Virus record (IMG/VR): IMGVR_UViG_3300020045_002935 | Span: 1 to 38,740 of that record | Strand: one strand, 5' to 3' | Origin: a virus | Lineage: Duplodnaviria > Caudoviricetes | DNA: 38,740 nucleotides | In this document: piece by piece, positions 1 through 38,740 of the stretch | How the letters are laid out: each line of letters begins with the position of its first letter | Numbering within the stretch: the stretch's first letter is position 1 | Position numbers and translations under genes: made by a program | The notes under the pieces: generated by a model | Seen by the model: only the letters and a program-made list of their open reading frames with translations | Told to the model about the DNA's origin: nothing | The model's database searches: none

Positions 1-121
1 AGTAGGTCAACAAGTGGCAAGTAAACCAAACGTTCAACAAGTAACTCAACCGAGTGCAAGCGAAGGGAGTGATCTCCCATTTTAACACATGGATATTTTA
101 CTATTAAAAACGGAGCGGGGA
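1..121. repeat. Terminal direct repeat, copy 1 (circular assembly overlap)
   Basis: 1..121 is identical to 38620..38740. It spans the end of the DUF3127 gene and the start of the DUF1367 gene. Confidence 0.95.
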
Positions 122-520
122 TTAATCCCATCATCGGATGAAGATTTAGTGAAATATACAAGCCTAAAAAACGGCAACACTTACAAAGCTAAATTTGTTG
201 TATATCGAAATTATGATTTTCACAAAAAATATTTTGCTTTGATAAATTGCGCTTGGGCTTATCTAAATGAAAAAACAACCGAGCATTTTAAAACGGTTGA
301 ACAATTTAGAAAAACGGTTGAAATGTCAGCTGGTCATTGCGATTTGATATTCTCTATCAAACGAAAAGAATGGATTGAAACACCTAAAAGCATTGCATTC
401 GATAAGATGAACGCATTAGAATTTCAAACGCTGTACGAGTCAGTAAAAACTGTTTTATACGCTATATTTTTAAAGCATATAACACAGGAAGAATTTGAAA
501 AGAATTTAATTAATTTTTAA
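89..520 (+). CDS. DUF1367 family (NinB-like) protein
   Basis: RNYDFHKKYFAL...PKSIAFDKM...EFQTLY motifs; follows the SSB-like gene. Confidence 0.7.
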   Translation: MDILLLKTERGLIPSSDEDLVKYTSLKNGNTYKAKFVVYRNYDFHKKYFALINCAWAYLNEKTTEHFKTVEQFRKTVEMSAGHCDLIFSIKRKEWIETPKSIAFDKMNALEFQTLYESVKTVLYAIFLKHITQEEFEKNLINF

Positions 521-521
521 G

Positions 522-641
522 ATGAACGAACTTTTAGAAGAAATACGAGTTACAAATTGCATGTCAACAAAGATGTGTGATTTGGTTAAGAGATTGCAAA
601 TAGAATTAAACAAACAAATTAAAACAGAAAAATTATGCTAA
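522..641 (+). CDS. Small hypothetical protein (39 aa, MNELLEEIRV...)
   Basis: Translated by hand. It fills the gap between DUF1367 and DUF4494. Confidence 0.4.
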   Translation: MNELLEEIRVTNCMSTKMCDLVKRLQIELNKQIKTEKLC

Positions 642-1066
642 ATTATTTTTTAGTCGGAATTAAGTACGAAAAAACAGTTGAAGAAGGCAAAATTATTAAA
701 GTATCAGAACAGTATTTAGTAGATGCTTTATCATTCACGGAAGCCGAAGAGCGAATTAACAAAGAGATGAAACCATTTATTAGTGGTGAGTTTGTAGTCG
801 ACAAAATTACAAGAGCAAAAATTAACGAGCTATTTTTCTATGATTTAGGCGATAAATGGTTCAAATCAAAAGTTTTCTTTGTTTCACTTGACGAAGAAAA
901 AGGCGTTGAAAAACGCACCGCATGCACAATGTATGTGCAAGCTAACGACATCAAAGAAGCCGAAGCCAATTTGCACGAAGGCATGAAGGGCACAATGGCA
1001 GATTACGAAATCGCTTCTATTACCGAGACAAAGATTTTGGATGTGTTTAACTACGTATCTGAATAA
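635..1066 (+). CDS. DUF4494 domain protein
   Basis: YEKT.EEG...KVSEQYLVDALSFTEAEERI...DKWFKSKV...ETKILDVF pattern typical of Bacteroidota DUF4494. Confidence 0.85.
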   Translation: MLNYFLVGIKYEKTVEEGKIIKVSEQYLVDALSFTEAEERINKEMKPFISGEFVVDKITRAKINELFFYDLGDKWFKSKVFFVSLDEEKGVEKRTACTMYVQANDIKEAEANLHEGMKGTMADYEIASITETKILDVFNYVSE

Positions 1067-1152
1067 ACAAACCCACCAAAAAGCAACTAACCACTAAACG
1101 GAGTCAAAGGAACTCCTTTTCGTTAGCGACGTAGAATATCCGCTTTTGGTGT

Positions 1153-1196
1153 AATTAGTTAAAGTTTGAATAATCATTTGAACTTTAACTAATTTT
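1153..1196 (+). terminator. 14-bp inverted repeat (possible terminator and/or operator)
   Basis: AATTAGTTAAAGTT (1153-1166) pairs with AACTTTAACTAATT (1181-1194), followed by Ts. Confidence 0.5.
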
Positions 1197-1207
1197 TGTA
1201 TGGAGTA

Positions 1208-1239
1208 TTTGCATATATGAAAAGAAAGTAGTATTTTTG
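1208..1239 (+). promoter_or_regulatory. Bacteroidota sigma-A-type promoter
   Basis: TTTG (1208-1211), N20, TATTTTTG (1232-1239). Carries the TTTGCATATATGAAAAGA 18-mer. Confidence 0.75.
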
Positions 1240-1273
1240 TGAGGTAATAAAAACAATTAAAATGTAAATAATA

Positions 1274-1549
1274 ATGGGAGAGCAAGTAACATATGCAAAA
1301 AATCTACCTGAAATTAGCTCCGAATTTATAGAGCCGTATGCACAAAGATTTTTAATGATGCAATTAGAGTCTATCTATTTTGGTTTAATTACTCCTGAGC
1401 AAGCAAAAGCCTCAATAAAAGAGGTAGAATACTTTATATCTTGTTTTTCTGGAATCCATGCCAGACTTGCCACTTCAAATATATATTATGGATTTAGAAG
1501 TATGTCAGATGAAAAGATAATAGAAATTTCAAAGTCAGTATTTGAATAA
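1274..1549 (+). CDS. Hypothetical protein
   Basis: ORF directly after a promoter with an A-rich start region. Confidence 0.65.
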   Translation: MGEQVTYAKNLPEISSEFIEPYAQRFLMMQLESIYFGLITPEQAKASIKEVEYFISCFSGIHARLATSNIYYGFRSMSDEKIIEISKSVFE

Positions 1550-1565
1550 CTTAAAATAATTACCC

Positions 1566-1817
1566 ATGGGACTATTCACCGAAAAACAAAAACGCATTCG
1601 TGGCAAGTTTGCGACACGAACACATGCAAACCTATACGAATCTATGAAAAACAGATTAGAGTTGCAAATTGAGCGTTTAAATAGGCAAACAAATGGTTTT
1701 TGGAGATTGATACGTGGAAAGGATGAAACAATTAGGATATTGCGTGAGGAAAACAAAGAGTTGAGAGATGTTATTTTTAATTTGAAACAAACGATTGAAA
1801 AGAATAAACGGAAATGA
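1566..1817 (+). CDS. Hypothetical coiled-coil protein
   Basis: ORF in operon; ATGA overlap with the next gene. Confidence 0.65.
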   Translation: MGLFTEKQKRIRGKFATRTHANLYESMKNRLELQIERLNRQTNGFWRLIRGKDETIRILREENKELRDVIFNLKQTIEKNKRK

Positions 1818-2038
1818 AAGAGCAACAATGTGATATGTGTACCGCTCCAATGGATGAAACAAAATCTATAGGAACAAAAGAATCAAATAAAAAATATCGT
1901 CAAACTTGGTTTAAATGTCCAATTTGTGGTTACGAAAAGAAAGTTAATGGAACTGGCTATTATCAAGATACTATAACTCCATTAAATGCACAACACGATG
2001 TAGATAAAATGTATCGTCAACAAGAAAGAAATAATTAA
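1814..2038 (+). CDS. Small zinc-ribbon protein
   Basis: CDMC...CPICG. Confidence 0.65.
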   Translation: MKEQQCDMCTAPMDETKSIGTKESNKKYRQTWFKCPICGYEKKVNGTGYYQDTITPLNAQHDVDKMYRQQERNN

Positions 2039-2040
2039 TC

Positions 2041-2325
2041 ATGAGCAAGAAAAACAGAAAAGAAAGTGTATTATCGGAGTATAAAAAACTACACCCGAAA
2101 CAATGCGTTTTATGCGGAACACCGGCAAACGATTTGTGCCACTTATTGCCACGCTCTTTATTTCCAGAGTACATAACTGAACCTAACAATTTAGTTATTA
2201 TGTGCCGTGACTGTCATAATTTGCATGACAATTCGATTGAATTTAGAACTATGCAAGAAAAATTATACAGTCAAGCATTATTGGTTGATGTGTTGGGTGC
2301 TAATCGTTATTATAGGAGGAACTAG
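2041..2325 (+). CDS. HNH endonuclease-like protein
   Basis: CVLCG...CHLLPRS...NLVIMCRDCHNLHD. Confidence 0.8.
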   Translation: MSKKNRKESVLSEYKKLHPKQCVLCGTPANDLCHLLPRSLFPEYITEPNNLVIMCRDCHNLHDNSIEFRTMQEKLYSQALLVDVLGANRYYRRN

Positions 2326-2326
2326 C

Positions 2327-2695
2327 ATGAAGAAACTAACACCAAAACAAATTGCTCTATACCGTGAACTAAACACGTTTTTAAAGAGATTTGACAATGA
2401 CACTGTACAAGAAGCTGTATTTAATAAAATAATGCCTACAAAGCGTTTATTTCGATGTGATTTTCTTTGCCCCAATTTAAAGGTTATAATTGAAGTAAAC
2501 GGTGGTCAATGGACGAATGGAAGACACAACCGTGGAGGTGTAGGTTATGAAAACGACCTTACAAAATTAAATATTGCTCAATTACACGGATTTAAGATAT
2601 TTCAATTTACTTATGAAATGTTAGAACGGAGAGAGTACGATGTGTTTTTACTTCATTTACAAACAGAACAAGATGAGATTTCAAATCAATTTTAA
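2327..2695 (+). CDS. PD-(D/E)XK / DUF559-like endonuclease
   Basis: FRCDF...IIEVNGG.W..GRHNRG.GYENDL.KLN.AQ..G motif. Start re-assigned to the ATG at 2327 (MKKLTP). Confidence 0.75.
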   Translation: MKKLTPKQIALYRELNTFLKRFDNDTVQEAVFNKIMPTKRLFRCDFLCPNLKVIIEVNGGQWTNGRHNRGGVGYENDLTKLNIAQLHGFKIFQFTYEMLERREYDVFLLHLQTEQDEISNQF

Positions 2696-2705
2696 ATAAA
2701 CAATT

Positions 2706-3395
2706 ATGATAAAAATAGATAATTTTTCGTTTTATAATTCCGATAATATGGAAATAATGAAGCAATACCATGATAAGTATTTCGATTTGGCTATTGTCGA
2801 CCCACCTTATGGAATAAATATTTCTCAAACTTTCGGTGGCGAAAAACGCAAAAGTGGCAAAGGTGCAGCACTTAAAAGCTCATTTACAAAAAAAGATTGG
2901 GATTCTGCAATACCTAATAAATCATATTTTGACGAACTATTCAGAATTTCAAAGAACCAAATTATTTGGGGAGCAAATTACTTTACTGAATACTTGCCAA
3001 ATAGTATGGGCTGGCTGGCGTGGAATAAAAACAATGGCACGACTAAATTTTCTGATTGTGAGCTTGCATTTACAAGCTATGATAAAGCATTAAGAATGTT
3101 TACTTATACATGGAATGGAATGCTTCAACAGAATATGAAAAACAAAGAGGATAGAATACATCCTACTCAAAATCCTATTGACTTATATGATTGGCTTATT
3201 CAAGAGCATGCTGAAAACGGCAATAAAATACTCGACACTCATTTAGGAAGTGGCTCAATAGCTTTAGCAATAGACAAAGCCAATAAACTCGACAATATGA
3301 ATTTAGAGTTTGTCGGAATTGAATTAGACACGGAGTATTTCAATGCTGCTTTAAATCGCTTTAAAATGTCACACGCACAACAAACAATATTTTGA
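2706..3395 (+). CDS. Orphan DNA methyltransferase (N6-adenine/N4-cytosine, beta class)
   Basis: DPPY catalytic motif precedes HPTQNP and the SAM-binding ILDTHLGSGS motif. Confidence 0.9.
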   Translation: MIKIDNFSFYNSDNMEIMKQYHDKYFDLAIVDPPYGINISQTFGGEKRKSGKGAALKSSFTKKDWDSAIPNKSYFDELFRISKNQIIWGANYFTEYLPNSMGWLAWNKNNGTTKFSDCELAFTSYDKALRMFTYTWNGMLQQNMKNKEDRIHPTQNPIDLYDWLIQEHAENGNKILDTHLGSGSIALAIDKANKLDNMNLEFVGIELDTEYFNAALNRFKMSHAQQTIF

Positions 3396-3412
3396 AAGTT
3401 TTATTCTAATCT

Positions 3413-3444
3413 CTTGTTTATTCAAAAAATAATGTTTATCTTTG
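3413..3444 (+). promoter_or_regulatory. Promoter of the replication operon
   Basis: CTTG (3413-3416), N20, TATCTTTG (3437-3444). Confidence 0.7.
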
Positions 3445-3457
3445 TCGTGTATTAAAA

Positions 3458-3552
3458 ATTGTACTGCCATACAATAACAAGAAATTGAGCGAAAGCTCTA
3501 AACTGAGAGTTATAATGATAGGGTGGCAGCCCTTGACTTATAGCTCTTTTTT
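3458..3552 (+). ncRNA. Structured leader RNA with loop-loop complementarity, ending in a terminator-like hairpin
   Basis: Three hairpins. Loops CTGCCA and TGGCAG are complementary, and a U-tract follows the last stem. Confidence 0.6.
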
Positions 3553-3601
3553 GTTTAATAATATTTAAAATTTACTTGTTTTTTAAAACATTTATAACAT
3601 T

Positions 3602-3808
3602 ATGGCTAATGTAAAAGTTGTATTTTATGGTTCGGAAAAAAGCAATACATCCGAACATTCTCTAAATTGCTATACAAATGCATCAGATGAAATATTTATA
3701 TCTATTGATATGGATAACGATTTCCCATTTGCATCTTTTATCTCTTTAGATAAAGAAACAGCAATAAAACTATCCCGTGAGTTGCGTAAACAAATTTCAT
3801 ACATTTGA
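3602..3808 (+). CDS. Hypothetical protein
   Basis: First ORF after the leader; overlaps the next gene. Confidence 0.7.
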   Translation: MANVKVVFYGSEKSNTSEHSLNCYTNASDEIFISIDMDNDFPFASFISLDKETAIKLSRELRKQISYI

Positions 3809-4569
3809 TTATGGCAGAGAATAAAAAATCATTCATCCTTTACGCCGATACTTTGAGCATGGTTGATAAACTTCCAAATGAAAAAGCAGGCGAATTATTC
3901 AAAATGATACTTGAATATGTAAATGATAAGCATCCAAATACTGATGACTTATTATTACAAATAGCATTTGAGCCTATTAAATTACAGCTAAAACGTGATT
4001 TAAAGCAATGGGAGGATAAGATTGAAAATAAGAGTATAGGCGGTCGAATTGGGAACTTAAAACGTTGGAATTTGGATTTATACAATCTAGTAAACGATAA
4101 AAAAATAGATTTAGGAGAAGCTGAAAGTATCGCAAAAAGTCGCATACTATCGCATACCGATAAAAAAGAATCGCTACCTATCGCAAAAATCGCTGATACT
4201 GTAAATGATACTGTTACTGTTACTGTAAATGATATAAAGAAAGAAAAAGAAAAAGAGTATAGAAAATTTGCTCACTTGAAAATTTCATTTTCTGAGGTTG
4301 AAAAAATTAAGGCACAAGGATATTTGCAAAATCAAATTGATGGCATTTTAGATTCAATCGAAAATTACAAAAAAAATACTTCTTACACATCACTTTATTT
4401 AACTGCACTAAAATGGTTAAAAAAAGAATATCCTTCTGTAGTTTCAAAAAGTACTGAAAATATTGAATACAATTACAAATTTTTTGACATTCCAATTACG
4501 GAGGAATATAATTTTACTCCAGCGCAAATAATTGAATTTTGTAAACAAGGTAAATATCAACGGTTATGA
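3805..4569 (+). CDS. Replication initiator-like protein (DUF6291 N-terminus)
   Basis: KKSFILYAD...AGELFK.ILEYVND...AFEPIK.QLKRD; DTVNDTVTVTVND linker; lies upstream of the primase-helicase. Start probably ATG 3811. Confidence 0.75.
   Translation: MIMAENKKSFILYADTLSMVDKLPNEKAGELFKMILEYVNDKHPNTDDLLLQIAFEPIKLQLKRDLKQWEDKIENKSIGGRIGNLKRWNLDLYNLVNDKKIDLGEAESIAKSRILSHTDKKESLPIAKIADTVNDTVTVTVNDIKKEKEKEYRKFAHLKISFSEVEKIKAQGYLQNQIDGILDSIENYKKNTSYTSLYLTALKWLKKEYPSVVSKSTENIEYNYKFFDIPITEEYNFTPAQIIEFCKQGKYQRL
4128..4234. repeat. Iteron-like repeats (putative origin) inside the initiator gene
   Basis: TCGC at 4130, 4140, 4150, 4171, 4181 and 4190, followed by TACTGT(AAATGA) repeats. Confidence 0.5.
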
Positions 4570-6353
4570 TTAGAATAGATACTTATACGATTGATGATAG
4601 CAAAAGCCGTGGACGTTCTCAATTTAAAACAAAATGCCCTGAATGTGCTAAATTAGGCAAAAAACATTTAAATGATGATTTATCAGTAAACTTAAATTTG
4701 CATGTATGTAATTGCCATAAATGCGGTTATAAGGCATTTTTTGGAGAAAGGGACACAAAAGAACTTTACAAAGATTATAAATTACCAGATGCTAAAAACT
4801 TAACACAACTTACCTTAGAACATTTGCAATGTTTTTCAAGACGTGGGATAACACAGGAAACAGTTATTCGTAATGGCATTAAATCGGCAAAGAATGATTA
4901 TTATGCTTTTGTCTATTATGAGGGCGAAACGGTTGTTAACATGAAATATAGACATTCGAAAGAAAAGAAATTCATGCAAGCACCCGAAGCAAAGCCAACA
5001 ATGTACAAATACAATGACATTGCAAATAGCGATAAGATAATTATTTGTGAAGGTGAATTTGATGCATTAGCATGGGAGGAAGCAGGATATTTATTTTCTA
5101 CTTCTGTAAACCAAGGAGCACCAAACGAAAAGGATGTAAATGTTGAAAAGAAGTTAGAATGCGTTTACAATTGTTTTGATGTTTTCGAAAGTGCAGAAAT
5201 AATTTACTTGTCAGTCGATAACGATCCAAACGGCCAACGATTGCAAAAGGAGTTGATTAAAATGTTTACATCTGAAAAAATACGAATAATTGACCACTTA
5301 GATTGTAAAGATGCAAATGAAATTCTTTTGAAGTATGGGAAAGAGAAGCTAAAAGAATGTTTCGAGAATGCAAAAGAAATACCAGTCGACGGTATATTTG
5401 AATGTAAAGATTTTGAGTATGATATTTTAAACGATTACCGAAACGGACAACCAAGGGGAACAACAACACATTTTAGTAGCATAGATCCGCATTATACGCA
5501 TAGGATGGGTGAAGTATCAATTTGGACAGGATACAATAACGAGGGGAAAAGTTTATTTTTAAAACAACTATTACTATTAAAATCAAAGTACGACGGATGG
5601 AAGCATGCTATCTTTAGCCCTGAGGAAATGCCTTACAATGAGTGGTACACAGACTTAATAGAAAGCTATATCGGGAAGAGTGCGGATAAGACATACACAG
5701 GAAATTTAATGTCTGAAATGCAGCTTAAAGAAGGAATTAAGTTCATGCAAGAACATTTTTATACTGTTTATCCGGAGGAAGAACAATCACTCGAAGAAAT
5801 ATTAAAAAGGTTTTCTTATCTTGTGCGAAAGAAAAATATTAAAACCGTAACCCTCGATCCTTATAATCAAATTCAACATAAAATGCAAAGCGGTGAAAGG
5901 GAGGATTTATACATTAGCCGTTTTATGAGCAAATTAAAAGCTTTTGCAGTAAAACATGATGTTGCTGTTCATTTGGTAGCCCACCAATTAACCCCACAAT
6001 TTAAGGCAAATGAGAAGTACCCAGAGCCAAATATATATACTATAAAAGGCGGTGGAACATTTGCGGATAAAGCAGACAACGTTTTGATAGTTTGGCGTGA
6101 AAACAGGAATGTAGATATTAAAGATACTTTAGTTAAGTTTATAAGTAAAAAAATAAAGAAACAAAAACTAACAGGTTTACCGGGTGAAATTACTTTGAAT
6201 TATAACCGTGGAGCAAATAGATATACTTTTAACGGAGAAAGCCCATTTGAAAGGATAGTAGAAACACAAGTTTTGATTCAACCTAACTATAATTTCTACG
6301 AACCGCAAAAAGACCCATTCGAAAAAATAACAAACGAAGATACACCATTTTAA
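4566..6353 (+). CDS. Bifunctional primase-helicase (T7 gp4/Twinkle-like)
   Basis: Zn finger CPEC...CHKC; TOPRIM ICEGEFDAL and DND; SF4 Walker A TGYNNEGKS; LDPYN; LVAHQ; acidic tail EDTPF. Confidence 0.92.
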   Translation: MIRIDTYTIDDSKSRGRSQFKTKCPECAKLGKKHLNDDLSVNLNLHVCNCHKCGYKAFFGERDTKELYKDYKLPDAKNLTQLTLEHLQCFSRRGITQETVIRNGIKSAKNDYYAFVYYEGETVVNMKYRHSKEKKFMQAPEAKPTMYKYNDIANSDKIIICEGEFDALAWEEAGYLFSTSVNQGAPNEKDVNVEKKLECVYNCFDVFESAEIIYLSVDNDPNGQRLQKELIKMFTSEKIRIIDHLDCKDANEILLKYGKEKLKECFENAKEIPVDGIFECKDFEYDILNDYRNGQPRGTTTHFSSIDPHYTHRMGEVSIWTGYNNEGKSLFLKQLLLLKSKYDGWKHAIFSPEEMPYNEWYTDLIESYIGKSADKTYTGNLMSEMQLKEGIKFMQEHFYTVYPEEEQSLEEILKRFSYLVRKKNIKTVTLDPYNQIQHKMQSGEREDLYISRFMSKLKAFAVKHDVAVHLVAHQLTPQFKANEKYPEPNIYTIKGGGTFADKADNVLIVWRENRNVDIKDTLVKFISKKIKKQKLTGLPGEITLNYNRGANRYTFNGESPFERIVETQVLIQPNYNFYEPQKDPFEKITNEDTPF

Positions 6354-6377
6354 AAACAACAATTAAAAAATTAAATT

Positions 6378-6566
6378 ATGAGTTTAAATAAATATTTTGA
6401 TGATTTAGAAGAATACGAAAACTCGCTTTATTGCTCCGAATGTGGAGGTGATAAAAAAGATGGATTTCATTATTCAAGAACGTGCTCTAGTGGAGAAGTC
6501 TATTATTGCCAATTATGTAAAACTGAAAAACAAGTGTCTAATAGACCAAATGAAGATAACTATTAA
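6378..6566 (+). CDS. Small zinc-finger protein
   Basis: CSECG...CQLC. Confidence 0.6.
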   Translation: MSLNKYFDDLEEYENSLYCSECGGDKKDGFHYSRTCSSGEVYYCQLCKTEKQVSNRPNEDNY

Positions 6567-6577
6567 ATTTAAAAGCT

Positions 6578-6856
6578 ATGAACTTAAAAGAAGTAATCAC
6601 TCGTAACTACAACGCAACCGTAAGACGTGGACAAATAAGCAATAAAACAACTGTAACGGACTTTCTAAACAAAATAGATGAAGAGGTTGAAGAATTAAAA
6701 GATAGCCGTAAAAAGTGCTCTAAAATTTATCCGTTCGATCCACTTGAAGCCATTGATGTAATATTAGTCAATGCTACCATGTTACACCATTACGGATTTG
6801 ATGTAGAAAGTTTACTAAATAAAAAAGTAGAAATAAATGAAACAAGAAAAGATTAA
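6578..6856 (+). CDS. MazG-like nucleotide pyrophosphohydrolase
   Basis: KIDEEVEEL...EAIDV (ExxE...ExxD) and KKVEINETR. Confidence 0.7.
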   Translation: MNLKEVITRNYNATVRRGQISNKTTVTDFLNKIDEEVEELKDSRKKCSKIYPFDPLEAIDVILVNATMLHHYGFDVESLLNKKVEINETRKD

Positions 6857-7166
6857 AAAGTATTATTTAAGTGGTAGAATATCAGGGTTAAGTGTAGAAG
6901 AATACACTCTTAATTTTTTATCTGCAGGAGATGCATTATTCTACTCAAACGAGTTTAATGTAGAAAAGGACATAATTGTAAATCCTTTACATATAAAACC
7001 GTTTTTAGGCATAAAATCATGGTTAACATACATGATTGCAGACGTTTTAAAACAAAGAAAGTGTACACATTCAGTATTTCAAAAGAACTGGATTGAAAGT
7101 AAAGGAAGTGTTATAGAATATTTCTTAGCGAAGTTTATCTTTAAACAAAAAATTATTTTCATTTGA
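6837..7166 (+). CDS. DUF4406 (nucleoside deoxyribosyltransferase-like) protein
   Basis: YLSGRISG...VNP...W..YM..D...W.ESKG..IE..LA. Confidence 0.7.
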   Translation: MKQEKIKKYYLSGRISGLSVEEYTLNFLSAGDALFYSNEFNVEKDIIVNPLHIKPFLGIKSWLTYMIADVLKQRKCTHSVFQKNWIESKGSVIEYFLAKFIFKQKIIFI

Positions 7167-7188
7167 TTTAAAACTTTAACTATAAACA

Positions 7189-7220
7189 TTTGTTTTATAA
7201 AAAAACTATTCCGAAATTTG
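7189..7220 (+). promoter_or_regulatory. Putative promoter (non-canonical -7 element)
   Basis: TTTG, N20, GAAATTTG. Spacer resembles that of the 33243 promoter. Confidence 0.45.
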
Positions 7221-7243
7221 CAGGGTAATTAAATAATTGAAAT

Positions 7244-7798
7244 ATGGACAAGAAAGAATTTTTAGGTGCAAGTTTGCACACTGGGTTGAAAGTACTGCAT
7301 TTTGATGCAAATAGAGAATCGGAGCATATTTGCAAAATAGAGATTTTGCATAACGAAGAAGTGACAATATCGGATGGTGAGCACGAATACGACTTATTAT
7401 TAGATGATTTAACCCCTATCCTCCGCCCACTTTCAGCCATGACCAAACCAATTACGCACAATGGAAAAACGTTCGTTCCATTGGTAGAGTTGGCGAAAAT
7501 AGCTGATATGAACGTTACAGATGATTTCAAATGCGTCGAGCATCATAATGCATGGGGAGTGAGATTCAAAGATGAAGATGATGAGTGTGTGTTTTACGAG
7601 ATATTATCCTACTCATCTAATACAAATTCTTTTTCAACACAAACAATACAAGGCGAAGATGTGATAAGTGAAAGAGTTTTAGAAATGACTTTTAATCAAC
7701 TCCAATTATTTCAAAAACTTATCGAATGGCATTTCAATCTAATGGACGAATCAGAGCCATTCATTCCCGTAACAGAAGAATTTAATCCTTATAAATAA
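7244..7798 (+). CDS. Conserved phage hypothetical protein
   Basis: PILRPLS.MTKPITHNG..FVP...L.EWHF motif, recognised from Bacteroidota phages. Confidence 0.7.
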   Translation: MDKKEFLGASLHTGLKVLHFDANRESEHICKIEILHNEEVTISDGEHEYDLLLDDLTPILRPLSAMTKPITHNGKTFVPLVELAKIADMNVTDDFKCVEHHNAWGVRFKDEDDECVFYEILSYSSNTNSFSTQTIQGEDVISERVLEMTFNQLQLFQKLIEWHFNLMDESEPFIPVTEEFNPYK

Positions 7799-7801
7799 AT
7801 T

Positions 7802-8065
7802 ATGAAAAATAAACGAATTTATATCGCTCAAAACGAAATAGGAGTAATCCAAGGCGTAAAAGTAAGAGCAAAGCTATTAACTAACAACACAAAGTATAAC
7901 GTTCAATGCGAATGCCCTTGTAAGGATTGCGCTTTGAAAAACAAAAACATCTGTTTTGAGGTTGTTGGAGAAAAACGATTATCACTACCAACAAGACCAG
8001 CATGTTTCGGGAATGATCCTGAAAACTTGTTAAGCATGCCATTAATTTACGTTAACGAAAAATAA
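7802..8065 (+). CDS. Cys-rich hypothetical protein
   Basis: CECPCKDCAL...C...C. Confidence 0.6.
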   Translation: MKNKRIYIAQNEIGVIQGVKVRAKLLTNNTKYNVQCECPCKDCALKNKNICFEVVGEKRLSLPTRPACFGNDPENLLSMPLIYVNEK

Positions 8066-8076
8066 ACAGCTAATAG

Positions 8077-8107
8077 TTTGTTTATTAGCAAATAATTACT
8101 ATATTTG
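8077..8107 (+). promoter_or_regulatory. Promoter for the ncRNA/tRNA-like unit and downstream genes
   Basis: TTTG (8077-8080), N19, TATATTTG (8100-8107). Confidence 0.75.
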
Positions 8108-8109
8108 CA

Positions 8110-8313
8110 TGTGATTAAGATTGAAGCAACGAATAAATATATTACTCGAAATGCTGTGAGTAGTTTAAACCGATAACAGATGGAATTAGTCGGGTATTTA
8201 TAACTTAGGCATAAGTTAGTTTGTTAGATGTGTCATACTTCATTAAAAGAGACCACCCAAGGTAGTAATAGTAGATAGGTATATGATATTTCTTATGTGA
8301 GGACTTAATCACA
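8110..8313 (+). ncRNA. Candidate ~200-nt multibranched structured RNA
   Basis: 10-bp closing helix TGTGATTAAG/CTTAATCACA, several internal hairpins, no ORF in the track, begins at the predicted TSS. Confidence 0.6.
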
Positions 8314-8317
8314 AAAC

Positions 8318-8393
8318 TCCCCATTAGCTCAGTTGGTTAGAGCATTCAGGCGTAATAGTCCAGAGGTCGATAGTTCGAGTCTATCATGGGGAG
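8318..8393 (+). tRNA. tRNA-like element (Asn-like body, aberrant anticodon arm, no encoded CCA)
   Basis: Acceptor TCCCCAT/ATGGGGA+G; D arm GCTC-AGTTGGTTA-GAGC; T arm GATAG-TTCGAGT-CTATC. The anticodon region is 2 nt too long and mismatched. Confidence 0.75.
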
Positions 8394-8412
8394 CAAAAAC
8401 AAATCAATCACC

Positions 8413-8589
8413 ATGAAGCAACAATTACTTGAATTTCTAAAATCAGACAACCACAACTACCATCCGATAATATCGCTATTTGAGCGTTTCGGTGAATGTG
8501 AAAGTGTTTTATCTGAGTTAGTTAATGAAGGGTTTATTACTGAAAGAATGGGCGTAAATCAAAGACTTTTTAAATTTAAAGAAGTATGA
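8413..8589 (+). CDS. Small winged-helix-like protein
   Basis: LSELVNEGFITERMGVN. Start moved to ATG 8413 because 8386 lies inside the tRNA-like element. Confidence 0.55.
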   Translation: MKQQLLEFLKSDNHNYHPIISLFERFGECESVLSELVNEGFITERMGVNQRLFKFKEV

Positions 8590-8867
8590 AAACAATCGAC
8601 GAAATTGCAAAAGAATACAGCGTAGATTTAACTGAGCAATCTATACTAATAGAAGGTATTAATATTGCGCAACGTTGGATTCCAGTTGAAGAAGAGTTGC
8701 CGGAGCAAGGCGAAGTTGTATTGTTTAAAATGACAATAGATAAATTTGATAATTCAAGCTATGTGTCTACTGGGCATATTGATAATAAAATTCCTATTAT
8801 TGATTTTGATGGTGTAGATATTGAAAGAATAGATGTTACTCATTGGCGTCCTGTCGATTTTAAATAA
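8586..8867 (+). CDS. DUF551 family protein
   Basis: WIPVEEELPE...VL...VTHWRP. Confidence 0.8.
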   Translation: MKTIDEIAKEYSVDLTEQSILIEGINIAQRWIPVEEELPEQGEVVLFKMTIDKFDNSSYVSTGHIDNKIPIIDFDGVDIERIDVTHWRPVDFK

Positions 8868-8873
8868 ACAACC

Positions 8874-9218
8874 ATGAAAAACACATTAATAAAAGATACG
8901 ACCCTTTCAATAAGGTGTATTAAATGTTTACATGCAGCTGATATAAACACAACTGTAGAATTAACGGCACACATTGAGAAATTCGGAATTTCCGATTTTG
9001 TTAAGTTTCGGCATTTTGGGTATAAATCATTTAATGAATTGAAAAAGTTTGTTGAAGAAAATAAGTTGATGAAAAACGAAATATCCGAAGAAGATAAAAA
9101 TTTAGCAATTGAGTTTGCGGAGTGGCATTTAAGATTGTTTGAATATTCTCATGAAAAGTGGGTTGAGCTTACAACTACTGAACTATTCACAAAATTCATT
9201 GAAAACCGTAATAAATAA
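8874..9218 (+). CDS. RNA polymerase alpha C-terminal domain-like protein
   Basis: LSIRCIKCLHAADI...KFRHFGYKSFNEL resembles the Bacteroidota RpoA CTD pattern (LSVRALNCLKAAD...KFRNFGKKSLTEL, recalled). Confidence 0.75.
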   Translation: MKNTLIKDTTLSIRCIKCLHAADINTTVELTAHIEKFGISDFVKFRHFGYKSFNELKKFVEENKLMKNEISEEDKNLAIEFAEWHLRLFEYSHEKWVELTTTELFTKFIENRNK

Positions 9219-9223
9219 ACAAT

Positions 9224-9967
9224 ATGAAACAGACATTTAAAATTCCAACAGGATGTAAAGAAATTTCCATTGAACAAGTGGGTGATAAAATTGTTACTAC
9301 TTTTGAAAAAAAGGAAAAGTTTAAGAAAGGTGATATATTATTTTGTGATTCGATATCAGGTTTAAATGGTATAATTATTCTTGAAAATGGCAGCTATACA
9401 ACTAAAATACCATATCTTTGCCATTTAGCTAAAAGTGGGAATTTTTATTTTACTAATTCAGTAACCAATGAGAATTTTCCTAAGCTACGTTTTGCGACTG
9501 ACTCAGAAAAACAACTTTTATTCGATGCTTTAGCTCATAAAGGCAAACAATGGAATGCCGAAAAGCTTTGCATTGAAGACTTGAAAGTAGTTCCGAAGGT
9601 TGGTGATTGCTGCCGTATTGACTTTATTGGTGAAGGAAAAGGTATTCATGATTATCTAGTTTATGGAGTTGATAATAGGTCTAAAGGTAATATTTTTTCA
9701 ACAAGATTTGGCGTTAATTCATACATGAGTTATGACGATGATGTAGAATTTATAATTATCACTAAAGACCAATTTCAATCAGAACTTAACGCACTCGGTT
9801 TTGAATACAATTTTGAAAATGATACTATTAGTGATTTGAAGTGGAAACCAAAAGAAGGAGAGCTGTATTATTACATAATGGATTGTGTTGTATTAGGCTG
9901 TAGACATTTTACAGACGGCATAGATATGGTGAGAATAGATTCAGGTAATTGTTTCAAAACATCCTAG
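9224..9967 (+). CDS. Hypothetical phage protein (possibly truncated by TAG)
   Basis: RFATDSEKQLLFDAL..KGKQWNAEK and WKPKEGE.YYY...GNCFKT modules; the frame stays open to 10012. Confidence 0.7.
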   Translation: MKQTFKIPTGCKEISIEQVGDKIVTTFEKKEKFKKGDILFCDSISGLNGIIILENGSYTTKIPYLCHLAKSGNFYFTNSVTNENFPKLRFATDSEKQLLFDALAHKGKQWNAEKLCIEDLKVVPKVGDCCRIDFIGEGKGIHDYLVYGVDNRSKGNIFSTRFGVNSYMSYDDDVEFIIITKDQFQSELNALGFEYNFENDTISDLKWKPKEGELYYYIMDCVVLGCRHFTDGIDMVRIDSGNCFKTS

Positions 9968-10020
9968 CTTTGCCGACAGGCTATTGATAAGATAAAAGAA
10001 ATACTAAAATAACAATAAAA

Positions 10021-10221
10021 ATGAAAGCAAAAGAATTAATTGATATATTAAAACAAAATCCTGAGTTGGAGGTTGTTATTTGTGAATGCAAAAAATATGA
10101 GGATAATATTCCATTATTACCTGTCCATTCGGTAGAAGTGTTTAATGATGAAGATTCAGATGATAATAAAATTATTTTAAGTTTTGATACTTATGGCACA
10201 AACTTATATAACCATAAATAA
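10021..10221 (+). CDS. Hypothetical protein
   Basis: MKAKELIDILKQNPELEVV, a common phage small-protein N-terminus. Confidence 0.65.
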   Translation: MKAKELIDILKQNPELEVVICECKKYEDNIPLLPVHSVEVFNDEDSDDNKIILSFDTYGTNLYNHK

Positions 10222-10345
10222 AAACAAAATACTGTTTTCAATTCCAGATACTAATATTCAAATATGCGAATTTTATAAGGAAAATGGTAATTGGAAATAT
10301 TATACATCAATTGTATTTAACGATAGCATACTATATTTAAACTAA
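10193..10345 (+). CDS. Small hypothetical protein (50 aa, MAQTYITINK...YLN)
   Basis: Translated by hand; its TAA overlaps the TerS ATG (TAATG). Confidence 0.5.
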   Translation: MAQTYITINKNKILFSIPDTNIQICEFYKENGNWKYYTSIVFNDSILYLN

Positions 10346-10794
10346 TGGCATATAGCGAAAAAGAAAAGACAGAGATATTCGATGACATTTGCATAGGGAT
10401 TGTAAATGGCTTATCTCTACGTGCTATATTGAACCAACTTGGCACTATACCAGCTAAAACTTTCTTTGAGTGGCTTAGAGAAGATGAGTCTAAAAGTAAA
10501 CAATACGCACGTGCGACCCTTGAACGCTCAGAGTTAATGTTTGAGGATATGATCGACATTGCGGATGATTCAAATAATGATTTTGAAGAGGTGGAAATAA
10601 CAGAAGGCGTGACAGCTAGAAAGTTTAATCCAGAACATGTCCAACGTTCAAGGCTTCGTGTTGATACTCGTAAATGGGCTTTATCAAAAATGAACCCTAA
10701 AAAGTACGGTGATAAGTTAGATGTAACAACAGATGGTAAAGAAGTAAATTCACAACCAACAATTATTTTCAAGAAATTCAAAAACGATGAGTGA
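10345..10794 (+). CDS. terS: Terminase small subunit
   Basis: HTH G.SLRAI...TFFEWL, QYARA, RSRLRVDTRKWALSKMNPKKYGDK. Confidence 0.9.
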   Translation: MAYSEKEKTEIFDDICIGIVNGLSLRAILNQLGTIPAKTFFEWLREDESKSKQYARATLERSELMFEDMIDIADDSNNDFEEVEITEGVTARKFNPEHVQRSRLRVDTRKWALSKMNPKKYGDKLDVTTDGKEVNSQPTIIFKKFKNDE

Positions 10795-12073
10795 TTTAGA
10801 AATTTCATATAAATTTCAACCATTATTCGAATTATTGGATAAAGAAATAAATCCAGAAATAGACACTGTAATAATGACAGGTGGAAGGTACTCTTTGAAG
10901 TCTTCCACCTGTGCTGTGTTTACTCTTGTAGCACTTGTAGAGTATATGTGGGATGTACTTTATTGCCGTTATACTAATCTTTCTATAGTTGATTCAGTAA
11001 AGCCAGAGGTAAGCGGTAAAATAGAGTTATTAGGGTATGAAAATAAAGTTAATGACATCTCAACACATATCGAAACAAAGAACCACCGCATATCATTTAA
11101 GGGAATAAAAACAGGATCAAGCCAGCAGACCGCAAATCTTAAGTCATTAACAGGATTTAATTGTTTTGTAGTTGATGAAGCTGAGGAAATACCAGACTTC
11201 GAAACGTTTAAAAAAGTATTTTATTCTATTCGTTCAGAGTCAAAAAGAAACTTAACTATTCTTATTTTAAACCCAACAGTTAAAGAGCATTGGATATTTG
11301 AGGAGTTTTTTAATAAAAAAGGATTAGAAGGTGGTGAAAATTGCATTAAAGATAATGTGATGTATATTCATACATCTTACTTGGATGCTGATTTTAGCCG
11401 AATACCTAAAAATATATTGGCAGATTATGAAAGATTGAAAGAGGAAAACGAAGAGAAGTATAACAACGTAGTGCTAGGTGGGTGGATTCAAGAGCCAGAA
11501 GGCGTCTTATTACCAAAATCAAAACTTAAATTCAAAGACCTATCAAATATACCAGAAGAAAGTATTGTTTATAAATTTGCAATTGGTGACCCTGCTGATG
11601 TTGGAGGTGATAAATTCTCAGTTCCTTTCATTCATGTAGCAGTGCATGAAAATTCAATCGTGTGTTATGTGAAGGATGTTATCCACTCGACTTATGGAAT
11701 AGAATCCAACACCGAAAGAGTAATCGAAAAGATGCATAATCAAAGGATAGAGCAGCTATTCTACGAGTCTAACGGTGTAGGACTGGCAGCAATACTATTA
11801 ATCAAGAATAAACTAAGCGAGCATCAAAAGCTAAGCGCATACGCAGCCACTATCAATAAAGAGGTGCGTATCTTCTCACACTACGAATTTGTTCAAAAGT
11901 ATTTTGTTTTCGATATTAACTACGAACAAAATATCGAGTACAAAGCTTTCATAAATGATTTAACTTCATACTCGAAAGAGGGGGACAATAAGCATAAGAA
12001 GGATGCTATAGATGTTTTATGTTCGGCAGCAGCTATCTTAAAGATAAAATATAAGCGGGTATTATATGCATAA
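10787..12073 (+). CDS. terL: Terminase large subunit (PBSX-like)
   Basis: Walker A GGRYSLKS, Walker B VVDEAEE, ILNPT, nuclease GDPAD...KKDAID. Confidence 0.92.
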   Translation: MSDLEISYKFQPLFELLDKEINPEIDTVIMTGGRYSLKSSTCAVFTLVALVEYMWDVLYCRYTNLSIVDSVKPEVSGKIELLGYENKVNDISTHIETKNHRISFKGIKTGSSQQTANLKSLTGFNCFVVDEAEEIPDFETFKKVFYSIRSESKRNLTILILNPTVKEHWIFEEFFNKKGLEGGENCIKDNVMYIHTSYLDADFSRIPKNILADYERLKEENEEKYNNVVLGGWIQEPEGVLLPKSKLKFKDLSNIPEESIVYKFAIGDPADVGGDKFSVPFIHVAVHENSIVCYVKDVIHSTYGIESNTERVIEKMHNQRIEQLFYESNGVGLAAILLIKNKLSEHQKLSAYAATINKEVRIFSHYEFVQKYFVFDINYEQNIEYKAFINDLTSYSKEGDNKHKKDAIDVLCSAAAILKIKYKRVLYA

Positions 12074-12076
12074 ACC

Positions 12077-12136
12077 CCAAATAAGTAGTTAAATATTCAA
12101 TTTATTACACAAAATAAATACAATCTATTATATTTG
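12077..12136 (+). promoter_or_regulatory. Putative late promoter 1 (25-bp box, N27, TATATTTG)
   Basis: Identical box and spacing recur at 25456-25515. Confidence 0.7.
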
Positions 12137-12153
12137 CATTTTAAAATTAAACT

Positions 12154-13437
12154 ATGGGGTTAAAGGATATAAAAAAGGCTTATCAAATAGCAAAATCAAT
12201 TCTAAGTGGAGAGCTAACACTTTCTAATTTAGATAAAATGACAGAGCAACAATTTGATGCTTTTGCAAATGAATATAACTTAACTTCTCAGTCTATTTTA
12301 AAAGGCAGTGGTGTAATGTTTCAAACTAATGCATACGACTATTGTCCACCACTTCAAGCCGTGGTTAACAAGAAAGCTCAAGCAATTACAAAAGGCAAAT
12401 TGATTTGCGTTGATAATGACGAAAAAATAATAAAATCAAAAGGTTTTGATGAAGCTTTAAAGGTAATAAATAAACCTAACGCATACCAAACAAAGAATCA
12501 ATTTATAAGAGCCACTGAAACATTTATAAGCGTTTACGGTGCTGCATATTGGTATAAGGTGAAGCCCATTGGACTAGATAAAATAACAGGCTTAATTTTA
12601 ATCCCAAACAATTGCATTACTGTAAATTACAATAAACCTTCAAATATATTAAGCAACCAAGCAAAGTTGGTAAGATACTATTCGATTTGCATTTACGGAA
12701 TGACTTTTACATTAAGTGGTGATGATACTGATTTAATCCACGAAGTGCAAGATTCAACCGAAAATCTAACACAAGGGAAAGAATTTTATCCTAAAAGTAG
12801 GGTAGATGCACTAAGAAAACCAATTGAAAATATAATAGGATCGCTTGAAAGTCGCAATCATTTAATTGTTAAGCGTGGTGCTGATGTAATGCTTTCGCCT
12901 AATCCGGGAATTAATACGGCTGGATTAGCTATAGAGATAGACCAGCAAGATAAAGAGGAATTACAACGAGAATATGAGCGTTATGGTCTTCAATCGAAGC
13001 AATGGCATACGCTTATATCTAAAATGCCAATGACTGCATCCAAAATAGGAATGAATGTTCGTGATTTAGGTTTATTTGATGGTGAGAATGCAGACCATAG
13101 AGCTATTGCACAAGGGTACGGAGTTCCAACGCCATTGCTAGGATTGCCAGATACAACAAAATTCAACACTTATTTAGAAGCAAAAACAGAATTTTACGAA
13201 GATACAATCATTCCAGATTCAGAGATAATAAGTCAGGCGTTTGATGTTGTATTTGATTCTTTGAATAATGGATATAAATTTTATTTTGATTATTCGCATT
13301 TAGAGTGTATGCAAAAATCAACAAGAGATTCAGCAGTGGCATTTACTCAAATGGTTAACGGTATGATTTTAGCAGTCCAAAACGGATACGTTACGCAAGA
13401 AGTAGCAAATATAACTATTAACGATTTTATACGATGA
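12154..13437 (+). CDS. Portal protein
   Basis: 427 aa after TerL; PN.YQT..QF...YG.AY, IAQGYGVP..LLG, FYEDTIIP. Confidence 0.88.
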   Translation: MGLKDIKKAYQIAKSILSGELTLSNLDKMTEQQFDAFANEYNLTSQSILKGSGVMFQTNAYDYCPPLQAVVNKKAQAITKGKLICVDNDEKIIKSKGFDEALKVINKPNAYQTKNQFIRATETFISVYGAAYWYKVKPIGLDKITGLILIPNNCITVNYNKPSNILSNQAKLVRYYSICIYGMTFTLSGDDTDLIHEVQDSTENLTQGKEFYPKSRVDALRKPIENIIGSLESRNHLIVKRGADVMLSPNPGINTAGLAIEIDQQDKEELQREYERYGLQSKQWHTLISKMPMTASKIGMNVRDLGLFDGENADHRAIAQGYGVPTPLLGLPDTTKFNTYLEAKTEFYEDTIIPDSEIISQAFDVVFDSLNNGYKFYFDYSHLECMQKSTRDSAVAFTQMVNGMILAVQNGYVTQEVANITINDFIR

Positions 13438-13514
13438 AAAATAACGATGATATTCAAAAGATTATTGAAGATAGAAAATTAATTATCAATAAAAATCAAA
13501 CTGTAAATAAATGA
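13434..13514 (+). CDS. 26-aa micro-ORF bridging portal and protease
   Basis: MKNNDDIQKIIEDRKLIINKNQTVNK; ATGA overlaps at both ends. Confidence 0.55.
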   Translation: MKNNDDIQKIIEDRKLIINKNQTVNK

Positions 13515-14332
13515 AAGAGTTTTCAACAAAAGAAGAGCTTTTTAAACATTTGAAAGACAACAAAAGTCTTTTGATTGCAGAGAAGAAAGCAGCTGTAAAA
13601 CATGCAGATGCTCTTTCATACGGTAGTATTTCCACATCTGGGGTAACTAAATCTGGAGCAAATAAAGCTATTGCAGAAATAGAAGCTCCAGAACTTGACA
13701 AAATAAGAGTAAAAGTTGTTATAAACACAACCAACTTACTAGATTCGCACGGAGATGTACATATACCTAAACTTTGGGATAAGTCTTTAAAAGAACAAAA
13801 GTTAATTTATCATATACAAGAACATTGTTTGAAATTTGAAAATGTAATAACTGACGAAGTTACTGCAAGCGTTAAAGAGATGATGTGGTCGGAACTTGGA
13901 GAATCATACAAAGGTAAAACACAAGCATTGATATTTGATTCTGTTATTAGTTCGGATAGGAATGAATTTATGTTCGAGCAATACTTGAATGGTTGGGTTA
14001 AGCAGCATTCGGTTGGAATGAGATATGTTTCGTTGTTCCTTTGCATTGATTCAATGGATGCTTATTATGCAGCAGAAAAAGAGTCATGGGATAAATACTA
14101 TCCAATGGTTGCAAACCAAGATACTGTTAATGAAATGGGCTACTTTTGGGCGGTAACAGAAGCAAAAATAATAGAGGGTTCAGCGGTTGTGTTAGGTTCT
14201 AACTCGGCTACTCCTACAATATCAGTAACAGATATGCAGCCGTCAGAAGACACTGCAACAAACAACAAGACAGCCGATGCAATCACTGTCGAAGATTTTA
14301 GAAACGAACTAAAAACATTACTTAAAAACTAA
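13511..14332 (+). CDS. Prohead maturation protease
   Basis: DSHGDVH...HSVG.RYV...EGSAVVLGSN..TP; lies between portal and capsid. Confidence 0.8.
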   Translation: MKEFSTKEELFKHLKDNKSLLIAEKKAAVKHADALSYGSISTSGVTKSGANKAIAEIEAPELDKIRVKVVINTTNLLDSHGDVHIPKLWDKSLKEQKLIYHIQEHCLKFENVITDEVTASVKEMMWSELGESYKGKTQALIFDSVISSDRNEFMFEQYLNGWVKQHSVGMRYVSLFLCIDSMDAYYAAEKESWDKYYPMVANQDTVNEMGYFWAVTEAKIIEGSAVVLGSNSATPTISVTDMQPSEDTATNNKTADAITVEDFRNELKTLLKN

Positions 14333-14337
14333 AAAAA

Positions 14338-15579
14338 ATGACAGTAGAAGAAATGAAGGCTGCACTAGCCGAAGAAACAAAAGAATTCAAACTATCTTTG
14401 AAAGACTTTTCGTCTAAAGAAGATATGAAGAAAGCGTTATCGGATTTTCAAGCCGATATTGAAAAGAAATTTGAAGGTCAAGTCGACCAAAAAGAGTTTG
14501 AAAAGCTTGAAAAAGCAATCATCAAACAGGGTGAAGTATTAGCAGCAATGAAACTTAACGGTGGAAATGCTCCAGAAAAAACGCTTAAAGAAATCCTTAT
14601 TGAAAATAAAGAGGAAATCGATAAGATGGTTGAAAATGGTGGTTCTGGTCGTATTGAAATCAAGACAACGACTAAAGCTATTTCTGGGGCAAGCGTAACA
14701 AGTGACACGCAAGCTTATAGAGCACCTGGACTACCTGGTGAAATTCACAGAGGTATTCCTTATTTGCGTAATTTATTCCAAGTGGTTACTTTAGGCGGAA
14801 ATTCGCACGGTTCTGTAAAATGGTACGAACAGCTTGCAGTTACTAACAATGCAACTGAGACAGCGGGTGATCCACGCACTCCTGGTACTGCATCAAACCT
14901 AACTTGGGTTGAAAAAAGCATCAGTGGGAAACGTTTATTTGACTGGCTAAAAATTGGAATGGATTCTTTGAAAGACGTTGACTTTGTCCTTGGAGAAATC
15001 CAACGACTTGTTGAGCGTAATATGAGATTGAAAGAAAATGAAGCTCTTTTGAGTGGAGATGGCACAGGAAATAACATCAAGGGAATTTTGGCTTACGCTA
15101 AAGAATTTGTTACAACTGGAATTTCAATCAAAGAAGCAAACCTTGTTGATTTGGCTGGTAAAATTGTAACTCAAATCGATACCGATTTGCTTGGTGCTGC
15201 AATGCCTAACTATGTTATCGCAAACAGAAATGATACAGATGAAGTCCGTTATCAAAAAACTGGTCAAGGTGCTTATCTTTTCCCTCAATGGGTAATGGGT
15301 AGTGGCGTAAACAATATTGGGTCTATGACCGTAGTTGAAAATCCACTTGTAACAGCAAATACATTGCTTGCTGGCGATTTCTCACTTGCAACATTATATG
15401 TTTGGGATGACTTAGTAATTGAAATTGCACAAATTGAAGACGATAAAAAAACAGGTATGACAACCATTATGGCTTATACTCGTGAAAACTTACGTGTTCA
15501 AGACGTTGACAAAAACGCTTTCGTAAAAGTTAGCGATGTTGCTGCATCTATTCGAGCAATTACTTATACAGCTGGTTGA
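14338..15579 (+). CDS. Major capsid protein (HK97 fold, N-terminal coiled-coil/delta domain)
   Basis: LLSGDGTGNNIKGI, AGDFS, AFVK; 413 aa. Confidence 0.92.
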   Translation: MTVEEMKAALAEETKEFKLSLKDFSSKEDMKKALSDFQADIEKKFEGQVDQKEFEKLEKAIIKQGEVLAAMKLNGGNAPEKTLKEILIENKEEIDKMVENGGSGRIEIKTTTKAISGASVTSDTQAYRAPGLPGEIHRGIPYLRNLFQVVTLGGNSHGSVKWYEQLAVTNNATETAGDPRTPGTASNLTWVEKSISGKRLFDWLKIGMDSLKDVDFVLGEIQRLVERNMRLKENEALLSGDGTGNNIKGILAYAKEFVTTGISIKEANLVDLAGKIVTQIDTDLLGAAMPNYVIANRNDTDEVRYQKTGQGAYLFPQWVMGSGVNNIGSMTVVENPLVTANTLLAGDFSLATLYVWDDLVIEIAQIEDDKKTGMTTIMAYTRENLRVQDVDKNAFVKVSDVAASIRAITYTAG

Positions 15580-15581
15580 TC

Positions 15582-15740
15582 ATGGAAGTGGTAATTATAA
15601 AACCCTTTGACCTTCGGGTCAAAGGTACTACCGTAGACTTGCCAGAGTGTGTGGCAAATGATTTAATTGAAATGGGACATGTAGAAATACCTTCTGAACA
15701 AAAAATACAAAAAGAAAAAAAACAACCAAAAGAAAAATAA
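15582..15740 (+). CDS. Small post-capsid protein (52 aa)
   Basis: MEVVIIKPFDLRVKGTTVDLPECVANDLIEMGHVE..., translated by hand; typical position and pattern. Confidence 0.65.
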   Translation: MEVVIIKPFDLRVKGTTVDLPECVANDLIEMGHVEIPSEQKIQKEKKQPKEK

Positions 15741-15742
15741 AA

Positions 15743-16189
15743 ATGAAAAGGATAATTTTATTTATTTGTATTGCAATTAGTTTTCTAAGTGCAAACGCTC
15801 AAAAAGTAACACTCCCTACAATGGGTGATGGAGTTACATACTTTTACTCACCAACTGACTATTCATTTACCAATTCAGTTGGTAGATACTTTACATTGAC
15901 AACGGCAGTAGCACATCCAGCAACTCAAGATTTTGTTATAAAACTTGAAAAAGTAAGTGGTACGCACACTAATGTTGCTGTAACTCTTTACGGATTTAAA
16001 TCTTTAATTAAAAATGATAGTACTATTATTGGTTCTGTAGTTAATTGGAAAGGAACAAGCGCAGATACTGTTATAGCAATATCAAACGCGACTGCTAATC
16101 GGTACAAAGGATATAAATGGAAAGTTGTAGGAGCTGGAACGGCTGTAAGTAATATTGCAGACCAAGAGCTTAAACTCAGAAATGAGTAA
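15743..16189 (+). CDS. Beta-rich protein with a Sec-type signal peptide in the head module
   Basis: MKR-IILFICIAISFLS-ANA/Q. Confidence 0.75.
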   Translation: MKRIILFICIAISFLSANAQKVTLPTMGDGVTYFYSPTDYSFTNSVGRYFTLTTAVAHPATQDFVIKLEKVSGTHTNVAVTLYGFKSLIKNDSTIIGSVVNWKGTSADTVIAISNATANRYKGYKWKVVGAGTAVSNIADQELKLRNE

Positions 16190-16209
16190 TATACAAATAC
16201 TTTAATTTA

Positions 16210-16240
16210 AAGGGTTGGTCAAATCGGCTAGCCCTTTTTT
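16210..16240 (+). terminator. Rho-independent terminator
   Basis: AGGGTTGGTC-AAATC-GGCTAGCCCT-TTTTT. Confidence 0.75.
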
Positions 16241-16253
16241 AATAACTACAACA

Positions 16254-16814
16254 ATGACTAATAAGATTGATAAAACATATTTCTGGGGCGAGAATAAAAT
16301 AACTGGGTTAACAGGAACTACCGATACAGCTCTTGCACAAGTTGCAGAGTTAAACGATTTTATTTCAAAATATCAGCCTATTTATTTTAAGAAAATGTTT
16401 GGCATGGTAGAAATACCAGCTGAATTATTGGCTTTAGTCATTGATACTACACTTAAACTTTCCCCTTTAGCTAACTTTGTGTTTTATTATTGGCAAAAAG
16501 CTAACATAAACACACCTACAAATACAGGTATGAAAACACTTGTGCAACAAAATACGGTTGACCAATCCCCAATTCCAAACATGGTTACTCAATGGAATGA
16601 AATGGTAAATAAAAACATTGATGTACATAATTACCTATTAGAACAAGAAACGCTTGAAATCGCACCTATTGAAGCCGTATCGGAAGTATTAGACCCGCCA
16701 ACTCCATCAATTGAAGCAGTAGAGGGATACACACTTAAATTTAAAACGGATATTTTACCAAATGTAAATTATTGCGACTCTATTTTCAGAAAACAAAATC
16801 AAATAGGGATATGA
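16254..16814 (+). CDS. Putative head-tail adaptor
   Basis: IDKTYF...SPLANFVFYYW...WNEMV and position. Start moved to ATG 16254. Confidence 0.55.
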   Translation: MTNKIDKTYFWGENKITGLTGTTDTALAQVAELNDFISKYQPIYFKKMFGMVEIPAELLALVIDTTLKLSPLANFVFYYWQKANINTPTNTGMKTLVQQNTVDQSPIPNMVTQWNEMVNKNIDVHNYLLEQETLEIAPIEAVSEVLDPPTPSIEAVEGYTLKFKTDILPNVNYCDSIFRKQNQIGI

Positions 16815-17353
16815 AAATAACATCAAAACATAAAATGAAAGATTTGAAACGGATGTTATTTATCTTAAAAAACTCCGATGATAATCTTTTAGACAAAATA
16901 AAAGCCTTTGAAGTCCCAACAGAAATTAACGGAATAAAAGTAAATCCGTACAAAGAAATATCGATTGATAATATGCTCGATATTTGGGATATTAAAACAA
17001 CCGAACAGCTTTACAAAATGACTGCAGAAGCGTTTTTGGACTTAGAGGAAAAAGATATTGAGGAATTGCCACTTATTGACTTCATACGATTAACGCAATA
17101 TACCGAAGAAATTGCTATCTTAGTAGCGGAATTATTCAAGAAGCTACACAGAGAGCCTGAGGATATTAGAATCGCTGATATTCTTTCGAAATACAAAAGT
17201 AATCAGTTTGGGATTGTTGCAAGATTTTGCACAATGTTTCCCGCTTATACATTGGAACAGGCAAGCCAACTATCTTGGACGGTTATTTATTTAGCATTTG
17301 AAAACAAAACAATTGAATACGATATTGAACTAGAAAAAAGCAAATTAAAATGA
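16811..17353 (+). CDS. Hypothetical protein (tail assembly chaperone-like)
   Basis: Acidic helical protein in the tail module; ATGA overlap at 16811. Confidence 0.5.
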   Translation: MKITSKHKMKDLKRMLFILKNSDDNLLDKIKAFEVPTEINGIKVNPYKEISIDNMLDIWDIKTTEQLYKMTAEAFLDLEEKDIEELPLIDFIRLTQYTEEIAILVAELFKKLHREPEDIRIADILSKYKSNQFGIVARFCTMFPAYTLEQASQLSWTVIYLAFENKTIEYDIELEKSKLK

Positions 17354-17769
17354 CAAAGCTAGATACCGACATAAAGGCAACAATGGATAAGTATTCTGTT
17401 AAGTTATATCCTTGTGTATTTCAACAAGACGGAAAGCTTTTAGCCACTGATATAGAAGCACAATACAACTGCATAGTTGAAACATATATCGAAGAAGAGC
17501 CTTTGGATAACGGTAATGTTCGCATTTCAAGCGGGTTTTATGTTTTTAGCGGAATAAGTACACAGGAGTTAGATGTAACTGGCGATATTAACCCTAAACA
17601 ACAGCTTTTAATCACTTTAATAAACAAAATCTATGCAGAGTTGCGAAGCAAAGGTTTAGGAGCTAAGAGGGTCGGAAAATCAATAGCTGGGCATGGTTTG
17701 ACGAGCGGTTACGAAACAGGGAGAGCATTTACATTATCATTTGAAGTTGATCCGTCATGTCTGACATAA
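17350..17769 (+). CDS. Putative tail terminator/neck protein
   Basis: Size and position only. Confidence 0.45.
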   Translation: MTKLDTDIKATMDKYSVKLYPCVFQQDGKLLATDIEAQYNCIVETYIEEEPLDNGNVRISSGFYVFSGISTQELDVTGDINPKQQLLITLINKIYAELRSKGLGAKRVGKSIAGHGLTSGYETGRAFTLSFEVDPSCLT

Positions 17770-18197
17770 TAAACATAGATTTTAGTAAGATACTTTCAGA
17801 GGGGGCGAATAAAACCATCAACGGAATAGTTGCTAGTATCATAAAGAACGGTCAAAATGCAAGCGGTAAGACTATTCAAAATTTACATGAAGAGGTTTCA
17901 CCGAATAGGTTGATAATATGGGGCAATGATTACATTGAGAAAGGAACACCACCTAACTCAGGTTTAGTTTTCAACACTCTTTATTTTTGGTCGCAGTATA
18001 AAGGAATGACTTTCGGTTCAAACAAAGAAAGATTTTTCTTTGCAAGAAACGCAACAAACAAGATTAACGAAGAAGGCTCTTTGTTATTCCGTAAAGGTGG
18101 AAGGAAAGATGTTTACTCGGATAAGGTTCAACCGTTAATGGATAACATTGCAGAAAGAGCAGGAAAAGAAATTGTAAATATAAAATTGATTGAATAA
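17757..18197 (+). CDS. Putative tail completion/neck protein
   Basis: ASGKT...EKGTPP...W...KG...KI.EEG pattern and position. Confidence 0.5.
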   Translation: MSDIINIDFSKILSEGANKTINGIVASIIKNGQNASGKTIQNLHEEVSPNRLIIWGNDYIEKGTPPNSGLVFNTLYFWSQYKGMTFGSNKERFFFARNATNKINEEGSLLFRKGGRKDVYSDKVQPLMDNIAERAGKEIVNIKLIE

Positions 18198-19396
18198 TGG
18201 CACGTAGAGTTAACACAGATATAGCGGGAATAACGATAAACTACCCAGAATTGCGGGTTTTCTCTGCAAATCCAAACTATTTGACAGTAACAGGGCTTGC
18301 AGCAATTCAAAACCCTATAGAAATTCAGTTTAACGGAAATTCAGTAAAGAGATACGCAGATTTTAATTTGTCGGCAAAGTTTCAACTACAAGGAATTTTT
18401 GCTTCGTTTTTTGCGGGTGCTGAATTTGGAAATGTGTTACCTGCTACATCTCGTTATGCTTATGTAAATAACGGCTCTAAGTCAATCAAAGTAGATTCGT
18501 TAGTTTATATTACCACTTACCAACAAACAGCCACAGTATCGACTACAGGCGCAGTTGTAACGGCTTCTATAGCTTCGTTTGCATCTACCAATGTAGGAAA
18601 GTACATTTTAATCAAAGGCGTTCCGAAATTAATCACAGGCTACACCGATTCAACGCACATTACAATATCATCACCATTTATTGACGATGTAGTTAATGAG
18701 CCAACATGGAATATCTATGTAGGTCTGCTTTTTGATATTGTTTACGGAGCTTTACAAATTGGAGAAGTAGAACCAAACAACGTACCACTTTATCAATTTG
18801 GTAGCCTACCTTTAACAGTAACACAAACAAAAGGTAATAACTTCACTCCACAAGGCGAAGCAACTATTTCGCTAAATGGGTACGGTAAAGAGATAGATAT
18901 GCAATTTATTATTGAAGACTACCCAAATGCAATCTCTTTTCAATTTGATACAAGCGTTGTAGTCGAAAAAGTATTCAATTTATTCAAATCAACATGCGAA
19001 AACGGCGTGTACCTTCGTTGGATGTCGGCTTGTCAGGGTTACAAGTATTTCCTTTTTAATACAGGCGATACAACACAAGAACTGAAAGACGGTGCAAAGT
19101 TCAACTTTTATATTGATTCTATTGATGCAAGTTCAGAAGGATTAATAAAAGGAGATTCTCAATTAAAAGCAATTGATGGAAACCCAGTACAACTTTGCGG
19201 AATTTCCACATCAGACATAAACATTCAACGGCATTTATTTGATTTGCCAATGTCAAAAAATGTTTGGAAGTGGGAAAATGAAACATGGATAGAGGTTAAC
19301 AAAGAAATGAAGCCAATTGTTATCGACCGTTTCGAATCAAGCAAGCAAATTGACATTAAAATTATCAGTCCGAAACTTTATAACACCGAAATTTAA
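18197..19396 (+). CDS. Tail structural protein (distal-tail-like)
   Basis: Beta-rich; VYLRW...G.KYFLF C-terminal motif; position. Confidence 0.55.
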   Translation: MARRVNTDIAGITINYPELRVFSANPNYLTVTGLAAIQNPIEIQFNGNSVKRYADFNLSAKFQLQGIFASFFAGAEFGNVLPATSRYAYVNNGSKSIKVDSLVYITTYQQTATVSTTGAVVTASIASFASTNVGKYILIKGVPKLITGYTDSTHITISSPFIDDVVNEPTWNIYVGLLFDIVYGALQIGEVEPNNVPLYQFGSLPLTVTQTKGNNFTPQGEATISLNGYGKEIDMQFIIEDYPNAISFQFDTSVVVEKVFNLFKSTCENGVYLRWMSACQGYKYFLFNTGDTTQELKDGAKFNFYIDSIDASSEGLIKGDSQLKAIDGNPVQLCGISTSDINIQRHLFDLPMSKNVWKWENETWIEVNKEMKPIVIDRFESSKQIDIKIISPKLYNTEI

Positions 19397-21489
19397 TGCA
19401 TCAAGAATTAACTATACAAATCGAAAAGCTCGTAAGAGATGATGTCTACGATGAAGATTTAGTATTTTCATACGATTTGCCGATTGATTTAAGCAACGAA
19501 GCTGGTGGAAACTATAGATTAGTTACATCCGATGAATTACTTGATATTGACGACTCGGTTAATATAGTTCGTGAATACACATCACCATGGTTCTCTGACG
19601 CTCAAAAATTAAAGAATGGTGGTACAAAATCATGCAAATTCCCATCTACAGAGAGAAATAAGGCCATATTTCAGAACATGCATCGCGCCGACATGAACAC
19701 GAACTTCCCTTATAAGATAAAATCATCTAACAATTACGTTAATGGTAAAGAAATATGGAGAAATGCGGATGTAAAAGTACTTTCAGACTTCGAATTACAA
19801 TTTACTTACGGTATAAATAGGGCTAAATATTTGCCATTATTTAGCAAAAAACTGAATGAAATAATACCAAACGGTACTACTATTTTAGAAAGTGACTGGA
19901 TAGTTGACTGGAGAAAAGGAAACGGTACTACTGATCTAGCAATGTTTTCCACTGGAAAGAAATATAAATACTTAAATTATGTATCAAGGACTTTAACGCA
20001 AGACGTTGAAACTATTAACGGAGTTGTACAGCCTGCAATTGTAGCAGATGAACCGTATTTATCAAATCAAAAAGAGATGACAATGCATCCATTCGTATCG
20101 TTTTCAAATATTTTAGATTTGATAAATGCAGATAGCAGTGCAGGCTTAGACTTTACTCCGTTAACTTCAAGGCTTACGAACATGGGGTTAATTTTAGGTG
20201 GTGAGCTTGGAACTAATAAAACATTTTCATATCCAAATAGCGCAACATATACAAATCAATTGTGGAGTAAAGCACAAGGGATATTACTTACCTCAACATG
20301 TGATACAAACGGAATTATTCTTTTTAACGCAATATCTGGAATCACTGGAGCTTTTATTAATGGAGGTTTTTTGCTTAACCCATTCATGAAATCTGTTTTG
20401 CCTTTAACTCTTACAATTAGCGTTAATATAAAAATTGAGAAAGAAGAAGCAGCAAATCAGTTAGTACTTGGGTCATATTCAAATACAACGCCTGTAGTAA
20501 ATACTATACTCCAATATATTTATCCAACTAGTTCAGATTCTAATTTTTACTATTATAATCATGATTTTGTATTAGAAATGAATGAGGATAATATACAGCT
20601 TGTTTACAGCCTCCGTATATTATTCACCACCAACTATCAAACACACTTAACTGGTACTATAGGTTATTCGTATTCGGTTAATAAGAGTTATTACACTATT
20701 GATTCATCCGCTATAATTGGAACATACAGACCTACTACTTTCAGAGGTAGATATGATTGTTTAGCAAACTTACCTTCTTTAACATGTATTGAGTTTATAC
20801 AACAGATGCTGATTTTTACTGGATTATTTACGTGGTATGATTCTGAAGGAAATATTAAGTTTTATTCGATGGATGAATTTAAGGCTAATATGTTATCTGG
20901 AAATGTTTACGATTGGACTGGTAGAGTTTCAGATGTTAAAAAAAGCTCTTTTCAATTCAATTCAAATGCACAGAGAAATTATATCCGATATTCGGATTAT
21001 AAAGACCATACAAACGATGATTTTTTCAATAATGCTTTATTGGTAGAAGACGAAACAATTGCAACCGAAAAAGAACTTTATAAAATAGAGTTTAATTTGC
21101 CAAACGAAAATACAAGCGGAGGAAATACGGTCGAATTTATAGAATACGAACAAACAGTTAAGAAAACCACTGACGGTAAAACGTTTGACAATAAGTTCAA
21201 CGAAAAACCAACGGTAACGGCTTACGATAATTCAGGAGATGCAACGGATGCATACATAACCGCTTCTTCGATAATGGAGCGAAATTATACCATCTATAAA
21301 AAACTAATTAAACAACCTAAAGTAAAAGATATTTATATTAACTTAGAATTTTTTGAGTCAGCAAATATAAAACCCGAATATCCAATTTGGGTTGGAGAAT
21401 GGGGTGTGTGGTGTATGTATCTAGGTCATACAGCACCCGATAACGATGTATCTTTAGTAACATTATTAATCATTAACGAACAACTGTAA
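19396..21489 (+). CDS. Tail tip/baseplate hub-like protein
   Basis: KFPST.RN..IF; LPSLTCIEFIQ; YDWT...AQRNYI.Y; position. Confidence 0.55.
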   Translation: MHQELTIQIEKLVRDDVYDEDLVFSYDLPIDLSNEAGGNYRLVTSDELLDIDDSVNIVREYTSPWFSDAQKLKNGGTKSCKFPSTERNKAIFQNMHRADMNTNFPYKIKSSNNYVNGKEIWRNADVKVLSDFELQFTYGINRAKYLPLFSKKLNEIIPNGTTILESDWIVDWRKGNGTTDLAMFSTGKKYKYLNYVSRTLTQDVETINGVVQPAIVADEPYLSNQKEMTMHPFVSFSNILDLINADSSAGLDFTPLTSRLTNMGLILGGELGTNKTFSYPNSATYTNQLWSKAQGILLTSTCDTNGIILFNAISGITGAFINGGFLLNPFMKSVLPLTLTISVNIKIEKEEAANQLVLGSYSNTTPVVNTILQYIYPTSSDSNFYYYNHDFVLEMNEDNIQLVYSLRILFTTNYQTHLTGTIGYSYSVNKSYYTIDSSAIIGTYRPTTFRGRYDCLANLPSLTCIEFIQQMLIFTGLFTWYDSEGNIKFYSMDEFKANMLSGNVYDWTGRVSDVKKSSFQFNSNAQRNYIRYSDYKDHTNDDFFNNALLVEDETIATEKELYKIEFNLPNENTSGGNTVEFIEYEQTVKKTTDGKTFDNKFNEKPTVTAYDNSGDATDAYITASSIMERNYTIYKKLIKQPKVKDIYINLEFFESANIKPEYPIWVGEWGVWCMYLGHTAPDNDVSLVTLLIINEQL

Positions 21490-24400
21490 TGGAAAACGAA
21501 ACAAAAATAATAGATATTAGCGTGAATTACTCAAAGGCGGTTAATGATTTAATCGCTACTAAGAACGCTATTACGGAGCTAAAAAATGCTAATGTTGAGC
21601 TATCAAAGGACATGGCTACTAATGGCGGTCAAGTACTCGTCAATAACGCACAAATAAAAAATCTTACCTCTACTTTAAATATAAATACAAAAGCTGTTAG
21701 AGAAGAGATAGCAGAAGTAAAGGGAGCGGAAGGGGCTTATCAAAAATTAGATTTGCAATATCAATTAGCGGCAAAAGATGCAAAAGATTTAGCAGCTAGG
21801 AATATATTATTAGTTAATGCTACAAGCGAGCAACATAGGGAAGCGGATATTGCAGCAAAAAAAGCTAATGCATTAAATGACCAATTAAAAGCCCTTGATA
21901 AAACAGTTGGTCAAAATCAAAGGTCTGTCGGTGATTATAAAGACCAAATAATTGCAGCAGTTAAAGAACTTACAACACTAAAAAATGAAACCTCTAAAAT
22001 GGAGGTAAAGCAAAAGCAGCTTAGCGATAGCAACAAAGAAAATACGAGAGAATATAAAGAGCTATCTAATGCTATTTCAGAAAACAAATCAAAAATAGCA
22101 GGCAACGTTAAAGCTATAGAAACAAGCAGGACTGAAATTCAAAAGTTCGGAGTTAATGCTAAACAAACAGCTAAAGAGTTAAAAGAACTTGGATTTAGTA
22201 GCGAATATATTGCAAAAGAATTAAAAATAATTGATGCTGAAGCGTCGAAAGGCGGTAATTCTATAAAGGACTTAGGCAAGCAATTTTTGTCTATGATTGG
22301 TGTTACTGCTATAATAGGCGGAATTGCGTCGGCTTTTAAAAACGCTCTTAACACTATTACCGAGTTTGATCAATCAATGGCTAATGTTTCAGCCATCACA
22401 ATGGCTACTAAGGAAGAGATGAAACAACTTCGTGAAATAGCAATCCAATACGGAACGTCAACAAAGTTTACAGCGTCAGAGGTTGCAGGGTTAGAAGTTG
22501 AACTTGGGAAGCTTGGTTACACAACTCAGCAGATAATTGATGCTACTGGTGGAGTTGCAATGGCAGCAGCAGCAACTGGTGAGTCGCTTCAAAAGACAGC
22601 CGAGATTGTCGGTTCTGTTACAATGGCATTCGGTTTAAGTGCTGGAGAATCGCAAAGAGTAGCGGATGTAATGTCTCAATCTTTCAATTCAACCGCTTTA
22701 GGTCTTGATAACTTTTCAGAAGCCATTAAATATGTTGCTCCTGTAGCCAAACAGGCTGGTGTATCTTTAGAAGAGACAACCGCTTTACTTGGAATATTAG
22801 CAAATAATGGAATAAAAGGCTCAATGGCTGGTACTGCATTGCGTCAAATTATGGGCGAGCTAGTCGGTACTGGTGGCAATCTTCAAGATAAATTAAAAGA
22901 ATTAGCTAAAACGGGGCTTAATCTTGCGGGCGCACAGGATGAGGTTGGTCGTTCTGCAAAAACTTCATTGTTAATATTAAAAGATAATACAGCCGAAATC
23001 CCAAAACTAACGGAAGCGTTTGTAAATTCAGCTGGCGCGAGTGAAATTGCAGCAGCTAAAATGATGGACACGATAGCTGGCAAGACTAATTTTCTTGGCT
23101 CTACTTGGGAAAGCTTTATCTTGTCTATTGAAAATGGTAATGGGCGATTTGCAAATTCATTGAAATTTATGTTAGATAAGGCAGCCGAAGCAGTTTCTGG
23201 ATTACAAAGATTGTTAATGTCTCAAAGTGATATTGATAAAATGGATGCTAAAAATTCAGCTCAATCAAGACTGAAAGATTTCGAAAAAAGAGCGCAATCA
23301 CAAAAAGACTACACTAAGTATCTTAACGAAGAAATAATTGCGGAGAAAGGAGTTTATCAAGCAAAGTTAACTAAAGTAGAACAATTGAAAGCTGAAAATC
23401 AACAGACAGGAGAATGGATTACTAAGACAGAAAAGTATTTAAGTACTAGCAGAGATGTTAACTTTGAAAGGACTAAAAATTTAGCTGCTGCAAAAGTTGA
23501 ATTTGAAAATAAAAACAAAGAGATTAAAGGCCTTACTGAGTCTGTTAACAAATCTGTTGAATATGTAAACGTATTAGGAAATTTAAGACGTTCAAAAGCT
23601 GATGCAACAGCATTGGATTTAAAGAACACCGCTATTTTAGAAAAAAACAATTCATTAGGTGAAGCAGAAAAGAAAAAGAAGAAAGAATCATTCGATTTTG
23701 AAAAAGCATTGCGTGAGTCAAATGCAAAGGGTGTTGAAGATTCAATGAATCGAGAAATAGAGATTGTAAAATCAACTATTACAACAAAACAAGATGCATT
23801 AAACGTAGCGCATAAAAAGAAACTTGTAACTGAAAAAGAATACGGTGAACTTTCAAAAGCTTACGAAGATGAACAGGATAGGGAGATAAGTTCAATAAAA
23901 GATAAATATTGGATGAAAGACGCACAAGGCCTTGAAAAGCATCTCGATGAACTTAAAAAAACAACTGACAAGCAATTAGATGATTTTTGGGCTAAAATAA
24001 AAAGCACAGATGAATATGTGTTAAGCATATACAAAGGCGAGGTAGACACAGCAGCAAACAAATACGATTTACTGAAAGAAAAAGGTATTGAGGATGCCGA
24101 AGCTCACAAAGCATTATTAGAAGCTCAAAGACAATTTGATGTAGAGAATGCAAAAAAAACAGGAGAAGATGAATTATCAATTAACGCAAAGTATGCACAG
24201 TTAAAAAAGAATGTAGATACTGAAGCATTCAATGCAAAACTTGATATGGCTTCGAGTGTTACATCTGGGTTAGCAACTCTTTTAGGTAAAGAAACAAAAG
24301 CGGGTAAACTAGCAGCAGCAGCAACTGTTGGTATAGAGGGTGCAAAATCAGCATTTAAAACAGGCGCACAAGCAGCAGTTTATTTCGCAAGTGGTAATAT

Positions 24401-24866
24401 CCCAATGGGAATACTTGCAGGTGTTGAGACAGGTATAATTATAGCAAATACGGCTAAGTCAATTGCCGATATTTATAAGGTGAATACAGAAGTCGCATCT
24501 GTTGTTACTGGTAAAAGTGATACTGTTTCAACTACCACAACTAAACTTCACACAGGAGGTGTTGATACTCCAGATAACAACCTACGTTCTGATGAAATAA
24601 CAAGAACGTTATTGAAATCTGAAAGAGTATTAAGTCCTGTTCAAACAGGTATATTTGACAATATAATCAGAAACGTTTCTTTACAGGGTGGGTCGAATAA
24701 TATTACAAGCAATATAGGTACTAATCAAATCGATCAAACAATATTACTTAAAAGTGCAATGATTGAAGCGTTCAAATCTATGCCACCTACACAATTAAGT
24801 TTAGTTGAGTGGAATAATTTTCAAGCAAGGCAGTTATTGTTAGAGGAAAATAGAGTTATTAAATAA
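21489..24866 (+). CDS. Tail tape measure protein
   Basis: 1125 aa coiled coil with TP901-type core (FDQSMANVSAI...TKFTASEVA...GIKGSMAGTALR). Confidence 0.92.
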   Translation: MENETKIIDISVNYSKAVNDLIATKNAITELKNANVELSKDMATNGGQVLVNNAQIKNLTSTLNINTKAVREEIAEVKGAEGAYQKLDLQYQLAAKDAKDLAARNILLVNATSEQHREADIAAKKANALNDQLKALDKTVGQNQRSVGDYKDQIIAAVKELTTLKNETSKMEVKQKQLSDSNKENTREYKELSNAISENKSKIAGNVKAIETSRTEIQKFGVNAKQTAKELKELGFSSEYIAKELKIIDAEASKGGNSIKDLGKQFLSMIGVTAIIGGIASAFKNALNTITEFDQSMANVSAITMATKEEMKQLREIAIQYGTSTKFTASEVAGLEVELGKLGYTTQQIIDATGGVAMAAAATGESLQKTAEIVGSVTMAFGLSAGESQRVADVMSQSFNSTALGLDNFSEAIKYVAPVAKQAGVSLEETTALLGILANNGIKGSMAGTALRQIMGELVGTGGNLQDKLKELAKTGLNLAGAQDEVGRSAKTSLLILKDNTAEIPKLTEAFVNSAGASEIAAAKMMDTIAGKTNFLGSTWESFILSIENGNGRFANSLKFMLDKAAEAVSGLQRLLMSQSDIDKMDAKNSAQSRLKDFEKRAQSQKDYTKYLNEEIIAEKGVYQAKLTKVEQLKAENQQTGEWITKTEKYLSTSRDVNFERTKNLAAAKVEFENKNKEIKGLTESVNKSVEYVNVLGNLRRSKADATALDLKNTAILEKNNSLGEAEKKKKKESFDFEKALRESNAKGVEDSMNREIEIVKSTITTKQDALNVAHKKKLVTEKEYGELSKAYEDEQDREISSIKDKYWMKDAQGLEKHLDELKKTTDKQLDDFWAKIKSTDEYVLSIYKGEVDTAANKYDLLKEKGIEDAEAHKALLEAQRQFDVENAKKTGEDELSINAKYAQLKKNVDTEAFNAKLDMASSVTSGLATLLGKETKAGKLAAAATVGIEGAKSAFKTGAQAAVYFASGNIPMGILAGVETGIIIANTAKSIADIYKVNTEVASVVTGKSDTVSTTTTKLHTGGVDTPDNNLRSDEITRTLLKSERVLSPVQTGIFDNIIRNVSLQGGSNNITSNIGTNQIDQTILLKSAMIEAFKSMPPTQLSLVEWNNFQARQLLLEENRVIK

Positions 24867-24902
24867 AAAATAGGCTATCATTGAGTTGATAGCCTGTTTT
24901 TG
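24865..24902. terminator. Bidirectional rho-independent terminator
   Basis: A-run, AGGCTATCA-loop-TGATAGCCT, T-run, between convergent genes. Confidence 0.8.
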
Positions 24903-24910
24903 TATAAATA

Positions 24911-25402
24911 TTATTTTTTAGTGTTTAATGCTAACCCAAGCGGATTATATATTTTTACAAATTTTGTTCGTTGCTCTTGCACTGTTATCGCACTTACAAA
25001 TTTATGACAAACAAGTTTTCGCTTTTCATCCCAGACAATGCGAGCTTTATCAACTCCCTGAACAAAGAAAGTATGAGGGTGTTTCCTCCATTGTATTAAA
25101 TCGCCACTTTCGACTAGTTTCAAAATTTCAGATGGAATAAACGTATTTGCATGCTCAACACCTTTTATTTTCCATTCTTCTTTTTCTATCGCTTCTTTTG
25201 TCGTTTCGATACTTTTTTGAAGAGTCCTAATACTTTCATTTTGTCGCTCCCACTTATTTAAAGTGGCTTGTCCGTTTCGCTTGTCGTTTAAAGGCTGTCC
25301 GTTTGCCTGTTTTACAGTTGCAAAATGTTCGTCAAATTTAGCATTTAGTTGCTGTTCCTTCTTTGACAATGATTGTTTTAAAATTTCAAGTCTTTTGCTC
25401 AT
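24911..25402 (-). CDS. Moron-like hypothetical protein (only convincing minus-strand gene)
   Basis: 163 aa filling the gap, with its own promoter and terminator; ANGQPLNDKRNG and QWRKHP..FFV.GV motifs. Confidence 0.85.
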   Translation of the reverse strand: MSKRLEILKQSLSKKEQQLNAKFDEHFATVKQANGQPLNDKRNGQATLNKWERQNESIRTLQKSIETTKEAIEKEEWKIKGVEHANTFIPSEILKLVESGDLIQWRKHPHTFFVQGVDKARIVWDEKRKLVCHKFVSAITVQEQRTKFVKIYNPLGLALNTKK

Positions 25403-25426
25403 AATAAAATTCTTAAATTATTTCGA

Positions 25427-25460
25427 CAAAATTACAACTAATTTCATATCATCAACCAAA
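25427..25460 (-). promoter_or_regulatory. Promoter of the minus-strand gene
   Basis: Reverse complement reads TTTG, N22, TAATTTTG. Confidence 0.6.
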
Positions 25461-25515
25461 TAAGTAGTTAAATATTCAATAAATAAATAAAATAGATAAA
25501 TTAATATTATATTTG
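25456..25515 (+). promoter_or_regulatory. Putative late promoter 2 (25-bp box, N27, TATATTTG)
   Basis: Matches 12077-12136 in box and spacing. Confidence 0.7.
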
Positions 25516-25556
25516 CGATGAAAAAAGTAAATTTTAATTATTAAAAAATATAAATT

Positions 25557-26120
25557 ATGAGCTGTTTAAATCTACCTGATGCAATCGGTACAGGCATTAA
25601 CAATGGATGTCCGCTTCCAGTGACAGGTGCGGAGTATGTAGGATATATCGGTATCAAATCCGAAATCCTATCAAAAGCAAACACAGGTAACATTTTCACT
25701 TCAATCATCATGAAGCCTACAAAGAAAATGTTTCCTATTACGGTTAAAGGAACTAAACCTTATGACCCTAAAATTACGGGTAAAGCAGCTTCTTACGGTT
25801 GGGTTTTCGACCAAACAACAGGTTACACCATCAAAGGTCACAACCCATCAACAGCTAACCTAGTAAAAGGATTGGCAGATGAAAAAATGTTTATGATTTT
25901 GCAACAAGTTGGAGTAACTGGAAACGGTAAATATATGGTTTTCGGTCTTGAAACTGGTCTTATTATGACTGCTTCGGCTTTGGAAATTGCAGGCGATACA
26001 GGTGGTACGGTTGTAACAATGTCAGAAATGAACACTGATAACTCAGGTAATTTCTTGTACATCACAAGCGATGCAGTAACCGATACATTAATTCAAACCC
26101 TTATTACATCAGCAGCGTAA
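25557..26120 (+). CDS. Putative major tail tube protein
   Basis: 187 aa, Gly/Thr-rich, N-terminal C...GC...G, Y.VFGLETGL motif. Confidence 0.65.
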   Translation: MSCLNLPDAIGTGINNGCPLPVTGAEYVGYIGIKSEILSKANTGNIFTSIIMKPTKKMFPITVKGTKPYDPKITGKAASYGWVFDQTTGYTIKGHNPSTANLVKGLADEKMFMILQQVGVTGNGKYMVFGLETGLIMTASALEIAGDTGGTVVTMSEMNTDNSGNFLYITSDAVTDTLIQTLITSAA

Positions 26121-26437
26121 TGGAAGATTTAAAAGCATTAAGAGCAACGCTTGTGACTACAGGCGTTGTTACTGACCAAGCAAAGAAAACAATCCGTAAG
26201 GAGTATGAAGCTATGTTTAAAACAAAGCTGAGTAATCCAAGAGGTTGTGAAAATTGCTATGTTGATGCTTTAGATTTAATTATCTCGAATATGGGTAAAG
26301 GCTTAATGACAATGTGCGCTGGTGCTATGGTTGAATTTGAGGGTGAAACATACCATCGACTAAACATCACCGACTCAATCGCACAAAAAATCATTGACTC
26401 AAAACCCGAAACAGCAATTTACTTTTATAAAAAATAA
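26120..26437 (+). CDS. Hypothetical CxxC protein
   Basis: GCENCYVDA; lies between the two tube-like genes. Confidence 0.65.
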   Translation: MEDLKALRATLVTTGVVTDQAKKTIRKEYEAMFKTKLSNPRGCENCYVDALDLIISNMGKGLMTMCAGAMVEFEGETYHRLNITDSIAQKIIDSKPETAIYFYKK

Positions 26438-26439
26438 CT

Positions 26440-27024
26440 ATGGCTTGTTTTGAACTTGCATTAGAAGAAATAAATCCAGATTGCCAAAGTGCTGTTAAAG
26501 GGTTTGAAAAAATAGGATGGCTAATTCCTTGGTCATTCATTGACCATGTAAATAAGTCATTTGAAGGAAGCCAATGCGTATTTGAGTTATTAGCTGATAA
26601 GGCAGCTTATCCAATTTACGAACGTTCTTTAAATCCGTTCAAAGGCACTAAAATTGAGGGTAAGAATGAGGTTGCTGGTTATTATCCAAACTGGACTGAA
26701 ACGGTTGTATTTCCTTTGCTTACAAATGATCCTTCTAATGCTAATTTAGTAAAAGCATTATCGAACGAAGAAGAAAGATTTGTATTTATTTTGGAGCAAA
26801 TCGACAAAGGAACGGATGACAACGCACGTTATCCAGTTTTTGGACTAAGGAACGGATTAACTTTGAAAGGTTCGGTTAATGATGCATCAACTGGTATCGC
26901 ATGGCTTGCAACATTTGAAGGGTTAAATCTTCCAGATGCAGCTTTGTTTTTAGGCGCACCAAACGACACAGCCGAAGATATTGAATTAAAATTCGATGCT
27001 ATTCTGAAAGTACTTGATTTATAA
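26440..27024 (+). CDS. Second tail tube-like protein (paralogue)
   Basis: Shares KI.GK, PS.ANLVK.L and Y.VFGL..GL with 25557..26120. Confidence 0.6.
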   Translation: MACFELALEEINPDCQSAVKGFEKIGWLIPWSFIDHVNKSFEGSQCVFELLADKAAYPIYERSLNPFKGTKIEGKNEVAGYYPNWTETVVFPLLTNDPSNANLVKALSNEEERFVFILEQIDKGTDDNARYPVFGLRNGLTLKGSVNDASTGIAWLATFEGLNLPDAALFLGAPNDTAEDIELKFDAILKVLDL

Positions 27025-27050
27025 TTAAATTCTAAAAAAGAGTATAAATT

Positions 27051-27086
27051 AAGTCCTATCTACTTAAAAATAGGTGGGACTTTTTT
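27051..27086 (+). terminator. Rho-independent terminator
   Basis: AAGTCCTATCTA-loop-TAGGTGGGACTT-TTTT. Confidence 0.75.
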
Positions 27087-27097
27087 AATAACACAAA

Positions 27098-28039
27098 ATG
27101 GGTAAAATAGCTTTTTTAGATAAGATAGGGGTAACGCTTAACGCAAGAACCAAACTTGATGCTTCGGATGTAAACGAAATAAAAGCATCTGTAAACGCTT
27201 TATACGACATATTTGATACGGTAGGTTCTGAGCCTGTTGGTTCAACACGTAATTGGTGGTGTTTGGATACTATCCCATCAGATTACATGTTAATAACAGA
27301 GTCGCAACAATGGTTTTCTAAAATTGACTATGCAAGTCTTTACACAGCTTTAGGTGGTGAAAGTAATGTTTTTGGTGTAACATCAACTCAATTCTCTATC
27401 CCGTATTTCCCAGAAGGTACATCACTTGTAAAAAATGGTGTGAATTTCCCCATAGGTGTAACAGGAGGTAATAAATTACACACTCTAACCATACAAGAGC
27501 TACCATCTCATAGTTTTAAAATTGCAGCGGATGCAGCGACTAGTGGTGGAAGTGGAAGTTTTTTACAAGGTCATCCAGATAGATACTTATCAAGATTACA
27601 CACAAATAATCCAGACGGAAATAATGACTATGAATTATGCGGTGTAGATAACACAGTTCCTACATTAGGAAAAACTAATACATTAGGTGGGGGAGTAGCC
27701 CACAATAATATGCCACCATATATAGGGGCTTATTTTATCATTAAAGTCCGCACAACTGCTATTGTTCCAATTGATAACCCGACTTATATATTAAGCACAA
27801 CAACCGCTTCAAGTAATGTGCAAATTCCAATACCAGCGGGAACGTTTATAAAAGATATTGATGTGTTCGTTGTTTCTGGTACACCGACAATAAATATACC
27901 TCAGATTGGAAGTGGTGATATGTCAGGACAAGATATTTACCCAAATACTGCTAATTTAAAATTCTCAGCAGATGGTTTATTAGATGTAAATGTTTCGGGC
28001 GGAACTATTAAAATACAAGTTATAAAATATAATATATGA
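27098..28039 (+). CDS. Tail fibre protein with tail-collar-like domain
   Basis: PVGS...IPSDY...TGG.K.HTLTIQELPSH...HNNMPPY...FIIK. Confidence 0.75.
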   Translation: MGKIAFLDKIGVTLNARTKLDASDVNEIKASVNALYDIFDTVGSEPVGSTRNWWCLDTIPSDYMLITESQQWFSKIDYASLYTALGGESNVFGVTSTQFSIPYFPEGTSLVKNGVNFPIGVTGGNKLHTLTIQELPSHSFKIAADAATSGGSGSFLQGHPDRYLSRLHTNNPDGNNDYELCGVDNTVPTLGKTNTLGGGVAHNNMPPYIGAYFIIKVRTTAIVPIDNPTYILSTTTASSNVQIPIPAGTFIKDIDVFVVSGTPTINIPQIGSGDMSGQDIYPNTANLKFSADGLLDVNVSGGTIKIQVIKYNI

Positions 28040-28164
28040 TTTATTTTCACAGTTGCAAATTTTATTTATTACTTAAATATTTATACGCACTTATTTTTAT
28101 AATGTCAACATTTAAAGCAAGAAAAGAACTTTTTAAAATTATAATTCAATTAATTAAGTTATGA
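28036..28164 (+). CDS. 42-aa hydrophobic/basic micro-ORF
   Basis: MIYFHSCKFYLLLKYLYALIFIMSTFKARKELFKIIIQLIKL; ATGA overlaps at both ends. Confidence 0.4.
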   Translation: MIYFHSCKFYLLLKYLYALIFIMSTFKARKELFKIIIQLIKL

Positions 28165-30917
28165 AAAAAACATTTTTATTTTTATTCGCATTAGTTACTT
28201 TGTTGGCATTCGGACAAGCACCGCAGAGATTTCCAAGTGGAGTCATTGGAAAGTATTTCAAAGTAATTGGAAGCACACCAGACAGCGTGCAACTTGGCGA
28301 TGGCTCAAGACGGGCTATTAGCACAATTTACACAGATACGACAAGTTTGTCAAATCGAATTAACACGAAAGAGCCATTACTCCCACCCACCCCAGTTAAT
28401 CCCGAATCAAAAATCCTGAATGGGAATAAGCAGTGGTCGGAAATCGCTGTCGGTAGTGGGGGTTACGCTTCAAACGTATACTTCACTAACTTGACTTCTA
28501 CTATTAACAGTGCTTACAAACAAACGAGCGCAACCGCTGATCTTACCGAAACAGTCGCATCGGCTACGTGCAATAACAACGAGGTGTTAATTTATACCTA
28601 TCTCTTTGAACAACCAGTCGGAGTTACAACCGTAGATGCAGGCGTGTGGCGTTTTACGCTTAATAGTATTATCAGCTCAAGTGTTGGCGATAGTAAATTT
28701 AAAATCGTTCAATACAGGAGGTCATTCACAGGTGTTGAAACCGACATGTTCACAATATATTCAAATACGATTGAAAATACTGAATATCAAAACAATATAA
28801 TTGAAACAGTGCAGCCAAGTTTTTCAACGAATACGACCGACTACCTTGGATGTAGGATTTACGCTACTACTACTACGCTTGTTAATAAAACATTGTCGTA
28901 TAAGGTTGGTGATGGCTTTGCGTCATACCTGAATACCCCGCTAGCTCTTCGGCACTCCCAACTAAGGGATAAGAACGGAGAATCGGCATATCAACATTTG
29001 ACGTCTGAGCAGGTGGCTGTTGTTAATACGACTCAATTAAATTTAAATACAAAACAGAAAAAATATATTAATGATATAACAGATTTTGGTGCAATTGGAG
29101 ATAGCATTACTGATAATTACCAAGCCTTTAAAAATGCCTTAGCATCTCAAGGATTAATAAAAATTCCAAAGGGAGTTTTTTATGTCAGTTCACCTATCAC
29201 GTTATTAAAAAGTTCATATATTGACGGAATTGGCGATTCTTCTGTTATTCGCATAAACGGAAACTATCCTGCAATTACTATAAAAGGAAGCAATGTGACA
29301 ATAAAAAATATTAAAATAATTGGGACTAACACTGGAACGCCAGCCACATATTCAACATCTATGCCATTCCAGCATGGAATAAAAATACAAGCTGACTCTA
29401 CTGGCGCAAAAGCGTATACTTATACTAACATAGCAATCGAAGGATGTGCTTTTTCACGCTTAAAAGGTGCTGGAGTCTATAACGCATATAATTTTAATGG
29501 ATCAAAACCGACTTGTACAGTTAGGGTTTCAAACTCCTACTCCGATAATTGTACTTGGGGGTATAAGGCCGATAAACAGGGCGAGTATATGGAAATATAT
29601 AATTCGCATGCTGGAAATTGCGCGTATGGTGCGTGGAGCTCATGCGGAAACAATTCGTTTGTCGGATGCTTTCTTAATGCTAATCGGGTTGGGATAAGAG
29701 TTAGTAGGGACTTAATAGGTGGAAACGAGGGTCACTCATCTTTTATGAGTGGAGCTTTAAACCATAATATGGACTATGCATGCGTAATTGACACTGTTAA
29801 TAATGGGTATGTATTTTCGTCTACATCTATAAATTTCGCATCTATTCGAGTAAACAATTCAAATTTTATAAGAATAACAAGTTCTTTTATTAACGTAGAT
29901 TCAATAATTAATATTAACTCATCTGCTATACACGTAACAAATAACGATATTTTTAGAATACCAGTTGTTGTAGACTTGAATGGCTACTGCTATTTTTTTA
30001 ATAATAAATGGAATGGAGTAGCTCCTGCAAATTTAATCGATAACAAGATAGTCTCTATAAATGCGTCTGGAGCTGGCACATTTGGTGGAGCTGGCACGTT
30101 TGGTGGAGTGGCAGCGTCAATAAACGCAATATCAACTTCGAACACAAATAACAGCACTTTATCCCTTGGAAATTCAGTTGGATTTACGGGAACTGGCGCA
30201 GAGGGAGTAAAGTTTTATTACTCAGGTTCAAATGGGAATACATTTCTCGATAGTTATTATCATAGCGGTAGAATATATTTTAGAACGAACGTATCGTCAG
30301 GAAGCCCAGTAAATGCTCTTATTCTTGATAATACCGGGGCAGCAACTTTCTCATCGAATATACCATCAGCTTCACCAATTACAGGTACATTAATTGTTGG
30401 TGGTGGGATTGGGGCAGACCATATCCGCGTTAATAACATCTATGGAAACGGCTCAAATCTTACAGGCGTTCAACTCCCAATTACCCTAACAACTAACGGA
30501 ACAAGTGGGGTTGCTACAAAAGTAGGAGATGTGATTAACATTCCGAATTATGGTAGCGGAGCTACAAGTGGTAGCTATCTTCCATCACAAACAATAATTG
30601 CAAATATTAACAGCGGAACACCTACTACGGCGCGGCTAATATATACAAAGATAGGAAATATATATACTATTTCAACTAGCGGAAGTTTCAGTTCCACCAC
30701 GGCTGGTTCTTGTCAATTGGACATACAGCTTCCAGCCACGGCCAGTTCTAGCGGAGGCTCATTCGTTGTGGCAGCTATTAATTCAACAGGGGCGCAATCT
30801 AGAGCAGCATGGTGTGGAGCTACAGGAAATGGAAGTACAACTATTAGAATTTTAATAGAAGCTACAGGAGCTGAGACAGTAAGCTATTATATTTCAGGTC
30901 AATATACAGCACAATAA
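28161..30917 (+). CDS. Tailspike/receptor-binding protein with pectate-lyase-like beta-helix and N-terminal signal peptide
   Basis: DFGAIGDSITDNYQAFKNAL...IPKG.F beta-helix entry motif; N-terminus MKKTFLFLFALVTLLAFG/Q. Confidence 0.8.
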   Translation: MKKTFLFLFALVTLLAFGQAPQRFPSGVIGKYFKVIGSTPDSVQLGDGSRRAISTIYTDTTSLSNRINTKEPLLPPTPVNPESKILNGNKQWSEIAVGSGGYASNVYFTNLTSTINSAYKQTSATADLTETVASATCNNNEVLIYTYLFEQPVGVTTVDAGVWRFTLNSIISSSVGDSKFKIVQYRRSFTGVETDMFTIYSNTIENTEYQNNIIETVQPSFSTNTTDYLGCRIYATTTTLVNKTLSYKVGDGFASYLNTPLALRHSQLRDKNGESAYQHLTSEQVAVVNTTQLNLNTKQKKYINDITDFGAIGDSITDNYQAFKNALASQGLIKIPKGVFYVSSPITLLKSSYIDGIGDSSVIRINGNYPAITIKGSNVTIKNIKIIGTNTGTPATYSTSMPFQHGIKIQADSTGAKAYTYTNIAIEGCAFSRLKGAGVYNAYNFNGSKPTCTVRVSNSYSDNCTWGYKADKQGEYMEIYNSHAGNCAYGAWSSCGNNSFVGCFLNANRVGIRVSRDLIGGNEGHSSFMSGALNHNMDYACVIDTVNNGYVFSSTSINFASIRVNNSNFIRITSSFINVDSIININSSAIHVTNNDIFRIPVVVDLNGYCYFFNNKWNGVAPANLIDNKIVSINASGAGTFGGAGTFGGVAASINAISTSNTNNSTLSLGNSVGFTGTGAEGVKFYYSGSNGNTFLDSYYHSGRIYFRTNVSSGSPVNALILDNTGAATFSSNIPSASPITGTLIVGGGIGADHIRVNNIYGNGSNLTGVQLPITLTTNGTSGVATKVGDVINIPNYGSGATSGSYLPSQTIIANINSGTPTTARLIYTKIGNIYTISTSGSFSSTTAGSCQLDIQLPATASSSGGSFVVAAINSTGAQSRAAWCGATGNGSTTIRILIEATGAETVSYYISGQYTAQ

Positions 30918-30936
30918 TTAAAAAAAATAAAACATA

Positions 30937-31230
30937 ATGAAAAAACAAAGCGAATTTGGAAAAATTAAAGGCGTTGATTTATTAAACGCTCTTTATTATT
31001 TTATTGGAACATTGGGAACAATGGTACTCACATACTTAGAAGCATTCAAAGCGTTTCCAAGTATGACTGAGCTTATCGGTATGGCTGGAACATCTGCTAT
31101 TCCTCCTTTCTTGTCGATTATCAAACGGTTGTTTAAAAATTCGGATGGAAAACTTTTTGAGAAAGAAAAATATGTTATGGGTGATAATCCTCAAACTGGT
31201 GGAGGTGGAATTAATCCACCTTTAAAATGA
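30937..31230 (+). CDS. Putative holin
   Basis: 97 aa, two hydrophobic segments, NS.GK motif, start of the lysis module. Confidence 0.5.
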   Translation: MKKQSEFGKIKGVDLLNALYYFIGTLGTMVLTYLEAFKAFPSMTELIGMAGTSAIPPFLSIIKRLFKNSDGKLFEKEKYVMGDNPQTGGGGINPPLK

Positions 31231-31613
31231 AACTATTGATAAAATTAGTCAAGTATTACCCTATTATTGTGAATTTAGCGATAATATTTATGATGATAGA
31301 GTGGTACTTTACAAAAAGAAATATTTTGCTTTATCCATATATTGGGCAAAGTTTTTATTTTAATACCATTTTGCTGATTTTATCATATAATTTAAAGTTT
31401 TGCACTTGGCATAGAATTTTGATTTACTCAATGTCATTTGTTCTGTTTTTAGAAACGATTTCAAATTATGGTGTTAATATCAACTATTATTTATATATTT
31501 GTACAATCGTTTCAATAATCGCATTAATAACCGCTACGCTACTTTATTACAAAAATGGATGCTACATCAACAGAGCTTGCAAAAATACTAAGGCGAATCG
31601 CAAACTGGATTGA
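31227..31613 (+). CDS. Multi-pass membrane protein
   Basis: About four hydrophobic segments; KFC.WHR motif. Confidence 0.65.
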   Translation: MKLLIKLVKYYPIIVNLAIIFMMIEWYFTKRNILLYPYIGQSFYFNTILLILSYNLKFCTWHRILIYSMSFVLFLETISNYGVNINYYLYICTIVSIIALITATLLYYKNGCYINRACKNTKANRKLD

Positions 31614-31785
31614 TAGCGGTAAATGTGATGAAATTACGAAAGAAGATTTTACAGAACTATTGAAAAACTTGTCAAGTATTGACAGAATTACAAAAAAGTA
31701 TGGATTCAGCAACAATGATTTTAACTGTAGTTTCGGCAGTAGGTGGCGGAACTTTATTAAAAGTAGGAGAAAAAATCTTCGGTAA
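31555..31785 (+). CDS. Hypothetical protein (overlapping)
   Basis: LAKILRRIANWIDSGKCDEI looks protein-like; overlaps both neighbours. Confidence 0.4.
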   Translation: MDATSTELAKILRRIANWIDSGKCDEITKEDFTELLKNLSSIDRITKKYGFSNNDFNCSFGSRWRNFIKSRRKNLR

Positions 31786-32011
31786 TAATAAAGTTAAAGA
31801 ACTTAGCGATATTATCGAAACAATGGGCAAGCGAATAGATAAACAGGACGCTAAAATAATTGAGCTTGAAACAAAAGTAAATGAATCTGACGACGCAAGG
31901 GTGGCATTGAGCGAAAATCTTAACCGTTATAAATTTGCACATACGTTTCTAGGGCTTTGCCAACATAAAGATGAATGTCCTATTGCAATGGCACTAACTA
32001 AAAAAGATTGA
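31700..32011 (+). CDS. Single-TM coiled-coil protein (holin/antiholin-like)
   Basis: ILTVVSAVGGG TM, coiled coil, C-terminal C....CP. Start taken as ATG 31700. Confidence 0.55.
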   Translation: MDSATMILTVVSAVGGGTLLKVGEKIFGNNKVKELSDIIETMGKRIDKQDAKIIELETKVNESDDARVALSENLNRYKFAHTFLGLCQHKDECPIAMALTKKD

Positions 32012-32484
32012 TTATGGGTAGAGCAGAGAAATTTATTCGAATAGTACTTCTTTCTGAGGGTGGTTCAAAATACACTAACAACCCAAACGATGCCGGGGGA
32101 GAAACTAAATATGGGATATCTAAAAAAGCATTTCCGAATGTTGATATTAAAAACTTGACAGAAGTAGATGCAATACTGTTGTACAAAAAAATGTATTACG
32201 ATGCTTGCAAGTGTGATTTGTTTAACGATGAATTGCTCGCATTACACGTTTTTGATTTTGGAGTTAATTCTGGAATTAGCAGGTCAATTAAAACTCTTCA
32301 ATCAGTTATAGGAGTAAAAGCCGATGGTATAATTGGAAAACAAACCATTGAAAAATCAAACTCAGGAAACTATACTGAGCAATATAGAATAGCAAGGATA
32401 GCTTTTTATAACAATATTGGCGTAGGCAAAAATAAGAAATTCCTAAAAGGATGGATTAATCGTGTAAATAATTTAAAAATATAA
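32008..32484 (+). CDS. Endolysin, glycoside hydrolase family 108 with peptidoglycan-binding C-terminus
   Basis: EGG..Y.N.PND.GGETKYGIS; DFGVNSG; DGIIG..T; KFLKGWINRV. Confidence 0.92.
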   Translation: MIMGRAEKFIRIVLLSEGGSKYTNNPNDAGGETKYGISKKAFPNVDIKNLTEVDAILLYKKMYYDACKCDLFNDELLALHVFDFGVNSGISRSIKTLQSVIGVKADGIIGKQTIEKSNSGNYTEQYRIARIAFYNNIGVGKNKKFLKGWINRVNNLKI

Positions 32485-32488
32485 CATC

Positions 32489-33118
32489 ATGAAAACAATA
32501 ATCATATCAATTCTAAAAAAATACTGGAGTTACTTATTAATTTCACTTTTAGCGGTTGTAATTTACTTCATGTTTGGAACTATCAAAACAAAAAATGCTG
32601 AAATAATCCGAAAGAATTCAAACATCGAAGTACTGAACTCAGAGTTTCAAAAGTACAAAGTATATTCAACCGTAAAAATAAACGGCAAGGATTCAACTAT
32701 ACTGTTGAACGCTGCAAAAATACAATCGCTAACCTACACAGTTTCCGAATTTGAGCAGTTCAGAGGTAATGACGCACAAACTATTGAATCACTAAAACTG
32801 AAGCTTAAAAACGTTCTATCGGTGGCAAATGTAGACACTCAAATTGAACAGCACATAACAACTCCAACGATCAAAACTGATAGTTCAACATGCTTCAATT
32901 ATAAAGATGAATTTATCGAGTTAAGCGGGTGCACTATTGACACCACAACCGACATAGGATATAATATAAAAGACAAACTTTTAATAATTCCTTCAATCGT
33001 AAAAAAACACCATTTCTTATGGTTTGAGTGGGGCGTTAAAGGTATTCAGCTTGATGTATTATCGAAAAATCCAAACTCTTCATTCACTTATGAGAGTTAT
33101 ATCGAATTAAAACACTAA
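32489..33118 (+). CDS. Spanin-like protein (DUF6549-like)
   Basis: N-terminal TM, coiled coil, KHHFLWFEWG...SKNPN; follows the endolysin. Confidence 0.6.
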   Translation: MKTIIISILKKYWSYLLISLLAVVIYFMFGTIKTKNAEIIRKNSNIEVLNSEFQKYKVYSTVKINGKDSTILLNAAKIQSLTYTVSEFEQFRGNDAQTIESLKLKLKNVLSVANVDTQIEQHITTPTIKTDSSTCFNYKDEFIELSGCTIDTTTDIGYNIKDKLLIIPSIVKKHHFLWFEWGVKGIQLDVLSKNPNSSFTYESYIELKH

Positions 33119-33165
33119 CTTTACGGTCTGTTTTCATGGTTACTTTTTAAATTGTTTATTACGAT

Positions 33166-33204
33166 ATATCCACTTGTTTGCGAAAATAGGTGGATATTTT
33201 TTTT
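33166..33204 (+). terminator. Rho-independent terminator ending the late region
   Basis: ATATCCACTTGTTT-GCGA-AAATAGGTGGATAT followed by a T-run. Confidence 0.8.
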
Positions 33205-33242
33205 GATTTAAAGTTAAACTTTTAAAAACATATAATAAACCA

Positions 33243-33274
33243 TTTGTTTTATTCAAAACTATTTACTTACTTTG
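33243..33274 (+). promoter_or_regulatory. Putative promoter of a short transcript
   Basis: TTTG, N20, TTACTTTG. Confidence 0.5.
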
Positions 33275-33413
33275 CAATTCAATAGTATAAACTATACGCG
33301 TAATTAGTACTAACATTTAAACAACTCGGACATGAAAATGAAACGACGGCAATTCTCAGCCACTACTAAACGAGAAAAACTATAAAACAAACTACCGGTG
33401 GACGTATGTCCGT

Positions 33414-33448
33414 AAAGCCTATTATACATTGATATAATAGGCTTTTTT
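33414..33448 (+). terminator. Rho-independent terminator
   Basis: AAAGCCTATTATA-CATTGA-TATAATAGGCTTT-TTT. Confidence 0.8.
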
Positions 33449-33498
33449 CATCCAATTAGTTAAACTTTCATCATTTATTGAAAATAGTTTACTTTTTA

Positions 33499-33530
33499 TT
33501 TGGTAGATAGTAAAATATAGTTTACCTTTG
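33499..33530 (+). promoter_or_regulatory. Early promoter with overlapping inverted repeat
   Basis: TTTG, N20, TACCTTTG; GTAAA-N6-TTTAC overlaps the -7 element. Confidence 0.75.
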
Positions 33531-33577
33531 TATCATACAAAAGGAAATAAAACAACAACCAAATAAAAATAACGACC

Positions 33578-33889
33578 ATGACACTTACAATCGGACAACA
33601 AGGCAAATTAGGAAATGAAGTTCTTACAGTAGTTTCTTTTAACGAAATGATTTTCAAATGCGACAATGGTAAAACATACATGATTAAAAATGCATATTGG
33701 ATGACAGAACCAAAAGAAGAAATTGTAGAAGTAAAACAAACTAAAAAATCTCAAAGAGAACTGACAAACAAAGAAAACGAAAGATTAGCTTATTTGAAAT
33801 TTACAGGAAACGATACAGAATCTTTAATGAGAAAATCAACAGAAAATTACAGAAACGGAAGATCAGGTTTAAGCTCACTAACTAAATAA
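33578..33889 (+). CDS. Hypothetical early protein
   Basis: First ORF after the promoter, very A-rich. Confidence 0.75.
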   Translation: MTLTIGQQGKLGNEVLTVVSFNEMIFKCDNGKTYMIKNAYWMTEPKEEIVEVKQTKKSQRELTNKENERLAYLKFTGNDTESLMRKSTENYRNGRSGLSSLTK

Positions 33890-33908
33890 TCACTTAAAAA
33901 ACAGTATT

Positions 33909-34088
33909 ATGAAAGCAATTGAAAAAAAATCAGCAATTGAGAATTTAGGATTACAAGTTTTTAACTCGTACAACGGTAACAAAGGAGACTTTGTTACCGT
34001 TGGAAAAATGAACACAAAAACTGGCGAACTTGAAAACAAACAAGAATTTAAAGATATACATGCAGCTTACAAGGAAATAATCGGATAA
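33909..34088 (+). CDS. Small hypothetical protein (59 aa, MKAIEKKSAIEN...)
   Basis: Translated by hand; below the ORF-track cutoff. Confidence 0.7.
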   Translation: MKAIEKKSAIENLGLQVFNSYNGNKGDFVTVGKMNTKTGELENKQEFKDIHAAYKEIIG

Positions 34089-34089
34089 T

Positions 34090-34263
34090 ATGACACATGA
34101 AGATTTTAAAGACATGAAAAGGCAGTTGAAGCTAACAAATGCTTCAATTGCTGAAATTACAGGGCTTTCGACCGATTCAGTCAAAACCATGACACAACCG
34201 AATAGAGAGCTTCCTGCATGGGCAAAATCAATGATATTTGTCTGGAAACAGTTTATTAGTTAA
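34090..34263 (+). CDS. Small HTH regulator (57 aa)
   Basis: MTHEDFKDMKRQLKLTNASIAEITGLSTDSVKTMTQPNRELPAWAKSMIFVWKQFIS, with an HTH signature IAEITGLS..SV. Confidence 0.75.
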   Translation: MTHEDFKDMKRQLKLTNASIAEITGLSTDSVKTMTQPNRELPAWAKSMIFVWKQFIS

Positions 34264-34298
34264 ACTTTCACTCAAAATCAAAAATAATTGAATAATAG

Positions 34299-34330
34299 TT
34301 TGCATATATGAAAAGAAAGATGTACTTTTA
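34299..34330 (+). promoter_or_regulatory. Early promoter
   Basis: TTTGCATATATGAAAAGAAAG...TACTTTTA. Confidence 0.65.
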
Positions 34331-34372
34331 CATCGTAATCAAAAACAAAAAAATAATTTAAAAAATACAGTT

Positions 34373-34789
34373 ATGAAAACTCCGCATTATTATCCAATTT
34401 CAGACGAAATAGCAATTATTAACATGAGACATGACGATTGTCGCTTTTTTATTGGAAAATCAAATATTACTCGTAATGAAATTATGACGCATTATCACAT
34501 AACTGGTTGTGAAGCTTTATTTTCAATACATGATTCAGGGACTGACAATTATGATGCATATGCAGATGTATACGTTCCGACTAATGTTAAAAACATAATT
34601 ATAGAAATAGATTATTTCAGCGAAGACCAGTCAATTTTTGGTGATGGTAAATATTTTTTAATTGCCAGTTGTTGGTATAACATGAAAGTTCTTTTAGAAG
34701 AAAAAGAAATGTTTGATTTTAAAACGATAGGTTCGTTGTATGACTTTGTAGTAACTGAATGGGGAAAAGAATGTGAATCAAATAACTAA
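34373..34789 (+). CDS. Acidic hypothetical protein
   Basis: ORF directly after a promoter. Confidence 0.7.
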   Translation: MKTPHYYPISDEIAIINMRHDDCRFFIGKSNITRNEIMTHYHITGCEALFSIHDSGTDNYDAYADVYVPTNVKNIIIEIDYFSEDQSIFGDGKYFLIASCWYNMKVLLEEKEMFDFKTIGSLYDFVVTEWGKECESNN

Positions 34790-34795
34790 ATAATT

Positions 34796-35119
34796 ATGAA
34801 AAAGCAATTAGTAAACACCCGAAAAATATCAATAAGTAATTTTACTTTTGAATGCGCTGGCGAACTAGGATATATCGTTACATTTTTTAGTACTAAAACA
34901 AATAAAAGTTGGATTTGTAAAACGATAAATTCTCGACTAATAAATGCGACTCTAAAAACAACAATTCCACTTCAAAAAGATTTAATTGAACTTAAAAATC
35001 TATGTAAAAAGAGAAAATATAGAGAATGTCCGCATTGCGATAGGATCATACCATATCCGTATAATTTTAACGAACACAAACAAATTTGCAAAAACATAAA
35101 ACAAAATCATGGAAACTAA
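34796..35119 (+). CDS. Hypothetical protein with C-terminal zinc finger
   Basis: CPHC...H...C. Confidence 0.65.
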   Translation: MKKQLVNTRKISISNFTFECAGELGYIVTFFSTKTNKSWICKTINSRLINATLKTTIPLQKDLIELKNLCKKRKYRECPHCDRIIPYPYNFNEHKQICKNIKQNHGN

Positions 35120-35306
35120 AAAACTGCTAAAAATAAAAGGATATGCAAGCATTACATGCTTTGTATTGGTAATTGCATTACTTGCGCTTACAATCGCTTT
35201 AAACCTTACTCAGAAGCATGTATTGTTCTATCTAAGTATTGCCGATATTGTATTAATCGGAATATCGTTTTTTATAGCTGAATCAATTAACAATAAAATA
35301 AAATAA
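35109..35306 (+). CDS. Small two-TM membrane protein
   Basis: Two hydrophobic stretches. Confidence 0.65.
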   Translation: METKKLLKIKGYASITCFVLVIALLALTIALNLTQKHVLFYLSIADIVLIGISFFIAESINNKIK

Positions 35307-35312
35307 ACAATT

Positions 35313-35621
35313 ATGAATTTAAAAGTAGGAGATAAAATATATAAAAGCCAATATGGTGCATTAACTTTAATTGGAACTATTGAAAGAGTAACAGAAAAAA
35401 GAGCATTTACTAAAACATATTCTTTTAAAATAGAAATAGAAGGGGATAATTCAGTTAAACATATACCACAAGAAAAATGGGGTGGATATTATTTCTTAGG
35501 AGATGAAAAAACAAACAAAGAATATGAAATGATTCAAATAAAAAAGTTTGTATGTAATTTTAATTATGAAAAACTTTCAAACGTAAATATTTTAAGTATT
35601 TATTCCATAATAAAGCAATAA
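35313..35621 (+). CDS. Hypothetical protein
   Basis: LKVGDKIY...IERVTEKRA, an SH3-like phage module. Confidence 0.7.
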   Translation: MNLKVGDKIYKSQYGALTLIGTIERVTEKRAFTKTYSFKIEIEGDNSVKHIPQEKWGGYYFLGDEKTNKEYEMIQIKKFVCNFNYEKLSNVNILSIYSIIKQ

Positions 35622-35624
35622 TTT

Positions 35625-35945
35625 ATGAAAACAATTAAAACACTTCCAATCGGTTCAAAAATCTACGTCAACGGATATAACGCTAAATTCTTATGCGTAG
35701 TTGACAGATATACTATCTCAATATCATACGGTGGTGATGACATTAGTTATGTAGATGCTGAAGACTGTGAATTGCGACTTACGCATCAAATATTCAATGA
35801 AATTGAAAAGGATTATCTTTTCACAAAGCAGACTATAAAATCAGTAAAATTATTTTTAAAAGAAAACAAAGAGTTGCTGAAAGGAATAGTTTTCGGAGTT
35901 TTATTCATGGCTCTTGCGTTTGTTGGCTTTAAGTTTTTAATGTAA
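35625..35945 (+). CDS. Hypothetical protein with C-terminal TM
   Basis: GIVFGVLFMALAFVGF at the C-terminus. Confidence 0.65.
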   Translation: MKTIKTLPIGSKIYVNGYNAKFLCVVDRYTISISYGGDDISYVDAEDCELRLTHQIFNEIEKDYLFTKQTIKSVKLFLKENKELLKGIVFGVLFMALAFVGFKFLM

Positions 35946-35957
35946 AAATAAAATATT

Positions 35958-36266
35958 ATGGATGATTTAAAATGGCTAAAAAGAAAATATCCAAATTCTT
36001 TCGAAGAATTAAACACATATTTTGACAGACAGGAATTGCGTGATTTTAAAAAATCAACTCTCAAAATTGGTAGATTAAATAAAGATATTATTTATTGCCA
36101 AAAATACAAAAAAGGCAGTATAATTCAATTTAGGAGAAGCAACCCGATCAATGACTACAACCATCCTTTTATATATTGCGTTGTAAAATGCCAAGTTGGA
36201 TATACTGCAAGCGGTTATCATTCTTTCAATATAACTAAAAACGATTTTATAGGAATTAATTCATAA
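35958..36266 (+). CDS. Hypothetical protein
   Basis: ORF in operon. Confidence 0.65.
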   Translation: MDDLKWLKRKYPNSFEELNTYFDRQELRDFKKSTLKIGRLNKDIIYCQKYKKGSIIQFRRSNPINDYNHPFIYCVVKCQVGYTASGYHSFNITKNDFIGINS

Positions 36267-36277
36267 CAACCATCAAC

Positions 36278-36475
36278 ATGACAATCGAAGAAATAAAAAA
36301 AAATCAATCAGACAACAAAATTAGCGATAAGGAATTATGCGCTATGGCTAACGTGTCAGTCGCAACGTTTTGGAGGTATAAAACAGGTAAAACTGAAATA
36401 TCCGTATCGAAATTAAAGCGACTTGAAACATCAATATCTGAAATATTAGAAGCTCGCAAAAATAATTGTAAATAA
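36278..36475 (+). CDS. XRE/Cro-like HTH regulator
   Basis: ISDKELCAMANVSVATFWRYKTGKTE. Confidence 0.8.
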   Translation: MTIEEIKKNQSDNKISDKELCAMANVSVATFWRYKTGKTEISVSKLKRLETSISEILEARKNNCK

Positions 36476-36496
36476 TTGATTTATTTAACCATATAA

Positions 36497-36528
36497 TTTG
36501 CATATATGAAAAGATTATACTATCTTTG
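36497..36528 (+). promoter_or_regulatory. Promoter of the recombination operon
   Basis: TTTGCATATATGAAAAGA...TATCTTTG. Confidence 0.75.
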
Positions 36529-36651
36529 TGTATTGAAATTCTAAAACAAAACGGTTATGGGAGCAATTTTAATTATAATATTAACTATAGTATCTATCAT
36601 TATATCAATTGTTGGTATTTGACAGTCAATTCAAAAAGATAAAAATAAGTT

Positions 36652-36822
36652 ATGATACACAAAGAAGAAATTGAAGATGTAATTGAATGCAAATCATGTG
36701 GAAATGAATTTGAAGAGCATGAGTTAAACGAATATATATTATGCTCGGGGTGCGAACAAGAACTTCAAGACGAAAAACAAACAATATTAGATACACAAAA
36801 TTCACTTAACAAACAATTTTAA
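36652..36822 (+). CDS. Small acidic zinc-binding protein (56 aa)
   Basis: MIHKEEIEDVIECKSCGNEFEEHELNEYILCSGCEQELQDE..., translated by hand. Confidence 0.65.
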   Translation: MIHKEEIEDVIECKSCGNEFEEHELNEYILCSGCEQELQDEKQTILDTQNSLNKQF

Positions 36823-36824
36823 TC

Positions 36825-37097
36825 ATGGAAACAAAACACACACAAGGAAAATGGACAGTTAGAAAAACAAAGAATAGAACTATCGAAATAAAATCAGATG
36901 GTATTGTTTTAATTTGCGAAATAGACATATCAAATGAAACAAATAACCCAACCCCAATAGGTGCAAATGCAAACGCAAAACTTATCGCTGCAGCACCTGA
37001 TTTACTTAAGGCATGCATTCAAGCATTAAGATTTGTAGATGTTGAAGAAACAGCATTTTGTGATTTAGAATTAGCAATTAAAAAAGCAACCGAATAA
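36825..37097 (+). CDS. Conserved phage protein
   Basis: HTQGKW...NAKLIAAAPDLLKA family. Confidence 0.8.
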   Translation: METKHTQGKWTVRKTKNRTIEIKSDGIVLICEIDISNETNNPTPIGANANAKLIAAAPDLLKACIQALRFVDVEETAFCDLELAIKKATE

Positions 37098-37099
37098 TC

Positions 37100-37282
37100 A
37101 TGGAAACAATCGAAGCGCTTTCTTCCGCAATTAAATTATTTCAAAAACACATTGATACTCGGTTGGTAACTGAACATTTCTATAGTTTGCCATCAACAAA
37201 ACACAAAATAGAAGTCTACGCAATGTGTATCGAAAGGCTATCACAACGAATGATTAAAGAATTAAACAAAATAAACAATTAA
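37100..37282 (+). CDS. Hypothetical protein
   Basis: ORF in operon. Confidence 0.6.
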   Translation: METIEALSSAIKLFQKHIDTRLVTEHFYSLPSTKHKIEVYAMCIERLSQRMIKELNKINN

Positions 37283-37285
37283 GTT

Positions 37286-37894
37286 ATGGAAGTAAAAGAA
37301 ATAACCCCCGAAATGTACATAGCTCTTAAAAAAGAATTGCCAGTTGAAGCTGTAAAACAACATCCTACAAAAACGTATTTAAGCAGTATTAAGGCTATTT
37401 ATGTAACTGAAAGATTAAACGATGTGTTTGGGTGCGGTTCTTGGCAAATTAAAGCCGAAAAAATATCAGAAAATAGTAACGGTATGGTAGTCGTAAAAAC
37501 AATATTAACCATACCTATGTATGGAGTTTATTATGAAAGTTTTGGTGGTAATGATAACGGAGGAGAAAACTCTAAAAACTTCGATTTAGGTGATGCCTAC
37601 AAAGGTGCAACTACCGATGGAATTACAAAGATAGGGTCTTATTTAGGAATTGGAATTAGTGTATTCCAAGGGAAAGGGAATATTCCTCCAAAGAAAGAAC
37701 CTGTTAAGCCATCTTTCTTAGATAAAGAGAAAGCTATTAAAGAAATGGACGAAGTAAAAAGTCTTTCTGAAATAACAGTAGTTTGGAAAAAGTATGTCGG
37801 TCTACAATCAGACAAAGAATTTATTGAGTCAACAAGAAAAGCAGGTTTAAAATATCCAAAAACAGAACAAAATGAATCAAATGTCAGTAAGTAG
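37286..37894 (+). CDS. Rad52/Sak-like single-strand annealing protein
   Basis: YVTERLNDVFG...W...DAYKGATTD.ITK....LGIG..V. Confidence 0.8.
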   Translation: MEVKEITPEMYIALKKELPVEAVKQHPTKTYLSSIKAIYVTERLNDVFGCGSWQIKAEKISENSNGMVVVKTILTIPMYGVYYESFGGNDNGGENSKNFDLGDAYKGATTDGITKIGSYLGIGISVFQGKGNIPPKKEPVKPSFLDKEKAIKEMDEVKSLSEITVVWKKYVGLQSDKEFIESTRKAGLKYPKTEQNESNVSK

Positions 37895-38357
37895 CTTAAC
37901 GGCTCTATTCCCAGAAACAAAATCACAAATCGAAGTATTTGTTGATAAGATGGTAAGTGATGCTTTAGAGGGGTATATCTCCCCTTTAAAGACAGATGCA
38001 CAATTGGCGTGCATGGAAAATGTAGTAAAAAGTATTCGAGCAAATAAAGAGTTTAAAGATGCTTTATTGTCCGAAGCAGAAAAAGAAAATGCCAAAACAT
38101 TTACATGCTATAATGCACAATTTCAAATTAAAGAAGTTGGTACAAAATGGCATTACGAAGATTGCGGACATGAACAATATGAGCGTATTTGCGCACAAAT
38201 CGATGAATTGACCGAGCAAAAGAAATCGTTTGAAAAATTCATGCAAGCTCAGAAAAAAGAGTTTGAACATTTGGACTCAGAAACTGGTTCTGTTTATACA
38301 GTTAAGCCTCCTTACAAAACAAGTACGACACAAGTAGTAACAACAATAAATAAATAA
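37872..38357 (+). CDS. Conserved hypothetical protein of the recombination module
   Basis: KEVGTKW.YEDCG...ETG...PP.K.S; lies between the SSAP and SSB-like genes. Confidence 0.7.
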   Translation: MNQMSVSSLTALFPETKSQIEVFVDKMVSDALEGYISPLKTDAQLACMENVVKSIRANKEFKDALLSEAEKENAKTFTCYNAQFQIKEVGTKWHYEDCGHEQYERICAQIDELTEQKKSFEKFMQAQKKEFEHLDSETGSVYTVKPPYKTSTTQVVTTINK

Positions 38358-38362
38358 AAAAG

Positions 38363-38704
38363 ATGGAAATACAAGGTAAAATTATTTCTATCCTTCCAAT
38401 TCAAGAAGGACAAGGAAAAAATGGAACGTGGCGTTCACAAGATTATGTACTGGAAACAGCCGATCAATATCCGAAAAAGGTGTGTTTTAATCTTTTCGGC
38501 GATAAAATTGATCAGTTTCCTATCTCTATAGATGAAACTGTAAATATCAGTTTTGACATTGAAAGCCGAGAATATAACGGACGTTGGTACACAACCGTAA
38601 GAGCGTGGAAGATTGACAAAGTAGGTCAACAAGTGGCAAGTAAACCAAACGTTCAACAAGTAACTCAACCGAGTGCAAGCGAAGGGAGTGATCTCCCATT
38701 TTAA
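38363..38704 (+). CDS. DUF3127 protein (SSB-like)
   Basis: MEIQGKI...W..QDYVLET..QYPKKVCF..FGDKI...REYNGRWYT...AWKI; C-terminal DLPF. Confidence 0.88.
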   Translation: MEIQGKIISILPIQEGQGKNGTWRSQDYVLETADQYPKKVCFNLFGDKIDQFPISIDETVNISFDIESREYNGRWYTTVRAWKIDKVGQQVASKPNVQQVTQPSASEGSDLPF

Positions 38705-38740
38705 CACATGGATATTTTACTATTAAAAACGGAGCGGGGA
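38620..38740. repeat. Terminal direct repeat, copy 2
   Basis: Identical to 1..121. Confidence 0.95.

What the first reader, a model, noticed from the sequence alone, without database searches (positions are those of the whole stretch)
8110..8313. Candidate novel ~200-nt multibranched phage ncRNA
Seen: starts right after a consensus promoter and is closed by a perfect 10-bp helix (8110-8119/8304-8313). Domain 1: AACGAA/TTTGTT and TAAATAT/GTATTTA stems, with hairpins TACTC/GAGTA, CCGATAA/TTAGTCGG and TAACTTA-GGCA-TAAGTTA. Domain 2: TGTCATA/TATGATA with small inner stems. It is one of the largest ORF-free stretches in a compact genome. Established: GOLLD and ROOL RNAs occur beside phage tRNAs, but they are larger. 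I cannot assign this RNA to a known family.
Basis: partly seen in the sequence, partly recalled or inferred. Interest (0 to 1): 0.82.

Follow-up and report, generated by a model that had tools for sequence, protein, structure and literature searches.

The report
Phage RNA cassette before decayed tRNA
A small phage whose promoters and closest protein relatives point to a Bacteroidota host carries, right behind a host-type promoter, a 200-base gene-free stretch that matches no catalogued RNA family and whose first half is almost unchanged in related phage sequences; it is likely a folded non-coding RNA that would be cut free at a neighbouring damaged tRNA and may act as a tRNA-shaped decoy against host defences.

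Summary
The observation mostly holds. The window is a complete 38.7-kb phage. 8110-8313 follows a full Bacteroidota -33/-7 promoter, one of four in the genome. A perfect terminal helix closes it (34 of 20,000 shuffles), and a tRNA-Asn-like gene with a scrambled anticodon arm starts 4 nt later. No Rfam family matches at E<=10. Domain 1 (about 8111-8221) is nearly invariant in contigs of 4 of 4 runs laid while neighbouring ORFs diverge. A related phage keeps the promoter and first bases but holds a different ~100-nt closed RNA and no tRNA, so the slot is a swappable cassette.

Against: folding energy is unremarkable (z -1.2), the minus strand folds with a better z-score, two inner helices have low pairing probability, domain 2 is weak, no covariation was obtainable and no transcript is shown. 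Domain 1 can be drawn as two three-way junctions with kissing loops, like the SRP Alu domain and purine riboswitch, but fails membership of both.

Best reading: an accessory RNA of the T4 RNA C/D kind, released at the tRNA-like element; decoy role inferred. Interest 0.45.

The parts
8077..8107 (+). Bacteroidota housekeeping promoter: -33 TTTG (8077-8080), 19-nt spacer, -7 element (8100-8107); +1 predicted near 8112
   Evidence: sequence; 1 of 4 complete promoters; consensus and numbering from PMC6847099; -7 element kept in L003
8110..8313 (+). Candidate non-coding RNA, closed by terminal helix P1 (8110-8119 with 8304-8313)
   Evidence: no Rfam hit
8128..8225 (+). Domain 1, the conserved core: predicted P2 (8128-8133/8220-8225), P3 (8134-8140/8194-8200) and three hairpins; two three-way junctions
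   Evidence: near-invariant in 4 of 4 runs laid; complementarity and pair probabilities; a fold with P2 and P3 within 1.1 kcal/mol of the MFE
8141..8164 (+). Hairpin P4; loop bases 8154-8157 are complementary to 8176-8179 (predicted kissing loop)
   Evidence: a 4-bp match with 2 G-C pairs in 3% of random loop pairs, any 4-bp match in 21%
8170..8193 (+). Hairpin P5, joined to P4 by a 5-nt U/A linker (8165-8169)
   Evidence: outer 4 pairs 0.71-0.73
8201..8218 (+). Hairpin P6, 7 Watson-Crick pairs with a GNRA tetraloop
   Evidence: 0.73-0.92
8227..8300 (+). Domain 2: one irregular stem (8230-8237/8282-8289) around an A-rich, weakly structured loop; apparently variable between relatives
   Evidence: three contigs stop aligning at 8221 with letters left over
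8318..8393 (+). tRNA-like gene: intact acceptor, D and T arms of a tRNA-Asn type, damaged anticodon arm (3 of 5 pairs, two extra bases), no encoded CCA
   Evidence: ARAGORN calls it Ile(aat); Rfam tRNA 45.7 bits; near-full-length host matches are tRNA-Asn(gtt) in 3 of the 7 loci read; X3 contig differences
8413..8589 (+). First ORF of the downstream operon (58 aa); follows the slot in the window, L003, X1 and X4
7802..8065 (+). Upstream ORF (87 aa); divergent flank used as conservation control
   Evidence: X1: 20 listed differences in 7906-7999

Best explanation
8110-8313 lies directly behind a Bacteroidota-type promoter and in front of a tRNA-like gene, and is likely an accessory non-coding RNA that would be released from the operon's 5' leader by host tRNA-processing cuts and would then likely act in trans as a compact, tRNA-shaped decoy for host proteins that attack or bind tRNA. 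Steps: (1) host polymerase starts near 8112 (promoter shown by sequence, start inferred); (2) the ends pair (shown as complementarity) and domain 1 folds into two three-way junctions with a loop-loop contact (predicted); (3) no + strand terminator is predicted between 8313 and 8697, so a discrete RNA needs a cut, and the tRNA-Asn-like gene, which keeps acceptor, D and T arms but not its decoding arm, would supply RNase P and 3' trimming sites (inferred); (4) the freed RNA titrates a tRNA- or translation-directed defence protein (inferred from shape, neighbourhood and swappability; no direct evidence). My odds: functional structured RNA 0.75; released at the tRNA-like element 0.5; decoy role 0.25.
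For: Promoter and end helix. Domain 1 conservation: X2 0 differences in 126 nt, X3 3 in 111, X4 3 in 138; X4's contig on the downstream ORF has 17 differences and 2 gaps in about 155 nt (Fisher p=0.0013); X1's single contig has 20 listed differences in 94 nt of the upstream ORF. All 4 runs laid share this same segment. X3's match begins at 8111, at the predicted start. The one listed substitution inside domain 1 (8131 G to A, X4) turns a G-U pair of P2 into A-U and would break the competing + strand hairpin 8125-8155. Relative L003 keeps the promoter and first 9 bases, then has a different ~100-nt RNA that is again closed end to end (z -2.0, 8 of 200 shuffles) and no tRNA: the slot is for closed RNAs and this RNA is dispensable or replaceable. 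The tRNA-like gene differs from X3's tRNA contig at 14 places, 10 of them in the 20-nt anticodon/variable part (binomial p about 3e-4). Precedent: T4 RNA C and D come from the tRNA region and have no known role (PMC3014915, PMC9697503 passages); the Alu fold resembles tRNA (PMC4231752 passages); phage tRNAs are proposed to counter tRNA-cutting defences (PMC10264068 abstract).
Against: No covariation: no diverged homologue was found in any collection, and only one substitution is informative. The runs were found by exact 31-mers, which selects for near-identity; they are 4 runs of 3 studies; 12 difference rows were not shown, and contigs within a run are not proven to be one genome. Recent exchange of a DNA block would look the same. 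+ strand z is only -1.18, the minus strand gives -4.10 (-3.4). The tRNA control also scores better on its wrong strand (-3.25 vs -1.88), but here the minus strand gains 12 kcal/mol from G-U pairs whereas the tRNA and L003 controls gain none, and the 8131 change is tolerated in the minus fold too. P2 and P3 have pair probabilities of 0.16-0.39. X3's tRNA contig diverges after 8398 and may be from another phage or a host. L003 makes its RNA with no tRNA behind it, so tRNA-linked release is not general to the slot. Nothing tested here bears on the decoy role.
Confidence: 0.35

Rival explanations
1. Cis-acting 5' leader: the structure stays on the polycistronic mRNA and controls or stabilises expression of the operon that runs to the terminase genes, like an HK022 put antiterminator or a 5' stabiliser (both recalled, not tested).
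For: It begins at the predicted +1 of a promoter that heads ORFs 8413 to 12073; no + strand terminator-like site between 8313 and 8697; L003's RNA is also the direct leader of the same operon; the operon encodes an RNA-polymerase alpha-CTD-like protein at 8874 (Pfam E 1.8e-9).
Against: The same operon takes a quite different RNA in L003; an intact tRNA body between RNA and first ORF would let the leader be cut off; no terminator/antiterminator pair or sequestered start codon next to 8413 was seen.
Confidence: 0.22
2. Not a selected RNA structure on the + strand: a recently exchanged or DNA-level block with a chance end helix, or an RNA read from the minus strand.
For: + strand z -1.18; minus strand z -4.10 with its own G-U-containing helices; near-identity is favoured by how the runs were found; a minus-strand terminator-like site at 8266-8252.
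Against: No minus-strand TAnnTTTG in 8201-9500; promoter, tRNA-like gene and the operon's ORFs are on +; the end helix starts at the predicted +1 in both the window and L003; the known + strand tRNA also scores better on its minus strand.
Confidence: 0.17
3. Ligand-binding RNA built on a purine-riboswitch-like junction: the inner three-way junction binds a nucleoside or nucleotide-type molecule, as a sensor in the leader or as a sponge.
For: Junction spacing equals the Rfam Purine consensus shown (3, 8 and 2 nt); 6 of 8 bases of the long joining strand and the junction-side pairs of the closing stem agree; a pattern written for this fits 0.06% of 20,000 shuffles and only this site in the genome; variant classes with changed ligands exist (PMC6847200 introduction); a weak PRA-PH match (E 0.006) and a nucleoside deoxyribosyltransferase-like gene lie upstream.
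Against: The pattern was made after seeing the sequence, and after comparing many families by eye. Positions equal to 51 and 74 are purines and can pair inside the RNA, closing the pocket; both loop sequences differ from the consensus; RF00167 finds nothing at E<=10 while controls ring; my domain-1 model does not score real Bacteroidota purine riboswitches (0 of 4).
Confidence: 0.08
4. Alu-like ribosome ligand: domain 1 folds like the protein-free bacterial SRP Alu domain and slows host elongation by occupying the factor-binding site.
For: Same helix order as B. subtilis Alu (helix 1, 2, hairpins 3 and 4 with a short linker and kissing loops, helix 5), two three-way junctions (PMC4231752 passages).
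Against: No UGU in the linker, no S domain, a 4-bp rather than 5-bp kiss, helix-5 equivalent only 7 bp; RF01854 finds nothing at E<=10 while controls ring; slowing elongation would also hurt the phage.
Confidence: 0.06
5. Antisense regulator: domain 2 pairs with the start region of the ORF at 8586.
For: 8233-8247 is 14 of 15 complementary to 8575-8589, across that start codon; best of 60 ORF starts.
Against: 64 of 1,103 genome windows pair as well or better; the segment is inside the domain-2 stem; domain 2 looks variable.
Confidence: 0.05

Closest known systems
Phage T4 RNA C and RNA D
   Same: Small RNAs transcribed from a phage tRNA region, of unknown role (PMC3014915 and PMC9697503 passages).
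   Different: Different host phylum; no similarity over the RNA in 50,697 phage records; here a single damaged tRNA, not a cluster; expression not shown.
GOLLD (RF02032) and ROOL RNAs
   Same: Phage RNAs of unknown function near tRNA genes, with loop-loop contacts (10.1101/2024.12.08.627333 passages).
   Different: Many GOLLD members exceed 800 nt; this is 204 nt, with no Rfam match.
Bacterial SRP Alu domain (RF01854)
   Same: Predicted helix order, two three-way junctions, kissing loops, tRNA-like shape (PMC4231752).
   Different: No UGU linker, no S domain, no model match.
Purine riboswitch aptamer (RF00167)
   Same: Junction spacing, part of the long joining strand, loop-loop contact.
   Different: Ligand-contact positions are purines, loops differ, no expression platform seen, no model match.
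Theta ribozymes of gut phages
   Same: Structured RNA abutting a phage tRNA (PMC10879173, search listing only).
   Different: Those are minimal HDV-like ribozymes; that they lie at the tRNA 3' side is recalled. This RNA is 5' of the tRNA, larger, and has no Rfam ribozyme match.
phi29 packaging RNA (recalled, no call)
   Same: Three-way junction with a U-rich linker and two complementary loops.
   Different: This phage has small and large terminase subunits and a relative lacks the RNA.

Membership tests
Any Rfam 15 family | Covariance-model match at the gathering score | tested here: not met
   0 matches in the window at gathering; in 8040-8440 at E<=10, 5 matches: tRNA, its minus-strand echo and 3 chance-level hits of 15-21 bits
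GOLLD / ROOL | Model match and large ornate size | tested here: not met
   204 nt against GOLLD members often over 800 nt
GOLLD / ROOL | Location beside phage tRNA genes | tested here: met
   tRNA-like gene 4 nt downstream
GOLLD / ROOL | Shared 5' leader with Bacteroidota GOLLD genes (claimed in an earlier AI note) | tested here: inconclusive
   no GOLLD gene found to compare: 0 of 5 records and 0 of 150 genomes, controls silent
Purine riboswitch (RF00167) | Three-way junction with 3/8/2-nt joining strands and loop-loop contact | tested here: met
   as a predicted fold only; consensus, pattern test, loops
Purine riboswitch (RF00167) | Pyrimidines at ligand-contact positions 51 and 74 | tested here: not met
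   equivalent positions 8168 and 8194 are A and G
Purine riboswitch (RF00167) | Conserved L2 and L3 loop sequences; model match | tested here: not met
Purine riboswitch (RF00167) | Ligand binding and switching | not testable with these tools
   needs in-line probing
Large SRP RNA / Alu domain (RF01854) | Helix order 1-2-3-4-5 with two three-way junctions and L3-L4 pseudoknot | tested here: inconclusive
   drawable but P2/P3 probabilities 0.16-0.39 and no covariation
Large SRP RNA / Alu domain (RF01854) | UGU in the helix 3-4 linker | tested here: not met
   linker 8165-8169 has no G (feature)
Large SRP RNA / Alu domain (RF01854) | S domain; model match | tested here: not met
tmRNA, RNase P RNA, 6S RNA, self-cleaving ribozymes, group I intron | Family model or ARAGORN match | tested here: not met
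Retron-type msr-msd RNA | Terminal inverted repeat plus a linked reverse transcriptase | tested here: not met
   repeat present; no reverse transcriptase among 61 ORFs scanned in PHROGs
CRISPR-repeat mimic (RNA anti-CRISPR) | Likeness to a host CRISPR repeat | tested here: inconclusive
   a 16-base motif from the 3' end gave 0-6 scattered matches per genome in 201 genomes, like the reversed control, no arrays; no Rfam repeat match; only that end was tested
Functional decoding tRNA (8318-8393) | Intact 5-bp anticodon stem in standard spacing | tested here: not met
   3 of 5 pairs and two extra bases
T4 RNA C/D-type stable phage small RNAs (kind) | Discrete stable transcript from the tRNA region | not testable with these tools
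   only contigs were available
Fremin et al. 2023 viral candidate RNAs (PMC10690425) | Presence in the published alignments | tested here: inconclusive
   0 hits for 4 motifs in the 3 of 6 held files searched; both zip archives and file 4 not searched, mmc1-3 unreadable

The most novel reading that the evidence does not exclude
A phage has built a protein-free RNA on the purine-riboswitch/Alu type of fold, with a re-plumbed junction, and uses a tRNA husk as a cut site to mass-produce it as a sponge for a host nucleotide-type immune signal or as a blocker of a tRNA-recognising defence protein; related phages swap different such RNAs into the same promoter slot, as they swap anti-defence proteins.
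Probability: 0.1. Interest if true: 0.85.

Novelty: new variant of a known kind. Interest (0 to 1): 0.45.

Why it matters
Small RNAs from phage tRNA regions (T4 RNA C/D, GOLLD, ROOL) are still without a known role. This locus is compact: one promoter, one RNA, one tRNA husk, in a 38.7-kb phage, and a relative carries a different RNA in the same slot. If real, it gives a small cassette that can be cloned and probed, and points to exchangeable RNA cargo in Bacteroidota phages. At present it is a candidate family without covariation or expression data.

Tried and rejected
Homologue searches that found none.
- IMG/VR pattern scans: (4 loci, chance). (119 loci, 59 of 64 parts scanned; blastn over the 126 loci then held found only L003 and one 21-nt match). 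(17 loci, none related; the motif covers position 8131, which varies). (3 loci: L003's contig and 2 chance). (5 unrelated tRNAs). (120 loci of about 240, 32 of 64 parts; none with more than 4 flanking pairs and no nhmmer hit; model R1 on 100 of the 120, 0 hits).
- Protein-anchored scans: terminase, 3 viral loci and 1 genome locus, a Prevotella MAG at 50%. Downstream ORF, 2 viral loci and 3 weak metagenome loci (L149 read and unrelated, L147 and L148 not read). Twelve proteins of the downstream ORF's family (one is the window's own) are listed from ENA/Logan, but their DNA could not be fetched.
- INPHARED and plasmids: no match over the RNA; none for L003's RNA.
- Bacteroidota genomes: blastn 1 of 301 at E 7e-4, a 29-nt match that the model does not support; single-sequence models R1 0 of 150 and R2 0 of 150; R2 0 of 5 isolated phages. 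These models rest on one sequence and no positive control genome was in the sets, so these blanks do not show absence.

Expression: no holder is on record as RNA. X2 and X3 are guessed RNA, contigs only, and X2's contig includes bases upstream of the predicted start, so they say nothing on a discrete transcript. No contig covers 8222-8308; lack of cover proves nothing.

Rejected ideas: a second copy at 1081-1163 (E 1.7, z -1.0); an 8-mer shared by domain 2 and the tRNA-like anticodon loop (5% of shuffles); antisense to 8586; coding role; CRISPR-repeat mimic; likeness by eye to RNase P, group I, hatchet and c-di-GMP motifs (recalled; no model match). My first domain-2 register was wrong and was corrected.

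Literature searches listed no paper describing this RNA; the library lacks most subscription journals, and unread supplements of PMC10690425 could hold it.

Full report
Setting. The window is a whole phage genome with direct terminal repeats, rated 100% complete. It has primase/helicase, small and large terminase, portal, tape measure and endolysin genes; no integrase or reverse transcriptase was found among 61 ORFs scanned. The best terminase and primase matches among isolated phages infect Olleya, Nonlabens, Tenacibaculum, Cellulophaga, Riemerella and Flavobacterium, so a Bacteroidota host is inferred. The finding lies in the gap between an 87-aa ORF ending at 8065 and a 58-aa ORF starting at 8413.

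Observation. The promoter is real as a sequence: -33 at 8077-8080, 19-nt spacer, -7 at 8100-8107. Only 4 such complete promoters exist on the + strand, all in intergenic gaps. By the numbering in PMC6847099 (passages) transcription would start near 8112. The 10-bp end helix is perfect and rare at that position (34 of 20,000 shuffles). The three domain-1 hairpins are well predicted (0.65-0.92), but the two helices that tie them together are not (0.16-0.39), and the whole folds no better than many shuffles (z -1.18, 26 of 200). Domain 2 is one irregular stem around a loose A-rich loop (z +0.34). Rfam gives nothing for 8110-8313 at E<=10.

Strand. The reverse complement folds with z -4.10. The neighbouring tRNA-like gene, certainly on +, also scores better on its minus strand (-3.25 vs -1.88), so part of this is composition. 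But the minus fold of the RNA gains 12 kcal/mol from G-U pairs where the controls gain none, so it cannot be dismissed on energy. Context decides for +: promoter, tRNA and operon ORFs are on +, and no minus-strand -7 element lies in 8201-9500.

Conservation. Five public runs hold 5-7% of the words of 7800-8900; four were laid. All four carry the same segment: X2 8096-8221 with 0 differences, X3 8111-8221 with 3, X4 8071-8208 with 3, and X1 7875-8221 with 38, of which 20 are listed in the upstream ORF (7906-7999); 12 rows were not shown. X4's contig on the downstream ORF has 17 differences and 2 gaps (p=0.0013 against its domain-1 contig). X2 and X4 have different DNA upstream of the promoter region, and X1, X2 and X3 stop aligning at 8221 with 9, 17 and 41 letters left, so domain 1 behaves as a conserved module with variable flanks and a variable domain 2. 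The one listed change inside domain 1 (8131) keeps P2. Caveats: word-based discovery favours near-identity, and near-identity gives no covariation. No diverged homologue was found elsewhere (see Tried and rejected).

A swappable slot. IMG/VR relative L003 (terminase 81% over the part held) has the same -7 element and first 9 bases and the same downstream ORF, but between them a different ~100-nt sequence that is again closed end to end by a 12-bp helix and folds as a multibranch (z -2.0), with no tRNA and no Rfam match. In X1 the letters before the downstream ORF look like the 3' half of a different tRNA (my reading of the loose end). The slot therefore carries exchangeable RNA cargo, and the 204-nt RNA is not needed in this form by all relatives. 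That argues against a packaging RNA.

The tRNA-like gene. 8318-8393 has a 7-bp acceptor stem, normal D and T arms, but only 3 of 5 anticodon-stem pairs and two extra bases. ARAGORN's Ile(aat) label is unreliable: the near-full-length host matches are tRNA-Asn(gtt) (3 of 7 loci read; the other 4 are partial Met/Val matches), and the differences listed for an X3 contig read as an intact stem with a GTT anticodon (my inference). Ten of its 14 differences fall in the 20-nt anticodon/variable part (p about 3e-4). Keeping the elbow and acceptor while losing the decoding arm is what a processing signal or decoy would show. That RNase P reads these parts is established knowledge, recalled. The X3 contig may come from another genome.

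Shape of domain 1. This is the helix order of the B. subtilis SRP Alu domain, which resembles tRNA (PMC4231752 passages), and the inner junction has the spacing and 6 of 8 joining bases of the Rfam purine-riboswitch consensus. Both memberships fail: no UGU or S domain, purines at the ligand positions, different loops, and no model match while controls ring. They are analogies of fold, not families.

Mechanism. Shown: promoter sequence, end helix, complementarities, conservation of domain 1, swapped cargo in L003, damaged anticodon arm, no predicted terminator before 8697. Inferred: start near 8112, the tertiary fold, release by tRNA processing. Speculative: action as a tRNA-shaped decoy for host defences (background: PMC10264068 abstract). 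The main rivals are a cis-acting leader (0.22) and a non-selected or minus-strand element (0.17).

Comparison and novelty. The closest kind is the small RNAs of phage tRNA regions: T4 RNA C/D (passages) and the far larger GOLLD and ROOL (passages). Two earlier AI notes describe other Bacteroidota phage RNAs in front of degenerate tRNAs; they are leads, not support, and no look-alike of this sequence was on file. Ten literature searches listed no description of this RNA; the alignments of PMC10690425 could not be searched (passages read). PMC6847200 (introduction) and PMC2018637 (passages) were used for riboswitch features; PMC10879173 was seen as a listing only. Verdict: probably a real, uncatalogued phage RNA module of a known general kind, unproven in structure and function. 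Interest 0.45.

Noticed in passing
L003 1511-1609: A different ~100-nt multibranch RNA candidate in the same promoter slot of a related phage; 12-bp end helix, z -2.0, no Rfam or phage-record match.
   Followed up: partly
window 8144-8150 and 8374-8380: Seven bases of hairpin P4 are the exact complement of the tRNA-like gene's T loop (0.4% of shuffles, post hoc); unexplained.
   Followed up: partly
window 8265-8272 and 8352-8359: The same 8-mer occurs in the domain-2 loop and in the altered anticodon loop (5% of shuffles).
   Followed up: partly
window 8874-9218: Phage protein matching the RNA polymerase alpha C-terminal domain (Pfam PF03118, E 1.8e-9) in the operon behind the RNA; possible transcription decoy or regulator.
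   Followed up: no
window 3437-3570: A -7 promoter element followed by a long leader hairpin and U tract, upstream of the DUF6291 gene at 3805; possible attenuator.
   Followed up: no
window 1081-1195: Weak look-alike of domain 1 (E 1.7, z -1.0) overlapping a 19-bp hairpin at about 1153-1195, before the promoter at 1232.
   Followed up: partly
window 24911-25402: A 163-aa minus-strand ORF between the tape-measure and tail genes, filling an otherwise empty gap, with no PHROG or Pfam match; moron-like.
   Followed up: no
window 33119-33577: A 459-nt gap with several hairpins and a complete promoter at 33523; no Rfam match at gathering.
   Followed up: no
window 6578-7166: A weak PRA-PH match (E 0.006) and a DUF4406 / nucleoside deoxyribosyltransferase-like gene about 1 kb upstream of the RNA.
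   Followed up: no
L304, L305, L307 (about 1501-1606): Purine-family riboswitches in Bacteroidota genomes with C at the position-51 equivalent and a 2-nt insertion in the short joining strand, as described for the 2'-dG-II class.
   Followed up: no
window 8401 (run X1 loose end): In a relative the bases before the downstream ORF look like the 3' half of a different tRNA with an unusual T loop.
   Followed up: no

Follow-up and report, generated by a model that had tools for sequence, protein, structure and literature searches.

The tRNA-shaped RNA gene at positions 8318..8393 (+) of the phage genome analyzed here carries an anticodon arm that, judged by sequence comparison, is conserved and not decayed. 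A preliminary description had called this arm broken; it is instead the most conserved part of the element, and it recurs letter for letter in two further records on otherwise different tRNA bodies. The element is very probably a maintained functional RNA, and there is good reason to regard it as a non-decoding one. Apparently, it is an undescribed variant of the phage tRNA mimics that is both real and conserved.

The window, meaning the whole stretch of DNA analyzed, is a virus record of 38,740 bases, rated complete and bearing direct terminal repeats, and genes for primase/helicase, terminase, portal, tape measure, and endolysin were identified in it. Because the closest cultured primases and terminases come mostly from phages of Flavobacteriia (Tenacibaculum, Olleya, Nonlabens, Riemerella), the host is likely a member of the Bacteroidota. 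The element is the single tRNA-like gene found in this genome by ARAGORN and Rfam, and it sits in a 347-nt gap amid small early genes. An ORF of unknown function (8413..8589, +), for which a start at 8413 is likely, opens a run of small genes preceding the terminase; the ATG listed for it at 8386 falls within the acceptor strand of the element. Two genes past the element, the N-terminal part of ORF 8874-9218 is a C-terminal domain of RNA polymerase alpha (PF03118, E 1.8e-9), and its product is possibly a transcription modulator.

The element comprises 76 nt up to the discriminator, without an encoded CCA, and has a canonical tRNA body. The acceptor stem (TCCCCAT, 8318..8324, paired with ATGGGGA, 8386-8392) consists of seven Watson-Crick pairs that include U1-A72, and homologues keep the pairing with free sequence. 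The D arm (8327..8343, +) has a 4-bp stem (GCTC/GAGC) and a 9-nt loop with GG, and the T arm (8369..8385, +) has a 5-bp stem (GATAG/CTATC) and a TPsiC loop, UUCGAGU. The 3′ acceptor strand runs into the discriminator G8393 (G73) and then CAA (8386..8396, +), so that the element ends in GCAA and CCA would require addition by the host. The perfect acceptor, D, and T arms, U1-A72, and G73 named in the preliminary description are all present in the sequence, as is the anticodon arm that it delineated, TCAGG-CGTAATAGT-CCAGA (8346-8364), whose stem has an A.A mismatch (8348/8362) and whose loop is 9 nt long. The rebuilt arm as a whole occupies 8345..8364 (+), with stem strands at 8346-8350 and 8360-8364, and U8345 is able to pair with G8365. 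Its loop, CGUAAUAGU (8351..8359, +), contains UAA followed by UAG and has GUAAU at loop positions 2-6, as in the GC-rich family described below. The statement that no anticodon can be read was too strong, as the central triplet is AAU, preceded by U and followed by a purine; ARAGORN, the check proposed, calls tRNA-Ile(AAU) at 8318-8394. Compared with a standard class I tRNA, the stretch from the D stem to the T stem is 2 nt longer, and in place of a 5-bp anticodon stem with a 7-nt loop there are a 9-nt loop, one mismatch, and the 2 extra nucleotides. Rfam model RF00005 scores the element at 28.1 bits against a cut-off of 29 bits, leaving the arm unaligned, and scores the two homologues with the same arm at 47.1 (L005) and 47.3 (L166). 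The folding z of the element is -2.0.

Both of these homologues bear the arm on bodies of their own. L005 is a 1.8-kb phage-like metagenome contig with a different body that ends in U73-CCA; the scan that found it fixed 12 of the 19 arm positions and gave 14 matches, one of them real and 13 due to chance, without a tRNA body. L166 is an element in a 96-kb phage rated complete, where the arm stands on a third body; it came from a looser viral scan that fixed 5 of the 19 arm positions, the remaining 14 being identical. Together with the window, these are the only three exact-arm records known. In each pairwise comparison of the window, L005, and L166, the arm (19/19) and the variable region (5/5) are identical, and the acceptor strands and T-stem strands have 1-2 of 7 and 1-2 of 5 positions in common, respectively. 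Invariant columns amount to 2/24 in the stems vs. 19/19 in the arm, and of the 12 pairs in the top half, 11 differ on both sides and none is broken. No other DNA common to the three was detected by blastn (E<=1e-3) in the sequence parts compared, and neither the terminase nor the upstream region of the window found a match in the L166 phage.

A comparison of homologues for arm-specific conservation had been suggested, and it shows that the arm is identical at 19 of 19 positions, and the stems differ in a compensated manner. Since two independent records contain the identical arm, an assembly error in it is very unlikely. Random pseudogenisation had been rejected, rightly, on the argument that decay was confined to one arm; that argument does not hold, since the arm is conserved. 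A normal tRNA in relatives, which would have spoken for recent damage, has a partial counterpart in one wastewater contig (run X1) with a normal 17-nt arm of the Asn(GUU) type on this body, which may come from a relative of the phage or be a tRNA gene of a host. Contigs of runs X2 and X3 span the element ungapped, differ from it at 12 and 16 letters, and keep the 19-nt arm length. The arm is not strictly invariant, because wastewater contigs vary within it (the changes include A8357C and A8362G). No tRNA match exceeded the cut-off in two related phages, which show 38% identity in a neighbouring protein.

Acceptor identity does not agree with any one anticodon in this set. The identical arm is borne on G73, U73, and A73 bodies with differing first pairs, and hence no single synthetase identity fits. 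An identity for ThrRS, based on the C2-G71 pair common to the window and L005, was dropped, as L166 has U2-A71. A second odd-arm design, with a 21-nt arm, occurs in two records (L005 917-993, - strand, and L036 493-570, + strand), and L036 combines that arm with a body resembling the first L005 element; the sequences suggest that bodies and arms may have been swapped as modules. Two nucleotides past the CCA of the homologue in L005 lies a perfect 13-bp stem around 70 nt with tRNA-like remnants (1075-1170), which echoes the long-stem element upstream in the window.

The loop also recurs more widely. When viral sequences were scanned for a tRNA body carrying any 19-22-nt arm, 112 loci (L018-L129) with intact bodies were returned, in many recurring designs, several with central AAG, AAA, AAC, or GAU triplets. 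Among the 37 distinct 19-nt arms, the commonest core, obtained without bias, was TAATG at arm positions 8-12 (4/37; binomial p about 6e-7). A targeted scan with a pattern that included GUAAU returned 23 loci, 20 of them with a 19-nt arm; L163 and L165 (18 nt) and L179 (20 nt) were left out, and L088, L005, and second copies were added. The 19 distinct elements consist of three of the window type and 16 from phages of 55-66% GC. When these are aligned, 97.2% of cells are paired and 15 of 21 pairs vary on both sides; no shuffle or slid control attained the covariation score, the shuffles being uncorrected for relatedness. The 5-bp arm stem covaries and the loop stays constant, with the consensus M-G-U-A-A-U-R-R-Y (A/C-G-U-A-A-U-G/A-A/G-C/U) closed by a G-C pair in 19/19; the register was set on the stem, and the invariance of GUAAU is in part built in by the pattern. 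The discriminators are U (8), G (7), and A (4), and CCA is encoded in 12 of the 19. With the discriminator and first pairs varying freely and CCA encoded so often, a matured, non-decoding mimic is likely.

Of the features of this set, the window's element has the 19-nt arm, the 5-nt variable region, the G-C-closed 9-nt loop, and GUAAU at positions 2-6. A perfect stem directly after position 26 is missing, the window's stem being shifted by one with the A.A mismatch, and the loop of the window subtype ends in AGU, that of the GC-rich family in GAC. Scored with a matrix from four unbiased members, the window's loop scored above 32 of 33 other arms, and 2.4% of random arms equalled it. Taken together, the sequences make for a moderate link between the window and the GC-rich set. 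Model R1 did not discriminate, with 66.5 vs. 65.6 bits for normal tRNAs.

Further copies were sought in several collections. Scans of IMG/VR, in which the window's own genome and genomes very close to it may not be represented, gave no match to the strict D arm plus a 19-20-nt arm, to the D arm plus the arm core, to the stem end plus the tRNA start, or to the promoter plus the 5′ stem. A single IMG/VR match to both stem arms of the upstream region placed 170-200 nt apart was discarded as a chance occurrence within a gene, with no tRNA. Across 185,579 prokaryote genomes, the D-arm-plus-loop pattern had 30 matches, none with the long arm; because all of them were normal tRNA-Thr genes or 5′ remnants, the design looks viral by this one exact pattern. 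In Desulfovibrio-group genomes (L134, L139-L141, L145, L146, L159), the 5′ half of tRNA-Thr(CGU) is followed by a conserved foreign stretch, an arrangement typical of an integration remnant. Among the matches listed for cultured phages and plasmids there were only ordinary tRNAs, and the arm alone was unmatched; the upstream region matched these sequences at the promoter only. The GUAAU arm was not found in the Pth2 regions of Myrna, Catera, and LR756500, in a parse that missed many annotated tRNAs. A related 34-kb phage record (L016 2215-2447, - strand) has a permuted tmRNA (RF04321 over the cut-off; ARAGORN tag peptide). In the accessible main texts that it covered, the literature search found no description of the arm or of its association with Pth2-like genes.

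We infer an RNA that is matured and does not decode, with its top half recognized by shape and its loop by sequence. As to the specific mechanism, we tentatively favor a decoy, that is, bait for a loop-reading, tRNA-targeting host enzyme, and give this proposal somewhat under an even chance. The RNA would be transcribed from a promoter at 8077-8107, excised by RNase P and a 3′ nuclease by way of the normal elbow and acceptor, and supplied with CCA by the host. It would then present the 9-nt loop, with its GUAAU core, to a sequence-specific protein; the core may be taken to resemble positions 34-39 of tRNA-Thr(NGU) or positions 32-36 of tRNA-Ile. The partner would most plausibly be a tRNA-cutting or tRNA-modifying defence effector, which would be tied up with decoding undisturbed. 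According to several studies, hosts attack the anticodon loops of tRNAs and phages counter with tRNA genes (PMC7824862, PMC11464382, PMC11555353, PMC10264068). The T5 tRNA-Lys is described in one of them as a non-cleavable variant that counters PARIS (PMC11464382), and in another, on a phage tRNA-Tyr and the PtuAB of retron Eco7, changes to the anticodon or stems abolished protection (PMC11555353). Since these proven counter-defence tRNAs act by replacement, the analogy counts against a decoy; one might also look for a normal 7-nt loop in a good bait.

The GC-rich loci bring in a different partner. A Pth2-like ORF lies within 13 of the 14 distinct GC-rich loci; four of these ORFs had served to build the profile, and two reach only about E 1e-3. 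Of five ORFs tested, four exceeded the cut-off of Pfam PTH2. The proteins match solved Pth2 enzymes and, from a reading of motifs (L175:1571-1915, L176:1151-1483, L160:1029-1364, L179:1696-2076, L181:1086-1430), retain AQxxH and EPD and have neither GK nor DAG; these phage proteins may be non-catalytic RNA binders. Upstream of the element in eight of the 14 loci, at a distance of 37-370 nt, is a leader ORF of 2-6 codons ending in CAT-TGA-C (L160, L168, L169, L170, L172, L174, L175, L088); a ninth was seen by eye (L176). The order is leader ORF, hairpin, odd tRNA-likes, and Pth2-like gene, and the leader looks like a termination-sensing attenuator. Neighbouring tRNA-likes in the GC-rich loci are likewise odd-armed. 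Loci L020 and L027 and the L029 group also adjoin Pth2-like genes; the leader occurs in L179 and L020 as well, and two leaders end in GCT-TGA-C.

These neighbours would suit a helper in ribosome rescue or peptide release, in which a CCA-ended mimic would enter the A site, stalled or empty, with no need of a codon and bring about release or drop-off of the growing peptide, partnered in the GC-rich phages by the Pth2-like protein. We consider this unlikely, although it accounts for more than the Pth2-like ORFs: the leader resembles a termination sensor, amino-acid identity is not fixed, the loop reads UAA and then UGA or UAG in 17 of 19 elements, and phage PTH2 has been tied to ribosome rescue (PMC7824862). 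The double stop, however, represents two independent states only, and an anticodon loop, being antiparallel to mRNA, could hardly serve as a message. The complete phages of the window and L166 have no PTH2 match, and the CAT-TGA-C leader is likewise absent from both. The absence of GK and DAG from the Pth2-like proteins weighs against a release function as well.

An unusual decoder, with an AAU anticodon on a stem plus one non-canonical pair or with a 9-nt loop that reads five bases or shifts frame, is a less likely explanation still. It is favored by the U before and the purine after AAU in 19/19 (the U being fixed by the pattern), by the ARAGORN call of Ile(AAU), by the frequency of AUU in the window (37.7 per 1000 codons, a common codon there), and by the low-efficiency five-base decoding reported in engineered systems (PMC11122139). 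On the other side stand the same arm on G73, U73, and A73 bodies and a G at position 32 in 18 of the 19 elements, where a pyrimidine is expected. AUU is also rare in three GC-rich carriers (5.5-11.5 per 1000), one of which has a tRNA-Ile(GAU) of its own. In one carrier phage, 27 ordinary tRNAs, including Ile(GAU), Thr(CGU), and Tyr(GUA), form a separate array about 58 kb away.

The preliminary description had raised two roles. One, a decoy for tRNA-targeting defence nucleases, accords with the mechanism tentatively favored here; the other is a processing tag, at whose ends RNase P and a 3′ nuclease would cut to release the RNA before it and the mRNA behind it, and in which the arm would be a passenger. 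A predicted Bacteroidota-type sigma-70 promoter (TTTG, 19 nt, TATATTTG; 8077..8107, +), based on the consensus for these bacteria, lies in the intergenic gap as a motif match; across the window the motif occurs at seven sites vs. 4.3 by chance, which is not significant. Two promoter-like sites elsewhere, 1208-1239 and 36497-36528, have their first 16 nt in common, which suggests a duplicated early promoter. Ten perfect base pairs (8110-8119 with 8304-8313) close the stretch 8110..8313 (+), which is separated from the element by a 4-nt linker (8314..8317, +), whose C at -1 is able to pair with G73. An 8-bp acceptor formed in this manner (N-1 with N73) holds for the three exact-arm records and was rejected after it failed, by eye, across the wider set.

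The 4-nt spacing given earlier for the upstream RNA is right, the 3′ arm of the stem ending at 8313; its status as an ncRNA is only that of a candidate, since the whole-region folding z is -1.2 and shuffling of the spacer produced a perfect inverted repeat of at least 10 bp 15 times in 300. An Rfam search with 8110..8313 gave no match, and the idea that the upstream region is a piece of a permuted tmRNA was rejected, as neither ARAGORN nor Rfam matched. In contigs of runs X2 and X3, 8128 is joined to 8289, so that both stem ends are kept and the middle differs, a weak hint, with sides of the joint just 34 and 19 letters long at 80% likeness. The interior of 8110-8313 varies among wastewater contigs, with joints at 8128-8289 and 8143-8195. 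A GTG at 8111 begins a 21-codon frame, and the 8-mer GTAATAGT from the anticodon loop is found again at 8265-8272. Among sequencing runs, no RNA run is listed as containing the element, and one run guessed as RNA has, at depth 2, a piece of 126 nt that is identical to 8096-8221; this does not count as evidence that the region is expressed.

For a tag speak the 4 nt that separate the element from the long closing stem, the 19 nt to the next likely start codon, the non-coding stretches with long-stem elements in which the L005 and L166 copies also lie, and a top half that keeps its structure and drifts in sequence. As the main role, however, a tag is quite improbable: it leaves unexplained the invariant arm, the conserved loop on a covarying stem, and the CCA encoded in 12 of 19. 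On the preliminary description's own premise, RNase P and RNase Z ignore the arm that is here held constant. The identical arm moreover has other neighbours in L005, where a gene lies directly upstream, and in L166, whose phage lacks the upstream RNA. Processing may well be a side effect.

Least probable of all is functionless debris, a damaged tRNA-Asn or tRNA-Thr whose three exact arms stem from the recent copying of a 30-nt block: the tRNA-Asn-like body (U1-A72, G73), the X1 contig with a normal Asn(GUU) arm on such a body, the mere three exact copies, and the two related phages without a tRNA match would agree with it, but it requires that a defective block was transferred twice, independently, to bodies with all stems intact, it fails for the 16 GC-rich elements, where the stem covaries and the loop stays, and contigs of X2 and X3 keep the 19-nt length despite substitutions. 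The probability left after the decoy and these four alternatives falls to other roles.

Going further than the decoy, one may conceive of an undescribed family of tRNA-sized RNAs in phages of very different hosts that serves translation counter-defence through its enlarged loop of conserved sequence, whether as bait or as a codon-independent 'release tRNA', and that would stand in an operon with a Pth2-fold protein and a stop-sensing leader in GC-rich phages and alone in phages of Bacteroidota. So broad a proposal is speculative, and we think it rather unlikely in full. A free body with a fixed loop is the reverse of what decay would leave, and the pattern in the sequences would point to a specific binding partner. 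Annotation tools label such genes tRNA-Ile(AAU) or pseudogenes; the 9-nt loop on a covarying stem offers a precise handle on non-decoding phage tRNA look-alikes, and the link to Pth2-like genes and leaders provides a ready test system.

By its body, the element is nearest to tRNA-Asn(GUU), with which it has in common the 7-bp acceptor, U8-A9, the 4-bp D stem, the 5-bp T stem, and the T loop, together with U1-A72 and G73, which are identity elements of tRNA-Asn. It differs in an arm longer by 2 nt, the 9-nt loop, the A.A mismatch, and the lack of GUU in the loop. The discriminator of tRNA-Ile is A73; the element has G73, and A occurs in four of the 19 members. The N-A-U of tRNA-Ile, with U33 and a purine at 37, has its equivalent in U-AAU-A, but within a 9-nt loop. 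The tRNA-like domain of tmRNA, the YrlA Y RNA, and the T4 species 1 RNA combine an intact elbow and acceptor with the lack of a standard anticodon arm. Unlike tmRNA and YrlA, the element lacks a tag ORF and a stem for Ro binding, and neither Rfam nor ARAGORN matched such RNAs anywhere in the window; unlike all three, it keeps the size of a tRNA and a loop conserved in sequence.

Among systems described in bacteria and phages, the allo-tRNAs also depart from the standard cloverleaf, but they alter the acceptor/T branch (8/4 or 9/3), whereas the element keeps 7/5 and alters the anticodon arm (PMC5389517). The tRNAs of Lak megaphages carry conserved 'enigmatic introns' (PMC6784885); these too are extra tRNA sequences of Bacteroidota phages, conserved between records and of unknown function. 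The excess in our element is 2 nt with no removable insert, and it is the body that varies and the arm that is fixed. Closest in their plausible role in translation conflict are the phage-encoded counter-defence tRNAs with an altered anticodon arm, namely the T5 tRNA-Lys, the tRNA-Tyr, and the mycobacteriophage tRNAs, for which loop variants are reported (PMC10264068); a phage tRNA-Lys is likewise stated to counter PrrC (PMC11555353). As far as these sources go, such tRNAs do decode, have normal loops, and take the place of the host tRNA, whereas the element described here is likely non-decoding. If it does act as a decoy or as a release helper, it would represent an RNA counter-defence distinct from that of the proven replacement tRNAs.
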